Source: a candidate division FCPU426 bacterium
GTDB lineage: Bacteria; Oederibacteriota; Muellerivitia; Muellerivitales; Muellerivitaceae
DNA length: 64,000 bases
Assembly (NCBI GenBank): GCA_963796105.1
Contig: CAWCKJ010000004.1
Location: forward strand, 224,001-288,000
Direction: 5' to 3'
Under the pieces are notes generated by a model. It worked only from the letters and a program-made list of their open reading frames with translations. It was not told where the DNA came from and did not search any database. Positions 1 through 64,000 of this stretch are shown here, one piece after another (positions within the stretch are counted from its first letter, which is position 1; each line of letters opens with the position of its first letter). The translations under genes and the position numbers were made by a program.

Positions 1-551
1 TCCGCCGCCGGGAGATCCAATCCAAGGCTCATGAGCTTCAGGATCCGGCAGGGGCTGGTTCCCAGGTTGTGGAGCCGGGCCCGCCGGATAAGGATGTCCC
101 ATTCGGGATAGAGGGTGTAATAGAGGGTGAGTTCCTGCCACGCCGGCTCATCGGCCAGGGTGATGCAAAGCGTTTGGGCTTCGCCCTCTTTCTCCACGGT
201 GGAGGAGGGCAGGCCCGAAAATTCCGGCTTGCCCGGCAGGATCTCGTGGCGGAGGTAGGTGAATGAGCTTACGCGCGAACCATCCGCCTGCTCCAGCAGG
301 AAAGCGGGGGTCCGCAGGTCGTTGTGGCCGAAATCGGCGAATTCCCGGTTATAGGACTCGAAAGAGGCGTTGGAGCCTGTGACCGAGGTTTGGCCTCGCC
401 AATCCTGGAATAGCTTCTCAGTTTCCCCTTCCTTCAGCGGCTTGTCCCAATAGAGGTGGTGAAGGCCTCCCTGGGCCGGAAAGCCCAGGAGGTAGGAAAA
501 GCCCTTGGCTTCCAGCAGGAAAAGCTTTTTATCGGGGTCGAACGAGATCAT
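1..551 (-). CDS. Alpha-galactosidase GH36, N-terminal part (runs off the window edge)
   Basis: Manual translation from ATG at 551: MISFDPDKKLFLLEAKGFSYLLG...LHHLYW...EFADFGHNDLRTPAFLLEQADGSR...GKPEFSGLPS...LTLYYTLYPEWDILIR, typical of the GH36 N-terminal domain. Not in the ORF track. Confidence 0.8.
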   Translation of the reverse strand, partial: MISFDPDKKLFLLEAKGFSYLLGFPAQGGLHHLYWDKPLKEGETEKLFQDWRGQTSVTGSNASFESYNREFADFGHNDLRTPAFLLEQADGSRVSSFTYLRHEILPGKPEFSGLPSSTVEKEGEAQTLCITLADEPAWQELTLYYTLYPEWDILIRRARLHNLGTSPCRILKLMSLGLDLPAA

Positions 552-737
552 GGAAACCTTAACCAAAAAAATAAATACTAATTTTTCGCCACGGATGCAT
601 GGGATTCATGGGATTAAAGCCTTTCTTCCTCAGACTATCTGAGTGCATACCCCTGAATCGACAAAAAAAAATCCAGGGAACATACGCCAAGCCCTGTGCA
701 CTGCTGAAAGCAGCCTGTGGTGAAAGTTTTTTTATCC

Positions 738-2033
738 TTACGGTTTTCCAAAGTACTTCTTGTTGATCGCCGCGTTCAACTGCGGCACGGCCTCCTCGGG
801 AGTCTTGTTCCCCATCCAGACAGGGTCCATGCCAGGACCCACCTGGCCGTTCCAGATCTCGCTCCAGCCCTTGAGGAAGGGGGCGTAATGGGAGTTTTGG
901 GGCATTTCCAGGAGGATCTTCTTGTTGGCGGCTCCCGGGCTTTTCAGGAAGGCGTCCGACTGGGCCACCTTGACCAAGGCCGGCTGAAGCATGCCGGTTT
1001 GGGTCAATTGGGTCACCAGTTCCGCTCCCGCCAGTTCCTTGATCACTTCCCAGGCCTTATCCTTGTTCTTGCTTCCCTTCCACATGGCGCAGCCGGTCCC
1101 GCCGGTTCCCCAGCCCCGGGTCCCGTGAGGGCCCATGGGAAATTCCGTCACGTCGAAATCCAGGTCCTTTTTCTGGAGGAACCCCACCGTGTGCCAGACG
1201 CCCGAGCACATCATGGCCACCTGGCCGTTCATGAACATGTGCTCCGCGCCGTTGCCGAAATTGAAGTTCTGGATCTCGCTGTAGGTGGGCGACACATGGT
1301 AGGTGTAGCTCATGTCCCATCGGAACCGGTAGGCCTCCAGAACCTTGGAGGAATCCAGAGCCAGGCGGGTGGGATGGTCCTCGCTGTCCATGAAGTAGCC
1401 CCCGTTGCTAAACATGAAAATGTCCGCGTTGGTGCCGTAGGGGTCGGCGAAAGCCCACTGGGTGATCCTTCCCTTGGCGTCTTTCTTCACGAATTTCTTG
1501 CAGTAGGTCAGGAAGGGTTCGGGCCATTTCCACTCGGGAGTGGGATAGGGCACCCCGGCCTCGTCAAAAAGTTTCTTGTTGTAATAGAGAAGTCCAGTGG
1601 GGGCAATGTCGGTGGGGATAGCGTAAAGTCCGCCATCGGGGCTGTAGCGCTTCAGGGCCGAGGAGTAATAATCATTCGGGTCCATCTTGTCGGCCTGGAA
1701 AAAGGGCATCAGGTTCTCGAAAGCGCCTCGGGTGTACATGTCCGGGAAATTGCTGGCCTCCACACTGATCACATCCGGGGCGTCATTGGCGCCCATCTCC
1801 ATGGTGATCTTGTCCATGTAGGAGTTGTAGGGGATGTTTTCCACCTTGACCTTGAGGCCCGGATGGCGGCTCTCGATTCCCTTGATGGTATCGTTCAGGA
1901 TCTTGATGAGGATGGGGTCGGTCGTGAACACCGCCACCCGGACGGCTGACTCCTTGGGTTTGAGCAGGCATCCCGCCTGGAATAACAGCGTCAAGGCCAG
2001 GCATGCCGCCGCGAAATGGATTATGCGCCTCAT
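738..2033 (-). CDS. Sugar ABC transporter substrate-binding lipoprotein
   Basis: Lipobox-like FQAGC. SBP_bac_1-type motifs (APDVI, LYYNKKLFDEAG, FMNGQVAM, FDVTEFP). Start moved to MRRII. Confidence 0.9.
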   Translation of the reverse strand: MRRIIHFAAACLALTLLFQAGCLLKPKESAVRVAVFTTDPILIKILNDTIKGIESRHPGLKVKVENIPYNSYMDKITMEMGANDAPDVISVEASNFPDMYTRGAFENLMPFFQADKMDPNDYYSSALKRYSPDGGLYAIPTDIAPTGLLYYNKKLFDEAGVPYPTPEWKWPEPFLTYCKKFVKKDAKGRITQWAFADPYGTNADIFMFSNGGYFMDSEDHPTRLALDSSKVLEAYRFRWDMSYTYHVSPTYSEIQNFNFGNGAEHMFMNGQVAMMCSGVWHTVGFLQKKDLDFDVTEFPMGPHGTRGWGTGGTGCAMWKGSKNKDKAWEVIKELAGAELVTQLTQTGMLQPALVKVAQSDAFLKSPGAANKKILLEMPQNSHYAPFLKGWSEIWNGQVGPGMDPVWMGNKTPEEAVPQLNAAINKKYFGKP

Positions 2034-2215
2034 AATTCCCCTCCGATAAAAAGAATGATTGGACCGGAGGAAAGCATAACGAAGAAAGAGGACCTTTTCC
2101 CTAAAAATTTTCAAAACCCCTAACAGTTCTTGAAACAACCATGAAACTTTTGAACAAATTTTCACGGGTTATTTTGAAATCATGGGTGGGATAAAGAAAA
2201 ACAATGAAATCCAAT

Positions 2216-2250
2216 AAAAAAGCCCAGGGCCGGTACCAACCCTGGGCTTC
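2216..2250 (-). terminator. Rho-independent terminator
   Basis: AAGCCCAGGG/CCCTGGGCTT stem followed by a U-tract on the minus strand, just after the stop at 2268. Confidence 0.8.
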
Positions 2251-2267
2251 ACATCGGGATTTACCCG

Positions 2268-3953
2268 TCAATAAACTTGGATATTATCCAGCATCAGGTC
2301 GAAATTGCCGCCACCGGTGTAATGCCAAAGCAATTGTATGACATGCTGAGGATCAAATCCTGCTGAGGCCGTAAAGGGCTGCGAGAAATTCTGCCAGCTA
2401 TTGGTCAAAGTCACGTTCCAGGAACCTTCCGTTCCGCTTAAATTCGTGGTCCCAAAAGTCCAATTAGTGGCGCCCACACCCGCGGGTCCTTCCTTGCAAA
2501 GGAACTCAATGTTTGAATACTGGCCTCCCTGGGTCATGTCGAAAGGTGTCGTTACTCCCGCGCTGACTGAGGAAACCCCAAACCCGATATTTCCGCTTCC
2601 TGTGCCGGCATAATCAATGCACCAGGGGTCGGGATTACCTGAGGTGTCCGTGTTCATGGACCTGAAAAATGTCGCTCCCCAGGGATTGAATCCCGTCGCT
2701 ATGGAAGGACAGCTGTTCGAGGTGCCGTAAGTAAACCAATAATTAGGCGGGTATCCCAAGGGGCCCGAGATGGTGTTGGTGGCGTTCGGATATCCCGGGG
2801 GGAAACCCATCCCGCTGTCGATCATAGCGGTCGGCATAGGCGTGGGAGGGGCCGGATCGGCGTTTGAGACGAACTGGACCTGGTCCACCACGATATCGTA
2901 TTTGAACGGGTAATTGCCCGCGCACCAGGGCGACCAGACAATATCCTTCAGCGAGGAATAGTTTATAGCGGCCCCGGAGTTCAGCTGGTCGAAATAAATC
3001 GTGTATTGTTTCCAAGAATTGGTCAACGGAATCATAAGGTTCCCTTGATTGGTGATTGGAAAGGTAATCCAGTGCATGATGAACTGGCAGGGCATTGCGT
3101 TTCCGCAAATAGGGGCGCTGATATTACTGCCGGAGGTGTTTTTCGCGATGGCCCAAAAACTGATGCCAGTGTAATTCAAGGCGCCCGTCACGGGATAAGT
3201 GGGAGGTATCCCATAACCCGGTTGGTTGCAAAAATAAAAACCAAAACTCGCCGGGGAATTATCGGGGGGATCGCTTGAACTGCCGTTGATTTGTCCCGAG
3301 AACTCCATACCGTTTCCGGAGTACCCCGTAGCCAGGGCGAGTGGATTTTGCGTGTCCGCACCGCCCGGCCTGCTTAAACCGTCATCACCCACGAACCAAG
3401 TCCCGTCCCTTGTATTTCCGTTGGCGTCCATCATGAGAATGATCTGGCTGACAGGCACTCCCCCATTCTGCGTGCAGTCCATATCGGCGATCATGTCTGG
3501 ATTGGAGCACACAACAACGTTTACAGTTGGCGTGGGGGTATTAGTCAAGATTTGTGTAGGGCTGTTTGTGATGGTGAATGTCGAAGTAATCGTAGGTGAA
3601 AAGGTAGGAGTTAACGTCGCCGCAAAGTTTGATGTAGATGTTTGTGATGGGGTAGCTGTTAAAGTGGAAGTCAGTGTGTCCGTCGGGGATTGAGTCCCAG
3701 TCTCCGTATTCGTCGGCGTCGTTGTCACTGTGTTGGTCAAAGTGTGAGTACTGGTTGGAGTTCGCGTTGGGGTCGGAGTCGGGGTTACTGTCGAGGTGAA
3801 AGTGGCTGTTTGGATACTGGTATTGGTGGCGGTGGCGTTCGCGGAAGGCGACACCGGTGGAACCGAGAAATTTCTCGTGCATCCCACGAAAAGAACCCCG
3901 GTTACTGCCACGCCGAGAAATGTCCAGGTGATCCATTTTTTTCCGTTTTTCAT
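2268..3953 (-). CDS. Thr/Pro-rich lipoprotein with CBM11/CIA30-like beta-sandwich domains
   Basis: Signal ending FVGC-TRN and a long T-rich linker. Two domains with YTGISFWA...LTNSWKQYTIYF...DQVQF and LTNSWQNFSQPF...LDNIQVY patterns. Confidence 0.7.
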   Translation of the reverse strand: MKNGKKWITWTFLGVAVTGVLFVGCTRNFSVPPVSPSANATATNTSIQTATFTSTVTPTPTPTRTPTSTHTLTNTVTTTPTNTETGTQSPTDTLTSTLTATPSQTSTSNFAATLTPTFSPTITSTFTITNSPTQILTNTPTPTVNVVVCSNPDMIADMDCTQNGGVPVSQIILMMDANGNTRDGTWFVGDDGLSRPGGADTQNPLALATGYSGNGMEFSGQINGSSSDPPDNSPASFGFYFCNQPGYGIPPTYPVTGALNYTGISFWAIAKNTSGSNISAPICGNAMPCQFIMHWITFPITNQGNLMIPLTNSWKQYTIYFDQLNSGAAINYSSLKDIVWSPWCAGNYPFKYDIVVDQVQFVSNADPAPPTPMPTAMIDSGMGFPPGYPNATNTISGPLGYPPNYWFTYGTSNSCPSIATGFNPWGATFFRSMNTDTSGNPDPWCIDYAGTGSGNIGFGVSSVSAGVTTPFDMTQGGQYSNIEFLCKEGPAGVGATNWTFGTTNLSGTEGSWNVTLTNSWQNFSQPFTASAGFDPQHVIQLLWHYTGGGNFDLMLDNIQVY

Positions 3954-4048
3954 TTTTCCCTCGTCCTATTGATTCCGGAAGGCCTAAGTCTTTAATTCGA
4001 CGTTAGCCGTCCTAGATTTAAAAACAATCTTTAATTAAGAGAACCTTT

Positions 4049-4062
4049 AAATGATACCACAA
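4049..4062 (-). promoter_or_regulatory. Conserved extended -10-like motif TTGTGGTATCATTT upstream of lipoprotein 1
   Basis: Identical 14-mer also at 7885-7898 and 12584-12597, each upstream of a paralog. Contains TG-N-TATCAT. Confidence 0.65.
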
Positions 4063-4169
4063 GGCCGATATCCATTTTAGGGAGAAAACCCCACCTGGGG
4101 CGGGTCTTTCGGCAGGATTTCGGCCAACCAAGGGCCTTTTGTCCCGGCCCCCTATCGCGCACGGCACGC

Positions 4170-4206
4170 TAAAAAAAAGGCGGTCCGCCTGAAAGCGGAC
4201 CGCCTT
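4170..4206 (-). terminator. Rho-independent terminator
   Basis: AAGGCGGTCCGC-loop-GCGGACCGCCTT with an A-run on + (U-tract on -), after the stop at 4226. Confidence 0.85.
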
Positions 4207-4225
4207 CGTCAATCGGGACTACTTC

Positions 4226-7200
4226 TTAATAAAGCTGAACATTGTCAATCACAAAGTCCCCGGGCACCGAGCCTCCTAAATTCACCTCAATGCCAACTGT
4301 CGTTACATTCGTATTATCCGTCGCCCAGGTGCCGCCGGATGGCGCAAAAGTCAACGCGTTCCAGCCATTATAAGGGTAGGTCCCCGCGGGGTTGTTAATC
4401 CAGGTATTTTGCGGGCTGGTCGCGCCCAAACCATAGGTCCCCCCATAGGCTTTGCCGTTAGCTTTTACGTATAAGCCTGTGAACACATTCGTATTTCCTG
4501 TCCAAAGGTCGGAATTAAACCAAGCCTGGCAACTGACGCCCGTAAGATTATATAACTGGAAATTGATCGGCAATGTGGCCGTGGCACCAGAAGGACCGCT
4601 GTTCACTTCGGCCTGGACATCATTTTCATTGCCAGCCATCACTATATCCAAACCATAGGTACTGGTATCGGTTGTTCCGCCAAAAGTGGTTATATTTGTC
4701 ACCGCCACGGAATCATCCGAGGGATAAGCGACATACCAGCCATCTATTGCATTATCCTCAAACGTCCACACCTCGCCCGTTACCGCGATAGGCGTATTAG
4801 TAGGCGTGGCGGTGGGCGCTCCGAGCACTGGTGTGTCGGTGGAGGTTGGCGTCATTGTGGGCGTCGGGGTCGGCAAGTAGGTAATCGTAACATCATCGAT
4901 ATAGATGTTCCCCGAGGCGCCAGGCGGCACCTGACCTAACTGCAAACCAATGGCGGTGATGTTGGTGGGGTCATCCCCCTGCGCGCCTACCGTGTAGGTA
5001 ATTTGAACCCAACGAGCGTCATCGGTACCCTGGTTCATCTCATGCCAGACGTTTTTGAAACCCGCGCTTCCATTATCAAAGGGTTGAATGTTCGTCTGCC
5101 AGGCGTTTGGGTTCACCAGGCTCGTATCCACCCAAACCCACATGGTAATGAGGGCATTGGAAAGGTTTTGAGCGGTCGCATAATTCAGGGTGATATTAAA
5201 GTTCTCCGCCGCGGTCGCGCTAGTGTTGTGGATAGTCGTAAAGTAAGAACTCGTGCCTCCATGGTATTCCAAAGTGGAAAGACCGTAAGAGAGAATATCT
5301 CCCGCCGGCGCACCGTTGGCTGGTTCTGTGTCCCAGCAATCCGTCGAGGTCTCAAACGTGTATGTCGTCTGGATGCTCGGCGCAGAGCATGATACAGGTG
5401 TCGTTGCTGTTTGAGTGGGCGTGCTGGTGTTTGCCCCGCCTGATGTGGCCGTGGCTGTCGGCGTGTTTGTGGCTATTGGGAAGGTAATCTGAACGTTGTC
5501 GATGTAAACATTACCCGACGCTCCCGGACCCACATTCTGCACCTGCAAGCCAAATTGATTCATGGAAGTACCGCCAGCGCCGATTGTCACGCTCAAGTTG
5601 TACCAAGTGTTGGTAGGAATTACTGGCCCCAAGGCGGTCCAGTTATCAGTCCAAGGGTCTTGGGCGAAAGGATCAAGGGCCGTGGTCCAATCAGGCAGTG
5701 TCTTCAAAGAAGCGTCAACATAAACCCACATGGAGATAATCGCTCCCGCCAAGTTTTGGCTAGATGCGTAGGTAACCTCCACCTGGGCGTTTTGGTTTGT
5801 CGAACCACTGTTATTGATGGAAACAGCCAGTGAATTCGTGGAACCGGTGTAAACCTGGGCTGTTGAAAGTGAAATGTTCTGAACGATGGGAGAACCAGCA
5901 TCCGCATGCCAGCAATCAGTGCTGGTCGCGAATGTATAGGTCATTTGGATGGTGGCTGGGTTGCAGATGGTGGCCGTGGGTGTAGGTGTTACTGTTGCGG
6001 TAGGCGTGCTGGTGGGCGCGGGCGGCACTTGGACGACCAAGCGGTAATCCCCGCTTGGCTCATCCAGCCAGTTGTCGATAACCACTACTGTATATTGTTG
6101 TACAGTCAAGTCCACTACCAATTGGTCCAAGGGATCATTTCCGTTTGATGTCGCAATCAAATTATTGCCTGAATCCCAAAGGGTGTACTGCACTTGAACC
6201 TTGTTTGTCGTGTCATCGAAACAGTCCAGTGAGATCGTGCAGGGGCCAGCTGTTGCCGGCGTGAAGGTCCAGGTATTCGTTTCCTCGAAATTCACATCCA
6301 CATGGCCCGTCCCGACAGCATCCACCGTCACGGTCCCCAAGTCGGTGGTTCCGCTCGGGCTTCCCAATGGAATCGGCGCCGCTACGGGCGTCAAAGAGCA
6401 AGTGGGATTGAAGGTACTTAAGCACAAGTTGTAGGCTCCATAATTTCCAGTCCCAACGCCATCAACGATAATGTAATAAATCCCTGGTTGAAGAACCCCC
6501 GTCACAAATGAGGGAGCACCATCGCCACAGGAAGCAGAAGTTTGATCAAAATTGATTGTCGTGGAGGGATCAGACGGATTGGTCCGAAGGTAAAGCACCG
6601 GACTCCAGCTGGCAGCCCCGCAGAGACTGATATAGAGGTTGGTAGGTTGGTTTAAGTTGATTAGATAGGCGGAGTCTGGCGCGCCTTGCCCATAGGTGGT
6701 GGCTCCTATCGTCTCGTTATAAGTATCGACGCCTCCGGTGGTATCACCCGTTGTACATGTTCCGTCGATGCTGGAAGTGATATCCGTGATTCCGGGAACA
6801 GGCGTGGAGGTCCAAGTAGGAGTGTCAGTGCTGGTTGGAGACCAAGTTTGCGTGGGAGTGTTGGTCGAAGTTGGAGTGCTGGTCAAGGTCGGAGTGTTAG
6901 TGGGTGTAGCGGCATAGGTGATCTGCACATCGTCGATGTAAATGTTCCCCGAGACACCGGCCGGCAAATTCCCCAACTGCAAACCAATGGCCGTAATGTT
7001 GGTTGGATCATCCCCTTGCGCGCCTACCGTGTAGGTAATCTGCTCCCAACGAGCGTCATCCGTGCCTTGGTTCATCTCATGCCAGACATTCTTGAACCCG
7101 TTGCTACCATTATCAAAGGGTTGAATGTTCGTTTGCCATGCGGTCGGATTAACCAGGCTCGTATCCACCCAAACATACATGGTGATTGTGGCATTGGTAA

Positions 7201-7837
7201 GATTTTGGGGCGTCGCGTAGTTGAGGGTTAAGTTGATGTTCGCCGCCGCGCCGGAAGTGTTATTGATAGTCGCGTAAAAGGAACTGTTCCCGCCATGGTG
7301 TTCCAAAGTGGATAGACCATAAGCGGTGATGATGCTCGCCGGTGCGCCGTTGGCCGGAACAGGAATCCAACAGTCGGTAGAAGTCTCGAATGTGTAGGTC
7401 GTCTGCACGCTTGCCGCCGAACAGGTTGTTAGCGTGAGGGTGGGCGTAGCTGTCGCGACTGAAGTGGTGGTGGATGTGGGAGTGCTTGTTCTGGTTTGAG
7501 TCGGGGTATTTGTAGCGGACGAGGTCCCAGTCGTCGTGTTTGTCGGCGTCGAGGTCACTGTGTTGGTGGATGTAAAAACACCAGTCCACGTACTTGTTGG
7601 GGTGTTAGTCAATGTGGGTGTCGCGGTCGGGGTGGGTGTTAAAGTCAGTGTCGGGGTAATAGTCGGCGTGGGAGTATTGGGATTCGCACTGGTCGGAGTT
7701 GGGCTTAAAGTGGCCGTCACTAGGACGATCGGGGAAGAGGGTGAGACCGTCATGTTTCTCGTGCATCCTACGATCATGGCGCCAGCAGAAGCCGCGGCCA
7801 AGATTATTAACCCAATCCATCTTTGTGCGTTTTTCAT
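4226..7837 (-). CDS. Large modular Thr-rich lipoprotein with repeated CBM-like and PPC-like domains
   Basis: Signal ending IVGC-TRN. Near-duplicate ~170 aa domain (TYTFETSTDCW...NIYIDDV) plus more diverged copies. A PPC-like module (LQPGIYYIIVDG...GAYNL). T/P linkers. Confidence 0.75.
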   Translation of the reverse strand: MKNAQRWIGLIILAAASAGAMIVGCTRNMTVSPSSPIVLVTATLSPTPTSANPNTPTPTITPTLTLTPTPTATPTLTNTPTSTWTGVFTSTNTVTSTPTNTTTGTSSATNTPTQTRTSTPTSTTTSVATATPTLTLTTCSAASVQTTYTFETSTDCWIPVPANGAPASIITAYGLSTLEHHGGNSSFYATINNTSGAAANINLTLNYATPQNLTNATITMYVWVDTSLVNPTAWQTNIQPFDNGSNGFKNVWHEMNQGTDDARWEQITYTVGAQGDDPTNITAIGLQLGNLPAGVSGNIYIDDVQITYAATPTNTPTLTSTPTSTNTPTQTWSPTSTDTPTWTSTPVPGITDITSSIDGTCTTGDTTGGVDTYNETIGATTYGQGAPDSAYLINLNQPTNLYISLCGAASWSPVLYLRTNPSDPSTTINFDQTSASCGDGAPSFVTGVLQPGIYYIIVDGVGTGNYGAYNLCLSTFNPTCSLTPVAAPIPLGSPSGTTDLGTVTVDAVGTGHVDVNFEETNTWTFTPATAGPCTISLDCFDDTTNKVQVQYTLWDSGNNLIATSNGNDPLDQLVVDLTVQQYTVVVIDNWLDEPSGDYRLVVQVPPAPTSTPTATVTPTPTATICNPATIQMTYTFATSTDCWHADAGSPIVQNISLSTAQVYTGSTNSLAVSINNSGSTNQNAQVEVTYASSQNLAGAIISMWVYVDASLKTLPDWTTALDPFAQDPWTDNWTALGPVIPTNTWYNLSVTIGAGGTSMNQFGLQVQNVGPGASGNVYIDNVQITFPIATNTPTATATSGGANTSTPTQTATTPVSCSAPSIQTTYTFETSTDCWDTEPANGAPAGDILSYGLSTLEYHGGTSSYFTTIHNTSATAAENFNITLNYATAQNLSNALITMWVWVDTSLVNPNAWQTNIQPFDNGSAGFKNVWHEMNQGTDDARWVQITYTVGAQGDDPTNITAIGLQLGQVPPGASGNIYIDDVTITYLPTPTPTMTPTSTDTPVLGAPTATPTNTPIAVTGEVWTFEDNAIDGWYVAYPSDDSVAVTNITTFGGTTDTSTYGLDIVMAGNENDVQAEVNSGPSGATATLPINFQLYNLTGVSCQAWFNSDLWTGNTNVFTGLYVKANGKAYGGTYGLGATSPQNTWINNPAGTYPYNGWNALTFAPSGGTWATDNTNVTTVGIEVNLGGSVPGDFVIDNVQLY

Positions 7838-7884
7838 TTTTCCCTCTGGAATTTAAAAAAATTAAGGATGACCGCGAAACCGTA

Positions 7885-7898
7885 AAATGATACCACAA
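7885..7898 (-). promoter_or_regulatory. Conserved extended -10-like motif upstream of lipoprotein 2
   Basis: Identical to the 14-mer at 4049 and 12584. Confidence 0.65.
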
Positions 7899-8242
7899 GC
7901 CCGCAATGCGCTTAATAAAGAAAAAGGCTCGGGATGACTCAAATCATATTCCCTGAAAGCCCTTTTCAATGCCTGCGGTTATGCTAAAAAATCATGGTAA
8001 ATTTGCGCAAAAACATCAATTCAAACCCCTTGAATTCAAGCCTTTCAAATGTTTTTGTATTATCAGGAAAGGGATTAAACTCTCATTTCATCCCAGCCAT
8101 TAAAAATGCCTGAAAAACAAGGAAACTTGGTGATTTTCGTTTCTATTCTTATAGATGGATTGCATGGGGTTTTATTCCATAAGAAAATTTTGAGGAAATA
8201 CCTGCAACCATTTAATGCTTTTGAGTAAATATGGCCTAACAA

Positions 8243-8273
8243 TAAAAAACGGCCCGGCTGAAAGCCGGGCCGC
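8243..8273 (-). terminator. Rho-independent terminator
   Basis: CGGCCCGGC-TGAAA-GCCGGGCCG stem with a U-tract on the minus strand. Confidence 0.8.
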
Positions 8274-8304
8274 GAGAAATATTCCGTACTGGTATAAGTG
8301 TTGC

Positions 8305-8517
8305 CTATTTCTTCTGTTTTTTCTTTTTGTATTTGGTCCAGGGATTGGGCTTGCCTGATTTATCGGTTGCCCCGAATTTGAACTTGGGATGCGGCCGATT
8401 CAATTTCCCGGCTTTTTTTTGGGAGTAAAACTTGGAATCCTTCGCATCAGGCAAAGCCAAGCTCGATGAAGCCGCAAGGAAAACGCTGGCCAAAACCAAG
8501 AGCATAAATTTTTTCAT
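8305..8517 (-). CDS. Small secreted, strongly basic protein
   Basis: RBS GGAGG before MKKFMLLVLASVFLAASSSLA (signal peptide), then a Lys-rich mature part. Confidence 0.65.
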   Translation of the reverse strand: MKKFMLLVLASVFLAASSSLALPDAKDSKFYSQKKAGKLNRPHPKFKFGATDKSGKPNPWTKYKKKKQKK

Positions 8518-8571
8518 GAAAACCTCCCTCAATCCAAAGATGATTTTTTCAACCGTAAATCCATTCATTGA

Positions 8572-11500
8572 TTATTGGAAATTACCCACCCCGTTTTGAA
8601 TCACACCGATGATTTGCCATTGATTCATGGTCACATACAAACTGCCCGAAGGATCAAAAGCGATGTAATAGGGATATTGGAATCCGCCGGGGCTAACAGC
8701 CTGCAGGAAATTACCGGAAGTATCCGTATTATCCAAGACGGCATTTCCAAAGTCGCAAATGATCAGGTTTCCCGCCTGATCCACCCCGATACCGGTTGGG
8801 GCAGTCAATGGCGTCGGCCATGAGGATCCATTGAAAGAGTTTTGTACCGTCAAAGTCGCGGTGTCGTACTGGTAAACCCAGTCGTTCACCGGATCAGTAG
8901 CGTAAACATTAGTCCCGGTTGAATCCACCGCCACTCCCATCGGCACCAAGCCGCCGGTGTTAGAACAGAGGGTGGTCAAGGTATCGGTTGTTGGGTCGAT
9001 TTTGGCGACGTAACCGCCTTGATAGTCAGCGACATACAGATTCCCCGACCCATCCAATTTGACGTCATAGGGCGCTTGAATATAAGTCACTGAATTGTTG
9101 TTGGAACCCCAGAACATATTTTCCAAAGCGCCTGTGGAGGTATTAAACTCCATAATTTCCCCATTCCCATTTCCGTAATCCGCCGCGAAAAGATTTCCGT
9201 TGTTATCCACGGCCAATCCGAGGGGCGTTGGCGAGTTCCCCCAAGGATTGGGATTGGGCGGCGTAATATCATAAAGATAATCGCCGTTAAAGTCGTATAC
9301 GTGGATAAGGCCGTAACATGGGTCGGAAGTGTAAACATTTCCATTGTTGTCCACCGCCACACCCACAGGACAAGACGCGTTGAAAGACCAAATGCTGTTG
9401 TTGGTAATAATAGGCGTAGGGGTGGGAGTCGGCGGGCAGACACTGTAAACAAAACGCACGTTGTCGATATAGAGGTTCCCTGTTCCGGAACCATCGGTGT
9501 TGAAAATCAAAAGGAGGTCGGTGACTTGGGCCGGGGCACCGCTCACGGTAAAGGTCACGGTTTGAGAACCCGCTGTGATATCTATATTTCCCGTGATTGG
9601 CGTCCACGAGCTGGGATTCGCGATAAGAGCTAGTTGGTTATATGCCCCCGCACCCGTTTGAATCAAATTCGAATCCACCGTTACGTCCATTAAAATTTGG
9701 GTCACATTGGTGAAATCACTCTGGGTAAACCCACTCCAGTCCACCAATTGGTTCGAATTATTATTAACCGTGATATCAATATCCAGGGCATTAATACCGT
9801 CTGTTGCGCCAGTAGTGGTTTGAGAAAGGGTTGGATTGTCTGAATCTGGGGCTAAGCTCCCATTTTCAGTGGTGTAAGGATTCGTTCCCGTGAAAGTCTC
9901 GAAGCTGTTTACCAGTTGAGTGCATGCGCCCGCGGGCACCGTCGGGGTGAAGGTCAAGGGCGGTGTCACCGTCAAAACCGGCGGTTTATTGGGTGTCGAT
10001 GTGGAAGTCACCGTGGGCGTCGCGGTTGCCGCAGGCGCAGTGATGACCAAGCGGTAATCCCCGCTCGGCTCATCCAACCAGTTGTCGATGACCACCACCG
10101 TGTATTGTTGAACAGTCAAGTCCACCGCCAATTGGTCCAAGGGATCGTTCCCATTCGAGGTCGCGATCAAATTATTGCCCGCGTCCCAAAGGGTGTATTG
10201 AGCTTGAACCTTATTCGTCGTGTCATCGAAACAGTCCAGCGAGATCACGTAGGATCCCGCCGTCCCCGGGGTGAAGGTCCATGTGTTTGTTTCCTCGAAA
10301 TTCACGTCCACATGGCCCGTCCCGACGGCGTCCACCGTCACAGTCCCCAAGTCCGTCGAGCCGCTGGGGCTTCCCAAGGGAATGGGAGCCGCCACGGGTG
10401 TCAGGGAGCAAGTGGGGCTGTAAGTACTCAGGCACAAGTTATAGGCTCCAAAATTACCCGCCCCAGTGCCATCCACGATGATGTAATAAATCCCAGGTTG
10501 AAGGACTCCTGTCACAAATGATGGTGAACCATCGCCACAGGAAGCGGAAGTTTGGTCGAAATTGATGGTGGTGGAGGGATCAGCCGGATTGGTCCTCATA
10601 TAAAGCACCGAACCCCAATTGGCCCCGCAGAGACTGATATAAAGGTTGGTGGGTTGGGTCAAGTTGATCAAGTAAGCGGTGTCGGGCGCTCCCTGCCCGT
10701 ATGTGTCAGCGCCTATCGTTTCGCTGTAGGTGTCTCCAAGTCCGGTGGTATCTCCCGATACGCAGGTCCCGTCGATGCTGGAAGTGATATCCGTGATTCC
10801 TGGAACCGGCGTTTCGGTCACAGTCGGGGTATTCGTGGCTTGGGCCGGGGCTTGGATAACAAGCCTATAATCCCCGCTCGGGGCCCCTTGCGAGAAAGCG
10901 TAAACCACCACGGTGTATTGCTGTTGCGTCAGGTCCACCGTCAATTGATCCAAGGGCGTGTTCCCGTTTGAGCTTGCCACCTGATTACTTCCCGAATCGA
11001 AAAGGTCGTAAGCGACTCTCGCCTTGCCCGAGTCGTTCCCGTCGTCGAAGCAATCCAGTGAGATCACATAGGAACCCGCCGCCGCCGGGGTGAAGGTCCA
11101 GCTGTTGTTGTACTCGAAATCCCAATCCACGTGGCCGGTTCCTACCGCGTCAACTGACACCGTTCCCAAGTCGGTGGTTCCGCTCGGGCTTCCCAGAGCG
11201 ATGGGCGCCGCAATCGGGGTTAAGGAGCAAGTGGGATTGAAAGTATTAAGGCAAAGCGTGAAGGGTCCATAGTCGCCTGGCCCGTAACCATCGACAATCA
11301 CGTAATAAGTGCCGGGTTGAAGAATCCCGGTCACAAAAGAGGAAGAGCCGGGAGGATTTGTTTTTTGGCAGTAATCAGAATCATCGTCCAGGGCCAGCGT
11401 GGTATTGGGGTCGGAGGGATTGGTTCGCAGGTATAACACGGAATCGAAAGTCGCCCCGCAAAGGTTGATGAAGAGGTTCGTGGGCTGGGTAAGATTGAAT

Positions 11501-12531
11501 GAGTAGACGATGTCAGGGGCCCCAGCGCCGTAATTATAACTCGTGTTGTTCGGTCCGGTGATCTGCTCGCTGTAGCTGTCCGACGAGCTGGTGGTGTCCC
11601 CCGATACGCAAGAACCATTGATATTAGAAGTAATGTCCGTGACGGTGGTGGACGTGGGTGTCGGGGCCGCCGCAAGTGTAATCGTTACGTCGTCGATCCA
11701 TATTGTCATTGGAGCCGTGGTAGAAACCTGAATACCCAATTGCTGGATATTAGTAGCCAATACAGGGTTCATTGTGTAGGTCACTTGAGTCCAATTGGAG
11801 GTAAGCGGGGAGGTCCAAGCGCCATTGTCCCAAGAATAGCCGCTGCTTGCGTTGAAAACCTGGAGAGATGTTGTTGAGCCAGTACCGGAAATCACCTTGT
11901 AATAAAAACTAATGGTGCTTCCGGCTGGAATCGTGGCGGGAGCATTAGAGAAATCCAAACCAATATTAGCCGACCCTGATGCCGGGAGAATGACCTCCAA
12001 GGAACCGGATGCGCTATGGAAATTCGTCGTATCTAACTGGACAGTGGTACCTGTTGGAGCTCCCCAAGCGGACCAACATTGGATGCTTGTATCGAATGTA
12101 TAAGACGCCAGCAAACTCGGAGCGTTACAAGCCGTGGAGGTCGAAGTCGGAGTATTGTTGAACGTGTTTGTGGGGGAAGGCGTCTGGGTGAGGGTACTGG
12201 TCAGGGTTTGCGTATTCGTCGGGGATTGGGTCCCGGTCGTCGTGTTCGTCGGGGTCGAAGTCACTGTGTTGGTGGATGTAGAACTTGGAGTCGGGGTTGA
12301 GGTCGAAGTATTCGTGGGACTGCTAGTCTGCGTCACTGTCGGCGTGGGTGTATTGCTCTGTGTGCCAGTACTAGTCGGGGTAGAGGACAAACCAAAAGTG
12401 GCGGTGGCGGTCGCGTAAATAAGGGGCAAAGAGGGGGTGACGCTCATGTTTCTAGTGCATCCAAAGAACAACGTTGCGATTGCGGCCCCAGTTAAGGCCA
12501 TCAAACCCATTCGTTTTTGCGGATATCCCAT
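8572..12531 (-). CDS. Large modular lipoprotein: CBM-like domain, two PPC-like modules, C-terminal NHL-repeat propeller
   Basis: Signal ending FFGC-TRN. Two ITDITSxIxGxC...DYRLV modules. NHL repeats (PVGVAVDNNGNVY, PLGLAVDNNGNLFAADY, PTGIGVDQAGNL). Start moved to MGYPQ. Confidence 0.75.
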   Translation of the reverse strand: MGYPQKRMGLMALTGAAIATLFFGCTRNMSVTPSLPLIYATATATFGLSSTPTSTGTQSNTPTPTVTQTSSPTNTSTSTPTPSSTSTNTVTSTPTNTTTGTQSPTNTQTLTSTLTQTPSPTNTFNNTPTSTSTACNAPSLLASYTFDTSIQCWSAWGAPTGTTVQLDTTNFHSASGSLEVILPASGSANIGLDFSNAPATIPAGSTISFYYKVISGTGSTTSLQVFNASSGYSWDNGAWTSPLTSNWTQVTYTMNPVLATNIQQLGIQVSTTAPMTIWIDDVTITLAAAPTPTSTTVTDITSNINGSCVSGDTTSSSDSYSEQITGPNNTSYNYGAGAPDIVYSFNLTQPTNLFINLCGATFDSVLYLRTNPSDPNTTLALDDDSDYCQKTNPPGSSSFVTGILQPGTYYVIVDGYGPGDYGPFTLCLNTFNPTCSLTPIAAPIALGSPSGTTDLGTVSVDAVGTGHVDWDFEYNNSWTFTPAAAGSYVISLDCFDDGNDSGKARVAYDLFDSGSNQVASSNGNTPLDQLTVDLTQQQYTVVVYAFSQGAPSGDYRLVIQAPAQATNTPTVTETPVPGITDITSSIDGTCVSGDTTGLGDTYSETIGADTYGQGAPDTAYLINLTQPTNLYISLCGANWGSVLYMRTNPADPSTTINFDQTSASCGDGSPSFVTGVLQPGIYYIIVDGTGAGNFGAYNLCLSTYSPTCSLTPVAAPIPLGSPSGSTDLGTVTVDAVGTGHVDVNFEETNTWTFTPGTAGSYVISLDCFDDTTNKVQAQYTLWDAGNNLIATSNGNDPLDQLAVDLTVQQYTVVVIDNWLDEPSGDYRLVITAPAATATPTVTSTSTPNKPPVLTVTPPLTFTPTVPAGACTQLVNSFETFTGTNPYTTENGSLAPDSDNPTLSQTTTGATDGINALDIDITVNNNSNQLVDWSGFTQSDFTNVTQILMDVTVDSNLIQTGAGAYNQLALIANPSSWTPITGNIDITAGSQTVTFTVSGAPAQVTDLLLIFNTDGSGTGNLYIDNVRFVYSVCPPTPTPTPIITNNSIWSFNASCPVGVAVDNNGNVYTSDPCYGLIHVYDFNGDYLYDITPPNPNPWGNSPTPLGLAVDNNGNLFAADYGNGNGEIMEFNTSTGALENMFWGSNNNSVTYIQAPYDVKLDGSGNLYVADYQGGYVAKIDPTTDTLTTLCSNTGGLVPMGVAVDSTGTNVYATDPVNDWVYQYDTATLTVQNSFNGSSWPTPLTAPTGIGVDQAGNLIICDFGNAVLDNTDTSGNFLQAVSPGGFQYPYYIAFDPSGSLYVTMNQWQIIGVIQNGVGNFQ

Positions 12532-12583
12532 AAAATTTACCCCTTTGGCCTTGGATGAATAATGATTTTTAAACGCTAGGAAA

Positions 12584-12597
12584 AAATGATACCACAA
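12584..12597 (-). promoter_or_regulatory. Conserved extended -10-like motif upstream of lipoprotein 3
   Basis: Identical to the 14-mer at 4049 and 7885. Confidence 0.65.
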
Positions 12598-12889
12598 AAG
12601 CCATATTATTCGGCCTTGAATGCTGAAAAAGTCCCTGTAACAAAATTTTCCTCATAGTCGGCATCCAAATCTGCCTGTCACTGGGTTAAACGATAGTGTT
12701 AAGGCCTAACGGAAAAACAATGGAAAACAAATAATGAACAATGAACAATAAAACAGCTGTAACCGCCATGTGGAAGGTGTTGCCAAAGTGCTGATATATG
12801 CCGAGATTTCCGCCGATGGGGGGTGTTTTCCGTTAAAATCACATCTAGTTTTTTCCCAGACTTCTTTAATAAACGGCAAAAGGCCACCC

Positions 12890-15661
12890 ATGTTCCCCAT
12901 AAAATCCCTTTATTTTCTTCTCATCGTCGTGACGCTGCCCATCACCGGCTGGGCGGCAAAAACCCAAAATCGGGAACGCGTCCGCTTCGATGCAGGTTGG
13001 AAATTCCATTTGGGCGCTGTGCCCGGCTCGGATATTTACGCCGGAGTGAAGATCCCCTCCTGGCGCTATAAACCCGCAGGTAAAACCAAACCCACCGATG
13101 AAAAACCCGCCGCTCTGGGAGTTTCCACTAACGGCTCGGACTGGCAGGACGTCCAAAATGGACAGGACCTCTTCAACCACCAACCCGGATTTGCCTGGGT
13201 CATAGCCCCCCTGAACGATTTCCCCGGCCCTCACCGAATACTCCACTTTGCGGGAGTGGACGATAACGGCACGGTTTGGGTGAACGGGACGAAAATGACC
13301 TACCACGAGGGTTGGAACGATCCCTTCGACATTGACTTGGACAGTGTCTGGAAGGAAGGCGGCCCTAACGAGGTGACGGTGCTGGTGGAAAACACTTACG
13401 GCGAGGGCAACATCAAGGAGGCCGACCTGATCACCATGGGTCGAGAGGAGCCGGTACCCCCGGCGGCCTTGGCGGCCTTTGACGACAAGGATTGGAAGGA
13501 TGTCCACCTTCCCCACGATTTCGTGGTGGAGGGCCCCTTCAGCCCCTCGGCCGACGGAAGCCACGGCTTCCTGCCGAAGGATATCGGCTGGTACCGCAAA
13601 ACATTCACCATTCCCCTTTCGGACAAGGGCAGGAGCCTTTGGATCGACTTCGACGGCGTCTACCGCGACAGCCGGGTCTGGCTCAACGGGAAGCTTTTGG
13701 GAAAACACGCGAGCGGCTACACCAGCTTCCGCTACGACATCACCGGGGCGGTCAAATACGGCGGAAAAAATACCCTTGCCGTTTACACGGACGCCCGCAA
13801 CACCGAGGGCTGGTGGTACGAGGGCGGCGGAATCTACCGCCATGTCTGGCTCAACAAGGCCGGCCCCCTTCACGTCGAGCCCTGGGGAGTCTATGTGATA
13901 TCCACCCCCGACCAGGAATCAGATCCCTCCAAGGCCGTCCTTGAAATCCAAACCCAATTGGACAACCAATCGAGATCTTCCGAATCCTGCCTACTGGTGT
14001 CGGAGATCCTCGACCAGGATGGAAAATCCATTCTTACCCTGGATGAGGGCGTCACGGTTCCCCAAAATGGAACAGGGGCCGTCACCCAAAAGGGCGAGAT
14101 TCCCCATCCGGCTCTTTGGTCCCCCGACAGTCCCGCCCTCTATAACCTAGTCACTCGACTGGAAAAAGCCGGGAAGGTTGTGGACCAGGTTGCAAACCGG
14201 TTCGGGGTGCGCACCGCGCGGTTCGACAAGGACCTCGGGTTTTTCCTCAATGGGAAGCCCCTTAAATTGAAGGGCACCTGCAACCACCAGGATTTCGCCG
14301 GCATCGGCACAGCCATCCCCGACCGGGTGTTCGCCTACCGGGTCCAAAGGCTCAAGGATATGGGCTCCAACGCCTACCGCTGTTCCCACAATCCCCCCGC
14401 CGCAGAGCTTCTGGACGAGTGCGACCGGCAGGGATTGCTCGTCATGGACGAGAACAGGCGCTTGGGCGACGACCCCGAGATCCTTTCCCAGGTGGACAGC
14501 ATGGTCCTCAGGGACAGGAACCATCCCAGTGTCATCCTTTGGTCCCTTTGCAACGAGGAATCCCTCCAGGGTTCCGAAACAGGAAAGCTCCGGGGCGAGG
14601 CCATGAAAAAAGATATCCTGGGATACGACAAGACCCGCCTCATCACCTGCGCCATGAACGACGGCTGGGGGTCCGGGCTTTCCGGCGTGGTGGACCTCCA
14701 GGGCTTCAACTACCACCCTATCAAGTACGACAGCTACCATAATTCCCACCCGGGCATCCCCCTTTTCGGGAGCGAGACAGCCAGCACGATTTCCGACAGG
14801 GGCGTCTACCAGAACAGCAAGGACCAGGGTTACGTGAGCGCCTACGACAAGAATTTCCCGGATTGGGCCCAGACCGCCGAGGACGCCTGGGAGCCCTTGG
14901 CAAAAAAACCCTTCATGGCCGGGGGATTCGTCTGGACGGGCTTCGACTACCGCGGGGAGCCAACCCCCTACTGGTGGCCCTGCGTGAACTCCCACTTCGG
15001 CATCATGGACATGTGCGGATTTCCCAAGGACAACTTCTACTATTACCAGGCCTGGTGGGGGGACAAACCCCTGGTTCATCTTCTTCCCCATTGGAACTGG
15101 CCGGGCAAGGAAAAAGAGCCGATCGAAGTTTGGTGTTACGGCAATTGCGGCAAGGTGGAGCTTTTCCTGAACGGCAAAAGTTTGGGTGAGAAGGATATGC
15201 CCAAATGGGGCCACCTGGAATGGAAAGTCCCCTATCAAGAGGGGACTTTGAGCGCGGTAGGTTCCATTGGCGGGAAAAAAGCCGCTGAGGACCGGGTGGA
15301 AACGACCGGTATCCCGGCCTCCCTCAAACTGGAGCCTTTCGGAAACGAGATGCTGGCCGACGGCGAGGATGAAATTCCGGTCAAGGTCTCCATCCTGGAC
15401 GAGAAAGGCCGGGTGGTTCCCACAGCGGACAACGAGGTGGTCTTCCGCCTCGAGGGACCCGGCTCCATCGCGGGCGTGGCCAACGGCGATCCCTCCAGCC
15501 ACGAACCGGATAAGGGCGGGCAAAGGCGGGCATTCAACGGGCATTGCATGGCGGTCCTCCGCTCGGGAGAGACTCCCGGCGAGGTGGTCCTGATAGCGGA
15601 GTCCAAGGATTTGAAAAGCTCTTCAGTGACCATCCGGTCCTTTAACCCCGTAAGCAGGTAA
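12890..15661 (+). CDS. Secreted beta-galactosidase, GH2
   Basis: WYRKTF, FDGVY, GGIYRHV, RDRNHPSVILWSLCNE (acid/base), GGFVWTGFDYRGEPTP. Signal peptide after MFPIK. Confidence 0.92.
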   Translation: MFPIKSLYFLLIVVTLPITGWAAKTQNRERVRFDAGWKFHLGAVPGSDIYAGVKIPSWRYKPAGKTKPTDEKPAALGVSTNGSDWQDVQNGQDLFNHQPGFAWVIAPLNDFPGPHRILHFAGVDDNGTVWVNGTKMTYHEGWNDPFDIDLDSVWKEGGPNEVTVLVENTYGEGNIKEADLITMGREEPVPPAALAAFDDKDWKDVHLPHDFVVEGPFSPSADGSHGFLPKDIGWYRKTFTIPLSDKGRSLWIDFDGVYRDSRVWLNGKLLGKHASGYTSFRYDITGAVKYGGKNTLAVYTDARNTEGWWYEGGGIYRHVWLNKAGPLHVEPWGVYVISTPDQESDPSKAVLEIQTQLDNQSRSSESCLLVSEILDQDGKSILTLDEGVTVPQNGTGAVTQKGEIPHPALWSPDSPALYNLVTRLEKAGKVVDQVANRFGVRTARFDKDLGFFLNGKPLKLKGTCNHQDFAGIGTAIPDRVFAYRVQRLKDMGSNAYRCSHNPPAAELLDECDRQGLLVMDENRRLGDDPEILSQVDSMVLRDRNHPSVILWSLCNEESLQGSETGKLRGEAMKKDILGYDKTRLITCAMNDGWGSGLSGVVDLQGFNYHPIKYDSYHNSHPGIPLFGSETASTISDRGVYQNSKDQGYVSAYDKNFPDWAQTAEDAWEPLAKKPFMAGGFVWTGFDYRGEPTPYWWPCVNSHFGIMDMCGFPKDNFYYYQAWWGDKPLVHLLPHWNWPGKEKEPIEVWCYGNCGKVELFLNGKSLGEKDMPKWGHLEWKVPYQEGTLSAVGSIGGKKAAEDRVETTGIPASLKLEPFGNEMLADGEDEIPVKVSILDEKGRVVPTADNEVVFRLEGPGSIAGVANGDPSSHEPDKGGQRRAFNGHCMAVLRSGETPGEVVLIAESKDLKSSSVTIRSFNPVSR

Positions 15662-15827
15662 TGGCCTTTATTTAACGAGCCCGAAAAGGGCCGATACCCC
15701 TTTGAACCGGCTTTGTGGATTTAGGTTTAGGCTTCGGGTAAAATAAATAGGTTGTTTTGGCTTGCCTAGGTAACCGCGGATCAGTGGGTCCTTCTTCGCT
15801 TAGGCCGGCAAATTTCAGGAGGACATC

Positions 15828-16232
15828 ATGGGGAACCGTTTCGGCCGTGGTTTGTTAAATTCAATGGTTTTCATTCTGGGTTTCGCCGTCATCCTAACCC
15901 CCCTCCTATTCCTGAACGGCTGCGGCAACGGCCCAGGGGCGCCTATTCAACAGGAAAACGAACAGTTGATCATCACTTTCGTGAACCCTTTTTCGGGGGG
16001 GGTGTCTGGAGAGGTAGGCAACAGTTACAACGGGTCCAATATGAACCTAACCTTCATGAGCCCCGGCGCCTCCAGCGTCACATCCATGGGATTGTCGGTT
16101 TATCCAGGTTCCATCGGGCAGTTTGCCGCGACTTTTAGCGGACCTGTCACTTTCAACTACACCCTGGGTTCGGCTTCCGTCACGGGCTGTGTCGCGAACC
16201 CCACTTACTTGAGCGCGACCGTAAAGTTCTGA
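15828..16232 (+). CDS. Hypothetical lipoprotein
   Basis: RBS GGAGG. Hydrophobic segment ending LNGC. Confidence 0.6.
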   Translation: MGNRFGRGLLNSMVFILGFAVILTPLLFLNGCGNGPGAPIQQENEQLIITFVNPFSGGVSGEVGNSYNGSNMNLTFMSPGASSVTSMGLSVYPGSIGQFAATFSGPVTFNYTLGSASVTGCVANPTYLSATVKF

Positions 16233-16305
16233 GACCTTAAATATCCCAAAGGCGTTATTCCCCATAACCTATTATTCACCATCGCACCTGTCCAAAATAG
16301 ACTTT

Positions 16306-16478
16306 AGCCACAGATGTGCCAATCTGCCATAAAACATATATGGAGATTGGTACGATACCAGCCCCCTTGAAAAGCCTTATGGGAGGGCTGGCATGCATGG
16401 GATACACGGGATTTAAAAAACATAAGCTTAAAGCCTTTTTTCTATACTCCATCCAAGTGCATCCCCTGAATCCGTGGC
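16306..16478. repeat. REP-like intergenic inverted repeat with nested ~79-bp insert
   Basis: GCCACAGAT...ATCCGTGGC ends. Related copies at 588-660 and 26793-26961. Confidence 0.7.
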
Positions 16479-16660
16479 AAAGGACTTGGTTTTGCATAAC
16501 GCCTTTTTGAATTTAAAAATCTGATTATTTATCTTTGTTTCTTGGTTTGTGTCTAATTTGGACGGCAATGATTCCCCATAAAGTTTTAATTTTTTCTGGC
16601 GGGTGCGGCCCCAAGGTTGTAGATTCTGTATCTGTTTATTTATTCCCTGGAGGCCTCTCA

Positions 16661-18979
16661 ATGAAAGAGCATCCCTATACCCTGTTGAACCATCCCGTGG
16701 ACGTGAGCCGTTCCTTCTCCAACCTGGAGAACACCATGTTCCTCCCGGTGAAGCTGGGATCTTTCGATGCGGCCAAGGCGAAAGGCGACATCCTCTGGGG
16801 GCGCTACGCCTACAAGGTCCGGGTGGCCTTCAACCAGGAGGGCCTCAACCTGATCACCAACCCGCCCTGGGAGTTCCCAGTCGAGTATGGCGGCGAGCAG
16901 GAGCCCTATCCCTTTTCCATCTCCTTTTACGGGGACCGGACCCTGCGCCTGAGGTTCAGGCCCCGCAAATATCCCCGGCGCGGGGAGGCTTCCTTGATGC
17001 TGGCCAAGGAGCCCAAAGCCTCCAAACCCTGGAAGATGAAAAAGTCCCAGGGACGGGTCACTTATACCGGCCCAGCCGGTTCCGTGACTGTCGTGGAAAA
17101 CCCTTGGGCTTTGGAAATCCGCGGCGCCTCGGGAAAACTGCTCACCAAGACATTGCACTTGAAGGACAACCGAAGCCTCCGCAACACCGACCCCCTGCCC
17201 TTTTGCTTCATGAGGCCGACGCCTGAATATTCCCGCCAGTTCGCGGCCTCTTTCTCCCTGGCCAACGGGGAGAAAATCTACGGCTGCGGGGAATCCTTCA
17301 CGCGCCTCAACAAGCGAGGCCAGAAGATCGTGCTTTGTTCCTACGATTGCCACGGCGTTCAGCACGACGGCATGTACAAGCCGGTTCCCTTTTTCATGAG
17401 CGACCGCGGATACGGCATGTTCCTGCACACCACCGCGCCCTCTACCTTCGATTTCGGCCACTCCTACGGCGAGGCCACGACCCTTTTCACGGGGGATGAG
17501 GAGCTGGATCTATTCCTGTTCCTGGGGGACCCCCAGAAAATCCTGACGGAGTACACCGCCTTGACAGGGCGCAGTCCCGTGCCTCCACTCTGGAGCTTCG
17601 GCTTGTGGATGAGCCGATGCACCTACAAGTCGGAGAAGGAAACACGCGAGGTGGCGGGGAAACTCCGGAAGCACCGAATCCCCTCGGATGTGGTCCACCT
17701 GGACACGGGCTGGTTCGAGGAAGACTGGCGCTGTGACTACAGGTTTTCCACCAGCCGCTTCAAGAACCCACTCAAGATGCTCAAGGACCTGGCGAAACAG
17801 GGATTCAAGATCAGCCTCTGGCAGCTTCCCTATTTCACCCCCAACAACCGGCTGTTCAACGAGATCATCGAGAAACGCATGGCGGTCACCGACGGCAAGG
17901 GAGGACTTCCCACCGACGACGCCACCCTGGATTTCAGCAACCCCCGCGCCGTCAAATGGTACCAAAAGAACCTGGCGGGCCTCCTGCGCATGGGAGTGGG
18001 CGCCATCAAGGTGGACTTCGGCGAGGCGGCCCCGCTCAAGGGCGTCTACCACTCCGGCAAGACCGGCTTCATGGAGCACAACCTCTATCCCCTGCGCTAC
18101 AACAAGGCGGCGGCCGACGTCACCAAGGCCGTGACGGGAGAGAATATCATCTGGGCGCGAAGCGCCTGGGCCGGAAGCCAGCGGTACCCCCTTCACTGGG
18201 GCGGCGACGCGGAGGATTCCTACGGGGGCATGGCCGCCACCTTAAGGGGCGGGCTTTCCTTCGGACTGTGCGGTTTCTCCTTCTGGAGCCATGACATCGG
18301 CGGGTTCGTGCATCCGGCCGCCAAGGAGCTTTACCGGCGCTGGACACCATTTGGCATGCTCACTTCCCACAGCCGTTGCCACGGCGTGCCGCCCAGGGAA
18401 CCCTGGGTTTACGGGAACAAGTTCGAGGACGAGTTCCGCCTTTCCGTGGAGATGAAGTACCGCCTCATGCCCTATGTTTACGCCCAGGCGCACGACTGCT
18501 CCAAGAAGGGCTTCCCCATGCTCCGCCCCCTCTTTTTCGAGTTCCCGAATGATCCCTCGTCCTGGCTCATCGAGGACGAATACCTGTTCGGCTCGCAAAT
18601 ACTGGTGGCGCCTCTCTTCGAGGAAGTTTCGGAGCGCGATTTGTACTTGCCGCCGGGAACCTGGGTGGATTACCAAAGCGGGAAATCCTACAAGGGCGGC
18701 CAATGGCACCGAATCAAGCCGTCCCCCATCCCCTGCGTCATCCTGGTGAGGGAGGGCTCGGTCCTGCCCCACCTGAAACTGGCCCAATCCACCGCGTATA
18801 TGGACTGGTCTAACATCGAGTTGAAAGTCTATGGAAATGTTTCCCGGGCTTCGGGCTTGATATGCCTTCCCAAGGACAAGGTCTTGCGGGAACTCGACTT
18901 GGTGAGGGATGGCGCCTCATGGAAAATGATGAATTCCTCGCGCCTTCCCAAACTGAAATGGATCATTTCGGGGGTTTAG
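16661..18979 (+). CDS. GH31 glycosidase, probably alpha-xylosidase (YicI-like)
   Basis: IYGCGE, YKPVPFF, WSFGLWMSR, IKVDFGE nucleophile motif, HWGGD, WSHDIGGF, SHSRCHG. RBS GGAGG before MKEHP. Confidence 0.9.
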   Translation: MKEHPYTLLNHPVDVSRSFSNLENTMFLPVKLGSFDAAKAKGDILWGRYAYKVRVAFNQEGLNLITNPPWEFPVEYGGEQEPYPFSISFYGDRTLRLRFRPRKYPRRGEASLMLAKEPKASKPWKMKKSQGRVTYTGPAGSVTVVENPWALEIRGASGKLLTKTLHLKDNRSLRNTDPLPFCFMRPTPEYSRQFAASFSLANGEKIYGCGESFTRLNKRGQKIVLCSYDCHGVQHDGMYKPVPFFMSDRGYGMFLHTTAPSTFDFGHSYGEATTLFTGDEELDLFLFLGDPQKILTEYTALTGRSPVPPLWSFGLWMSRCTYKSEKETREVAGKLRKHRIPSDVVHLDTGWFEEDWRCDYRFSTSRFKNPLKMLKDLAKQGFKISLWQLPYFTPNNRLFNEIIEKRMAVTDGKGGLPTDDATLDFSNPRAVKWYQKNLAGLLRMGVGAIKVDFGEAAPLKGVYHSGKTGFMEHNLYPLRYNKAAADVTKAVTGENIIWARSAWAGSQRYPLHWGGDAEDSYGGMAATLRGGLSFGLCGFSFWSHDIGGFVHPAAKELYRRWTPFGMLTSHSRCHGVPPREPWVYGNKFEDEFRLSVEMKYRLMPYVYAQAHDCSKKGFPMLRPLFFEFPNDPSSWLIEDEYLFGSQILVAPLFEEVSERDLYLPPGTWVDYQSGKSYKGGQWHRIKPSPIPCVILVREGSVLPHLKLAQSTAYMDWSNIELKVYGNVSRASGLICLPKDKVLRELDLVRDGASWKMMNSSRLPKLKWIISGV

Positions 18980-19012
18980 GAGGCTGGTTGACAGCCTCAG
19001 GATCCGGGCTCT

Positions 19013-20452
19013 CTATTTGCCCGGGGGCATTCCCCATTTGTAAAGAAGCCTGATTTGGGGGAGCTTTTTAAGTTTGGTCCTGACCGACGAGACTCCGCCG
19101 GGGTTTGTGCCGTCCCCGGGGGGCGCGAAAACGGCGACCGGAAAGGGTTTTGACTTTTCCCACTCCGCCGCGGCCGCCGTCAAGTCCACGCAATCCACAC
19201 CTGGTTTTTTATATACCCACCTGCTCCCAGCCCGGATCATGAGATTGGCCTCTGGATCAAACAATAATTCCAGGAATATGGGCTTTCCCTTCATGGGGAT
19301 TTTCCAGCCCAATCCGTCCGAATCGTCCGAGGAACGCCATTCCATCTTGAGCCGCCCCCTCAATTGGGTCCATGTTTCCCCGGGCTGGAAATAGGACTCC
19401 TGGAGCAGTTTTCGGTAAACTGGCAGGAACATGGCCGGCGTGCCATGGTCGGGGTTATTTGGGTCCTGCCTCTCCAATCCCAGCCTGGCCCTGTCCCGGA
19501 ATTGGTAATAAGTGATGCCCTTGAGGAAGTCCGGCTTTTCCCTGAGTACCCGATGGTAAAAAGCTTCCGTGAGTTTTGCCTGGTACGCCTCGCCCCCCAC
19601 ATTGCCGTCGGCGTTGAATTCCCCTATTTCCAATCCCTTGTCCCGGCCCGTCAATTCGACAAACCGTTTGTGAATTCCCGTGATCTGGCTCCAGACATTG
19701 CCCACGCCGGCGTGGCGGTAGGTCTTGTCCCGGTTCTCCGGGTCGCAGGGCTTGCAGGGGTAGCCGTAATCCAGCGTGACATACTGGTCCACAGACCAGA
19801 CATCGGCGGCGTCCAGCAGGGGCGAAAGTTCCTTCTCGTATTTCAAAAAGCCTTTTTTAAAATCCTCCACGTGCCCCCAGCAGCACATGAGAAGGGCCTC
19901 GGGCGCCTCCTTTTTGAATACGGAGGCGAATCGCGTGAAGAACTTGCCCACTTCCTCGTAGGAATAGCGGCGGTTGAAGGAAAACCAGAATCCGTCGCAC
20001 TCGTGGTTGAGCCGGAGCCGGAGCCGGCCGAAGGGCCTCAACTGCCTGGCGATGACGCGGATGTGGTCGTTGGTCACCGCGCAATCCATGGTGAGGGTCA
20101 AGGTCACGTCCTGGCCGTGGCGCCGGATATCCCGCATCTGGCGGAAAACCTCCCCCCGGGTGTTCCCCTTCGGCCCGCCCGTAAAAGGGAAATAATCGTC
20201 GTAAGGGAATGACCAGGCATGGTCCGTTCTCCGCCGATAGGCCTCCGAAGCGCGCTTGGGCCAGCCTTTGTCGTAGGGATAGTAGCAGTACATGAGGTTG
20301 ATACAGCGGTGGGGACGGCCCAGGACTGTCAGGATATGGTCCTGGTCCACGTATTCGCCGCGCTCGCTCCCGTCCCCCAGGTCCAGGGAGCAGGGAGCGG
20401 GGCTGAGCTTCACCTGATAAGCGGGAGACGTGATCGGCGTCGAGCGGGGCAT
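19013..20452 (-). CDS. GH26-like (clan GH-A) glycoside hydrolase
   Basis: RLNHECDGFWF acid/base-like motif, WSVDQY, and LEIGEF nucleophile-like motif. Confidence 0.55.
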   Translation of the reverse strand: MPRSTPITSPAYQVKLSPAPCSLDLGDGSERGEYVDQDHILTVLGRPHRCINLMYCYYPYDKGWPKRASEAYRRRTDHAWSFPYDDYFPFTGGPKGNTRGEVFRQMRDIRRHGQDVTLTLTMDCAVTNDHIRVIARQLRPFGRLRLRLNHECDGFWFSFNRRYSYEEVGKFFTRFASVFKKEAPEALLMCCWGHVEDFKKGFLKYEKELSPLLDAADVWSVDQYVTLDYGYPCKPCDPENRDKTYRHAGVGNVWSQITGIHKRFVELTGRDKGLEIGEFNADGNVGGEAYQAKLTEAFYHRVLREKPDFLKGITYYQFRDRARLGLERQDPNNPDHGTPAMFLPVYRKLLQESYFQPGETWTQLRGRLKMEWRSSDDSDGLGWKIPMKGKPIFLELLFDPEANLMIRAGSRWVYKKPGVDCVDLTAAAAEWEKSKPFPVAVFAPPGDGTNPGGVSSVRTKLKKLPQIRLLYKWGMPPGK

Positions 20453-20669
20453 GAAAACCTTTTTTATATAAATTTTCGATCCAGAAACCGCCCCATACTT
20501 TACAGCCTCAGCGAATGGCAGGCACGGAAAAATTTTTAAAATTTTCGTAATTTTAAATTCGAGGGGGATTTTGAAACCGCTTTTCCAGTGATATCAAGAA
20601 TGGAAGGGGTTTCAAGTTCGTTTAGAGGTATTAAACCTCGGGAGAAATTTTCCGGGACCAGAGAGGGAC

Positions 20670-21575
20670 TTACCAGAGTTTTTCGGGATAGATCCCTTGG
20701 GCCAGCATCTTCTGGATCCTGTTCTTGACCGCGGGAAGGTCCTCGGGATAGGTCATGCCGAACCAGGGATCGTCCGTGGGAAGAACTTTCACCCGGGCAT
20801 GGCCTGACCGCAGGAGGGAGTCCACCTCGCGGGGAATGAGGTACTCGGACTTTTCCTCCCCGCCCCGGGCCTTCAAGAAAGCGGTCAGCCCTTTTTCCAG
20901 GAAAGGGAACAAGGCTGGGGTAAACCCCCAAAGGTTCATGGAGACGGTTTCCGTCCCCTGGAGGAGGCCGGGCTTTCCATCGTCCTCCAGGAACCGGATG
21001 TCTTGTCCTTCCCTTTCAATCTTGAGATGCTCCGCCACCCCTTTCAAATAGCCGTCGGGCTTGACCTCACAGACTCCCCGGGCCACCGGCCCGAACTCGG
21101 AGAGGGTCTGGTCCAGGCGGAACCCCACCATGCAAAAATGGTTTTCATGGGGATCGGGAATGGAGGATAAAAACCCCGAGAGGATCTTGAAGGAATTGGG
21201 GCCGTAATAATCGTCCGCGTTCAGGGCGGCGAAAGGCTCTTCAAGCGCGTCCTTGGCGGCCCAAATGGCGTGGCCAGTTCCCCAGGGCTTGGTCCTGCCG
21301 GAAGGAACAGTGAAACCCGTAGGCAGAAGGGAAAGTTCCTGGAACACATAGTCCACCGGGACGGTTTTTTCCCACTTGGAACCCACGATCTGGCGGAAGT
21401 CCTTCTCCAGGTCCTTGCGGATGATGTAAACCACCCGGCCGAATCCCGCCTGGAGGGCGTCATGGATGGAGTAATCCAGGAGGGTCGCCCCGTTGGGGCC
21501 GACGGAAGCCAGCTGCTTCAAGCCGCCGAAGCGGCTTCCCATTCCCGCGGCCATGACCAGCAAACTGGGTTTCAT
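20670..21575 (-). CDS. Sugar-phosphate nucleotidyltransferase (NTP_transferase fold)
   Basis: LLVMAAGMGSRFGGLKQ, KPWGTGHA, NADDYYG, VSMNLWGF, WFGMTYPED. Confidence 0.88.
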   Translation of the reverse strand: MKPSLLVMAAGMGSRFGGLKQLASVGPNGATLLDYSIHDALQAGFGRVVYIIRKDLEKDFRQIVGSKWEKTVPVDYVFQELSLLPTGFTVPSGRTKPWGTGHAIWAAKDALEEPFAALNADDYYGPNSFKILSGFLSSIPDPHENHFCMVGFRLDQTLSEFGPVARGVCEVKPDGYLKGVAEHLKIEREGQDIRFLEDDGKPGLLQGTETVSMNLWGFTPALFPFLEKGLTAFLKARGGEEKSEYLIPREVDSLLRSGHARVKVLPTDDPWFGMTYPEDLPAVKNRIQKMLAQGIYPEKLW

Positions 21576-21793
21576 AATTCTTTCCTTACTCGGTTTATGC
21601 AAATTCCAAATGCATGTTGTGGTCGACTATCCGCCTCTTTCATACTGTTCCTCATATAAAATTTAAAAAATGAGAACAGCATAGTGCTTTAGCACAGAGG
21701 GGGAAGATTAAAAAATCAATAGACCGCAGGCGCTTTGTACATAGGCATAGAAACTTGCGACATCCTAACTCATGGCCGGAATAATTTCGACGC

Positions 21794-22957
21794 TTAACCA
21801 GGTTCCGAATCCGTGTACTTCGCCCCGTTAGCCGGGGAGAAGACATAAACTTCCGCTTCCTTGCCCGTTTCCCGCTGGTAGCCGTCCAGGATCTCGCGGC
21901 GGAACCCCGCCACGGCCTCCTCCCGAACCAGGTTCACGGTGCAGCCCCCGAAACCCGCGCCGGTCATCCGGCCCCCATACACTTGGGGGTTGTTCTTGGC
22001 GATCCTCACCATCACATCCAGCTCCCTACAGCTCACCTCGTAATCGCTCTTGAGGGACTCGTGGGACTCGTACATCAGACGGCCCATGGCCGGATAATCC
22101 CCTTTCTCCAGGGCGGCCACCGCGTCCAGGACCCTTTGGTTCTCCGTCACCACGTGCCGGACCCTTTTAAGGACCACCGGGTCCAGGAGGCCCTGGTGTT
22201 TCTTCAAGTCCTCCAGGGAAAGGTGCCTGAGGGATTGCACAGCGGGGAGCCTCGCGTTCAGCGCCCTCAATCCCCTTTCGCATTCCCTGCGCCTGTCGTT
22301 ATAGGCGGAACCGGCCAGGGTGCGCTTGACCTTCGTGTCGCAAACCACCACCTTCACCGGCCCCTTCAAGGGAACCCAGCCGCACTTCAGGCTCTTGCAG
22401 TCGATCAGGAGAGCCTGGCCCTCCTTGCATAGATAAGAGGCGTATTGGTCCATGATTCCGCAGTTCACCCCGACGAACTGGTTTTCCGCCGCCTGGGCGG
22501 TCTTGACCAGGTCCAGGTCCGCCATTTCGAAACCGGAGATTTTTTGCAAAAACACCGCGGAAGCCACTTCCAAGGCGGCCGAGGAGCTCAAGCCGGCCCC
22601 CTGGGGAAGATCCCCTTTCAGGACCGCCTGGCACCCCTTGAGTTTCATTCCCCTTTTCTGGAGCTGGTCTGCCACGCCCTTGAAATAGTTGACCCAGGGG
22701 TTCTTCAGATCGGATACAAGCTGGTCGAGGCTGAATTCAACGGCTTGGTTGTAATCGGCGGAGTGAAGCCGGACGGTCCGATCCTCGCGCGCCGCTCCCA
22801 AAATGGCGACCCCCTTATCCACCGCCATGGGAAGGACGAACCCGTCGTTATAGTCGGTGTGTTCCCCGATGAGGTTCACTCTCCCCGGCGCCCAGGAAAA
22901 AACATTTGGCTGGCCGGAGAAGGCACGGGCGTAAATAAGTTCCATCGATTTTTTCAA
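21794..22957 (-). CDS. galK: Galactokinase
   Basis: APGRVNLIGEHTDYNDG, PQGAGLSSSAA, CGIMDQ, GGRMTGAGFGG. Confidence 0.95.
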   Translation of the reverse strand: MKKSMELIYARAFSGQPNVFSWAPGRVNLIGEHTDYNDGFVLPMAVDKGVAILGAAREDRTVRLHSADYNQAVEFSLDQLVSDLKNPWVNYFKGVADQLQKRGMKLKGCQAVLKGDLPQGAGLSSSAALEVASAVFLQKISGFEMADLDLVKTAQAAENQFVGVNCGIMDQYASYLCKEGQALLIDCKSLKCGWVPLKGPVKVVVCDTKVKRTLAGSAYNDRRRECERGLRALNARLPAVQSLRHLSLEDLKKHQGLLDPVVLKRVRHVVTENQRVLDAVAALEKGDYPAMGRLMYESHESLKSDYEVSCRELDVMVRIAKNNPQVYGGRMTGAGFGGCTVNLVREEAVAGFRREILDGYQRETGKEAEVYVFSPANGAKYTDSEPG

Positions 22958-23012
22958 AAAGACTCCAAATCACAAAATATTTTATCGGATTAAGAACTTC
23001 TAACAAAAAAGC

Positions 23013-23119
23013 TTTCACCACAGGCTGCCTTCGGCAGCACACAGAGACACAGTTAAAATCCTTTCAATTTTGAGGTTTTTCCTAACTGTGCCTTTGTGGT
23101 TCCGAAGGAACCCGTGGTG
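23013..23119. repeat. REP-like CACCACAG...GTGGTG palindromic element
   Basis: TTTCACCACAGGCTGCCTTCGGCAG matches the reverse complement of 699-725. Related half-copies at 36590, 43493 and 49361. Confidence 0.65.
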
Positions 23120-23169
23120 GATTTATATTTTTGTTAGTTCCTCCAAGTTTGTTTCAATGCAAAATGGAT

Positions 23170-26100
23170 CTACTTCACCCATTCGAAATCAGAAATCCAA
23201 AACTCCCCCTCAGCCGGGGTCATAGGCTGGATCTTGAATTGGCTGAGGGTGGTGGTATCCAAGGGAGCGTCCTTGGCCTCGGTCTCCCAGGGGGCCCTCT
23301 GCAACTCTGAAAAAAGCACCGTGTATTCCGCCATGTCGCCCGTGAGGGTGAGGGATTTTCCGAAGTCGTGGTTATTGGTGTCCTGAACGGCCATCCGCAA
23401 CCCGACTCCCGCCCCCTTCGCCTTGAACTTGAACCCCTGGTAATGTCCCGCCATGTATTTCCCCGAGGCTCCCGTCATGCACCATTTTCCCACCGCGAAA
23501 TTGACGTGAAGAACCTGGTTGGCGTCGATGGACTTGTCCAGTTTGAACCCGCCGTCCCCGGTGGTCCAAAGGCTGTCCCCCTCCGCTAATTTCAGGAGTC
23601 CCGCGCCTTTTGCCGCGGGGGCCGGGGCGGATGTTTTTCGGACATTGGCGACCTCAAACCATCCCTCTGTCGGGCTCAGGGGCTGGACCTTGAATTTTTG
23701 GGTGCCCTTCAGGTCGAGGGGCAATTTGTCCTTCGCGACCGTCCAGGGGGGCTGGACTAGGTCGGTGAAATATAGGGTGACCGGCTTCCAATCGGCGGAG
23801 GCTGTCACTTCCGTCCCCCAGTCCTCGGCGTTGGCGTCGTCGATGGCCACCCTCAGGCGGCAATTGTTGCCCCGGAGCTGGAAAACCAGTCCGGAGGAAG
23901 TGGACAAGTCCCCTCCCGCAGTCACGACCGAGGTGCACCATTCCCCGACCTTGAAATCGCCCCGGAAGGCCTTGCCCCCGCCCGGCGCGGTCTCCACGAT
24001 GGACTTGTCCAGGCTTCCGCCGTTTCCCCCGCCGGTCCAAATGGAGTCGGCCGAGATACTGTTGAAATCAGCCACGACGGACGGGTCCGGCCTGGAGGGT
24101 TTGGTCTGGGCCAGGGCCGCTTCTTTCTTGGTTTCAGCCGGGTCCTGGAGGGTGAGTGCCTTGTTCCAGGGGGTGTCCATATAGGAGGCGAACAACACCG
24201 AGGGATCGGGCCCAGCCTCGTTGGTAAGGTAGGAATTATCGGCATCGATGTAGAAGGGCAGGCCCGATCCGTCGTCGATGATTCCCGGCACCACGGCGCC
24301 AGGCATGTTTTTCTTCAGGCCCGTGGCCTGGTGCTGGACCTGCTTGGAACCGCGCCCCACCACGAAACAATAGCCGGAGGGATTGGCCCCGTAGATCCAT
24401 TGCCTGTAGGATTCCACCGAGTCCGCTCCCCCGCTCTCCGGCAGGATCTTCTTGATCAAATAGCGCTCCATGGCCCTGGAGACCATGTCGCCGCTGTTGC
24501 CCCAGCCGGTCTGGACGAAATAATCCACCCCGAACGGGTTCTTGGTCTCTCCCTTGTCCAGTTGCTTCATCCGGTTCAACAGCCAGTCCTTGACGCTGTC
24601 CTTATCCGCCCCGTCCGGCATCACGGGATAAAACCGGATCAAGGCGATGGTGTTGTTCCCGCTCCAAGCCATGAAGGCCGGCTTCATCGACAGCATGGCG
24701 GGAAGGCGCTTGAGGGCCTCCTGGAGGTACTTGTCCACCAGGGTCAGGCGGTAGAGCTCCACCGCCGCCCAGAAAAAGCAGGAATCGTTGCCGGGATATA
24801 CCCCGAAGGCCCAGGGCTGGTCAGGCTGGGGAGGGCATTTCTCGATGAACTCCCAGGCCTTCTGCGCGCTTTGGGCGAGTTTCGCGGCGTAGTCCGGGTC
24901 TGGGCCTTGAAGAATCTGCGCCCCCATGGCCGCCGCCGCCGCCCAGCGGGCCGTCACGTTGGCCCACTTGTCCGAGTCCAGGAGCCTGTCTTTCTCGGAC
25001 TCGACCGTTCCCTTGTAATCGAAACCGTTCCAAACCCTCTCGAAGACGCCCCCGTCCTTATCCTGCATCTTCAGGCACCAATCAGCCGTGTACTCGGCCT
25101 CATGCACCATGGCGTCCTTGCCGTCCAGGTCCGGCTCCATCCTGGTATGGAACTGGTCCTCAACCAAGAGGAATCCCGCCAGGCCCAGGGGGGCGTTGCC
25201 CATGTATTTCCCGAAATCACCAGCGTCATGCCATCCGCCCGAGACATCCACCCGGGTGCCGGGTTTGAAGACAGGGGGAAACTGGAGGATGGTCTGGCCC
25301 GAGCGGACATCGTCCGGCCCGGCCTGGACCGCGTCATCCAGGTGGCAGGGGCCGTGGAAAGTAGAGGCGTCTGTCCCGCATTTCTCCGCGACGAACACCC
25401 CGTTGAGGGCCATGGGGATCGTGGCGTCGTAAACTCCCGTGGTGATGGGGAAAGGTTGGGTTTTGACATTGCCCACGCTCAGGGTGAAATCCTGGCCCGT
25501 TCCGGTGAAATCATTGAAATAGAGGTAGTAATAATCCCGCCTCCAAATGGTTCCCCATTTCCGAAGGGGTCCTGAATAGACTTCCTTGCCGCCCTGCGAC
25601 AGGGAGAAGGTCCAAGCCGGGGGCTTGTCCCCGCTTGGCACCTCCAGGTAAGCGGTCTTCTTTCCGATGGGCAGGTAACCCACTTGGCAGTAGCGGATCT
25701 CGGGGCCGGCAATCGGCCTGTAGGGGCTCGGGTCGAACATGCCAGAGATGTTTTTGGCGCCAGCGGGGGGATTGGCGGTATAAACCACCCGGCCCGGCGA
25801 GTCGTCCTCAAGGGGTTTTTGAATGGCATCATCCAGGGTTTGAGTAACCGCCTCACCCGGGATCAGGTAATAGCCTTCCTTCTCGCCGGAATCACTTCCG
25901 GTTGCCGGAACGAAGGTCCCGGTTGGGCCGGCCAGCACCAGGTCCCCGAAACAGGAGGGGTCCTTGTAGGCTCGGTTGTCGAAGGAGGACCAGGTGAGCA
26001 TCCGGTCCCGTTCCGCTTTCGTATCGGCGTCATTGACGGCAAACTCGAATCCCAGGACCTTGCCCGCTTGCAGGAGGTTCGAGAAGCCGAGGGCCGCCGT

Positions 26101-26718
26101 GTCGATGGAAGCCTCGATGACGTAGCCGGAGCGTTTTCCGGAGGTATAAGGTTTGGAGACGGATTTCACTGCCGCTTGGAACTTGTCGTTATCGATGTCC
26201 GACGCGTGGTTCCCGAGATACGCCCCGCCGTAAACGCCGTCCTGGCCCTCGAAAGGAACGAACCGAAGCTGGAAATCACCCGCCCGGTAGGGGGGCATCC
26301 TGCCCGCCTCGAAGAAGGGGGAGTCATGGTTGAATGAAAAATAAATTTCCACGGAGTCCGAGTTCCAGGCCTGGCCCAGGTCCGGACTGGTGTTCTTGAT
26401 GATGACATCATCCAAAACGATGGCCGCGAAGAATATCTTGTCGCCTTTCCAAGCCACCGAATACCAGGCTTCGATGTCCTCCGGGGACTTGACGGCTTTC
26501 CCGTAAATTCGGGATTTGCTCATGAACCAGGAAGGCGTTTGGGCAGAAACATGGACGAAGGGGGCTTTCCATCCGGTCAAGCTCGCGTCAATAACCGGCG
26601 CCTCGGCCACCTCCACCGCCGTGATCACCCCATGGGTATGGGCCGAAGCCGTCCCAAAAACCGAACAAACCAGGAAAATTCCCGCGCAAAAATTGATCAC
26701 CTTATTCGTTCGTGTCAT
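23170..26718 (-). CDS. Multimodular GH9 glycoside hydrolase (CBM9-like N-terminus, Ig-like domain, GH9 core, two CBM11-like C-terminal domains)
   Basis: Signal peptide. DSVEIYF...YVIEASI...GFEFAVNDAD (CBM9/DOMON-like). QVGYLP, DVSGGWHDAGDFGKY, YIDADNSYLTNE. Confidence 0.85.
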   Translation of the reverse strand: MTRTNKVINFCAGIFLVCSVFGTASAHTHGVITAVEVAEAPVIDASLTGWKAPFVHVSAQTPSWFMSKSRIYGKAVKSPEDIEAWYSVAWKGDKIFFAAIVLDDVIIKNTSPDLGQAWNSDSVEIYFSFNHDSPFFEAGRMPPYRAGDFQLRFVPFEGQDGVYGGAYLGNHASDIDNDKFQAAVKSVSKPYTSGKRSGYVIEASIDTAALGFSNLLQAGKVLGFEFAVNDADTKAERDRMLTWSSFDNRAYKDPSCFGDLVLAGPTGTFVPATGSDSGEKEGYYLIPGEAVTQTLDDAIQKPLEDDSPGRVVYTANPPAGAKNISGMFDPSPYRPIAGPEIRYCQVGYLPIGKKTAYLEVPSGDKPPAWTFSLSQGGKEVYSGPLRKWGTIWRRDYYYLYFNDFTGTGQDFTLSVGNVKTQPFPITTGVYDATIPMALNGVFVAEKCGTDASTFHGPCHLDDAVQAGPDDVRSGQTILQFPPVFKPGTRVDVSGGWHDAGDFGKYMGNAPLGLAGFLLVEDQFHTRMEPDLDGKDAMVHEAEYTADWCLKMQDKDGGVFERVWNGFDYKGTVESEKDRLLDSDKWANVTARWAAAAAMGAQILQGPDPDYAAKLAQSAQKAWEFIEKCPPQPDQPWAFGVYPGNDSCFFWAAVELYRLTLVDKYLQEALKRLPAMLSMKPAFMAWSGNNTIALIRFYPVMPDGADKDSVKDWLLNRMKQLDKGETKNPFGVDYFVQTGWGNSGDMVSRAMERYLIKKILPESGGADSVESYRQWIYGANPSGYCFVVGRGSKQVQHQATGLKKNMPGAVVPGIIDDGSGLPFYIDADNSYLTNEAGPDPSVLFASYMDTPWNKALTLQDPAETKKEAALAQTKPSRPDPSVVADFNSISADSIWTGGGNGGSLDKSIVETAPGGGKAFRGDFKVGEWCTSVVTAGGDLSTSSGLVFQLRGNNCRLRVAIDDANAEDWGTEVTASADWKPVTLYFTDLVQPPWTVAKDKLPLDLKGTQKFKVQPLSPTEGWFEVANVRKTSAPAPAAKGAGLLKLAEGDSLWTTGDGGFKLDKSIDANQVLHVNFAVGKWCMTGASGKYMAGHYQGFKFKAKGAGVGLRMAVQDTNNHDFGKSLTLTGDMAEYTVLFSELQRAPWETEAKDAPLDTTTLSQFKIQPMTPAEGEFWISDFEWVK

Positions 26719-26792
26719 GTTGCCCCACCTTTGTATTAATCAGGTATTGATGTAGTGATTGTAAATACAGGAAAATTTACGTCAATGAATTC

Positions 26793-26961
26793 GCCACAGA
26801 TTCAGGAGATGTGCCAATTAACCTCTAAACCAATTAAGAAAATCGGTACTATACCGAACTTTCATTGAAAGCCCTAATGAGGTTCGGCATGCATTTAGAT
26901 TGGCTAAAATTAAAAGGCTTTAATTGTTTAGTAAATCCCATGTATCCCGTGCATCCGTGGC
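26793..26961. repeat. REP-like intergenic inverted repeat (opposite orientation) with nested ~80-bp insert
   Basis: Its arms are reverse complements of those of the 16306-16478 copy. Confidence 0.7.
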
Positions 26962-26972
26962 CAATGTTGCTG

Positions 26973-28310
26973 TTATTTCTGATTGAAGAACTTCTTATTA
27001 ATTTCCTTCGTCAATCCCGGCAGGATTTCCGCGGGCGTTTGCTTCCCTTCCCAAGCCTTATCCATGGCTGTATTGACGGTCCCATAATAAATCTCCGACC
27101 AGTTCTTTAGGAAGGGCTCATAAACGCTATGGTCCGGCATATCCAACAGGATGGCCTTGCTGGGGGCCCCCGGGCTCTTCAGGAAGGCGTCGGAGGCGGC
27201 TAGTTTCTTGTCCGCCGGCAGGACCCAGCCCGTCTCGGCCAGCTGGGCCACGGCCGTTTCGGAGCACAGAATCTTGACCACTTCCCAGGCCAGGGCCTTG
27301 TCCTTGCAGGTGGCGGCGATGGCGAACCCCGCGCCGCCGGTCGCCCAGCGCCGGAGGCCCGTGGGGCCGTCCGGGAAAGGCACGACGTCGAAATCGAGGC
27401 CCTTGGTCTTGAGGAAATTGGGGGTCTCCCAAAGGCCGGAATCCATCATGGCAATCCGGCCGTTCATGAACATGGCCGCCACCGAATTGCCGACCCCGAA
27501 AGCCTGGATGGAGGCCGGGGCCGGGACCACCCGGTATTTGTGCATCAGGTCCCAGTAGAACTGGAAGCCGCGGATGGCTTCGGGCGTGTCCAGCGCCAGC
27601 CGGGTGGGGTGCTCGGTGTCGTCCACGAAATTGCCGCCGCTGCTGAACAGGAAATTATCGCAATTGGTGATCCAGGAGTCGCAAAAGGCCCAGCGCGTGA
27701 CTTTGCCGGAGGGGTCCTTTTTCATCAGCTTCTGGCAGATGGAAAGGAAGGGCTCGGGCCAGGACCAGTCGGCCTTGGGATAGGGCAGTCCCGCCTCCCG
27801 GAAGGCCTTGCGGTTGTAATAGACCAGCCCCATGGGCGAGGTGTCCTGGGGCAGGACGTATAGGCGGCCCCCGGGGCTGAAGCGTTTGACGATCCCCGGA
27901 TAATCGTTCTTCAGGTCCATTCCGTCCTTTTGGGGGAAATCCGTCAGGTCCGCCAGCACACCGCGCATTTGGAGGTCCACGTAATTATTCACCGCCAGCA
28001 TCAGGATATCCGGTGCGGTGCCGGACGCGATCTCCGAGGTGATTTTTTCCTCATAGCTGGTGTAGGGGATGTATTCCAGGCGCACCTGGTAACCGGGGTG
28101 TTGTTTCTCGAAATCCTTGACCGTATCCGCTAGGAGGGGGAAATGCGGCTCCCCCAGCCAGGTGGTGACCCGGATCACCTTGCCCCCCAGCTTGAGGCAA
28201 CCTTGGATGGGGAAAAAGAGGGCAGCCGCCAAGAGCATCCATATCCAACCCTGAATTCTCACACGCGATATTAAAAACTTTTTCAAGGAGCTAACCTCTC
28301 TAATTGGCAT
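26973..28310 (-). CDS. Sugar ABC transporter substrate-binding lipoprotein (paralog of 738..2033)
   Basis: IQGC lipobox. Shares WxWPEPFL, RLALD, SDAFLKSPGA, PFLKxWSEI with the first SBP. True start may be the TTG at 28286 (AGAGAGG upstream). Confidence 0.9.
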   Translation of the reverse strand: MPIREVSSLKKFLISRVRIQGWIWMLLAAALFFPIQGCLKLGGKVIRVTTWLGEPHFPLLADTVKDFEKQHPGYQVRLEYIPYTSYEEKITSEIASGTAPDILMLAVNNYVDLQMRGVLADLTDFPQKDGMDLKNDYPGIVKRFSPGGRLYVLPQDTSPMGLVYYNRKAFREAGLPYPKADWSWPEPFLSICQKLMKKDPSGKVTRWAFCDSWITNCDNFLFSSGGNFVDDTEHPTRLALDTPEAIRGFQFYWDLMHKYRVVPAPASIQAFGVGNSVAAMFMNGRIAMMDSGLWETPNFLKTKGLDFDVVPFPDGPTGLRRWATGGAGFAIAATCKDKALAWEVVKILCSETAVAQLAETGWVLPADKKLAASDAFLKSPGAPSKAILLDMPDHSVYEPFLKNWSEIYYGTVNTAMDKAWEGKQTPAEILPGLTKEINKKFFNQK

Positions 28311-28316
28311 TGTACC

Positions 28317-28345
28317 GGCTCCCCGGATTCAACGATTTACGAACT
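28317..28345 (+). other. Left attachment junction (core + element arm)
   Basis: GGCTCCCCG + GATTCAACGATTTACGAACT. The arm is an imperfect reverse complement of GGTTCGCAAAAGCGTTTGAA at 36471-36490. Confidence 0.8.
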
Positions 28346-28436
28346 TTTCGCCTAGAATTCCCTAAATAAAATTAAACCAGGGCCGGATTCAACGATTTGC
28401 GAACCCTTGAACTCTTAATATTCAATGTTTAAAAAT

Positions 28437-28904
28437 CTAAATACCATCAAACATTTTACCGATTAAAAGATTAGCAAAAAAATACGCACCAATCAGGAAC
28501 AAAACAACACCCGCCTGCTTCCTTGCTATCTCATAATTACCTCTAAGCAAAAATAATAACATTCCGCAATAAGAAACAATTAATGCACTAAATAAATTGC
28601 GATATCTATTTAGTATTTCCGTGAGAGAAAAATGATCTGTATTAGCATAATCAAATAATTGTTCGCCACAGGTAAATGGATAAAGCCACACAACGAGGAG
28701 AATAAATGAAAGTAAAAGAACAACTTGTCCTGAAATAAAACGGAAATATCTTTTATTCTCGCAAAGCATGTAAATTCCCAAAAAAGGAAAACCATAAGGA
28801 ACAACGATAAAAGAAACCAGAAGAATTAATCCACTAATCACATTCCATAAAAATTTGAACACGTCAATTGTTTCATGAATAAATTTCATCGGGTTGAAAT
28901 CCAA
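28437..28904 (-). CDS. Hypothetical membrane protein (cargo)
   Basis: AT-rich ORF with about 4 hydrophobic segments. Confidence 0.6.
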   Translation of the reverse strand: MDFNPMKFIHETIDVFKFLWNVISGLILLVSFIVVPYGFPFLGIYMLCENKRYFRFISGQVVLLLSFILLVVWLYPFTCGEQLFDYANTDHFSLTEILNRYRNLFSALIVSYCGMLLFLLRGNYEIARKQAGVVLFLIGAYFFANLLIGKMFDGI

Positions 28905-28922
28905 TGCAGTTTTAATAAATTC

Positions 28923-29279
28923 CTATTGAATTAATCCAAAGGATCGATAAACAAAAAAACACTGATAACTGATCTTAAATATAAGAAACGCAAAAGCAAT
29001 AAATGTCACTATAAGAACAATCTTCCATTTTCTATTTGTTATAGATCGAAGGCCGAATGGTAATAAAATTGCACCAAGAGCCGGTACCCAATATGGATTC
29101 GTTTTATAGGCAATCCTAACAATAATGGGAACCCGGTTAAGTCTATCTTCACCTACACTGCCAAGCCCTTCAAATATCATTGGAAAAATAAACACAAAAT
29201 AAAAACATAAAAGAGCTGGAATAAAAAATATACTGATTACCATAATTATTTGAAAAAATTTTGATTTTTTTGAAATCAT
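28923..29279 (-). CDS. Hypothetical membrane protein (cargo)
   Basis: 118 aa with about 3 hydrophobic segments. Confidence 0.55.
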   Translation of the reverse strand: MISKKSKFFQIIMVISIFFIPALLCFYFVFIFPMIFEGLGSVGEDRLNRVPIIVRIAYKTNPYWVPALGAILLPFGLRSITNRKWKIVLIVTFIAFAFLIFKISYQCFFVYRSFGLIQ

Positions 29280-29331
29280 CTAAATTTTGTTTCTTCGCAA
29301 TGTCTCCCCATTCCATACGTTTTGCGAATTT

Positions 29332-29916
29332 TTAAATTCGTTGATATTTATCTATTTTATAAGCCATTATTGTTGTAACGATGTTACCGATTACCAATAT
29401 CAGCACAAATGCTAAAAACGAATGAATAATTTCTGCTTGTAAATAAACCATTATTACTAAAACTAAATAGGCCACTTCTAGGGTAACCATTTGTATTTCT
29501 GAGTATATATTTTTATCTTTTTCTAAAATATATATCCAAGGGATGAGCGCAACACAAGCAGACCAAAGAAGTCTTGGTATAAAAGAATGATCGGTTGCTG
29601 TTTTTGTGAAAATAATCAATATTGCAAAACACCATAATGTCGTTATAAGTATGCGATACAATGAACTAAGTGCTCCCCAAAAATAACCTTTTTTCTTATT
29701 ACCGCTTACAAAACTTTCAGATGCTAATGCAAGTAAAAATAATCCAGGCATCATTGGAATTGGAAGTAAAAATGCTGGTGCAGTAATTTCTAGAAAAAAT
29801 CCTATAGCTATTGCTCCCCATTCGCCCAAGATGGCCAACCATATGAGCGAAACAATACCACTTAAAATAGAAAAAATGGCCAATACAATACCTAAACCCG
29901 TAAGAAGTATTTTCAT
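29332..29916 (-). CDS. Hypothetical polytopic membrane protein (cargo)
   Basis: RBS AGGAG. About 6 hydrophobic segments. Confidence 0.7.
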   Translation of the reverse strand: MKILLTGLGIVLAIFSILSGIVSLIWLAILGEWGAIAIGFFLEITAPAFLLPIPMMPGLFLLALASESFVSGNKKKGYFWGALSSLYRILITTLWCFAILIIFTKTATDHSFIPRLLWSACVALIPWIYILEKDKNIYSEIQMVTLEVAYLVLVIMVYLQAEIIHSFLAFVLILVIGNIVTTIMAYKIDKYQRI

Positions 29917-29964
29917 AGCATCTCCTAAATCAAATCAGGGATAGACATAATTCGCTCCCGTGCC

Positions 29965-30417
29965 TTATTTGTATTTTTTTGGTTTATGACCGATTAAATG
30001 GACTTCTGATAAGTATGAATCGATATCATTTTCCTTACCGTAAATATCTTCGCGGATTGTCTTAACCACAGTACGCAATAATTCGTCATGTTTAATTGAC
30101 CATTCTTTTGATTCCCTTGGAATTTCAGTATTACTTTGACGAATGAAATTATGAAATTTCATCAACTCTTGAACGACAGAGGGAGCGGCAATGACGATTA
30201 AACTATTAAAACTTTCCGATAATCTTTTTTGTGCATCATCGTCATTATTATCAATCGCAACATCGCTCATAGATTTTATATACAATCGATAATATTCTTG
30301 TTTTATCTTTCTTTCTTCAGATTCTCGTTGTTGTTTTTTTGTTAGGTAATAGGTAATGAATGATCCCAAAATACCTACCAATGCAGTAATTGTGATTGTA
30401 ATAAATTGGGCATCCAT
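29965..30417 (-). CDS. Hypothetical protein with N-terminal TM helix (cargo)
   Basis: RBS AAGGA. Single TM segment followed by a charged helical domain. Confidence 0.7.
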   Translation of the reverse strand: MDAQFITITITALVGILGSFITYYLTKKQQRESEERKIKQEYYRLYIKSMSDVAIDNNDDDAQKRLSESFNSLIVIAAPSVVQELMKFHNFIRQSNTEIPRESKEWSIKHDELLRTVVKTIREDIYGKENDIDSYLSEVHLIGHKPKKYK

Positions 30418-30442
30418 ATGCTTTTCCTTTCCGGAAATAGGT

Positions 30443-31078
30443 CTAAGGTGAATTAAAAATATTAAATATATTTTTAATACAAACTACAAAAAGAGAATTA
30501 AAACCGATTAAAAAATACGATAAATACAAAAACCGCATGCAATCAACATTTTGATCTAGTTTAAGAAACAATGAAAATATCTTTCCATCTTTCGAACCCT
30601 TTAATTCTCTCGTGAAAAATTTCCATATTTTATTCGGAAATAATCTTTTTAACGGTGCATAAAAATCTAAAAATGTCATAAGACTTAATGCTTCTATAAT
30701 ACTTAGTGCTAGAAAAAACCACCCTTCATAAAACAAAGGTTTCCATTCAATAGGGTGTTTCCCTTGAAGGGAAGATACTTCCGCAAATGACATGGATAGT
30801 AGAAAAAGGGTTAATGTAATTAACCATTTAAAATAATCTGTCCAACTTTTACGAAAAGATTCGATTACCGATTTTGTTGGAATTTTAATTTTCAGTGGTT
30901 TAAATTTTGATTTGTGTTTATTTTTGTCCTTTTTAATCAAAATAAACCAAATCAGATCAACAATAACTATTTGCACAATAAGCCATTTAAAAATTTCTAA
31001 TGGTATTTTTAAAAAAGATAAAAGGAATATCCAAATCAAAAGGGAAACAAGGTATTTAACAAATTCTTTGAAATTCAT
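30443..31078 (-). CDS. Hypothetical membrane protein (cargo)
   Basis: 211 aa with several hydrophobic segments. Confidence 0.6.
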   Translation of the reverse strand: MNFKEFVKYLVSLLIWIFLLSFLKIPLEIFKWLIVQIVIVDLIWFILIKKDKNKHKSKFKPLKIKIPTKSVIESFRKSWTDYFKWLITLTLFLLSMSFAEVSSLQGKHPIEWKPLFYEGWFFLALSIIEALSLMTFLDFYAPLKRLFPNKIWKFFTRELKGSKDGKIFSLFLKLDQNVDCMRFLYLSYFLIGFNSLFVVCIKNIFNIFNSP

Positions 31079-31117
31079 TTAACTTCCCAGTTATAACCCG
31101 AATTAAAGTAGAAGAAA

Positions 31118-31882
31118 CTACACGGTTATTAATTTCGATAATTCTTTGTTTAAGAACAACATAAAATTTTTTAAGATTGGGACAGAACGGTAAAAATATT
31201 TTAAGTTTGTTTGCAAACGAACTCTTTTTTTATATCCCATAGTTTTCAAATACTTCTCGTCTTGAATACCGTGGTTATGAACTACTAAATTTCTGCGAAG
31301 TGATATCTCTTTAATTTTTTCCCAATCTTTAAATCCTGATTTGATATCTATTTTAAATTTGTTTTCAAGAAGCAATCCCAATCCAATAATGCCGCTATCT
31401 AAAGTATTTTTAATTTCTTTATCAACCATAGCAGAGATTATTTTTTCAATACTTCCAAGGTTTATTATTTCTTTATATAAAATTGGCTTGTCGTTTTTCA
31501 GGTAGGATGTTTTCAAAAATAAAACTTGTCGAAGTTGTAATTCAACAAAATTTTCAAATAAAATAACCAAATAAGTTAAAGCCATATTTGCCAAAAAATT
31601 CTTTTTCGTAAATTCACTAAGCGATTCCGCTAAAAATATTTTTACATTATCTGATTTTGGATTAAACTTTTTATTCTTTTCTACAACTCCGAAAATAGCT
31701 GCATTTTTTCTTAGCTCGGCCTTCTCCTTGAAGGAAAGATTGTCGAAAGTAACCGTATGTTTGCTTGAAATTAAAATTTCTGTATCTTTTACAAGAGATT
31801 CAAGTAAATCAATATTTGCCGAACTGTAATTTAAAAATGCTCGTAAGGCCTTAATACTATCTTTTTTTTTAACTATTTTCAT
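31118..31882 (-). CDS. Putative HEPN-domain protein
   Basis: Helical protein with LFENFV and a C-terminal RNLVVH (Rx4H) followed by NHG. Confidence 0.6.
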   Translation of the reverse strand: MKIVKKKDSIKALRAFLNYSSANIDLLESLVKDTEILISSKHTVTFDNLSFKEKAELRKNAAIFGVVEKNKKFNPKSDNVKIFLAESLSEFTKKNFLANMALTYLVILFENFVELQLRQVLFLKTSYLKNDKPILYKEIINLGSIEKIISAMVDKEIKNTLDSGIIGLGLLLENKFKIDIKSGFKDWEKIKEISLRRNLVVHNHGIQDEKYLKTMGYKKRVRLQTNLKYFYRSVPILKNFMLFLNKELSKLITV

Positions 31883-31997
31883 TTTGTCCTCAAAATATAT
31901 TGATTCAAGGGACTTATATAATTAACTTCCTTTTTTCTTTTTCCCTTATTTCTTGGGTTATACCGTTCACGACTCAATATTTTATTTGAATAGGAAG

Positions 31998-32573
31998 TCA
32001 AGTACCTAAATTCTTTTGACGTTCTATTAACTCTTTTTGATATTCAACGAAAGTTTGAAAGTCTTTAGGATCAACAGTCGGGGAAATTGGCTTATCTCGT
32101 TGTAGCTTTGTCTTTATAGTATTTATATTTTTTTTGATTACTTCCTTTAATTGATCGGGTGGGTCTCGAAATCGTCTTTTTGCTAATTCCCAATTTCTTT
32201 CAAATTCCTTTTTAAGGTCATCAGCATCTGACGTTCCGGGATAAGCTTTATCAAAATTTTTAACTACTTGTCCTTGCCATATATCCAACGTATCCCACAG
32301 CCAATATCCATAATCTTCTAGTTTGAAATTTAATAAAATTTTCGCATCATTTTCTAAACACACTTTAAATTGTTGGAGGGTAGAAAATTCTTTTTTGGTT
32401 TTGAAGAAAAAATAATGGCATACCATAATTAAACCGATAGCTATTCCAATAATTCCTATAGAATCAGATTGCGGTAGGTGTGTCAATCTTCCTACCCCTC
32501 CATAAATAAGCGCAAACGCAGAAACTAAATTCCAAGGATTTCGCATAGGAGGTATTATAAATAACAAACTCAT
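31998..32573 (-). CDS. Hypothetical protein, two N-terminal TM segments
   Basis: 191 aa ORF with a hydrophobic N-terminus and a charged C-terminus. Confidence 0.6.
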   Translation of the reverse strand: MSLLFIIPPMRNPWNLVSAFALIYGGVGRLTHLPQSDSIGIIGIAIGLIMVCHYFFFKTKKEFSTLQQFKVCLENDAKILLNFKLEDYGYWLWDTLDIWQGQVVKNFDKAYPGTSDADDLKKEFERNWELAKRRFRDPPDQLKEVIKKNINTIKTKLQRDKPISPTVDPKDFQTFVEYQKELIERQKNLGT

Positions 32574-32599
32574 TTGTGGAATTAACTATATAAGTTTCT

Positions 32600-32788
32600 T
32601 TATTCTAGGGTTTGGTCGGTTTTATCCTCAAAAATTATTTGTGCTTGAGTTCTTGAAGATAAAGAAACAGCTTTCAATCTATCTTTCAAAACTTCTCTTG
32701 AAATAATTTTGGCCAATATTCGAATGCCGGATTTTATACTCTCTTTTGATTCTTCATCAGATTCCATTTTAAACCTTAAGGTATTCAA
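32600..32788 (-). CDS. Small hypothetical protein
   Basis: 62 aa ORF overlapping the stop of the upstream gene. Confidence 0.4.
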   Translation of the reverse strand: MNTLRFKMESDEESKESIKSGIRILAKIISREVLKDRLKAVSLSSRTQAQIIFEDKTDQTLE

Positions 32789-33351
32789 TACAGGATAATT
32801 TGACTGCTCTCGAAACTTTTAGGCAATTTGCATGGGGCGTTGTGCATATAAATTTCGGTGCTATCTGCTGATTGAATAGAACTTAAATCTGTCATTGTTT
32901 GACATGTAATTGTAATTACCGCTGAGTTTGCAGAGCAGGGTAACGTATCCCCGCAATTAATCGTAAGGTTTGAAGAGTTTATAGAGCCTGAACAACTGGA
33001 AGGCCCTGCACAAGTTGTGGTAGGGGCGGAACATGCTGTGCCGGTTATGATGGAAACCGAAGAACTATTAAAACTTTGCGGTAAATGAGATGGAGCGGCG
33101 CAAGCAAAAATATCCGTACTATTAGCGGATTTAATTGAACTTAAATCCATTGGAGTTGAACAAGATAACGTGATTTCGGAGCTATTGGCCGATGAAGGAA
33201 GAGTAGCCCCACAAGGCAAGATAAACGAACTACTGTTTGCACTGGTTCCCCCCGTGGAAGGGGATGTAGCCGGTTTTGAAGTGCAAGACCAAACCAGCCA
33301 TGAGAAAACAGTAAGGCCTAATAAACCCAAAAACATTGTATTTTTTTTCAT
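32785..33351 (-). CDS. Cys/Ser-rich lipoprotein with internal duplication
   Basis: RBS GAGG and lipobox VWSC. Two copies of CGxTLPxSANSxxITxxCxTxxDLSSIxSAxSTxI...APxxLPxSFxSS. Confidence 0.7.
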   Translation of the reverse strand: MKKNTMFLGLLGLTVFSWLVWSCTSKPATSPSTGGTSANSSSFILPCGATLPSSANSSEITLSCSTPMDLSSIKSANSTDIFACAAPSHLPQSFNSSSVSIITGTACSAPTTTCAGPSSCSGSINSSNLTINCGDTLPCSANSAVITITCQTMTDLSSIQSADSTEIYMHNAPCKLPKSFESSQIILY

Positions 33352-33473
33352 AAACACACCTCTTTTAAAATTCAATCCGGACCAAAAACTTGTTTTGCCG
33401 TGGATTCAACTTATTTCACGACTTAATATATAGTTTATGTACTGAACTAGGAGTTTCAACTGTAATTTGTCCC

Positions 33474-33719
33474 ATGAAGGACAAATTCATCACCATTCAA
33501 TTGGGGAAAAATATTCGGGAATTAAGGCTTAAAAAGGGATTAACCCAAGAGCAATTGGCCGAATTAACCCAAATTCATTCGGTATATATGAGCAATATCG
33601 AGAACGGCTTACGAAATATTACTGTGATTAAAGCCTTTAAAATCGCTCAAGCGTTGGATTGCGACGTTTCGAAATTGTTCAAGGGGATTCCCCGTACACC
33701 TAAAAGCGCTTCAAAATAA
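33474..33719 (+). CDS. XRE-family HTH regulator
   Basis: LGKNIRELRLKKGLTQEQLAE...YMSNIENGLRN...IAQAL. Confidence 0.9.
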   Translation: MKDKFITIQLGKNIRELRLKKGLTQEQLAELTQIHSVYMSNIENGLRNITVIKAFKIAQALDCDVSKLFKGIPRTPKSASK

Positions 33720-33726
33720 ATTCCAC

Positions 33727-34160
33727 CAAACCCATAAACCCATTCTCAGAATCCATTCTTAGAATGCCATTCTTAGAATCCCAAACCCCTTGAGCAGGGT
33801 TTAAAAGCCATTATTTATGTGTTTATTAACCCATAAACCCATTCTTAAGAATCCATTCTTAAGAATCATTCTTAGAATGCCATTCTTAGAATCCACAAAC
33901 CCATTAGGCAGGGTATAAAAGCCATTATTTATGGGTTTTATTAACCCATAAACCCATTCTTAAGAATCCATTCTTAGAATCATTCTTAGAATCCATTCTC
34001 AGAATCAAAACCCATAACCCACAAACCCATTACCCATACCCATAAACCCTTTAGGTATGCCTAAAACCATGTTTTATGGGATATAACCCACCCCTAAACC
34101 CATACACACAAACCCATTACCCATAAACCCATAACCCATTTCCAAACCCATCGCCTTATG
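33727..34160. repeat. Nested repeat array: three ~110-120 bp units holding 11 ATTCT(T/C)(A)AGAAT palindromes plus AAACCCAT repeats
   Basis: Read directly. ATTCTTAAGAAT is a perfect palindrome. The spacer GCAGGGTWTAAAAGCCATTATTTATG occurs twice. Confidence 0.9.
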
Positions 34161-34280
34161 GGTTTTGTTTTCAATCTAAGAAACACTCTCAAAGACCAAT
34201 CCGGGGATTTTTTAATGGAAAAATCGAGGGCGGATTCAACGATTTGCGAACCTATTTTCAGGGGGTGTTTTTAGGTTTTC

Positions 34281-34457
34281 CTATTTCACTTTTTGCGGGG
34301 GAAGGGTAGCTTTGACGGTAGCCGGGTTTCGACGCATTGCCCCGGTCACCAGCAATTCTATCAACTGCTTGGAGAACTCATGGCCTTCTTCAGGGGCAAT
34401 CGGAACAAAGTTAATTTCCACGTAAAAAGGTCTTTTTTTATTATGCCCATTAGTCAT
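34281..34457 (-). CDS. Small protein divergent from the regulator-recombinase operon (possible directionality factor)
   Basis: 58 aa ORF MTNGH...VEINFVPI...LIELL. Function inferred from position only. Confidence 0.45.
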   Translation of the reverse strand: MTNGHNKKRPFYVEINFVPIAPEEGHEFSKQLIELLVTGAMRRNPATVKATLPPQKVK

Positions 34458-34537
34458 ATTCCGGAGTATAATCCGATTATGCCTTATGGTCAAGTATTCT
34501 GAAAAATAATTTCATCGTTTAAAAAAGGTAGGTGCTT

Positions 34538-35005
34538 ATGGCAATGACAGGTAAAAGGCTGGAGCCTCAAGTCTCTGAGGAGTTCGTCAAGCTATTTGAG
34601 GAACACCTGGAAAAGAACAAACTAACCTTGATGGAAGTGGCGGATAAGGTGGAAATGTCCCAAAGCTACCTTTCCAGGATTCTAAGCCGGGAAAGGGGCC
34701 TTCCATCGGATGAGAAAGTCCTGCAAATGGCAAAAGCCCTCAAGATCAATCCCCCTGAATCCCTCTTGATTGTGGCCGGAAGGATACCGGCCACTAAGGG
34801 GGAAACGGATTCAGCCAAGATTGACAAATGCATCGATAAAATCAACCAACTAGCCCAAGAATCCAAGGAAATCAAAGAGGCCGCCGAATCCAACGCCTTT
34901 ATAGCCAAAGTCCTGTTAGGCATTGCGGCACTTGCGGGGGTGATTCTTATAGCCATAGCGGCTATTACCCTAAAACGGAAAAAAGAGATAAAGAATGACG
35001 CCTGA
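34538..35005 (+). CDS. XRE-family HTH regulator with C-terminal TM helix
   Basis: LTLMEVADKVEMSQSYLSRILSRERGLPS HTH. C-terminal VLLGIAALAGVILIAIAAITL-KRKK. Overlaps the recombinase start. Confidence 0.8.
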   Translation: MAMTGKRLEPQVSEEFVKLFEEHLEKNKLTLMEVADKVEMSQSYLSRILSRERGLPSDEKVLQMAKALKINPPESLLIVAGRIPATKGETDSAKIDKCIDKINQLAQESKEIKEAAESNAFIAKVLLGIAALAGVILIAIAAITLKRKKEIKNDA

Positions 35006-36818
35006 AAAGGTTAAATGCGGCCTATACGTCAGGGTATCAAGCCAGAACCAATTAAGCCCGGAATATAACTCTCTGGCAAGCCAAAGGGAGAAATTAGAGG
35101 CCTACTGCAAGAGCCAGGAAGGCTTTGAAATCTACCGGGTTTATGAGGATGGGGCTTTTTCGGCTGACAGCATGGAAAGGCCGCAATTGCAAGCCATGTT
35201 GACCGATATTCGTTTTGGGAAAATCAACTGCGTTTTAGTTTACAAGATTGACCGGCTCACCCGTTCGGTTAAGGACTTTAATACCCTTCTGGAAATATTC
35301 GAAAAGTACAAGGTCAAATTCGTTTCAATCACCCAAAGCTTAGACACTACCAGCCCGTCAGGGCGCTTGATGCGAAATATCATTGTGGACTTCAGCCAAT
35401 ACGAAAGGGAGATGACTTCCGACCGCACCAAGGACAAGATGCACCAAAGGGCGGAAAAAGGAATGTGGAACGGGGGAGTTGTGCCTTTTGGGTACAAAAA
35501 CGAAAACAAGAAGCTTGTCATTCATCCCAACGAATCCCCCATAGTTCAATTCATGTTCCGTCAATTCTCACAAGAGCCTTCCCTTGCCAAGCTAAGGGAA
35601 AAACTAAGGCTTAGGGGATATATGAACCGTGCCGGGAAGGAATGGGACAAAACCGCAATCATGCATATTCTTAAAAATCCGGTTTATTGCGGGAAAATCC
35701 GTATTGGTGAACAAATCTATAAAGGGCTTCACGAATCAATAGTTGAGGAAGCCCTATTCTTGCGGATCGAGAGATTAACACCCGACCGCACACACCCCAA
35801 AACCAAAATTGAAAGGCCGTTTCTGTTAAAGGGGTTGATTAGATGTTCCTATTGCGGTTCCTACATGACGCCCCATTACACCTTGAAGCACAGGAAAGAC
35901 GGCTCAACCCATGCGGTTTGTTATTACCGATGCACCAAGACAACCCATTTCAATAATCAATCCTGCAAGATCAGGCACATCAACGCCGAATTTGCGGAAA
36001 ATTGGGTCATAAGTTCCTTAACCCAAGTTACCTACAATGACGTTTATTTAGAAACCACTATCGAGGAAATAAACAAGAACCTACTTGGAAAAACGAATGA
36101 TTTGGAAAAGGAAGTGGATAACTTCAAGAAGAGTTTAGAAGAAGTAGAAAGCAAGATAGACCGCTATGTGAAGGCAATAGGGGAAGGAACCACTACCGCT
36201 AAACTCATAGAAAAAGAAATCAAAGTCCTAACGGATGATAAAAGAAAACTGGAAATCCAGTATGAAGCGGCCCAAGTGGACTTTAACAGCCAAGCAATGG
36301 CCGCTTTCGACGTTCAATTGATAAAAGAGAGTTTGAAAAGTTTCCGTGACAGCTTTGGGGCTCTTACGACCGAGGAAAAGGCGCAAACTCTACAGAAGTT
36401 TCTCAAGACCATCTTGGTTTATCCTGAAAAGATGTCCCTTGATGTCTATGAATTACCCACCTTTTCCGTCGGTTCGCAAAAGCGTTTGAAATGGCTCCCC
36501 GTGCTGGACTCGAACCGGGCACAATCGTCTTTGATGCCAATATTTTACCGTTCTGGAATAAAAGGCGGGAATTCTTTGGAAAACCGCTTTTCACCACAGG
36601 GACTCAGAGACTCAGCCAAAATCCCAGTTTATTGGCATAAATTCGGCTTATGCCAGCAGGAGACCCGGCCTTTCCGACAGGCCTTTCGACAGTCAAGCTG
36701 TCCATTCCGACAGAAACCTGGCCTTTCCGACAGGGCGCCCGATAGGCAGACCGCCCATTCCGACAGGAGCCCGGCCTTTCCGACAGGGCGTCCTGGGACC
36801 TTGGAACTCTGGAACTAG
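34995..36818 (+). CDS. Large serine recombinase (integrase); last ~105 aa are read-through beyond the att core
   Basis: YVRVSS catalytic motif, RPQLQ, KIDRLTRS, VPFGY, LKNPVYCG, LKGLIRCSYCG and YYRC Zn ribbon, coiled coil. The frame crosses the core at WLP (36492-36500). Confidence 0.95.
   Translation: MTPEKVKCGLYVRVSSQNQLSPEYNSLASQREKLEAYCKSQEGFEIYRVYEDGAFSADSMERPQLQAMLTDIRFGKINCVLVYKIDRLTRSVKDFNTLLEIFEKYKVKFVSITQSLDTTSPSGRLMRNIIVDFSQYEREMTSDRTKDKMHQRAEKGMWNGGVVPFGYKNENKKLVIHPNESPIVQFMFRQFSQEPSLAKLREKLRLRGYMNRAGKEWDKTAIMHILKNPVYCGKIRIGEQIYKGLHESIVEEALFLRIERLTPDRTHPKTKIERPFLLKGLIRCSYCGSYMTPHYTLKHRKDGSTHAVCYYRCTKTTHFNNQSCKIRHINAEFAENWVISSLTQVTYNDVYLETTIEEINKNLLGKTNDLEKEVDNFKKSLEEVESKIDRYVKAIGEGTTTAKLIEKEIKVLTDDKRKLEIQYEAAQVDFNSQAMAAFDVQLIKESLKSFRDSFGALTTEEKAQTLQKFLKTILVYPEKMSLDVYELPTFSVGSQKRLKWLPVLDSNRAQSSLMPIFYRSGIKGGNSLENRFSPQGLRDSAKIPVYWHKFGLCQQETRPFRQAFRQSSCPFRQKPGLSDRAPDRQTAHSDRSPAFPTGRPGTLELWN
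36471..36518 (+). other. Right attachment junction; host side resembles a tRNA 3' end on the minus strand
   Basis: GGTTCGCAAAAGCGTTTGAAAT-GGCTCCCCG-TGCTGGACTCGAACC. Minus strand reads GGTTCGAGTCCAGCACGGGGAGCCA (T-loop + acceptor 3' strand + CCA). Confidence 0.75.
36660..36790. repeat. Short repeats of (GGCCT)TTCCGACAG
   Basis: About 6 copies of TT(C)CGACAG at irregular spacing. Confidence 0.8.
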
Positions 36819-37134
36819 CCTGGAACCACTGAAACTCGGGATTTCTGGAACTTTGGAACTTCTGGAACTGGCCTGGAACCACCAAATTCGGGATTCCTGG
36901 AACTCTGGAACTCTGGAACTTCTGGAACTGGCCTGGAACCACCAAATTCGGGATTCCTGGAACTCTGGAACTGTCATTGGCCACGAGCTTTAACCCCCTA
37001 GCTGGCCAAGCACTTTGACCCCACCTCTGGCCAGTCACTTTGACCCCCTGTCTGGCCACCGACTTTGACCCCCTTGCCAAGGGCCTCTCTAACCGTCATT
37101 CCTTTCTCTTTTCACTTCATGTGAGGAGAACGGC

Positions 37135-38691
37135 ATGACCCGACAAGGGAGGCAGAGCGACATGACGACTATTCGTGAGATTTTGAGGACTTACCAGGCC
37201 TTGGGCGGGTTCAAACCCACTGCCCGGGCCCTGGGATGCAATAAGCACACGGTCAAGCAATACGTGCGTTGGGCGAAAGAACATGGCTTTCTCCAAGGGG
37301 AACTTCCCCTGGAAAAGGATTTGGCGAAGGCTTGGGAAGACGGCGAAAAATCCACGCCCGTTCCCGCTCATGCCTTGGAGGCCCTCAAGGGAATCATCCA
37401 AGAATGGTTGAAGGAAGATTTCACCTTGATTCGCATCCAGGAGATGCTTCAAGAGCGGCACGGGTGGAAGGGGAGTTACTCGACCCTGAAGAGGTATACG
37501 GAGCCTTTTCGCAATGAGAAACCCGCCTACGTGAGGCTGGAGGTTGCGCCCGGCGAGGAGGCCCAAGTGGATTTCGGGCTTTTGGGCCGCTTGTGGGACG
37601 AGACGCGTGGCAAGCAAGCCAAGGCCTGGGTTTTCGTGATGACCCTTTCCCATTCCCGGCATATGTACGCCGAGATTGTATTCGCACAGGACGTGAGAAC
37701 CTGGATCGCCTGCCACCGCCGGGCTTTCGAGTTCTTCAATTCAGTCCCTAAAAAAATCGTAATCGATAACCTGAAAAGCGCCATCGTCAAGGCGGCCCTC
37801 TATGATCCCTTGGCCAACCGTACCTACGTGGAATGCGCCAACCATTACGGCTTCATCATCTCCCCTTGCCGCGTCGCCACTCCACGCCACAAGGGTAAAG
37901 TTGAACGCGGCGTGCCCTATGTCCGTAATTCCTTCTTCAAGGGTCGTTCCTTCCAGGGCCGCACCGATGCCAACCATCAACTCCGCGATTGGGTGATGAA
38001 CAAGGCAGGTTTACGGGATCATGGCACCACCCGGCTTCAACCCTTGGCCGTCTTCCAGAGCGTGGAACAGAAGGCCCTTTTGCCCCTGCCTACCGCGGCT
38101 TACCATCCAACTTTCTTCAAAGAAGCCACTCTGCACCCCGATTGCCACGTAGTCGTGGAAGGTTCCTATTACTCGGCTCCCTACCGTCTTCGGGGCCAAA
38201 AACTACTGGCCCAATTAACCGACACCACCGTTGATATATTTCTCAAACACGAATGCGTGGCTTCCCACGCCAAGGCCACACGCAAGGGAACCTGGCGCAC
38301 CAACCCGGGCCACTATCCCCCTGAAAAAGCGGTCTTCTTGGAACGAACCCCACAATGGTGCCTCAAACAGGCCCAGGCCATTGGACCTAATACCCATCAA
38401 TTAATCCAACTCCTGCTGGAACACTCCCACCCCCTGGACCACCTGCGCAAAGCCCAGGGCATTCTGCGCTTGAGGGAAAAGTACCTGCCTTCCCGTCTGG
38501 AGGCAGCCTGTCTAAGGGCCCTCCATTTCGGAAACTACACGTACCAATCCATCAAAAACATCCTTCAAAAGAACCTCGATCAAAACCCGTTGGACCCGCC
38601 GTCGGATCCTTCACTCAAACCCCAGTCGTCTTTCGATTTCGCCCGGCCCGCGGAGGATTTCCTCCGTGCCTTGGCTCTGGATAAAAATTGA
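37135..38691 (+). CDS. istA: IS21 transposase
   Basis: PGEEAQVDFG, LSHSR, IDNLKSAI, KGKVERGV DDE motifs, YSAP. Confidence 0.95.
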   Translation: MTRQGRQSDMTTIREILRTYQALGGFKPTARALGCNKHTVKQYVRWAKEHGFLQGELPLEKDLAKAWEDGEKSTPVPAHALEALKGIIQEWLKEDFTLIRIQEMLQERHGWKGSYSTLKRYTEPFRNEKPAYVRLEVAPGEEAQVDFGLLGRLWDETRGKQAKAWVFVMTLSHSRHMYAEIVFAQDVRTWIACHRRAFEFFNSVPKKIVIDNLKSAIVKAALYDPLANRTYVECANHYGFIISPCRVATPRHKGKVERGVPYVRNSFFKGRSFQGRTDANHQLRDWVMNKAGLRDHGTTRLQPLAVFQSVEQKALLPLPTAAYHPTFFKEATLHPDCHVVVEGSYYSAPYRLRGQKLLAQLTDTTVDIFLKHECVASHAKATRKGTWRTNPGHYPPEKAVFLERTPQWCLKQAQAIGPNTHQLIQLLLEHSHPLDHLRKAQGILRLREKYLPSRLEAACLRALHFGNYTYQSIKNILQKNLDQNPLDPPSDPSLKPQSSFDFARPAEDFLRALALDKN

Positions 38692-38704
38692 GGAGGAAAC
38701 ATAT

Positions 38705-39484
38705 ATGGAAAATAAACATCAGTTGGAGCCGCACCTGAGAAGGTTAAAACTCGCAGGAATGTTGGAGACGCTGGAAATCCGAAACCAGCAGGCCATTGAA
38801 TCCCAGATCGGTTATATGGATTTCCTGGGCCAGTTGCTGTTGGATGAGCTGGAGCGCCGCCAAGTGGGCCAACTCCAAAGAAGGCTGAAAAAGGCGGGCT
38901 TCTCAACCCATATGACTCTAACGGGGTTCGATTTCGCCTTCAACCCGGCCATCAACCGGCAACAAATCCTGGATTTGGGTACTTGTTCTTTCGTGGAGCG
39001 AAAAGAGAACCTATTTTTCATCGGTCCCTCAGGTGTGGGCAAAACCCATTTGGCCTGCGCTTTGGCCCATGAAGTCTGCCGCAAGGGTTATGAGGTACTC
39101 TTTATCAAGACCTCGCATGCGGCCCAACGATTAGCGGCCTCGCGCGGGGACGGTACCTGGGAAAACCGATTCGCATCCTTCCTGAAACCCGACCTCTTGA
39201 TCCTGGACGACTGGGGTCTCAAGCCCTTCGACACCAAGGTCGCCGAGGATTTTTACGACATCATCTGTGAGCGTTATGAAAAGGGCTCCTTGATTTTTAC
39301 CACCAACCGCAGTCTGCGGGAGTGGCCGGAGCTTTTCGGCGACGCCCTCCTAGCCTCGGCTGCCATGGACCGCCTGGTCCACCATGCCACTGCCGTCGTC
39401 ATTCAGGGCCCTTCCTTTCGGACCCGTTCCATGCGCGAAGAAATGAAAAAAGAACACAGCAGGGAAAAAGAGGCAAAACTATGA
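38705..39484 (+). CDS. istB: IS21 helper ATPase
   Basis: GPSGVGKTHLA Walker A, LLILDDWG Walker B, TTN, AMDRLVHHA, GPSFR. RBS GAGGAGG. Confidence 0.95.
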   Translation: MENKHQLEPHLRRLKLAGMLETLEIRNQQAIESQIGYMDFLGQLLLDELERRQVGQLQRRLKKAGFSTHMTLTGFDFAFNPAINRQQILDLGTCSFVERKENLFFIGPSGVGKTHLACALAHEVCRKGYEVLFIKTSHAAQRLAASRGDGTWENRFASFLKPDLLILDDWGLKPFDTKVAEDFYDIICERYEKGSLIFTTNRSLREWPELFGDALLASAAMDRLVHHATAVVIQGPSFRTRSMREEMKKEHSREKEAKL

Positions 39485-40154
39485 GAAACCCATCGTTCGA
39501 TGCTGTCTTATTCGTGCAATCTTGCGCCTATTGGTTACGGGATTTGCGCGGGACTTCGTATCATCCAATGTTGGGGAAGCAAAACGCATCTTGTGAAAGG
39601 AGTTTGATGGGTCTAAATTAATCTAAAAAAAAGGCCCCGCAAGGCAGGGGTCGAAGTCCCCGAAACAGGCACCCCTCGAAGTGCCCAAAAGAGGGGGGGC
39701 AAAGTAGGCGGCCAGGGGGGTCAAAGTGACTGGCCAGTGACAGGAACTTCTGGAACTAGCCTGGAACCACCAAATTCGGGATTCCTGGAACTTCTGGAAC
39801 TGGCCTAGAACCACCAAATTCGGGATTCCTGGAACTCTGGAACTTCTGGAACTGGCCTGGAACCACCAAATTCGGGATTCCTGGAACTCTGGAACTTCTG
39901 GAACTGGCTTGGAACCACCAAATTCGGGATTCCTGGAACTCTGGAACTTCTGGAACTGGCCTAGAACCACCAAATTCGGGATTCCTGGAACTCTGGAACT
40001 GGCCTGGAACCACCAAATTCGGGATTCCTGGAACTCTGGAACTTCTGGAACTGGCCTGGAACCATTGGAACTCGAGAATCCGGGAACCTTGGAACTCTGG
40101 AACTGGCAGGGAACCACGGGAACTCGGGAACTGGCCTCTTGGACAGCTTTTTCC

Positions 40155-41138
40155 ATGCTTCTGTATTAAGTGACCCTTGAAATAAAGGAATACATAGGTA
40201 TACTGTCCGCTACGGGAGGTGGTACATGAGCTACCAGCGGATGAAAAGCATTAAAATTCTGAGGAAAATCCACACGGAAGAAGAAGCCCGCCAATGGGTG
40301 TGGAGATGCCGTTTCGGCGGGAAAGACTTTGTTTGTCCCCAATGTGAGGGCGAAAGCTTCTGGCAACACCAGGCCAAGCCTGAAGTGAGGGAATGTGACT
40401 ATTGCCGGAAACGTCTTCGGCTTCGCGCCGGGACGATTTTTGAAAGCTCCAAGCTGCCTCTTTTAACCTGGGTCAGGGCCATCAGTTTGATGATGCAGGG
40501 CAAACGGGGTATTTCGGCCCTGGAACTGAAGCGGCATTTAAATCTTTCGGATCATTCGGCATGGCTTCTATTGCATAAGATCCGGGAAGGTCTTAGGCAA
40601 AAGGACGAAAGCTATACTCTAAAGGGCGTCATTGAGTTGGATGGGGCGGTTTTTGGGAAAAAGGCCAAGGAAAACCAAGTGGAAGTCTTGGTGGCGGTGG
40701 AAAGCAAGGAATGGGTGGATGAGAATGGTTGCAAGAAGGAAAAAGCGGGTTTTGCCAAGGTGAAGGTAGCTATGGAAACCAAGTGGGAGAGCCAGGAATT
40801 CGTGAATCAGACTATGGAAAAAGGCTCTTTCCTCAACACAGATGCTTCGCCAGCCTTGCGTGAACTCAAAGGAGTGGAGGCAGACTACCGGGTGATGGCC
40901 AATGACCCGAAAGAGTTGGAAAGTTGGTTGCCCTGGGTACACCGGTTCATTTCCAACGCCAAGGCCTGGATCATTGGAACTCATCATGGCGTTGATGCTA
41001 AGTATTTAGGCCGGTATCTAAGTGAATATGCCTATCGGTTCAACCGTCGTCATGATCCCGATTCCTTATTTCACCGTGCTTTGACCGCATGTGCCTTAGC
41101 AAAACCCATTACAGCACGGTCACTTTGTGCATAAGCAT
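40155..41138 (+). mobile_element. IS1595-family insertion sequence
   Basis: Imperfect terminal inverted repeats ATGCTTCTGTATTAAGTGACC / GGTCACTTTGTGCATAAGCAT. Flanking direct repeat AGCTTTTTCC (40145-40154, 41139-41148). Confidence 0.88.
40226..41134 (+). CDS. IS1595-family transposase
   Basis: Zn ribbon CPQC...CDYC, AGTIFESSKLPL, IELDG, NTD, GTHHGV...YLSEYAYRFNRR. Confidence 0.92.
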   Translation: MSYQRMKSIKILRKIHTEEEARQWVWRCRFGGKDFVCPQCEGESFWQHQAKPEVRECDYCRKRLRLRAGTIFESSKLPLLTWVRAISLMMQGKRGISALELKRHLNLSDHSAWLLLHKIREGLRQKDESYTLKGVIELDGAVFGKKAKENQVEVLVAVESKEWVDENGCKKEKAGFAKVKVAMETKWESQEFVNQTMEKGSFLNTDASPALRELKGVEADYRVMANDPKELESWLPWVHRFISNAKAWIIGTHHGVDAKYLGRYLSEYAYRFNRRHDPDSLFHRALTACALAKPITARSLCA

Positions 41139-41164
41139 AGCTTTTTCCGTTTGAAAAGGGGGAT

Positions 41165-41503
41165 TTAAATCTTCGTCAAATCCGCTTCTTGAAACATCCT
41201 GCGGAATGGGACACCTAAGGCTCGGGCGAGCTTTTGCACGATCTTTACGGAGGTATTGTACTTATCCGAAAAAGATTCAATGTAAGTGATGACTCTTTTG
41301 GCCACCCCGGCGCGGGAAGCAAGTTCCGCCTGGCTCCATCCTTTTTCTCCACGTAGTTCAATGATGTTGTACGCCAAACAAGCCAGCGGTTCCGGCTCTT
41401 TCAAGGCCTTATAGGCTTCTGGTTTTCTTTTTTTTAGTTCCTTCAAGTAATCTTCGTGGCTGGTGCCTAGCGTTTCGGTACTCTGCCGGTGTTGCGTTTT
41501 CAT
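41165..41503 (-). CDS. XRE-HTH antitoxin (HigA-like)
   Basis: LRGEKGWSQAELASRAGV...ITYIES...KLARAL, downstream of a small RelE-like gene. Confidence 0.75.
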   Translation of the reverse strand: MKTQHRQSTETLGTSHEDYLKELKKRKPEAYKALKEPEPLACLAYNIIELRGEKGWSQAELASRAGVAKRVITYIESFSDKYNTSVKIVQKLARALGVPFRRMFQEADLTKI

Positions 41504-41527
41504 AAATTCTCCTATTCCCCGCTATGT

Positions 41528-41821
41528 TTAACCGTTTTCTATCTCTTTGATATATCTCTCAACCGCCTTATTCTCGGCCGGGCCCGGTTCTCCTTTGCGA
41601 TCCAAATGAGCCGCAAGAACATAAAGAGTATCTTTCCCGTCGTAATAGTAATAAACGATTATGGCTTCACCATCTTGGGTTTCTAGTGATCGCTCAAATT
41701 TACCCGCTTCTTTGGCCTCCCCTTCGATCTGCTTGTATTGAAGCGCCTGTTTAACAATTTCCCTTGGGCCATAATGCTTCCATGTAAATTCTTTGAAGAA
41801 AGGTTTCAGCTCAATCTTCAT
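41528..41821 (-). CDS. Putative RelE/HigB-like toxin
   Basis: About 97 aa, ending IIVYYYYDGKDTLYVLAAHLDRK...ENKAVERYIKE. Toxin-first gene order. Start placed downstream of the predicted promoter. Confidence 0.5.
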   Translation of the reverse strand: MKIELKPFFKEFTWKHYGPREIVKQALQYKQIEGEAKEAGKFERSLETQDGEAIIVYYYYDGKDTLYVLAAHLDRKGEPGPAENKAVERYIKEIENG

Positions 41822-41862
41822 TTTTGGTTTACCATCCAAAAGCCAAAATTTACTATATTCCA

Positions 41863-41891
41863 AGTATATAGCATTATAATGCTACTTTCAA
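41863..41891 (-). promoter_or_regulatory. Sigma70-type promoter with palindromic operator in the spacer
   Basis: Minus strand TTGAAA-17 nt-TATACT. The spacer contains the perfect palindrome TAGCATTATAATGCTA (41869-41884). Confidence 0.75.
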
Positions 41892-42149
41892 GAACCTAAA
41901 TAAAACCGCAAAAATGATCGTACGGGAAGGATCCCCGCCGCGGACAAGGCTTGATCCCCATTTTCATTAATTACTCAGGAAATTTCTGTTTTATCAACAA
42001 ATCCCATCGCAACTAATCCCAATTTTTTCGGGAAAACCGACTACCGCTGAAAACAAGTGGAATTTTAAACTCTAAATCCTTCGATGAAACCTGTGGGCAG
42101 GGCTACCGATACCTTTGGGCATGGGATTCTTGGAGAAAAATTCGACCCC

Positions 42150-42374
42150 CTACGCTGGCTTCTCGTCCATCCCTTGGCGTTTAATGCCGCTCCCGAAGTC
42201 ATCCGTGAATTGATCCAGGGATTTTTCAAGAATTTCCCACCCTTTGCCCCGGGGAAACAAAACCAACAAATCGCCGATCCTGTTGATGACAACCTCTTTG
42301 GAACCGAACCGAAATTCCTTCGGCATTCGGACGGCCTGGCTCCTACCCATTTGAAAAACTTTAGCTGTATTCAT
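42150..42374 (-). CDS. AbrB/VapB-type antitoxin, no adjacent toxin
   Basis: [21 protein letters not shown]...[15 protein letters not shown]. Confidence 0.85.
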
Positions 42375-42413
42375 GTAAAAACCTCTCTGGTATATACAAA
42401 TACGGATGTCAAA

Positions 42414-43460
42414 TTACTGTTTTTTCGGCTGGGGCCACTGGTCCTTAGGAACGTCCTTATAGACTTCCTCCATCTTCTGGAATCCGTCCGCGATAACCGT
42501 GTCCACCATGTTGTCCTTGGTGACCGGGATAGGGTCCAGGAAATAGCTGGGCACGTCCTTCTTCCCATTGTTGGTGGTGAGGGCGCTGGGCGGCATGGGT
42601 TCGTGCTTGGCGAGCTTCACCGCGATCTCGGCCGCCTTGGCGGCCAGGTACCTGACGGGCTTATAAACTGTCACGGTCTGGGTGCCGGCCACGATCCTCT
42701 GGCAGGCCGCCAGCTCCGCGTCCTGGCCAGAGACCAGGACTTTTCCCGCCAGCTTCTGCTCGGCCAGGGCCTGGATGCTCCCCCCCGCAGTCCCGTCGTA
42801 GGAATCCACCACCGCGTCCACCTTGTTGTCGGTTCGCGTGAGGATGTTTTCCATGTTCTTCAGGGCGTTCACGGCCAGCCAGTCGTTGGACCACTGGTCC
42901 CCCACGATCTTGATGTCGCCCTTCTTCACCAGGGGGTCCAGGATGTTCCTCTGGCCCTTCCTAAGCAATATGGCGTTGTAGTCGGTCGGCGCCCCGCCCA
43001 TGAGAACGTAATTCCCCTTGGGCTTGAGGTTGACCAGGGTGGAGGCCTGTAGTTCCCCCACCTTGATGTTGTCGAAGGAAACGTAAGCGTCCACTTCCTC
43101 GTCGAGGATCAAACGGTCGTAGGAAACCACCGGCACGCTCATCTTATGCGCAGCCGCCACCAGCGTGGCGCAGCTCTTGGCGTTGTGGGGAACAATCACC
43201 AGGCACTGGATTCCCTCGGTGAGGAGGTTCTCCCCCTGGGAATTCTGGAGGGTGTCGTTGGAGTCGGCGCACTGCACCAGGACGTCGGCGCCCAGCTCCC
43301 GGCACTTGGCCGTGAAAACGTCCCGGTCCTGGGCCCAGCGGGGAGCCCGCAAGGTGTCCATGGTCAAACCGATCTTCAGGGTGTATTTATTCTTATGCCC
43401 GCAACCGGCCAGAAGTAAAATTCCGAGTCCCAAGACCGCAATGAGTTTTATTCCTCGCAT
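42414..43460 (-). CDS. xylF: D-xylose ABC transporter substrate-binding lipoprotein
   Basis: LAGC lipobox. RWAQDRD, VVSYDRLI, YVSFDNIKVG, GGAPTDYNA, VSGQDAELAACQRI, TVYKP. Confidence 0.85.
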   Translation of the reverse strand: MRGIKLIAVLGLGILLLAGCGHKNKYTLKIGLTMDTLRAPRWAQDRDVFTAKCRELGADVLVQCADSNDTLQNSQGENLLTEGIQCLVIVPHNAKSCATLVAAAHKMSVPVVSYDRLILDEEVDAYVSFDNIKVGELQASTLVNLKPKGNYVLMGGAPTDYNAILLRKGQRNILDPLVKKGDIKIVGDQWSNDWLAVNALKNMENILTRTDNKVDAVVDSYDGTAGGSIQALAEQKLAGKVLVSGQDAELAACQRIVAGTQTVTVYKPVRYLAAKAAEIAVKLAKHEPMPPSALTTNNGKKDVPSYFLDPIPVTKDNMVDTVIADGFQKMEEVYKDVPKDQWPQPKKQ

Positions 43461-43544
43461 TTTCTTCTCCTTTAAAATCCGTTTCACCACAGATCCCCCC
43501 GTGGACAAACCATTTTTACTTTTTGGGAAGGGGTTCTAATGGGA

Positions 43545-43946
43545 TTAATTCAAGAAATCATGAATGCTTAGCGCCCATTTCCCGCCCACTCTCCTTAAAG
43601 CTTTGTCCTCAGTTACCAATGGGACATCCAGCATATGGGCCAAAGCCAGGTATTGGGCATCATAAAAACTAATTTTTTTCTCCGCGGCGAGTTGAAGGGT
43701 TAGGTCGGATTCGGCCTGCATTTCACCCGGGATAAAAACCCCTTTGGCCGTTTGGAATAATTGAGCCGCCATCTTTGGGGTTAAATGCTTCTGATGGATC
43801 ATCAAGGCCAATGCGTTTCCAAACTCGTATTCCCAAAGCGGGGAGGTCCGCCAGTCAGGATCTTTTTCCTGTAAGCGTAATGCCGAAGCGGTCATTTCCC
43901 CTTCCACTATCCGGTAAACCAGTATATTGGCGTCCACCACGATCAT
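43545..43946 (-). CDS. PIN-domain toxin (VapC-like)
   Basis: MIVVDANILV, EFGNAL, SFYDAQYLALA, LVTED. Confidence 0.9.
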   Translation of the reverse strand: MIVVDANILVYRIVEGEMTASALRLQEKDPDWRTSPLWEYEFGNALALMIHQKHLTPKMAAQLFQTAKGVFIPGEMQAESDLTLQLAAEKKISFYDAQYLALAHMLDVPLVTEDKALRRVGGKWALSIHDFLN

Positions 43947-44161
43947 TGGCGGCCCCATCGCTTTGCATGATCCAGCCATTCATTGGTAGGCCGGAATTTC
44001 AATTTCACCGGCGGAGGAAGCCGGCCGATGCCAGGCCTTCCCAAAGCCTGTTCCAAAATAGAGACCGCTTGTTTGTTCATGGAGCGGTGATTGAGTTCGG
44101 CCTGCTCTTTCAATTTTTTCCGGAGATTCTCGGGAATGTTTTTAATCAATAGGCTCGACAT
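43943..44161 (-). CDS. Ribbon-helix-helix antitoxin (FitA/Arc-like)
   Basis: SLLIKNIPENLRKKLKEQAELNHRSMNKQAVSIL. ATGA overlap with the PIN gene. GATACC/GGTATC repeats upstream (44180-44207). Confidence 0.85.
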   Translation of the reverse strand: MSSLLIKNIPENLRKKLKEQAELNHRSMNKQAVSILEQALGRPGIGRLPPPVKLKFRPTNEWLDHAKRWGRQ

Positions 44162-44293
44162 GGACCCCTCCACCCGCAAGATACCATTAAGATACCGTTA
44201 TGGTATCCCTTTGTCAATTTCCTTTTGTCCCATGCCCCTGCGCCAAGCCTGGGGCTGGGCGCTCCCCGCCGAACTCCGTGTTAAATGTTTTTG

Positions 44294-46525
44294 CTATTTG
44301 ACCTCGATGGGTCCCAAGGGGCCCTCGTACAATCCCGCGCCGCCGGGGCCGTTGTAATTCCGGATGGCGATGACGTTTTCCCCGCCGAAATGGACCAAAC
44401 CCGCCGGTACCTCGTAATGCCTCTCCTTGTTCCAGGCCGTGTCGTAGTTGGGGGGCAATTTTCCCATACGCCCGATTTCCTTGCCGTTGAGGTAGCTGAA
44501 ATCCACGTCGTCGATCTTGCCCAAGGGGATGACCAGGGAATGCCCTTTCCACTCCGCAGGAATCACCACCTTCTTGCGGTACCAGCCGAAACATTGTTCG
44601 CATTTGTAATTGGAATGGTCCTCCCAACTGGCGGGAAGTTTCACTTTTTCCCAATCCTTCTCATCCAGGTCGGGTTTAGACCAGGTGGGGTCGTCCCCCC
44701 TATGGAAAAGCCACTCCCCTGAAAGGTCCATGGCTGGCAGGGCCGCCTTGGACGCGAAAGCCGGATATCCATCCGTTTCCACGGACACGTGGTAGATCCC
44801 CGCATTGGGCATTTCGCTTTTGATTTCCACCCTGCCTGTGGCCAGCGGCGCGACCGTAACCTCCTCGGAAGCAACCTCTTTCCCGTCAACTAAAAGGGTC
44901 ACGGATTTCACCAGGTCGGTATCCTCATAATTCTGGAAAGAGGCGGAGCCTGTCAGGGTCTGTCCCTGGGCCTGAACCTCGGTTCCTCCCATGCAAGCCC
45001 CTTTCAGGACCGCCTTATAAACCACGGGCATGACTCCCTTTTTAGGCGGGTTCGGAAGCACCAGGGCCTGGTCATTCCTTTCCCATTTGATCTTCTCGTC
45101 CGATCCCAGCAGGGATACCTCATCAATCACCAGGGCTGGCGAGGCTTTCTTGCCCAGCATCGCGGCCTTGATGGAATGGGTCGGGGGCAGGAGCGAGAGG
45201 ATATAGAGGGTGTTGCCCTTGAGTGTGAAGCGGATATCGCCTTCCTTGTAGTCGCCGCCCTCGGAGAATTTCCCCCCCTGTTCCTGGGTCGGGCCCTCGC
45301 CGAAGGTAACCCAGGGCCTGGTGCCGTAGATGGCCTCGCCGTTCGCCTTCAGCCATTGGCCCATGTCGAGAAGAACCTCTTCCTCTTCCTTCGGGATGGT
45401 TCCGTCGGGTTTCGGGCCGATATCCAACAGCAGGTTCCCGTTCTTGCTGACGATATCCACGAGGTTTCGCACCAACAGGTCGGCTTTCTTGTAATGGTCG
45501 TCCTTCAAGTATCCCCAGGAGCCGTAGCTGATGGTGGTGTCGGTCTGCCAGGGCTCGGGATTGATGCCGGTAAGTTTGCCCTTCTCCACGTCCATGACGG
45601 AAGTCCCCTTGACGTAGGCCTTGTCCTTGGTGTTGAGGACCGACCAATTCTTCCTCTGGGCCGCGCGGTCGTAATAATAGGCCGTGAACTTATCCAGGTA
45701 GGGCTTGAACACCGGCTTCTCGCCGACCCACCAGTCGAAATACACCACTTGGGGATGGTACTTGTCCACCAGCTCGCAGGAGCGGGCCAGCCAGTTGCGC
45801 AGGTACTTGTCGTCGGGGACGGTGTTGTCGGGCTCCGCCGGGCCGTAGAACTCAGCGTACTTGGGGTCCTTCACGTCGGAATCGAACTTCATCCCGCCGT
45901 TCATGAACCACCAATGCTCGGCCCGGTGCGAGGAAAGTCCGAAGACCAGCCCGGCTTTCCTGACGGCCTTGGCTAGGTCCCCGATCACGTCCCGCTTGGG
46001 GCCCATTTTCTTGGCGGTCCAGTTGGAAAAATCCGAGTTGTAGAGGGCGAAACCGTCGTGATGTTCCGCCACGGGAACCACGTACCTGGCCCCGGCTTCC
46101 TTGAAGACATCGGCCCAATGGTCCGGATCGTAGTTCTCGGCCTTGAACATGGGGATGAAATCCTTGTAGCCGAATTTCGATTGGGGACCGTAGGTGGCCA
46201 CGTGGTGCTTGAAGGCGTCGTCGCCCTCCTGGTACATGTTGCGCGAGTACCATTCGTTGGCGTAGGCTGGAACCGAATAGAGGCCCCAATGGATGAAGAT
46301 GCCGAACTTGGCGTCGCGGTACCATTGGGGCACCTGGTATTTTTTCAGGGATTCCAGATTGTCCCGGAACAATCCGTGACGGACAACATTGTTTACTGCC
46401 TGGACCTTCTGGTCGACTTTCCTCTTTTGAGCCGCCGATTCCCAATTAGCGCCCATGGCGAGTCCCGTGACAGCCAGGATGATGGCGGATAATGTTAAAA
46501 CCGGTTTCATTTTTACTGAGTTCAT
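44294..46525 (-). CDS. Secreted alpha-L-fucosidase GH29 with C-terminal galactose-binding-like domain
   Basis: WYRDAKFGIFIHWGLYSVP, AEHHDGF, YFDWW, IVSKNGNLLLDIGP, NGEAIYGTRPW. Confidence 0.93.
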   Translation of the reverse strand: MNSVKMKPVLTLSAIILAVTGLAMGANWESAAQKRKVDQKVQAVNNVVRHGLFRDNLESLKKYQVPQWYRDAKFGIFIHWGLYSVPAYANEWYSRNMYQEGDDAFKHHVATYGPQSKFGYKDFIPMFKAENYDPDHWADVFKEAGARYVVPVAEHHDGFALYNSDFSNWTAKKMGPKRDVIGDLAKAVRKAGLVFGLSSHRAEHWWFMNGGMKFDSDVKDPKYAEFYGPAEPDNTVPDDKYLRNWLARSCELVDKYHPQVVYFDWWVGEKPVFKPYLDKFTAYYYDRAAQRKNWSVLNTKDKAYVKGTSVMDVEKGKLTGINPEPWQTDTTISYGSWGYLKDDHYKKADLLVRNLVDIVSKNGNLLLDIGPKPDGTIPKEEEEVLLDMGQWLKANGEAIYGTRPWVTFGEGPTQEQGGKFSEGGDYKEGDIRFTLKGNTLYILSLLPPTHSIKAAMLGKKASPALVIDEVSLLGSDEKIKWERNDQALVLPNPPKKGVMPVVYKAVLKGACMGGTEVQAQGQTLTGSASFQNYEDTDLVKSVTLLVDGKEVASEEVTVAPLATGRVEIKSEMPNAGIYHVSVETDGYPAFASKAALPAMDLSGEWLFHRGDDPTWSKPDLDEKDWEKVKLPASWEDHSNYKCEQCFGWYRKKVVIPAEWKGHSLVIPLGKIDDVDFSYLNGKEIGRMGKLPPNYDTAWNKERHYEVPAGLVHFGGENVIAIRNYNGPGGAGLYEGPLGPIEVK

Positions 46526-46792
46526 AAAACCCTCCTGAGATTTTTTCGCCCATAAGTTGGTAAATCCGGTGGCCTGAAATGAGAGGCCTATTATCGTTTT
46601 TAAAAGGAAAGGCTGTCAAAAAGAATATCAGGGGGAAAGATCAATCAAACCACAGAGTTAATGGAGTTACACGGGGTAAAAAGTTATATGAAAGATTGGC
46701 ATGTAGCTAAAGACTATTTAGGACAGGTGTGAATGGGAATAAACAATCAACGCGGGTTGAAACTGGTTTGATTTTCCAAATGAAAGAAAACG

Positions 46793-49717
46793 TTACCGCA
46801 AGACCAGGAGTTTCAGGACATAACTGTCGCGAACAGTCGTTACCCGGACAAAGTATAAGCCGTTGGACAAGGGTGCTCCCCAGTTGTCCACGACACTTAA
46901 CACGACTTTTCCGCTCGCCGGCACGCGGGGCACGATGAGATCCCGGATCTTCCGGTAATTGGTTGTAAGGACTTGGACTTTCACCTCGGAGCCGGAAGCT
47001 ACTTTCTTGATTGGCCCATTGTTTCCTGGTTTCACTGCCTGGATCTCCAGGGAAGAGGGGCTCAGTTGGATCGTGACTGATCCAGAGGTTTGGACCGGGT
47101 TCGGGTAAAGCTCCATCATGGAGTTTCCGCTGCTTGAGCCTCCCATGGGTGTATCCGTTGGGGTAGCGGTTCCAGTTGAAACCAACGTTTCAGTGGGTGT
47201 GAGGGTCGAAGTTGCGGAAGAGCCATTATCAATAGGAGAAGGAGTTGGGGTAAGAGTTGAAGTGGGTGAATTCGTAGGTGTCAGAGTTGTTGTAAAGGTA
47301 GGGGTAAGGGTCGGCGTGGGTGTAAACGTTGGGGTGACTGTATAGGTTGGAGTAATAAAAATGGTTGGAGTCGAAGTGGGGGTTGCCGTAAAGGTGGGGG
47401 TATAAGTCGAGGTGGGTAAGGGAGCGGGGTTATAAAAATCCCCCGCGTCAAATTTTGCAATAAAACCGTCTTGAAGGCCCAAAGAATAACAAGCCGTCTG
47501 ATAAACCCCGCTGGTCGCGGGAAATCCTCCCTCATCTTCTCCAGTTATATAGACATTACCCGAACCGTCTAAAGCAATACCTCCGAGTGGTAAAGGTCCG
47601 CCAGTTGCCCCGCTGCCCATAAATGTTGAATAGAACAACGCGCTTCCATCGGCATTCAGCTCTGTCAAAAATGCATCCGCTTCATTAACCGCATTAAATG
47701 AGGTTTGAAAGGCCCCGCTGGTCGTGGGAAAATCACTTGAACCAGTAACACCCGTTATATAAGCGTTCCCCGATCCATCCACTGTAATTCCGTAACCCAT
47801 ATCATAGTACATTCCAGTTCCGGCCAAAAAAGTCGAGTAAATCAAAGAACTTCCATCAGCGCTCAATTTCGTCACAAAAGGCGCGGTAATTGATGGCTCC
47901 TCAAGTATTCCACCCGGATAAGCCGTCTGAAATGCGCCGCTGGAAAATCTATTGATGATGTAAAACCCGTCACATAAGCGCACCCTGACCCATCCACCGC
48001 GATTCCATAGCCCCAATCCTGATAGCTGCCTCCTAAATAGGTCGAATAAACCAAATCACTCGCGTCGCCACCCGCCGGATTCAGTTTCATAACAAAAACA
48101 TTTTCACCACCAGCCGTATAATAATTACCTAAAGCGGTCTGAAAGGCCCCACTTGTTGTTGGAAATCCTTGCGCGGCATATCCAGTTATATAAGCGTTTC
48201 CCGACCCATCCAACGCAATACCATTAGCTCCAATCCAAGCGCTCCCCCCAATATAAGTTGAATAGAGCAAATTGGTTCCAGAGGAATTCAGTTTTACAAA
48301 AAAACAACCGCCGGAAGTTGTTTGATACGCTCCGTTAGTCGTAGGAAAATCGGCTGACGCAGCGCCAACAACATATGCGTTTCCCGATCCATCCAATGCG
48401 ATTCCTGAACAACTACCACTCAGATAAGTTGAATAAACCAAGCCGTTTCCTAAGGCATTTATCTTTGTCAAGAAGCCACTCCCCGGCGCTGTCTGATAGA
48501 CCCCACTGGTAGTAGGGAAATCCGTTGAATTCGAGCTGCCTGTCACATAAGCATTTCCCGCACCGTCCAACGCAATACCATTGCCAATATCGCCTCCGCT
48601 ACCGCCCAGATAAGTTGAGTAAACCAAATCGGTACCCGAAGAATTCATCTCTGTAATAAATACGCAATCGTTTCCACTAATCATGCCGTTATTAACAGTC
48701 TGATAAGCCCCACTGGTAATAGGAAACCCTCCGGTGGTCCATCCAGTTACATAAGCGTTTCCAGAACCATCCACCGCGATACCTCGAACCCCATCCTGCC
48801 CGTTCCCGCCAAGATAGGTTGAATAATCCAATTGGGGGTCAATCACCAGAGGCAAGGTCTTGTCATAGATCCCCACAATGAAACTAATTTTCTGGTCCGA
48901 TCCCATTTCATAGCGGCCCTCCACCGGGATTGTTTGGCCGTCTTTCATCTGATATACCGTCGGGGAGGTGAATGGCACATTTCCCTTGTTCATGTGAAAC
49001 TGTAAGTTCCCTTGCCCGTCCACTTCAGCGTTCTGGGCGCCCTCGTAGCTAAATTTGATGACTTTCGGGTCAGCTCCCGGCTTCACCACGAAATCGTACT
49101 CCAACTTTCTTTGATTGCCGTAATACACCATATCCACACCGGGATAAACATCCTTCATCTTCACCTTGGCATAGTGGGCTATGTCAGTGTGCCACTTCGA
49201 ATGGTCATTCCCGATGAAGTAATTGCTCTTACCCGGCAACTCGTCCGCCGCCTCGAACTCCGACTTTCGGTTCCCTCCCTCAAGCCTCAGCCTTAAAACC
49301 TCCTGGGGTGCGGTTTTGAGTATGTCTTTAGGCGTTTGAGGTTTTCGTCCAAAGTTTTTAGCTGAGTCTCTGAGTCCCTGTGGTGAATTGTTTTTTTCAG
49401 CCCGCTTCAAGGTGAACACCGCCTCGGCCTCTGTCAGGTAAAGGGAGTAGCCCCTTCCCTTGGTGAGGAACTTCACCTGGGGGTCTGTCTGGCCCACGTT
49501 GGGCTCAAAGTAAAGGGGGATTTGGCCGTAATTCTTGTTGAACTTAAGCGCGCGCCTTATCTACTTTGGAAGTTTTAAGGGAGGCTTTGGACTTTTGCGC
49601 CGTGGGGGTTGAACCAGGATGATTACTTGAAACCAAACCCATCCCAAAAGCCGCGATGAGTAACGCGAAAATACCGGCGTTGATGAACCTCATACCATTC
49701 CTCGATACTTTGATCAT
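46793..49717 (-). pseudogene. SBBP-repeat (beta-propeller) surface protein with T-rich linker and C-terminal sorting-like domain, broken by two frameshifts
   Basis: Signal-peptide frame (MIKVSRNGMRFINAG...) stops in a GC-dinucleotide run near 49545. Frame 2 (YFEPNVGQTD...YSTYLGG repeats) shifts near 47940, where DFP[TT]SGAFQ has lost 7 nt. Frame 3 ends YPNP...KLLVLR. Confidence 0.85.
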
Positions 49718-50008
49718 GACCTTTCTCCCGTTTGCTCAATTTCACGCAGAAAAAGTCTAGGCATACCCTGTTTCAATCTTTTAAAAGTATACCCCTGATG
49801 CTTGATAACTTCCTTGCCGGACTACCAATAAGATGTCTGCATTCCCGCAGTCAAAACCTAAAAACTGGTCTTTCTCCTACTTTATAGTGCTCAATAACAC
49901 GCGTTTATTCCCTCAATCGGGACATTTAAAAATGGTTGTTTTAAAAGGATTTATTGAAGGAATGATTAAAATGCCGTTGTTACGTTTGTTTTATTAACAA
50001 CAACATTC

Positions 50009-52420
50009 TCACCGCAAAACCAAAAGCTTCAGGATTTGGCTCACGCCATTGGCGTTCACCTTTATGAAATAAAGACCATTGGCGAGGGGTTTCCCCCATT
50101 TACCCACTGTCTCCAATCCGATACTCCCGCCCGCCGGCACCCTGGAAACCGTAAAATCCTGGATCTTCCGATAATTCACCGTATAAACCTGGACCTTTAC
50201 TTCCATGACAGCCGCCGTTTTCTTGATTCTGCCGTTCGAGGCGGATCCCATATTCAGCTGGATGCTGACCGGGCCTGAGTTTTGAACCGGGTTGGGTGAA
50301 ACCAACATCACGGAATTCGCGTTTCCAGTCCCTTCAGTGGCGGTTCCTGTCGGAGTTTCTGCAGGCGTTGTAACCGGGGTTTCCGTGGGCGTGGCTGTCG
50401 CCGTAAAGGTTGTTCCCGTATCGGTATTGGAAGGCGTTGGTGTAGCGGTCAGAGTATCGGTGATGGTTGGGGTATTGGTCTGGGTATCTGTGGAAGTACT
50501 CGTCATCACGGGCGTTTCCGAGTAAGTTGGGGTGTTGGTAAAGGTATCGGACATGGTTGGAGTTTTGGTCAGGATTAACGGAGTATCCGTGAATGTAGGG
50601 GTATCCGCGGGAGTGGACGTGTTGGTCCAGGCCACCGTGGGGGTTGGCGTTTGCGTTGGCGTATTGACCAGGGTGAAGGTGTAGGTGCTCGTGTAAGTCT
50701 GCGTCACGGTAGAAGTGGCCGTCAGGGAGTTTGAAACCACCAAGGTCTCGGGACTGTTCGAGAACCAATAAGGCGTGAATCCCATGTTTCCGTAGCCAGT
50801 GGCGTTGTAAAGGCTTGTCGTAATGGTGCCCGAAGCGTTAGGGACCAAGACATAGTCGACGGTAAAACTGCAGGAATGGCCCTGCCAAATCGGTGAACCT
50901 GAAAAGCTGAGCGGTACCCCGCCCTTGCTGACGCTGACAAGGGTGCCGTTAATCCACAACTGCATTTGCTGGATTTGGGTCTCATCGTTTACGCTAAAAA
51001 ATATGGACGTAATATCGTAAAGACTGCCGGGGCAAAAGGAATCGTCCGTAGAAGCGGTGCCGCTATAACCCACCACCGTGCCCCCGCCCGAAACAGGATT
51101 GGCCGGAAGGTTTGACTCATAAAAAATAAACATCGCGCACCCCGTCGGGGTTGAGGTTTGGGTGACTGTCGGCGAAAGGGTAAAGGTGAACGTGGGTGTC
51201 GGGGTGTTCGAGGGTAGCGGCGTGTTGGTCCAGGTCGGCGTGGCGCTTAACGTCTGCGTCGGTGTCAGGGTTGGCGTATTGACCTGGGTGAAGGTGAGGG
51301 TGCTCGTGTAAGTCCGCGTCGCGGTGGAGGTATGGGTGGCCGTCCTGGTGAAGGTGGGGGTGTAAGTCCGGGTCGGGGTGCGGGTCCATGTCAGTGTCCG
51401 GGTGAACGTCTTCGTGGGCGTATTGGTGATGGTATGGGTGTAAGTGGGAGTATGCGTGAAAGTCCGGGTGGCGGTCGGAAGGGTGCCGGTCGCGGTGGGG
51501 GTATGGGTTGGGGTCTGCGTCCTCGTCAAAGTGAAGGTTCTAGTTGCGGTTTTGGTGAATGAAGGCGTGAATGTGCCCGTCTGGGTGCGCGTCCAGGTCG
51601 GTGTTCGTGTGGGTGTTATTGTGTGGGTAGGGGTCCGAGTATTGGTAATAGTGGGAGTCAACGTTTGCGTCCGAGTCAAAGTGAATGTCGGCGTACTAGA
51701 TTGGGTTGGGGTAAATGTAGCCGTTGGTATGGGAGTATTTGTGCCAGTCAGAGTTGGAGTCGGCGACATATATCCCCCTGCCACCGCCAACGCATCCCAT
51801 GCCAGTGGAAATGAATTCCACAACCCGTTTCCCGAGTCTTCCCAAGTCAATTGCACTCCGCTTCCATCCACATACCCCGATATACCCGTAATTTGTGTAT
51901 CCAGGTCCCCTTGAGCAGAGGACGACAAAATATAATCCACCGCGCAGCTATTTCCGCCAAATGAACCGCTGAAAGAAAAACTGCTGCTGAAACTTGTCGT
52001 CACAGCCGTATTCCCGTCAGTCAATATTACCCCCAGAACATTGCTCGCGAGGTTTCCATCCACGGTAGTGGCAAAGCTGTAATTGGTGATGGTCTTAGGA
52101 CAAGGTGCGTCGTTATCGTAAAAGGTGTAATTAACCTTATAACCCACCACTGTGATTCCCGCGGCCACAGGATTTCCTCCTCCAACCATGATTGGGGAAT
52201 AAGTGGTGGGTGAAAAACCATAATTTATTACTGTTTTAGAGCATCCGGTGGCCGTGGGGGACTGGGTAGGTGTCCATGTGTAAGTGAATGTTGGCGTGAA
52301 GGTCCAGGTAAAGGTGGGAGTCTGGGTTGGCAAGATCGTAGGCGTGGATACTTGGCCCCTGACCTGGCCGGCGATTAATATATTCAGGCTCACAATCATC
52401 AATAATGTTGATTTTTTCAT
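50009..52420 (-). CDS. Secreted Thr-rich protein with C-terminal sorting-like domain
   Basis: Signal peptide, long T-X dipeptide tracts, two small globular domains, C-terminus SPNP...LANGLYFIKV...LKLLVLR. Confidence 0.8.
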   Translation of the reverse strand: MKKSTLLMIVSLNILIAGQVRGQVSTPTILPTQTPTFTWTFTPTFTYTWTPTQSPTATGCSKTVINYGFSPTTYSPIMVGGGNPVAAGITVVGYKVNYTFYDNDAPCPKTITNYSFATTVDGNLASNVLGVILTDGNTAVTTSFSSSFSFSGSFGGNSCAVDYILSSSAQGDLDTQITGISGYVDGSGVQLTWEDSGNGLWNSFPLAWDALAVAGGYMSPTPTLTGTNTPIPTATFTPTQSSTPTFTLTRTQTLTPTITNTRTPTHTITPTRTPTWTRTQTGTFTPSFTKTATRTFTLTRTQTPTHTPTATGTLPTATRTFTHTPTYTHTITNTPTKTFTRTLTWTRTPTRTYTPTFTRTATHTSTATRTYTSTLTFTQVNTPTLTPTQTLSATPTWTNTPLPSNTPTPTFTFTLSPTVTQTSTPTGCAMFIFYESNLPANPVSGGGTVVGYSGTASTDDSFCPGSLYDITSIFFSVNDETQIQQMQLWINGTLVSVSKGGVPLSFSGSPIWQGHSCSFTVDYVLVPNASGTITTSLYNATGYGNMGFTPYWFSNSPETLVVSNSLTATSTVTQTYTSTYTFTLVNTPTQTPTPTVAWTNTSTPADTPTFTDTPLILTKTPTMSDTFTNTPTYSETPVMTSTSTDTQTNTPTITDTLTATPTPSNTDTGTTFTATATPTETPVTTPAETPTGTATEGTGNANSVMLVSPNPVQNSGPVSIQLNMGSASNGRIKKTAAVMEVKVQVYTVNYRKIQDFTVSRVPAGGSIGLETVGKWGKPLANGLYFIKVNANGVSQILKLLVLR

Positions 52421-52836
52421 AGCAATCCCCTTTCCATACCTCTAGACGGCAAAGGGCCGTTTTATTGCAAAGATTTTTTAAAATATTTATCGAACGGTGA
52501 CATTGAGGAAAAACCTTTAAATCCAGGCCTTTTCTTGAGTTTCAATTGGCCCCAGGCCCGGTTTGGAGGAGATATTTTGACCAATGCGGCGGATTTTACC
52601 GATAGATATTTTTCAAGGATTTTAGTATTCGGATCTTCTCGCGGTTTTTAAAATCGAAAACACTTGAACCGCTAAAGCCGATTAAATTATTCACAGGTTC
52701 TGGTAAAATTAGGTGAAGTGAAACAGAGTGTATATCCCCATTGTGAAAGTTTCGCTTTCCGCGTCTTTGAATATTCTGTTCTCCGGGTTTTCTAATCGCT
52801 GTTCTAAATTATTTCAATTTAGTCAAAGGCCGGCAC

Positions 52837-54801
52837 ATGAGGACTCTTTTTCTTTTTTCACTCACCGTCATTCTGCTTCAGGGCATTCAGGCGTTCGGAA
52901 CCACGCCCATGGAGTATTTCAACAGCCTGGTGGCGGGAGGGGATGAACCAGGGTACCGTGACGGCGCCTTTGTCTCGGCGCGTTTCAACAATCCGGCGGG
53001 CCTTTGTTTCGACGAGTCGGGAAAAACACTTTATGTGGCCGACTCGGGAAATCACCGTATCCGAGTGGTCAATCTGGATAACAGCAATGAAGTCGGGACC
53101 CTCGCGGGCAGAGGCGCCGCCGGTAAAGAGGACGGCTCCTTCGACAAGGCGACCTTCAACTCTCCTACCAGGATAGTCAGTCTTCCTAATAACCGTTTGG
53201 CAGATTACGACGCCGGCACGACGCTGATCCGCCTCCTCGACCTGAAGACGCGTCTTGTCTCCTCAGTCCCCGTCCCGGCGAATATTTGGGATATGCTTTA
53301 CCGCCCCCAGGACGACAGCCTTTATTTCTCGGAGCCGGAAAGTAAAAGCCTTGGAAAACTGGATCTAAAGTCCCTGGCCATTTCCACCGTTTTCACCAAT
53401 GATCCCCAACTTCCCTCCCCGCAGGCTCTTTGCCTGGGAAACGACAAGTTTTACGCGGCCGATAGGGATTCATCCGCGGTGTTCGAGTTGAGCCTGCCGG
53501 ATGCGAAAACACCTGATCAAAAAGTTGTAACTTTCAAGCAAATCGGGCAGGCGGACCATATTCAGGGGATGGCTTATTCGGATGGGGTCCTCTACGCAAT
53601 TCAAGCCGGGGCATATCCTTTTGTCCAGGTGGATTTGCCCAAATCCAAGCCCGTCAGTTTGGCGACCGCCTGGGGTTTCATGGTCGATAACGGCAATCCC
53701 GGCGCCGAACCCCTCTTGGATTTTAAAGCCGGTCAACCCGTTGGTTTTTCCGCCCCGCCGCAGGAGCCGTTGAAATTTTTCGTTTCCCGCCCCGGAATTG
53801 ATAAGCACTCCATCGTCAGCCTTAAAGATTACCATTTCGACAAGCTGTGGAAAGCCGACAACAGGTCGGATTCGGACAGCTTTGGACATGTGATGGATTA
53901 TGACTACCCGCTCGAGAAACCCCGGGGGACCTACCGTATTTTTTTGGTCGGGGACTCAAGAACCTATATCGCCCCTGAAGTCACCCCTGGTTCGTCCTAT
54001 GGGGATGATTGGTTCTATGGCGCCCCTAGAAACTACACCATAGGCAAAAGATTGGAGCTGTTTTTAAACACGGAAGCCGCCCTCAGGGGGGTGAAAACCC
54101 ATTTCGAGGTTTTGGAATGGAATCGAAAAGGAATGGCTTTAAGCAACTACGCTTATTACGAGTTGCCCCCCGTTGTTAAAAGATACAACATCGACCTGGT
54201 CCTGGCTCTGGAAGGGCACCCTGGATACGACGACTATTACATGAAGCCCATGACATCGGAGGGCATCCCCTCCCAAAAAGAGGATTTCGAGTACATCCTG
54301 AAGCCCTTATCGCAAAGGGTTCCGCCGGGCGTGGCCGCGGATTTATACCAGCGTTACAAAAAAAAGGTCACGACCGACACTGAGAAATTCGGGTACCCGA
54401 GCCCCAATTCGGACACGGATTTTATTTGCGGCGCCGATCCTGAGATGAGGAAGGATCTCATCGAGATGTCGGGCCGCCGGTTGCAGATGCTGTCCGAGAA
54501 ATTACAATCCATGAAAACTCCCGAGGGCTATCTTCCGAAGCTGGTTCTTTTCCATGTCCCGCAGAGGGGCTGGGACAACGACTGCATCGTATCCTACTGG
54601 AGGGACCTTTGCGAAAAATACAGCCTTCCCCTTATCGACCTGACCAAAAGCTATAACGCCTTGAAAATCGCCTATTACCCAGCGGCCACTGACTGCTGTT
54701 CAGGCCATTTCACGGCTTACGGAAGTAAATTGGTCGGTTATCTATTAAGCCGTTACTTGATCGAGGATCAATTGATTCCGTTTGAGACAGCGGACAAGTA
54801 G
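52837..54801 (+). CDS. Secreted NHL-repeat + SGNH-like hydrolase-fold protein
   Basis: ARFNNPAGL...LYVADSGNHRIRV NHL repeats. RIFLVGDS and a C-terminal GHFTAYG. Confidence 0.7.
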   Translation: MRTLFLFSLTVILLQGIQAFGTTPMEYFNSLVAGGDEPGYRDGAFVSARFNNPAGLCFDESGKTLYVADSGNHRIRVVNLDNSNEVGTLAGRGAAGKEDGSFDKATFNSPTRIVSLPNNRLADYDAGTTLIRLLDLKTRLVSSVPVPANIWDMLYRPQDDSLYFSEPESKSLGKLDLKSLAISTVFTNDPQLPSPQALCLGNDKFYAADRDSSAVFELSLPDAKTPDQKVVTFKQIGQADHIQGMAYSDGVLYAIQAGAYPFVQVDLPKSKPVSLATAWGFMVDNGNPGAEPLLDFKAGQPVGFSAPPQEPLKFFVSRPGIDKHSIVSLKDYHFDKLWKADNRSDSDSFGHVMDYDYPLEKPRGTYRIFLVGDSRTYIAPEVTPGSSYGDDWFYGAPRNYTIGKRLELFLNTEAALRGVKTHFEVLEWNRKGMALSNYAYYELPPVVKRYNIDLVLALEGHPGYDDYYMKPMTSEGIPSQKEDFEYILKPLSQRVPPGVAADLYQRYKKKVTTDTEKFGYPSPNSDTDFICGADPEMRKDLIEMSGRRLQMLSEKLQSMKTPEGYLPKLVLFHVPQRGWDNDCIVSYWRDLCEKYSLPLIDLTKSYNALKIAYYPAATDCCSGHFTAYGSKLVGYLLSRYLIEDQLIPFETADK

Positions 54802-54875
54802 TTTAAACGCGTTTAGTCGATTGGGATTCCGGAAAACCGGTTCGCGATAAATAGGACCGGACGAGGAGGAAAAGT

Positions 54876-56696
54876 TTGGTGTATCGTTTATTTTTTTATC
54901 TTTGGTTTCCTTTCTTGTCCCTGCTTTTAGCCTCGGCCAGCGGCCGGGCGGGATCCATCACACCCATGGAATATTACAACAGCCTCGTGGCAGGGAATTT
55001 CGACAGGGGGTTCCGCGACGGCGCTTATGCCGGCGCCTTGTTCAGCGACCCGTCCGGCATCTGTTTCGATGAGACAGGGGAAAGGATTTTCGTGGCGGAC
55101 TCGGGAAATAACCGAATACGGGTGATTGATCTTTCCAACCATAATTCCGTCGAGACATTGGCCGGCACGGGTACCGCCGGCAATGGGAATGGTCCCTTCG
55201 AAAACGCCGCATTCAATAAGCCTTACAGGATAGTCGCCCTTCCCGGCAAACGATTGGCTGTCGCCGATGGCGGGGACAATCCGGTCCGGCTGTTGGATTT
55301 AAAAACCCGCACTGTTTCCCCGTTAACCGAAAACTCCGGAATTTGGGACATGGTCTACCGCCCCCAGGATGACAGCCTCTACTTTTCAAGACCTTGGAGC
55401 GGTCAAATTGGGAAGTTGGACTTAAAATCACTTGCCGTTTCCATCATTCTAACGAATAACCCCCAAGTTCCATCACCCCAGGCCCTTTGCATAGATCAAA
55501 ATAAATTATTCGTGGCTGATGCGAACCTGCCCGGGGTGTACGAATTGGTTTTACCCGATGGAAATTCCATGGATAAGGACGGGGTTGTTCTCAAGAATGT
55601 CGGCGAGGGAGACCATATCCAGGAAATGGCTTTCTCCAATGGCGTTTTATACGCCTTGCAAATGGCGAAAGAACCCATGGTACGGATAGCCTCCCCGAAA
55701 TCCGAACCGGTCATTCTTCCGACACAGTGGGGCTTTTTCACGAATGACGACAACCCCGGATTTGAGCCTTTCCTGTTGTTTAAACAGGGGTTCATGCCGG
55801 GATTCGCAGCCTCCCCGAGTGAACCCGGAAAGCTGTACATCTCCCGGCCCACCACCGGCGGCATAGCCTCTAGGTCTCCCGGGATCGGCCCAAACGCCGT
55901 CATCAGTGTTAAGGATTACCATTTCGAAAAAGGATGGTTTTCTAATGTCGTAAACACGGATGTTTCGGGTTTGACGGATTTTGAGTATCCGGAAAAGAAA
56001 CCGAGCGGCACCTACCGCATTTTAGTGACAGGAGACTCAAGGACTTGTACCGCCACAAGGATGACCGCCGGAAATCGAGATGGAAACCAGGAGCCCAATT
56101 CCCTGAGGACCGACACATTCCCCAAACAATTGGAGGTTTATTTGAACACGGAAGCTTCCCTCAAGGGAGTGGGCACTTGCTTTGAGGTGTTGACCCTGAG
56201 CCGCCCCGGGAAAGCCATAAGCTCCTATGCCTATGAGGAAATACCCCCTATCGCCCAAAAATACGGCGTGGATATGGTTCTCGGATTGGCGGGATCGGCC
56301 GGGCCCGACTGGAAATCGTTGATAGCTGGCGGTTCCGACGCGAGGAAAAATTCGATGGATTCGGCCGGGTCGCTTTTGAAGCAATTTTCCAAAAAACTGG
56401 ACACCCTGAAAACCTCGGGCGGCTCGCCGGTGAAGCTGGTTTTCATGTATGTCCCCTCCAGGTCCTTCCCGAACGATTATGCCGGCTCCTTTTGGAGAGA
56501 CCTTTGCGCGGAAAACAATTTTTCCTTGATTGACCTGACTGAGCCGTTTGACGGCTTGAAAACTAGCTACTATCCGGTGAATGAAAATTCCGGGGACAAA
56601 AATTACACGGCTTATGGAAGCGAGCTGATCGGCCTGCTTTTGAGCCGGTCCTTGGTGAGGGATAAACTCATCCCTTTTGAGCCCGCAAAAAAATAA
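54876..56696 (+). CDS. Paralogous NHL-repeat + SGNH-like protein
   Basis: Colinear similarity to the upstream gene (TPMEYxNSLVAG, YRPQDDSLYFS, GDSRT, TAYGS). Confidence 0.7.
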   Translation: MVYRLFFYLWFPFLSLLLASASGRAGSITPMEYYNSLVAGNFDRGFRDGAYAGALFSDPSGICFDETGERIFVADSGNNRIRVIDLSNHNSVETLAGTGTAGNGNGPFENAAFNKPYRIVALPGKRLAVADGGDNPVRLLDLKTRTVSPLTENSGIWDMVYRPQDDSLYFSRPWSGQIGKLDLKSLAVSIILTNNPQVPSPQALCIDQNKLFVADANLPGVYELVLPDGNSMDKDGVVLKNVGEGDHIQEMAFSNGVLYALQMAKEPMVRIASPKSEPVILPTQWGFFTNDDNPGFEPFLLFKQGFMPGFAASPSEPGKLYISRPTTGGIASRSPGIGPNAVISVKDYHFEKGWFSNVVNTDVSGLTDFEYPEKKPSGTYRILVTGDSRTCTATRMTAGNRDGNQEPNSLRTDTFPKQLEVYLNTEASLKGVGTCFEVLTLSRPGKAISSYAYEEIPPIAQKYGVDMVLGLAGSAGPDWKSLIAGGSDARKNSMDSAGSLLKQFSKKLDTLKTSGGSPVKLVFMYVPSRSFPNDYAGSFWRDLCAENNFSLIDLTEPFDGLKTSYYPVNENSGDKNYTAYGSELIGLLLSRSLVRDKLIPFEPAKK

Positions 56697-56745
56697 CTTC
56701 ATGCGGGGTTGATGAGAATGTTACCGGTCAGGGGATTTCATTTTA

Positions 56746-58362
56746 TTACCGTAACACGACCACTTTTCGGATGGTTTGTCCGGACGGCTGCTGGATGATC
56801 AGGAAATAAACGCCGTTTCCGACGATATCCCCGTTGGAGTTCCGCCCGTCCCAGGATTCCCTGTAACTTCCCGCGCTCATGGACGCGTCCATCAATTTCC
56901 TCACTTCTTCCCCCGCGAGATTGAAGACCAGCACTTTCACCCGGCCGGGGCTGTCCACGCGGATATCCATCCCCAGGGTCTGGCCGTTCCCGGGTTTGAA
57001 CACATTGGAATCCAGGACCAATTCGGAATTCGGCGTCGCGGTGGGGGTGGGGGTAAAAGTCGTTGTCGGAGTATAAGTTTGTGTATAGCTGGGAGTGGAC
57101 GTCGAAGAAGGAGTCGGTGTAGAGGTTGGGGTGGGGGTGGATGTAGGTGACGGGGTGGGCGTAGACGTGGGGGTGTCCGTAAAAGAAGGTGTTGGCGAGG
57201 GTGTGTTCGTCACCGTCGGAGTATAGGTGGGCGTGATCGTGGGTGTTAGCGTGGCTGTAGAAGTTGCGGTGGGCGTGGGTGTACTCGACGGCGTATTGGT
57301 GGTGGTATTTGTCGGTGTCACCGTCGGGGTATAGGTCGGGTAAACCGAAATGGAGCATTGGTAATACATTCCCAATCCTCCGGTAGATCCTTGAGGTGTC
57401 CCCGATCCGCCTGTGCCGCCTTGGACGCTGACCCCCCCGCTGTAGCTCATGCTTACGGAGGCGCAAAGGTTGATGATTCCCCCGGCTCCTCCCCCTCCTC
57501 CGCCCCCAGCAGATCCGGTACCGCCATTGCCGCCTTCGGCTGATACAACCCCTGTTCCCGTAATGGTCGCGGCTTGGACATAAAGCACCCCGCCCGCCCC
57601 TCCTCCTCCGCCGCTTCCCGCGGAGGCGTTTCCACCGCTGAGTCCCAGAAGAATAATCGAGCTGTTGGGACCGATGCTCACTTGCCCGTTCGGCGCGTTA
57701 ATCGCCAAATAAGAGCCCGCGTTCCCGCCCGTGACGGCAGCGCTTCCCCCTCCCCCGCTTCCCAAGGTTAAGGGGATTATTCCGGAGTCGTAAAGCGCCC
57801 CTCCATTGATGGCTCCCCCGCCGTTGCCGCCCAGGTCTCCGTGGCCCCCCCCGCCGCCGCCTGTGGTGGAAGTCCCTGCGCCCCCGCCGCCCGGGCCTTG
57901 GCCGGCCTGGCCGACTGCCCCTCCAGCGTAGCCCCTTCCGTCTCCCGTCACCAAATTGCTGGCGGCCATGTTGAAACTGCCTTGCTCAACGTTAACGGTG
58001 ACCATCCCGAAAATCGTGAACCAGGCGTTTCCGGCCATGTAGAAATCCCCGCTGATCACATTGATCGTGATGGGTCCATCGGCGATTAGATTGGAGGTGT
58101 TTGAACCAGTGATCGTCACCCCGCAAAAGTTATAGGTCCCGGAGGTTAAGGTAAGGCTGCCGGAGGAGAGGTTGATGGTGGGGCAAACCGTAACGGTGTA
58201 AGTCGGGGTGGCATTGGAGGTGTTGGTCGCCGTGGAGGTCAAAGTGGGCGTCGGGGTCTGGGACCATCCGGTTGACGGCGCGAGTAAACCCAGGAAAACG
58301 CAAACTAACCCAAATTTTAAACATCGGGTCATCCGGCTGTCATTTTCGGAAAGGACTTTCAC
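56746..58362 (-). CDS. Secreted Gly-rich/Thr-rich protein with C-terminal FlgD-Ig-like domain
   Basis: GSGGG repeats and a T/P linker. [12 protein letters not shown]...[18 protein letters not shown]. Confidence 0.8.
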
Positions 58363-58481
58363 TTGTGGGCTTATCCTTCTTGCTCAATCAGCGCATGGGT
58401 TAAAAACCTCATTTCCAAGTCTAACGCTTATGGCAATCAGCGTCAAACCCATGCCCGTATTGTCGGATAAAGCGGAACCCC

Positions 58482-60890
58482 TTACTCCCCGGAAACCGGT
58501 CCGATCCAAAGTTCCCCCTGGCCGGAAGCCTGTGGCCCGAAATTCATGCCGTTCACTTTCGATAAATCCATGGGATGCCCCATTTCGGCGTTGTCCGGCG
58601 TGTAATAGGGATCCTTCACGAAGGAGGAAAGGGGAACCCTTACCTCAGTCCATTCCTTTGACGGCACCGAAACTTTGGTGGTGTACTGGACATTCCACTT
58701 GTCTTTCAGGGACACCTGCACTTCCCCCGGCAGGGTGGTCTTGGCCTGGAAGACCATCGTCTGGTCCTTGGAGAGGTCGTAGGCCGCGTTGTGCCAGAGG
58801 CCGCAAAAGCCCCCGGCCTTGAGATCAAATGTCAGCTTTACGGCTTTTTGCCTCTTCTCCGGGCCCTTCTCCATCGAAAAAGAAAGAGTGGAGCCTTTCG
58901 AGTCGGCGTAGACTCCGGTTTGGTCCAGGGATTTCCAAGCCTCGAAAAACGCCTTGCTCTCCGCCTCGGGCTCCGTCTCGGTGCTGAAGCGGAAAGGCGA
59001 GGCCGGCAAGCCGTCCTCATTGAGGAGGTTGCAGGCCGGATTGTCGGCCCAGGCGTATCGCACTTCCACGGGCTTCCTCACGGAATCGCTCCAGACTTCC
59101 AGGGTGTCCCCGCCGGTGATCTTCGCGTCGGCCCAATAAAATTGGCCGTCCTCATCGGAGACCGCGAAACCCGTGACGGGCCCGCCGTCCTTGGCCGCCA
59201 GGCCTTTTCCTGTTTCTTTGAACTTCAGGAGCATTTTCGATCCCTTGACCTTCAAGCTCTCAAAGAGGGGCCCGGAATAAACCAGGGGTTTCTGGTAAAC
59301 CTGGGCCAAGGCAGCCAGGGACAGCCTCCTCCCTACCTCGGTCTTGTTCTTCGGGTGGATGTTGCCGGCCTCCCCCAGGTCGATGGTGGTCACCAAACCC
59401 GTGTTGGGAACCGCCAGGGTTCTCAATTGGGCTTCCCTCAGTTCCGCCCAAGAGCTCTCGGAAGGCTGGAGTTTCCTTTCCATGTAGTTCGGCAATTGCA
59501 CGATGAAAAAAGGCAGTTCCTTACCCCAGGCCGTGCGCCAGCTTTTGATAAGGGTGGTCAACAGAAGTTGGTAATCGGAAGCCCGTCCCGCGTTGGATTC
59601 CCCCTGGTACCAGACCACGCCTTTGACGTCGAAGGCGGTCAGGGGCGCGATCATGGCGTTGAAAGCAACCGAGGCGATCTCGGGATTGTAAGGAACTTCA
59701 ACCGTGATGACCATGGACTGGATGGCCTCCTGGGTGAAGGCCTTGGGCTGGCCCCATCCCCCCTGTTTGAGCGAGGAAAGGGGATAAGTCATAAGCTTCC
59801 ATTCGCTGGAAGCATTGAAGACATCCGTGGAGTAGTAATCGTAGTCGGCGATGGAGGATTGGCCCAGCTTCATGCGGTACTTGCCGTTCCCCTTGGCGTA
59901 AAATTCGATGGAGCCGTAATCGCTGAGGTCCACCGAGGAGTTGTCCCCCTTGAGCGGCGTCGAAAGGGTGATCCAGCCCTTGCCCATCATGGTGCCGGAC
60001 AGGGTCGCGGCTGGCCCCCCCTCGGGGCGCTTTCCGTCGGCCTTGAAGGCGCCGGTGGAACCGCTGTTGGCGAAACAATTCCAGGCCCCGCCCAGGCCGT
60101 CGGAACCGGCTTGGAGTAGGATTGGCTTGGCCTTGCCTTTGTCATCCTTGGGCATAAGGCGGATATCTGAAAGCTCGAGGTCATAGCTTGCGCCGACCGT
60201 CCAGGCCTTGACCTGGTCCGGGTTATTGTCCCAATCCTTGAGTAAAGAGGCGAACTGAGGTTCCTTGTTGAGGGCGTCCCGGGGCACCCAGCACTCTCCC
60301 GAGGTCCCTCCCCAGGCGCTTTGGATCAGCCCGATGGGAACCTTCAAAACCTGGTGGATGTCTTTCCCGAAGTGGTAGGCCACAGCCGAGAAATCCTTGA
60401 CCGTGTCGGGCGCGCAGACCTTCCAGGCACATTTCACCTCGGTCGTAGGCGCCGCCGCTGTAGCCTGTTCGATCATCAACAGCCGGATATTGGGGATATC
60501 CGCCTTCGGGATCTGCTCATCGGCGTCATGAGTCCGGGCCATCGGAAATTCCATGTTGGACTGGCCGGAGGCGAGCCACACGTCGCCCACCAGAACGTCA
60601 TTGATCGTCACCGCCCCGTCGCCTGAAACCACCATGTCATAGGGTCCCCCCGCTTCCAAAGCAGGAAGGCTTACTTTCCAGTTCCCTTTCGAGTCGGCCA
60701 CCCCTGTGGCATTTTGGTCCGCCAGCGTAACCGTGATGGTTTTTCCAGCCTCGGCCTTGCCCCAAACCGCGGGTTTTCCCCGCTGGAGGACCATGTGATT
60801 CCCGAAAATCGTCGGCAGCCGCAGCTCGGCGTTGGAATGGGAAGCCAACAACACCAATCCCAGCAGAAAGAATGAGAGTCGCTTGTTCAT
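58482..60890 (-). CDS. Sialate O-acetylesterase-family (SASA) carbohydrate esterase with CBM11/CIA30-like domains
   Basis: FGNHMVLQR, GDVWLASGQSNM, WGGT, WYQGESN, VQLPNY, IHPKNK, VRYAWADNP. Confidence 0.9.
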   Translation of the reverse strand: MNKRLSFFLLGLVLLASHSNAELRLPTIFGNHMVLQRGKPAVWGKAEAGKTITVTLADQNATGVADSKGNWKVSLPALEAGGPYDMVVSGDGAVTINDVLVGDVWLASGQSNMEFPMARTHDADEQIPKADIPNIRLLMIEQATAAAPTTEVKCAWKVCAPDTVKDFSAVAYHFGKDIHQVLKVPIGLIQSAWGGTSGECWVPRDALNKEPQFASLLKDWDNNPDQVKAWTVGASYDLELSDIRLMPKDDKGKAKPILLQAGSDGLGGAWNCFANSGSTGAFKADGKRPEGGPAATLSGTMMGKGWITLSTPLKGDNSSVDLSDYGSIEFYAKGNGKYRMKLGQSSIADYDYYSTDVFNASSEWKLMTYPLSSLKQGGWGQPKAFTQEAIQSMVITVEVPYNPEIASVAFNAMIAPLTAFDVKGVVWYQGESNAGRASDYQLLLTTLIKSWRTAWGKELPFFIVQLPNYMERKLQPSESSWAELREAQLRTLAVPNTGLVTTIDLGEAGNIHPKNKTEVGRRLSLAALAQVYQKPLVYSGPLFESLKVKGSKMLLKFKETGKGLAAKDGGPVTGFAVSDEDGQFYWADAKITGGDTLEVWSDSVRKPVEVRYAWADNPACNLLNEDGLPASPFRFSTETEPEAESKAFFEAWKSLDQTGVYADSKGSTLSFSMEKGPEKRQKAVKLTFDLKAGGFCGLWHNAAYDLSKDQTMVFQAKTTLPGEVQVSLKDKWNVQYTTKVSVPSKEWTEVRVPLSSFVKDPYYTPDNAEMGHPMDLSKVNGMNFGPQASGQGELWIGPVSGE

Positions 60891-61048
60891 GAAAACCTCC
60901 TAGGTGTTTTGCCCCGGCTAAAGACTTCATCGGCAACGAGGGATGATTTTACATATTTTGGAGATATCTTTGCCGATCAAAAATATCATATTACCCAATT
61001 CCGGGGTTGGCTTTGAGTTTGCTTTTAAACATCCGCCCTTTTATAAAC

Positions 61049-62971
61049 TCAGCTTCCTTTCAACACCCAAAACTCATGCCCCGCGACCGTCTTGAAAAAA
61101 CGGTAATGCCCCCGGATGAAATCTGAAATAACGGGGAATTTCTCGTCATTGGGGATGCCGTCAACGCGGTAGGACCAGTCCTCATCTTTGAAAAGCACCC
61201 ATTTCACTTTCTTTGCATCCAGGTCCCGGACAATCTCCTTTTGGAAAGGCCTGGGTGCCGCCACCCAGACATAAGGAAATCGGGTCGGGCAGGGCAGGCC
61301 GAGGTAGTAATACCAGATGGCCTCGGAAGTGAGGGTGAAAAACAAGTCACCCTTTTTCATGTTCCCCTGGAGGAATCCCAAAGCCTCCGCGTCATCCGGC
61401 GGGACATAGGCGCTGTCAGGCACCCGGATGGGGAAATTCTTTTCAAGAATATCAGCCCGGTAACCCCGCGCCAGGCACAATAGCCCAACCAAGACCGTCC
61501 AAAGCGCAAAACCATTCTTGAGGGCCGGAAGGAATGGTGTGTCCCAAAATTTCCACCCTTGCGTGGCCTTGATAACCGAATAGAGGGTCAGGATGAGAAG
61601 CGGACCCATGCCGTAAAAGAGGTGCTCCTCGTCCGACCGGGCAAGAACATTCCCGAAGAAAAGTACCGACATGAAAGCTAAAACCAACTCAACCAGATGG
61701 CCGCGCGCGTAATCTTTGAGCCATTTCTTATTCCCTTCCCCGCGGCTTTTGAGACCGCCCAGGGCCAGCCGGAACAGGTGCGCTGAAAGCAAGAGGCAGG
61801 CGGCCAGGAATTTAAACTCCCCCAGCGGGAACGGAATTTTTTCTGAAAGCTCCTTGTAGGCCGGCAGGGTCAAGAAAGTGAATTTGAAAAACCCGGCCCA
61901 ATTCCCATCCAGCAACCACCCAAGCGTATAAAGTCCGCATGCCAGCCCGAGTCCCGTCCAGAGGACGAATTCCCCCTGCATCAAACCCCTCCCTTGATAG
62001 AGAGAGTGAAGGGCGAGGAAAACCACGGCGCAAGCCAGAGTCAGGTAGAGACCCCGGTCCAGGGAATAACCCAAGGCTAAAACAGGAATGAACGTAAACA
62101 GGAAAAGGCGCCCCCTGAAAACCCACCTGTTTTCCTCCTCCTCGCCCGCCAGGAATGCCCGGACTCCCAGAAAAATCCAAAGAAACGAATAGGTTAAAAC
62201 ATCCCTGGCTGGAAGAATGAGGAACTGGAATTTTTCCCAGAGGGAACGGTGCCTCAGGAAGGCTTCGGCCACGTCGTCGGGGTTGAGGGACGAAAGGAAT
62301 GTCGAGTGAACAACATTGAACAGGAAACTGACGTGGACAACCGCCAGGACCAACAAGATGCCCAATGCCGCCCTAACGCTCCTGAATAGCCCCCGGAGAA
62401 AAAGGGCCAAGAATACCCAAGCCAGCACCTTCATCATGGACTCAAAGGCTCTCGGCGCCCCGATAGACCTGCCGAACCAGTCAAAGGTCCAGACCGACCT
62501 CAAGGGATCCTGGATGAGCCCGTGGAAAAACAAGTAATCGCGGTATGGTTCCCCCCCCTTAAGATGGGAAATGGCGCTTCCCAGCGATTCCCCCTCGTGG
62601 TAGCGGTCCAACCGCCCAAAGGAGTGGTAGGTGGGAACGTTCAGGGCGATAAGAACGGCAAGAAGGAGAAGAAGAAAAAAAACCGTCCGAGAGCCTGAAG
62701 AAGTCTTTTCAGACAAAACCTCCCTATCTGTCCCGGTCTTGCCCGGTATATACCTGTAGAAAAGAAACAATAAAATCGAAGGCGCGAGGATGAAAAGGAG
62801 GAACCTCAGAAGATCATTCTGGGGGTTGAAGCCGATCCTGGCGCAGTAGCCGACCACTTCCAGGGGATTATGAAAAGGGAGACGGATAGAGTCCCAAAGA
62901 GCGGAAACTAAAAGGACCCCGGCCAGAAACAAAACCAAATAAGAGATTGTCCTAGTGTTATTTCGGAACAT
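61049..62971 (-). CDS. Polytopic membrane protein (possible GT-C glycosyltransferase-like)
   Basis: More than 10 hydrophobic segments, loop DRYHEG...PYRDYLFFHG, soluble C-terminal domain. Confidence 0.6.
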   Translation of the reverse strand: MFRNNTRTISYLVLFLAGVLLVSALWDSIRLPFHNPLEVVGYCARIGFNPQNDLLRFLLFILAPSILLFLFYRYIPGKTGTDREVLSEKTSSGSRTVFFLLLLLAVLIALNVPTYHSFGRLDRYHEGESLGSAISHLKGGEPYRDYLFFHGLIQDPLRSVWTFDWFGRSIGAPRAFESMMKVLAWVFLALFLRGLFRSVRAALGILLVLAVVHVSFLFNVVHSTFLSSLNPDDVAEAFLRHRSLWEKFQFLILPARDVLTYSFLWIFLGVRAFLAGEEEENRWVFRGRLFLFTFIPVLALGYSLDRGLYLTLACAVVFLALHSLYQGRGLMQGEFVLWTGLGLACGLYTLGWLLDGNWAGFFKFTFLTLPAYKELSEKIPFPLGEFKFLAACLLLSAHLFRLALGGLKSRGEGNKKWLKDYARGHLVELVLAFMSVLFFGNVLARSDEEHLFYGMGPLLILTLYSVIKATQGWKFWDTPFLPALKNGFALWTVLVGLLCLARGYRADILEKNFPIRVPDSAYVPPDDAEALGFLQGNMKKGDLFFTLTSEAIWYYYLGLPCPTRFPYVWVAAPRPFQKEIVRDLDAKKVKWVLFKDEDWSYRVDGIPNDEKFPVISDFIRGHYRFFKTVAGHEFWVLKGS

Positions 62972-63175
62972 AATGCGATTTTAACAATTGGATTAGGGTT
63001 CTAATACGCAAATATAAATAACACGGACTTTGAGGCTGGATCAGTATAATTTTACTAGTCTGTGTCGAACATTTTCCTTCTCAAAGACCGGTCAAAATTG
63101 TCCAAAAAAAAGAAAAAAATAGAGGCCACCCCCCCCGGTATGGGAAATCTACCTGCCGCAGAATCTCAAGTCCCA

Positions 63176-64000
63176 ATGAAGCTAGCGCAGCCTGTTTCCG
63201 CCGGGATGAACCGTTGGGCCTTCTGGGCCTGTGTTCTTTTCCTTCTTCTAGCGGTGGTTTTGTTTTACCTGCCCCTCTTGAAAAACGGTTTTACCAACTG
63301 GGATGACCGGGATACCATCACGGAGAATCCCTTCATCCGCTCACTTGATTTCAAAAGCTTCCATTGGATGTTCACGACGAATGCCCCTGGTTATTGGATA
63401 CCCCTCTACTGGCTGTCCCTCGCCTTAAGTTACCAAATCGGCGCTCTCAACCCCTTGGTTTTCCACCTCACGGACCTTTTCCTACACCTCCTGAATACCC
63501 TTTTGGTTTTCCTGGTCTGCTTGAGGCTTTTGGAATTGGCCGTGGCGGCCCGCGAGGCCAGCGCCTCAAGGATTTTCATCCTTCCAACGACCTTGATGAC
63601 AGCCCTCTTGTTCGGCCTCCATCCCATCCACGTGGAGTCCGTGGCCTGGGCCACGGAGCGCAAAGACCTTCTCTACGCTTTATTTTACCTTTTGGGGATT
63701 TTTCTCTACCTGGATTACGCCTCCACAGCCGTAAGAAATACCTGGAAGTGGTACGCTTGCCTGGGGCTCTACCTGCTGGCCATGATGTCCAAGCCCATGG
63801 CCGTAACCCTTCCCCTTGTATTTCTCATCCTGGACTTTTGGCCCCTGAGGCGCTGGGGCGGGCAATTCTCCAAAACCCTCAGCGAGAAAATTCCCTTCTT
63901 CCTTCTAGGGGCTCTCATCAGCCTGGTCACCCAAGTGGAGATGACCCAGATCAAGGCCATCAAGGTGAACCTGCCACTTTTCTTAAGGGTCTTGAACGCC
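63176..64000 (+). CDS. TMTC-like GT-C membrane protein (protein O-mannosyltransferase-like), partial
   Basis: Manual translation: ...NGFTNWDD...ITENP...YWIPL...FHLTDLFLHLLN...LFGLHPIHVESVAWATERKDLL...SKPMAVTLP...EKIPF. Open to the window end. Not in the ORF track. Confidence 0.8.
   Translation, partial: MKLAQPVSAGMNRWAFWACVLFLLLAVVLFYLPLLKNGFTNWDDRDTITENPFIRSLDFKSFHWMFTTNAPGYWIPLYWLSLALSYQIGALNPLVFHLTDLFLHLLNTLLVFLVCLRLLELAVAAREASASRIFILPTTLMTALLFGLHPIHVESVAWATERKDLLYALFYLLGIFLYLDYASTAVRNTWKWYACLGLYLLAMMSKPMAVTLPLVFLILDFWPLRRWGGQFSKTLSEKIPFFLLGALISLVTQVEMTQIKAIKVNLPLFLRVLNA

Follow-up and report, generated by a model that had tools for sequence, protein, structure and literature searches.

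Does insertion of a mobile island change the very integrase that the island carries, and is the changed end of that protein an accident of layout or a selected property? The locus that raises this question lies in the window, the 64,000-nucleotide stretch of bacterial DNA analysed here. It is an AT-rich island of 8.2 kb (28317–36501; GC 0.359, with 0.578 in the left flank and 0.522 in the right) with an intact large serine integrase at its end.

The initial annotation had proposed a core repeat at both island ends with inverted arms around it, and we found both. The 9-bp core GGCTCCCCG is present at 28317–28325 and matched at 36493–36501 (both on the + strand). By itself the core is a weak signal (5 matches in the window vs 1.23 expected, with 1 of 100 shuffles reaching 5); followed by the arm motif at +24, it occurs once in the window, at 28316. 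The P′ arm (28326–28345, + strand) carries the outer motif CGAAC at 28340–28344, inverted with respect to the P arm, which lies within the integrase gene, in its GSQKRLK codons (36471–36491, + strand). The two arms are one base short of perfect symmetry. GTTCG in the P arm is shared without change by all 52 distinct homologous arms, and at 28339 this island's left end has A, against G in 21 of 22 left ends. The left boundary was independently confirmed in a same-genus genome (G001, C57), in which the same left end adjoins a flank that is unrelated up to the core; identity breaks at the core, the junction of host half and element half. The arm 19-mer is found three times in the window vs 0.03 expected, twice without a core. 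One of these copies (28386–28405, + strand) has a counterpart at the same offset in G001 and is likely a relic left end; the other (34233–34252, + strand), 755 bp upstream of the integrase, is conserved in G001; a search of 3 kb at 45 other loci found no such copy. An extra attP beside the integrase, present at 1 of 46 loci, is not a general feature of these islands. No empty site was seen in the genus, whose two genomes are both occupied at this place, nor did a circle or a junction read come to light.

As integrated, the integrase (34995–36818, + strand) has 607 residues, and its conserved body ends at W500-L501-P502. An N-terminal serine catalytic domain with Y-x-R-x-S matches PF00239 (E 4.9e-37), and the protein also matches PF07508 (recombinase domain) and PF13408 (zinc ribbon). 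Across 45 sequences, Y11, V14 and S15 are invariant, as are the zinc-ribbon residues C284, C287, C313 and C324. A modelled homologue (L163) has long helices, which fits an inserted coiled coil, and the top matches of a fold search were serine integrase complexes. Scores fell below the NCBIfam cut-offs for CcrA/B/C (CcrB, 214.9 bits vs 900 required). The right core and the P arm both lie within the gene, which bears out the suggestion that attP sits inside the 3′ end of a serine recombinase. The frame crosses the right core, and joining the island ends by script gave a protein of 516 residues with its stop at 28367–28369; the predicted pair of 516 joined and 607 integrated residues was thus reproduced from the list of open reading frames and the joining script. 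The joined form would add a conserved 14-residue tail that is absent from the integrated copy.

What the integrated copy reads instead begins with a leftover piece of a tRNA gene. The first 25 nt of its tail (36492–36516) are the antisense of a tRNA-Asn 3′ end, a fragment on the − strand that runs from T-loop to CCA, is identical to the genome's tRNA-Asn at 23 of 25 positions and forms the B′ half-site. The roughly 105 residues read past the body had been assigned to flanking repeats; the repeats do occur further on, but these first 25 nt are not part of them. No whole tRNA was found in the window. Downstream of the fragment lies a decayed tail-like module (36517–36583, + strand); similar modules occur in G001 and at other places in this genome. 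A tRNA-Gln 14 kb past the window end was considered as the far boundary and rejected, as its 3′ end differs and a tyrosine-type integrase gene of its own accompanies it.

A single-protein scan of genome contigs detected no relative, and an alignment scan found them. Among 58 non-duplicate homologous loci, 34 adjoin a whole tRNA-Asn, 4 a whole tRNA-Gln and 16 a tRNA 3′ piece; one of the remainder is attP-like and 3 are other, and a tRNA-only scan called no tmRNA target among the 58. Of the relatives at an intact tRNA-Asn, the nearest shares 65% identity and belongs to the same family. Sequence comparison thus shows the tRNA target in relatives; the element family inserts at the 3′ end of tRNA-Asn. 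No close relative was found in phages or plasmids, where the best matches are 32–37% identical (about 32% for phages). The outer motif CGAAC stands at +24 in P′ and at +19 in the tRNA T-loop, 5 bp nearer the centre, and the host-side half-site lacks it. This offset fits the rule, given in the relevant passages of PMC3783163, that in serine integrases the outer motif of attB stands closer to the centre, by 4–5 bp, than that of attP. Crossover is likely to fall at the CT or TC of GGCTC (tRNA positions 71–73), given the symmetry axis that we infer from the arms.

Integrated tails vary from locus to locus. The annotation had asked whether homologues end shortly after WLP, and at the 34 intact tRNA-Asn loci they do so within 1–10 residues, a length that predominates among relatives generally (range, 1–39). 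The G001 integrase, 95% identical and interrupted by an internal stop, has 35 residues after WLP. These lengths indicate that the tRNA and the flank determine what the integrated tail will be, and the 105-residue tail here is accidental read-through. The two states do differ in their C-termini, and the joined tail is selected in relatives, but the 607-residue form as a designed second isoform was not upheld. We also ruled out WLPGLDSN followed by a stop as the circular form; it is the tRNA-Asn T-stem read antisense. In G001 (C57) islands stand in tandem arrays, and an integrase there runs on into the left end of the following island, so that tail expression is not limited to the circle.

The orphaned tail itself is a start-less frame of 17 codons (RLPGFNDLRTFRLEFPK and a stop; 28316–28369, + strand), in the frame of the gene solely after the ends join. 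Left ends of related islands encode a similar start-less tail, LRT-x-R-F-E-F. A strict search of 66 homologous loci, each out to 10 kb, yielded 1 weak match; a motif-based pattern recovered left ends, mostly beyond 10 kb. Core and arm together were found in 12 of 32 homologue-bearing genomes (20 matches vs 4 with a reversed-pattern control), and where left end and integrase share a contig they are 9–17 kb apart, the left end upstream. The core variants agree between ends in L049 and L057 and disagree in L047/L060, L055 and L169. The pattern had 0 matches in viral contigs and 3 of 99 in the island's own phylum; a stricter version gave 1 match in 401 genomes of one phylum, which was left out of the analysis.

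Over the five codons past the arm, pN/pS was 0.27 and stops numbered 0 of 22, vs a pN/pS of 0.85 in codons further on; other forward frames over the same left ends have 12–16 stops. The ratio was 0.23 for 10 left ends chosen by position and 0.45 with all 28 matches kept. In each of the three selection tests 0 of 400 column shuffles reached the observed value, a count that is not a probability, as the sequences are related and many come from Acidobacteriota. Beyond the arm, conservation depends on codon position (second, 0.91–1.0; third, about 0.5), synonymous sites are saturated, and arginine in the tail is coded by CGN as well as AGR. Judged by these codon patterns, purifying selection acts on the tail as protein, past the stretch that forms the DNA arm. 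What is conserved in the tail lies away from its end: the final residues vary, and tails range in length from 17 to 30 or more codons. A search for further natural tailed proteins gave 3 matches, all tRNA-tailed. In the AlphaFold model of a natural tailed homologue, residues 486–520 have pLDDT < 50 and the strand at 510–515 is not reliable; a predicted complex of the integrase C-terminal part with its cognate tail scored 0.05.

Immediately upstream of the integrase is an Xre HTH repressor-like gene (34532–35005, + strand) whose stop overlaps the integrase start and which has homologues upstream of the integrase in most loci. Divergent from it is a 58-residue ORF (34281–34457, − strand), 90% identical in G001 and 42–47% in 6 homologous loci, for which family searches found no family; from its position it is a candidate directionality factor or Cro-like protein.

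On balance, we favour the reading that this 8.2-kb island belongs to a group of serine integrases of the tRNA-Asn 3′ end with attP in their last codons, and that the selected tail of the circle, lost on insertion, is probably needed for efficient integration. For the integrase, the T-loop sequence would serve as the outer motif of attB, and a cut at the top of the acceptor stem would leave the element only the last tRNA bases to restore. The tail, with alternating hydrophobic residues and a predicted beta-strand, may complete the fully active enzyme. The tailless chromosomal enzyme would then be weaker, or depend on the small divergent protein for excision. In Mx8 the altered integrase is less active; by analogy, a weaker tailless enzyme would stabilise the insertion, and loss of the tail is likely a built-in damping of the integrase once inserted. 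Since the tailless protein is the sole integrase available for excision, it cannot be dead if islands still move, and selection on the tail could reflect some non-catalytic role.

The same purifying selection would be expected if the tail were a directionality switch in cis, packing on the zinc ribbon at the factor site or steering the coiled coil, so that the circle form integrates and the tailless form is the excisase. The tail directly follows the zinc ribbon, where, according to the pertinent part of PMC11722253, the SPbeta factor binds, and the tailless form alone exists when integrated. However, the family may encode an ordinary directionality factor in the small divergent gene conserved upstream, the usual 5-bp geometry is enough to account for directionality, and the tail takes no confident place in the model; we regard such a switch as possible but improbable. 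Its broader version, in which a widespread tRNA-targeting clade uses the universal T-loop as attB motif and a recombination-swapped tail that binds the zinc ribbon in cis, locking integration until insertion yields an excision-competent form, is equally tentative. More doubtful is a tail that destabilises or inhibits the circle enzyme, as a degradation tag or partner site, with insertion turning the integrase on and not down: the tail is hydrophobic and selected, and mycobacteriophage BPs offers a precedent (PMC4557955), but an internal conserved part with varying lengths and last residues is unlike a terminal tag.

Integrated tails that tolerate 1–39 residues after WLP would also suit a swap without function, with the overlap forced by compact layout and left-end conservation due to the integrase or some other protein binding this DNA; for DsiB, a trivial explanation of this kind is named by McMurdie et al. 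in the section concerned (PMC3146451). We consider this unlikely, because past-arm conservation goes by codon position, with synonymous saturation and no stops, and the conserved codons lie beyond a half-site of about 25 bp. Least probable, and in our judgement very unlikely, is that the island here has lost its mobility and remains in a pseudo-site as a relic, its 9-bp match marking no working boundary. Its decayed 25-nt target, the lack of a replication gene, the internal stop in G001 and the arm variant at 28339 point that way; against it, the integrase frame in the window is intact with catalytic and zinc residues kept, G001 confirms the boundary, and the T-loop motif is kept at +19.

Both the layout and the hypothesis of a functional swap are already published, for DsiB (tmRNA) and Mx8; what is new is the tRNA-Asn clade and the evidence of selection on the tail. 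In the relevant sections of PMC3146451, DsiB of the Dehalococcoides ssrA islands is likewise a serine recombinase of about 500 residues that occurs in tandem islands; its 3′ end always lies over the att site and continues antisense into the gene of a stable RNA. McMurdie et al. (2011) propose that its full function may be limited to the circle or to copies that have another island downstream. By that account, however, its target is tmRNA (here tRNA-Asn or tRNA-Gln in 38 of 58 loci), it depends on a module of six genes, absent here, that includes a second recombinase, DsiA, and its tail is called divergent with no selection on an orphan tail shown; we liken the two by layout, not by sequence. 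Mx8 IntP and the SSV-type archaeal integrases share attP in the gene, a tRNA target and an enzyme altered or split by integration, but are tyrosine recombinases in the descriptions drawn on here (PMC4383910, PMC5861418); as a serine recombinase, the present enzyme falls outside that type and is alike in layout alone. The LI/A118, SPbeta, Bxb1 and phiC31 integrases have the same catalytic, recombinase and zinc-ribbon domains, coiled coil and short core, whereas the pertinent parts of PMC3783163 and PMC11722253 describe no attP inside the gene and place control in a separate factor. The Islander work (2015), where it treats this point, gives serine integrases as not known at tRNA genes. The Ralstonia inovirus phiRSM, as portrayed in the passages concerned (PMC3816273), does integrate by a serine recombinase at the CCA end of a tRNA gene, but the enzyme is of the small resolvase/invertase type, the gene is tRNA-Ser, and attP lies between ORF14 and ORF15. 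In BPs, too, integration swaps a protein C-terminus as a regulatory switch; there, by the relevant text of PMC4557955, the protein is the repressor and the lost tail an ssrA-like tag.

If the tail sets activity or direction, control of a serine integrase would be written by the recombination event itself, and the DsiB question from 2011 could then be tested by exchanging 14 residues. Nearly all database entries are of the tailless form (among the 120 homologues listed, 112 tails are of tRNA type and 4 of attP type), so that tools mined from annotated genes would carry the wrong C-terminus. Enzymes that recognise and restore the conserved tRNA-Asn 3′ end could serve for gene-preserving insertion in a broad range of hosts. 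Islands of this kind would escape island finders built on the assumption that integrases at tRNA genes are of the tyrosine type.

Genes upstream of the integrase in relatives include HTH, small-ORF, HExxH-type-motif and replication-like ones; the present island has no replication gene. A promoter and terminator scan stayed at chance level. Further into the island are low-complexity direct-repeat arrays common to G001 (33722–34150) and an 80-residue Xre-type HTH protein identified by domain search (33477–33719, + strand). The cargo comprises nine ORFs of 118–254 residues (28437–33351, − strand), several of them hydrophobic and none with a Pfam match, and differs from that of G001. Its 254-residue protein (31118–31882, − strand) is a HEPN-like candidate, matching a RiboL-PSP-HEPN cluster at 0.92 (172 of 256 features), and has what we take to be an RNxxxH-type motif, as in HEPN.

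Two copies of the core GGCTCCCCG bound the AT-rich island, at 28317-28325 and 36493-36501. The core 9-mer by itself was a weak signal (5 copies in the window versus 1.23 expected); together with its arm motif at +24, it occurred at a single place in the window, 28316. GC content was 0.359 in the island and 0.578 and 0.522 in the flanks. The right core is crossed, at W500-L501-P502, by the frame of a 607-aa large serine recombinase (ORF 34995-36818), and joining the island's ends yields a 516-aa integrase. All the numbers of the initial annotation, which had described a core at both ends of an AT-rich island, the frame across it and the 516- and 607-aa forms, were borne out, and the island is a real element.

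A tRNA gene search across the window found none in it. The antisense 3' end of a tRNA-Asn occupies 36492-36516, identical at 23 of 25 positions to the genome's only called tRNA-Asn, which lies 1 Mb off and is unoccupied. A homologue search returned 1163 proteins; C-terminal tails, classed for 120 listed of the 1163, comprised 102 of DSN type, 10 of a very short tRNA type, 4 of attP type and 4 otherwise. From 168 loci, we kept 74 with at least 45% identity and the C-terminus reached, 66 after removing 8 without Trp at the site, and 58 once duplicates were out. These held 34 whole tRNA-Asn, 4 whole tRNA-Gln, 16 tRNA 3' pieces, 1 attP-like sequence and 3 others. Homologues at whole tRNA-Asn end 4-13 residues from the Trp, shortly after W-L-P, a comparison that the initial annotation had proposed. 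In a same-family genome, a 65%-identical integrase runs into an intact tRNA-Asn, and a 95%-identical protein of G001, another genome of the same genus, has 35 residues in its integrated tail, different from the window's 105. Because homologue tails are short at tRNA-Asn and that of G001 differs, the window's 105-residue tail is, judged by these comparisons, read-through over a tRNA fragment, a decayed module and repeats.

At the left end, the core and P' arm lead into a start-less frame, an orphan tail that comes into frame with the integrase gene once the island's ends are joined. In the integrase frame, left ends read W-L-P-x-L-(Y/D)-D-L-R-T-(L/F/I)-R-F-E-(F/V). Searching 32 homologue-holding genomes with the core-plus-arm pattern yielded 20 matches, spread over 12 of the genomes (reversed control, 4); as the last codon in the pattern is that of the Thr, the pattern places no constraint on codons 11-15. 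We assembled 22 ends from 16 of the 20 matches (4 were dropped as chance after inspection) and 6 further ends from other searches, excluding two relic ends of G000, the window's own genome. Over codons 11-15 of these ends, pN/pS was 0.27 with 0 stops, and conservation was 0.91-1.0 at second positions and about 0.5 at third. In the other forward frames pN/pS was 0.94 (12 stops) and 2.67 (16 stops); it was 0.37 in the mirror reverse frame, which had 3 stops, and 0.85 over codons 17-22. Ten left ends picked by position gave 0.23, and all 28 matches retained (one from an unpublished genome excepted) 0.45 with 1 stop; 0 of 400 column shuffles reached the observed values. The three changes between the window and G001 in codons 2-17 were all synonymous. 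By these codon statistics the orphan tail is under selection, a result that is a signature and not a p-value since the sequences are related.

We propose that the circle would encode a tailed enzyme, which would insert at the tRNA-Asn 3' end and restore its last bases; insertion would leave the tail stranded at the far end, and the integrated enzyme would end in tRNA-antisense residues. Since selection maintains a tail that only circles or tandem junctions can produce, the tail's role should lie in that state. Most likely, at somewhat better than even chances, the tail completes a fully active integrase. A predicted structure of a natural tailed homologue gives the tail pLDDT under 50. The initial annotation had read the layout as an excision that swaps the enzyme's C-terminus, and this held in part: the joined ends do give a different tail, but the integrated one is read-through. 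A directionality switch acting in cis seems to us rather unlikely. We are more doubtful still of a destabilising role; the tails differ both in length (17 to 30 or more) and in how they end, which is evidence against a terminal tag. Beside the signature of selection, a tail without function is improbable, and that the island is a dead relic, its recombinase having invariant catalytic and zinc residues, is very improbable indeed.

Within the integrase gene, none of the 52 distinct arm sequences departs from the motif GTTCG, even at third codon positions, so the constraint on this motif is at the DNA level. Left ends have its mirror image, CGAAC, at +24; in the tRNA half CGAAC lies at +19, as the T-loop. 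Serine integrases tell attB from attP by a displacement of the outer motif, of 5 bp (PMC3783163) and, in SPbeta, of 4 bp (PMC11722253). The T of GGCTC lies on the symmetry axis, with the arms one base off symmetry; from this axis, cutting would probably be at CT or TC, which sit at the top end of the acceptor stem. Host-side halves bear no relation to one another; this would account for islands that have gone into no more than a fragment of a tRNA.

G001 C57 shares the window's integrase module (93.8% over 33725-36583) and left end, but differs in cargo and flank. In that flank, at locus L021 (9-1139), the frame of a second, distantly related serine recombinase passes through the core and on into the tail, and its protein ends WLPGFNDLRTFRLEFPKYF; tandem arrays can thus restore a tailed enzyme, this recombinase gaining its tail while integrated. 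In G001, the place orthologous to the window's island shares the left junction but is filled by another insert, 1.7 kb long and without integrase, so the empty site is not visible there. Elements measured 9-17 kb where left end and integrase share a contig (contigs paired by number and coordinates). A second G000 island of the same design, about 10 kb (C6:129528-139557), lies at tRNA-Gln(CTG), with a distant serine recombinase ending WLGD* and the left-end tail WLAFMDTFRTFLIQGISA. A relic left end lies at G000 C3:817854 (WLPVVDKFRTPIFVD*); the ORFs of its next 17 kb include no recombinase. The window's island (28316-36492) and that of G001 (L021 1080-9253) have unrelated cargo yet nearly equal lengths, 8176 and 8173 bp; the agreement in length may be chance or a size constraint.

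The layout and the idea are already published for DsiB and Mx8. In tmRNA islands the dsiB 3' end always overlaps the att site, and DsiB was proposed to be perhaps fully functional only on the circle (McMurdie et al. 2011, PMC3146451); the att site is likewise at the integrase 3' end, although those islands sit at tmRNA and the window's family at tRNA-Asn or tRNA-Gln. Islander (PMC4383910) names the Mx8 and SSV integrases as extending across attP, as in the window's island, and gives serine integrases as not known at tRNA genes, to which the small phiRSM serine recombinase (PMC3816273) is an exception. In BPs (PMC4557955) the swapped tail is the repressor's, whereas here it is the integrase's. 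The word 'tRNA' is absent from a large LSR survey preprint (10.1101/2021.11.05.467528), and the available text of PMC13626063, a figure of which sorts serine-integrase sites by target, and of PMC12884075, PMC10654092 and PMC5861418 does not describe a tRNA-Asn serine-integrase clade. No paper in the literature covered, which included few subscription titles, dealt with large serine integrases that target tRNA-Asn and have attP inside their gene; such islands may be listed in the TIGER/Islander tables. On sequence grounds, what is added here is the tRNA-Asn clade, the T-loop as putative attB motif and the apparent selection on the tail.

Relatives of the island have in common a repressor-like HTH and a divergent 60-aa gene, and most also have replication-like ORFs and a protein with what we take to be an HExxH-type motif. 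The window's island has neither of the latter two, and this copy is probably non-autonomous. Its cargo protein at 31118-31882 resembles RiboL-PSP-HEPN clusters and may be a defence RNase; it had no match in PADLOC. At 16 of 57 loci (L050, L056, L058, L061-L063 and other Nitrospira-like loci), a 248-aa ORF about 1.5-2.2 kb upstream of the integrase has an HxH-type motif and is possibly a rolling-circle replication protein; in these Nitrospira-like genomes the core-plus-arm pattern found no family left end.

Dispersed through G000 and G001 are modules in which a tail-like frame (WRTIAFEIP in G001) comes after a 3' fragment of tRNA-Asn. Such modules lie at 36492-36583 in the window, at C3:106692(-), C4:675192(-), C2:259674(-), C2:259740(-) and C11:80027(+) in G000, and at C57:9253 and C27:279844 in G001. 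The modules look like attB' + P' hybrids; they might be docking sites already in place, or else belong to an older type of element as its left ends. Several kinds of low-complexity repeat array lie clustered next to these elements and modules (window 33722-34150 and 36660-36790; G001 C27 and C57; G000 C3). At G000 C4:301072-302346, a 424-aa integrase-like gene, by appearance of tyrosine type and Mx8-like in layout, extends antisense into tRNA-Gln(TTG). In the window, an IS21-family element (istA, istB and repeated ends; 36978-39737) is inserted in a 52-nt repeat array (36786-40139), which is followed by an IS1595-family transposase at 40226-41134.

Follow-up and report, generated by a model that had tools for sequence, protein, structure and literature searches.

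Extra attachment half-sites in a serine-recombinase island at a tRNA-Asn-like target: likely seams or docking sites of stacked modules rather than working cassette sites

Why does a genomic island carry two perfect 22-bp direct repeats around its cargo? In the window (the whole 64,000-nucleotide stretch of FCPU426 DNA that was analyzed, with positions counted from its first letter), CGGATTCAACGATTTGCGAACC occurs with no mismatches at 28384 to 28405 (copy B) and 34231 to 34252 (copy C), and with 2 mismatches at the left junction of the island (28324 to 28345, arm A). The mismatches between A and B or C are synonymous in a GFNDLRT frame. The initial annotation had proposed that these repeats, each perfect copy being preceded by AGGG(C), are att-arm copies of a serine recombinase through which cargo was gained in steps, in the manner of an integron. 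Reading of the sequence bore out the repeats, their lead-ins, and the near-copy at the left arm. Similarly, an ORF map confirmed that B and C enclose eight family-less minus-strand ORFs, a lipoprotein-like ORF, an XRE gene, and a repeat array, while the small ORF, a regulator (XRE-TM) gene, and the recombinase lie to the right of C. None of the eight cargo ORFs could be assigned to a family with Pfam, NCBIfam, or PADLOC, nor could the lipoprotein-like ORF or the small ORF; two PADLOC matches, with E values of 0.004 and 0.0098, were treated as noise. The GC content was ca. 0.30 in the cargo versus ca. 0.45 in the recombinase module. The coordinates of all features are collected in Table 1.

The island extends from 28317 to 36501 (8.2 kb, low GC) and bears a large serine recombinase (LSR) in which a resolvase catalytic domain at the N terminus is joined by a recombinase domain and a zinc ribbon. 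The LSR ORF crosses the right junction into the flanking DNA; family members typically have 507 to 512 aa. The 3' end of this gene holds attP, in which the P arm, GGCTCCCCG, and then arm A rebuild a near-palindrome of imperfect inverted arms around a short common core, a layout also found in two sister islands (G001 and G021). The P arm is kept in both and in ca. 20 distant loci. In a predicted circular form of the island, the LSR frame would continue into the tail segment behind arm A; this tail frame is kept in four copies, and the same tail ends a neighboring LSR gene in the sister locus (ORF 9 to 1139). Judging from the symmetry of the site, the central dinucleotide is probably TC at 28320 to 28321, a placement that could be off by one base.

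The right end of the island abuts a tRNA-Asn 3' fragment. Scans of the window for tRNA genes and Rfam families gave no tRNA gene and no other match, the true tRNA-Asn site of the genome is empty of any element, and at its right junction G021 has an intact tRNA-Asn(GTT). Half-site length differs by 5 bp between the two sides, the tRNA side being the shorter, with the motif 8 nt after CCCCGG in the tRNA (CGAACC; also 8 nt after CCCCGN in the B' half-site) versus 13 nt in P'. This equals the 5-bp shift of the zinc-ribbon motif between attB and attP of serine integrases given in the available text of PMC3783163, and the half-site geometry thus fits the att rule of LSRs. The island is probably one moved by an LSR aimed at the 3' end of tRNA-Asn, and the repeats duplicate the P' half of its attachment site, so that the att-arm assignment of the initial annotation stands.

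Table 1 Features of the island and its junctions (positions in the window)
Feature	Position	Strand	Observation
Left junction repeat GGCTCCCCG (crossover core, 9 bp)	28317..28325	+	Same 9-mer at right junction
Arm A, P' half-site at left junction, GGATTCAACGATTTACGAACT	28325..28345	+	CGAACT 13 nt after CCCCGG
Tail segment	28346..28369	+	LSR frame in predicted circle would read ...KWLPGFNDLRTFRLEFPK, stop TAA 28367-28369
Arm B, lone P' half-site, no core	28384..28405	+	Starts 60 bp after arm A; lead-in ccAGGGCC
Cargo, eight co-oriented ORFs, ca. 30% GC	28437..32788	-	Not alignable to cargo of sister island
Arm-like spot ("degenerate core+arm")	29302..29330	+	Weak resemblance only
Lipoprotein-like ORF, backbone but highly diverged	32785..33375	-	28-42% aa identity to sister island
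XRE-family HTH gene	33390..33719	+	HTH_3 E 2.3e-15; 42% aa identity to gene of sister island
Repeat array, ca. 114-bp units, ATTCTTAAGAAT-type palindromes, ACCCATAAACCCAT runs	33720..34190		Start of 94% block with sister island
Arm C, lone P' half-site, no core	34231..34252	+	29 nt past stop of small minus-strand ORF; lead-in cgAGGGC
Small ORF, 58-70 aa	34281..34493	-	Kept in G001 and G021 (51% over 41 aa to G021)
XRE-type HTH protein, hydrophobic C-terminal stretch	34532..35005	+	HTH_3 E 2.3e-8; 96% to G001, 62% to G021
LSR	34995..36818	+	Resolvase PF00239 4.9e-37, Recombinase PF07508 3.3e-14, Zn_ribbon_recom PF13408 1.2e-10
P arm GGTTCGCAAAAGCGTTTGAAAT	36471..36492	+	Inverted partner of A, B, and C; inside LSR coding end (GSQKRLKW)
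Right junction repeat GGCTCCCCG	36493..36501	+	Read in sequence
tRNA-Asn 3'-end-like half-site (B') CCCCGTGCTGGACTCGAACC	36497..36516	+	2 differences from real tRNA-Asn

Short motifs can arise by chance in very large collections, and the exact 19-mer of the arm was indeed found at 36 loci in metagenome contigs, all in unrelated contexts (none with an LSR by tblastn at 1e-10, none with the core, and none island-like). These loci were rejected as relatives and treated as chance matches in unrelated genes. Still, the reading of the repeats themselves as a chance match, or as a common genome-wide repeat, unconnected to the recombinase is already refuted. The 22-mer at up to 3 mismatches gave three matches in the window and none in 100 shuffles, and a profile built from 18 core-plus-arm copies and run over the 4.98-Mb genome gave only four significant copies, three of them within the island: A (34.7 bits, with core), a copy on contig C10 (29.6), B (28.4), and C (26.9). 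The best match below these four had 12.9 bits (E value of 0.44). Among 31 family genomes, the arm was present in 12, and a reversed-pattern control gave no matches. Both B and C are identical to the family consensus arm, which matches, in inverted orientation, the sequence at the 3' end of the LSR gene. On the other hand, the degenerate core plus arm that the initial annotation had placed between two cargo genes was not supported as more than a chance resemblance: its profile E value was 2 in the 9-kb island, and in 200 shuffles its local score was attained 4, 19, and 2 times with three arm queries.

Two other roles for the arms were considered. As coding sequence they were rejected, the variation among ca. 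20 arm copies having no bias to synonymous sites. A hairpin or terminator role was not supported, and for either strand of B and C, single-stranded folding was no better than that of shuffles (z of 0.67, 0.05, -0.65, and -0.63). The arms do not fold like attC, and in this respect the proposed likeness to an integron fails.

Are B and C, then, active secondary att sites, at which circles comprising the 5.8-kb block or smaller cassettes are taken up or released by the recombinase, as in an integron-like platform? This we regard as improbable, although identical direct repeats do flank all of the cargo. Both copies lack the crossover core GGCTCCCC and have AGGGCC and GAGGGC in its place, and no recognizable remnant of a P arm or core was found to the left of either. 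At the offset of the junction TC, the bases are GG in B and AG in C (AA and AG in G001; the dinucleotide position is putative). These match neither TC nor each other, and among A, B, and C no pair would have the same central dinucleotide. Given the absence of the core and the differing dinucleotides, no pair is predicted to be religatable by the usual chemistry of serine recombinases. Neither the nonsignificant site at 29302 nor the folds described above, which show no hairpin potential, favor such a platform. A likeness of the lead-ins of B and C to the complement of the core was treated as a coincidence, no mechanism being able to yield it.

Comparison with the closest sister island (G001, LSR 95% identical) speaks on both sides. 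This island retains A, B, and C, with C perfect, and its cargo is entirely different. The homology between the two islands breaks on the left exactly at the end of B, as it would at an active site, but on the right it breaks at 33725, the edge of the array, ca. 500 bp before C. A block of 94% homology runs from 33725, so the array travels with the LSR module; it separates C from the variable cargo, so that in this sole close comparison no module boundary coincides with C. The expectation that cargo varies in blocks bounded by the arm therefore held at B and not at C. Moreover, the bases left of B are not kept between loci. Left flanks also differ between loci, so attB would tolerate an arbitrary outer half-site and one-sided sites might work, which tells in favor of active sites.

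In G001 and G021 alike, the GGCTCCCCG core is present at each of the two junctions, and a second LSR gene is the left neighbor, its frame running ...KWLPG into arm A; thus, an LSR2 element and an LSR1 element share one target in tandem. In G001, the site orthologous to that of the island (93.6% identity in the flank) is occupied by another island, of 1.7 kb and without an LSR, with nested P, P', and core scars. In G021, a diverged copy of C occupies the equivalent place, and no B was found at up to 5 mismatches. Arrays related to the one described here adjoin the LSR modules in G001, in G021, and in contig C6 of the same genome. The sister islands carry restriction-modification and other defence-like genes.

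In searches of genome contigs, a single LSR protein query gave no relative, and an alignment query gave 80 loci, 31 to 66% identical. LSRs on viral contigs (all with ≤44% identity) were left out of the analysis, and six more LSR/tRNA loci, in which an automated junction search gave direct repeats of unreliably short length and revealed no extra arm, were left out of the counts. Across the family, one-gene modules devoid of an LSR, either single or stacked, are recognizable by core plus arm and adjoin tRNA-Asn-like fragments; they have core plus arm on one side and core plus tRNA fragment on the other. None of the 13 fetched arm loci had an LSR, and 5 of 16 stand-alone arm copies had, within 2 kb downstream, a fragment resembling tRNA-Asn at ≤3 mismatches in 20. 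Recombinase-less units bounded by attL- and attR-type sites were found at four loci in relatives and on contig C10 of the same genome (L147, L154, L155, and L157), and L147 has two modules directly in tandem. Contig C6 bears an unrelated LSR island at tRNA-Gln with its own P' arm three times in tandem, the outer copy being followed by a degenerate P arm plus core and an inner one being core-less. In a Nitrospira-MAG relative (L034), a 65-bp duplication of the left end brackets one ORF. Four of five distant islands with both junctions in reach had no extra arm, the A-type island L152 had no B, and inverted P-arm copies (C-like) in 22 distant loci were no commoner than same-strand control matches.

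Modules without an LSR that end in arm plus core, some of them stacked, tell in favor of active secondary sites. In a bolder scheme, a serine-recombinase counterpart of the integron, recombinase-less single-gene cassettes, each ending in a P' half-site plus core, would be docked by an LSR acting in trans at tRNA-Asn-like pads and at the left end of LSR islands, B and C being docking points for cargo exchange. We consider it unlikely. No module was found at two places: neither of the two module genes tested had a second site in the 31 genomes, and mobility of the modules is not supported, given that the genes searched were singletons.

The reading that we prefer, with a probability of about 0.5, is that LSR integration, repeated in series beside one tRNA-Asn-like site, gave rise to a composite island, B and C being half-sites retained at or near old seams and not working crossover sites. 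The conserved part of attB would be its tRNA-side half only, so that integration into the attR of a resident would still be possible and each newcomer would be added on the tRNA side. Later deletions would remove recombinases and cores and fuse modules, and the fused unit would now be mobile as one piece via arm A and the P arm, while the recombinase may still bind B and C. This composite origin is supported by the tandem whole LSR elements of both sister islands, the tandem modules of L147, the LSR-less island with nested scars at the orthologous site, the triple P' arm of C6, the duplication in L034, and the GC difference between cargo and LSR module. The LSR domains, the junction anatomy, and the 5-bp half-site geometry agree with it, as do the spread of the arm over 12 of 31 genomes, the 13 LSR-less arm loci, and the 5 of 16 stand-alone copies near a tRNA-Asn-like fragment. 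Relatives thus have several elements in tandem at one target and, together with C10, recombinase-less units with attL- and attR-type bounds; at the internal seams proposed here, in contrast to complete att sites, B and C have the P' arm only. Simple accretion predicts a P-arm or core remnant to their left, of the kind that the internal junctions of L147, L153, and C6 do show, and its absence weakens the composite reading, as do the position of the array relative to C, the apparent constraint on B (see below), the distant islands without an extra arm, the control-level counts of inverted P-arm copies, and the singleton state of the module genes. As for the stepwise, integron-like gain put forward in the initial annotation, the LSR-less modules of relatives (some in tandem), the GC of the cargo, and its difference from that of the sister island partly support it as history, but not as current activity.

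The apparent constraint on B raises another possibility, toward which we lean less: B and C may be working docking half-sites that bind an LSR subunit and are kept by selection, with no strand exchange. They could assemble or restrain the recombination complex, titrate the enzyme, or block transcription leaving the cargo operon and the small-ORF unit. Over three A-39-B units, variation affects 2 of the 21 columns of the arm versus ca. 11 of the 15 bases directly before B; B is as conserved as A beside bases nearly saturated with changes, and the A-B spacing is fixed at 60 bp in all three loci having both arms. This looks more like the mark of a function than of a dead scar. The identity of B and C to the consensus arm points the same way, as do the core-less inner copy of its own arm in the C6 island, the finding that 15 of the 22 arm copies have the 3' end of an ORF on the other strand no more than 140 nt away, and the retention of C between array and small ORF in G021, despite an LSR identity of only 65% and surroundings that no longer align. 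However, gene conversion between copies, or a recent origin, could explain the conservation of the arm; B is missing from G021 and L152, and most distant islands do without extra arms; and for the serine integrases characterized to date no auxiliary DNA sites are required, according to the available text of PMC3783163. Taken together, the repeats are likely seams or protein-docking sites from the stepwise stacking of modules and not working cassette sites.

Serine integrases are viewed as simple two-site enzymes, hence their use as genome-engineering tools. A lineage with extra conserved, core-less half-sites, in which one-gene modules lacking a recombinase are also stacked at tRNA-like landing pads, would offer a way to study how one-sided sites are tolerated and how cargo accretes. 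If the half-sites are inert, the island is one more case of accretion and decay, in a poorly studied bacterial family. A nonexhaustive literature search gave no paper on this tRNA-Asn LSR family.

Stacking with spare half-sites is a variant of a known way of island building, of which the closest known cases are the SCC composite islands and the Dehalococcoides ssrA islands. The internal sites of SCC islands are complete integration-site repeats usable by Ccr, whereas B and C are incomplete, and the SCC target is rlmH, not a tRNA gene. In streptococcal CIME/ICE, an incomer integrates into the att site of a decayed resident, giving composites with three or more att sites, but through a tyrosine recombinase and with identical core repeats at every seam. 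The process was named "accretion" for these elements, as recounted in a passage of PMC3146451. As in the island described here, serine recombinases (Ccr) stack SCC elements at one chromosomal site, recombinase-less pseudo-SCC elements are bounded by the same site repeats, and the cargo is mosaic, in the portions of 10.1101/336396 and PMC3900703 that treat these islands. The ssrA islands, in the available text of McMurdie et al. 2011 (PMC3146451), likewise have a CcrB-like LSR at one end, target a gene for a small structured RNA at its 3' end, and stand in tandem, separated by repeats of the target 3' end, and some have no integration module and were proposed to be cis-mobilizable through accretion. 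By the same text, their internal repeats are full 20-bp target repeats, unlike the island-side, core-less half-sites B and C, and their target is ssrA instead of tRNA-Asn and dispersed tRNA-Asn-like fragments. Here, furthermore, the LSR has no second small recombinase (DsiA/CcrA-like) next to it, and attP overlaps the 3' coding end of the recombinase itself, in contrast to the islands as described there.

Integron cassettes resemble the modules in being diverse, mostly single family-less ORFs with a recombination-site element just past the 3' end, some of them stacked. Unlike in an integron, the only recombinase of the island is a serine recombinase and not an IntI tyrosine integrase, no attC-type hairpin (z of 0.67 to -0.65) and no attI/Pc platform was seen, and the arrays have at most 2 to 3 units. 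Finally, phage serine integrases (A118/LI, Bxb1, and phiC31) share the domain set, the inverted attP arms, and an attB shorter by 5 bp per half-site, in the account available in PMC3783163; they are described there with one attP and no auxiliary sites, whereas the lineage studied here carries extra conserved P' half-sites inside the element.

The perfect 22-bp direct repeat reported in the initial annotation, B and C, was confirmed, with a third copy (A) at the left junction; 100 shuffles gave no match to the 22-mer. The motif proved rare: a profile made from 18 core+arm copies and run over the 4.98-Mb own genome (GCA_963796105.1) gave only four significant copies, the three arms of the island and a further copy on contig C10, and the next best match scored 12.9 bits (E, 0.44). 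The degenerate core+arm proposed between two cargo genes (29302-29330) was not significant, with a profile E value of 2 within the island and an alignment score equaled by shuffles 4, 19, and 2 times per 200. The table lists the features of the island, which has a low GC content (0.25 to 0.47, versus ca. 58% in the surrounding DNA), together with related sites elsewhere.

Features of the island (left to right), its flanks, and related loci
Feature	Location	Strand	Description
Left junction	28262-28325		ca. 55 bp upstream of probable GTG start (28262) of solute-binding lipoprotein gene
Left core	28317-28325		9-mer identical to right core, before arm A
Arm A	28324-28345		CGGATTCAACGATTTGCGAACC with 2 mismatches
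Arm B	28384-28405		CGGATTCAACGATTTGCGAACC, preceded by ccAGGGCC
Eight ORFs		minus	no family assignment
Lipoprotein-like ORF			
XRE gene			
Iteron-like array	33720-34190		ATTCTTAAGAAT-type palindromes, ACCCATAAACCCAT runs
Arm C	34231-34252		CGGATTCAACGATTTGCGAACC, preceded by cgAGGGC
Small ORF		minus	
XRE-TM gene			
Large serine recombinase (LSR)			Resolvase, Recombinase, Zn-ribbon domains
Inverted arm partner	36471-36492		GGTTCGCAAAAGCGTTTGAAAT, within LSR frame near 3' end
Right core	36493-36501		GGCTCCCCG, directly after GGTTCGCAAAAGCGTTTGAAAT
tRNA-Asn-like fragments, own genome	36497-36586 (window); C3:106597-106693; C4:675134-675195; C2:259670-259735		
Dispersed short sequence	36577-36635		at least 8 more copies in own genome, 83 to 97% identity
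Three distinct short tandem repeat arrays	36660-37080		CCTTTCCGACAGG, CTGGAACT, TGGCCA..CTTTGACCCC; before IS21 pair
IS21-family pair (region including arrays, 36660-39484)	istA 37135-38691; istB 38666-39484		
True tRNA-Asn, own genome	C4 c1259578-1259652		unoccupied
Second LSR island, own genome	C6:129455-139560		ca. 10 kb, adjoins tRNA-Gln(CTG)
Its outer arm copy			degenerate; P-like arm and core after it
Its middle arm copy			the junction copy
Its third arm copy			without core, 147 bp inside island
Related arrays	C6:132515-132821 (own genome); L017 6498-6990; L019 about 11560-11880		C6 array in reverse orientation
Mini-island L157, own genome	C10:117170-117600		ca. 0.4 kb, LSR-less; GTCCCC and arm first
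"Empty" sites	L150 10040-10085; L158 9926-9985; L159 at 10004	L159 reverse	

Given GGTTCGCAAAAGCGTTTGAAAT and the shared 9-mer at both ends, the island ends are P-core and core-P', where P and P' are the island-side half-sites. attP overlaps the 3' coding end of the recombinase itself, and integration would therefore exchange the C-terminal tail. In the predicted circle, the LSR frame would go on as KWLPGFNDLRTFRLEFPK and stop at 28367-28369; the chromosomal frame reads through to 607 amino acids, and most relatives have 507 to 512. The integrated frame continues into the tRNA-like fragment and past it, and in tandem arrays the tail comes from the neighbor's arm. To the right of the core, CCCCGTGCTGGACTCGAACC differs at 2 positions from the 3' end of the own genome's tRNA-Asn; no tRNA gene was found in the window. 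In the related genome G021, whose LSR is 65% identical, this P arm with its core adjoins an intact tRNA-Asn(GTT), and ca. 20 distant LSR family members (ca. 50% identity, several phyla) have the P arm, TGGCTCCCCGG, and tRNA-like sequence. CGAACC follows CCCCGG after 8 nt in the tRNA and after 13 nt in arm A, which matches the 5 bp by which the half-sites of attB and attP are offset in serine integrases (PMC3783163), and the arm is therefore a P' half-site. From the symmetry of the arms, the central dinucleotide is probably the TC at 28320-28321. Several of the dispersed tRNA-Asn-like fragments come after AAATGGCT, and some share a ca. 70-nt downstream flank with a terminator-like hairpin at its end; the fragments resemble landing pads or scars of former attR sites.

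In G001, a genome of the same genus, a sister island at a different locus (LSR 95% identical but broken) has kept A, C, and B, the last 60 bp past A. It aligns to 28317-28405 (85%) and 33725-36583 (94%), with no alignment in between. The left break therefore coincides exactly with the end of B, and the right break with the array's left edge, ca. 500 bp before C. The G001 cargo differs and contains a 783-amino-acid protein with HNH, and protein identity between the lipoprotein and XRE genes and their G001 counterparts is just 28 to 42%. The G021 island keeps the outer core+arm and a diverged C in the equivalent position, with no B at ≤5 mismatches; a type II restriction enzyme, a split Dcm, Vsr, and proteins of PLD-like and NERD-like type are among the genes it carries as cargo. 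In the window, the cargo operon is directed toward the solute-binding lipoprotein gene at the left junction, whose listed ATG (28310) is probably not the true start.

B and C are half-sites only. In place of A's TC, the same offset reads GG in B and AG in C (AA and AG in G001), and neither P arm nor core is present to the left of B or C. We infer that no pair among A, B, and C could be religated by the usual serine-recombinase chemistry. The initial annotation had proposed an integron-like array, in which a serine recombinase would capture or shed cargo through secondary att sites. This model is weakened by the missing cores at B and C, the position of the right breakpoint away from C, the absence of hairpins, the insignificance of the third site, and the finding that both module genes tested (2/2) are singletons.

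Whole elements stand in tandem in G001 and G021, where the left neighbor of the island is another LSR gene (ca. 29% identical) whose frame (...KWLPG) runs directly into arm A. Within the bacterial family, the arm (≤3 mismatches) is present in 12 of 31 genomes, with 0 matches to a reversed-pattern control in the same 31, and no LSR is present at any of the 13 arm loci examined. Nearly all arm copies in these loci are preceded by CTCCCC and start a low-GC patch of 0.4 to 2 kb. A tRNA-Asn-like fragment (≤3 mismatches in 20) lies within 2 kb downstream of 5/16 stand-alone copies. For 15/22 arm copies, an ORF on the opposite strand has its 3' end ≤140 nt beyond the arm, these ORFs being mutually unrelated. 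Two one-gene modules stand directly in tandem at L147, with core+arm on each. In G001, the ortholog of the window's left-junction site (flank 93.6% identical) is occupied by a different LSR-less island of 1.7 kb, with nested scars of P, P', and core.

Other loci were also observed. At L153 (G001:C27, reverse strand), ca. 900 to 1,040 nt past the arm and at the locus orthologous to the window insertion site, a 135-nt stretch is densely filled with two arms of P'-like and two of P-like type, three core-like motifs, and one tRNA-like fragment. Past its arm, L157 has a zinc-ribbon-like ORF of 71 amino acids, beyond which lies a tRNA-Asn-like fragment that is degenerate, with 5 mismatches. In the "empty" sites, the order is core, P' arm, 8 nt (e.g., GATATGAA), core, and tRNA-like fragment, with nothing between.

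The best reading of these patterns is that this lineage adds both elements and modules in a stack on the tRNA side. The flanks on the left vary among loci, so the tRNA-side half of attB alone would be conserved. Decay and fusion of stacked elements may then yield composites moving as a single piece, which would account for the same-strand arms, their variable spacing, the mixed composition, and the full range of intermediates in relatives. Stacking does not explain well why no P-core remnant remains left of B or C, why the array moves together with the LSR module though outside C, or why B is as conserved as A (variable columns, 2/21 in each) beside variable bases (ca. 11/15 preceding B) and at a 60-bp spacing constant across three loci. 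With these three points, a role of B and C as docking sites for a protein remains plausible.

Two further islands offer independent parallels. The second LSR island of the own genome carries at its far end its own, different P' arm in three tandem copies. In L034, a Nitrospira-MAG relative, the left end is duplicated (65 bp), and the copies bracket one ORF; no extra arm was present in the four other distant islands for which both junctions could be covered. The arrays adjoin LSR modules of two LSR types, mutually only 27% identical, and could serve as origins, partition sites, or banks of operators.

Stacking by serine recombinases is also known from SCC composite islands, the second case beside the ssrA islands of Dehalococcoides. 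The latter are tandem serine-recombinase islands at a small RNA gene's 3' end, some without an integration module and proposed to be mobile through accretion (PMC3146451). The islands studied here differ in having tRNA-Asn as target together with dispersed tRNA-like landing pads, an attP within the recombinase gene, and conserved half-sites without a core.
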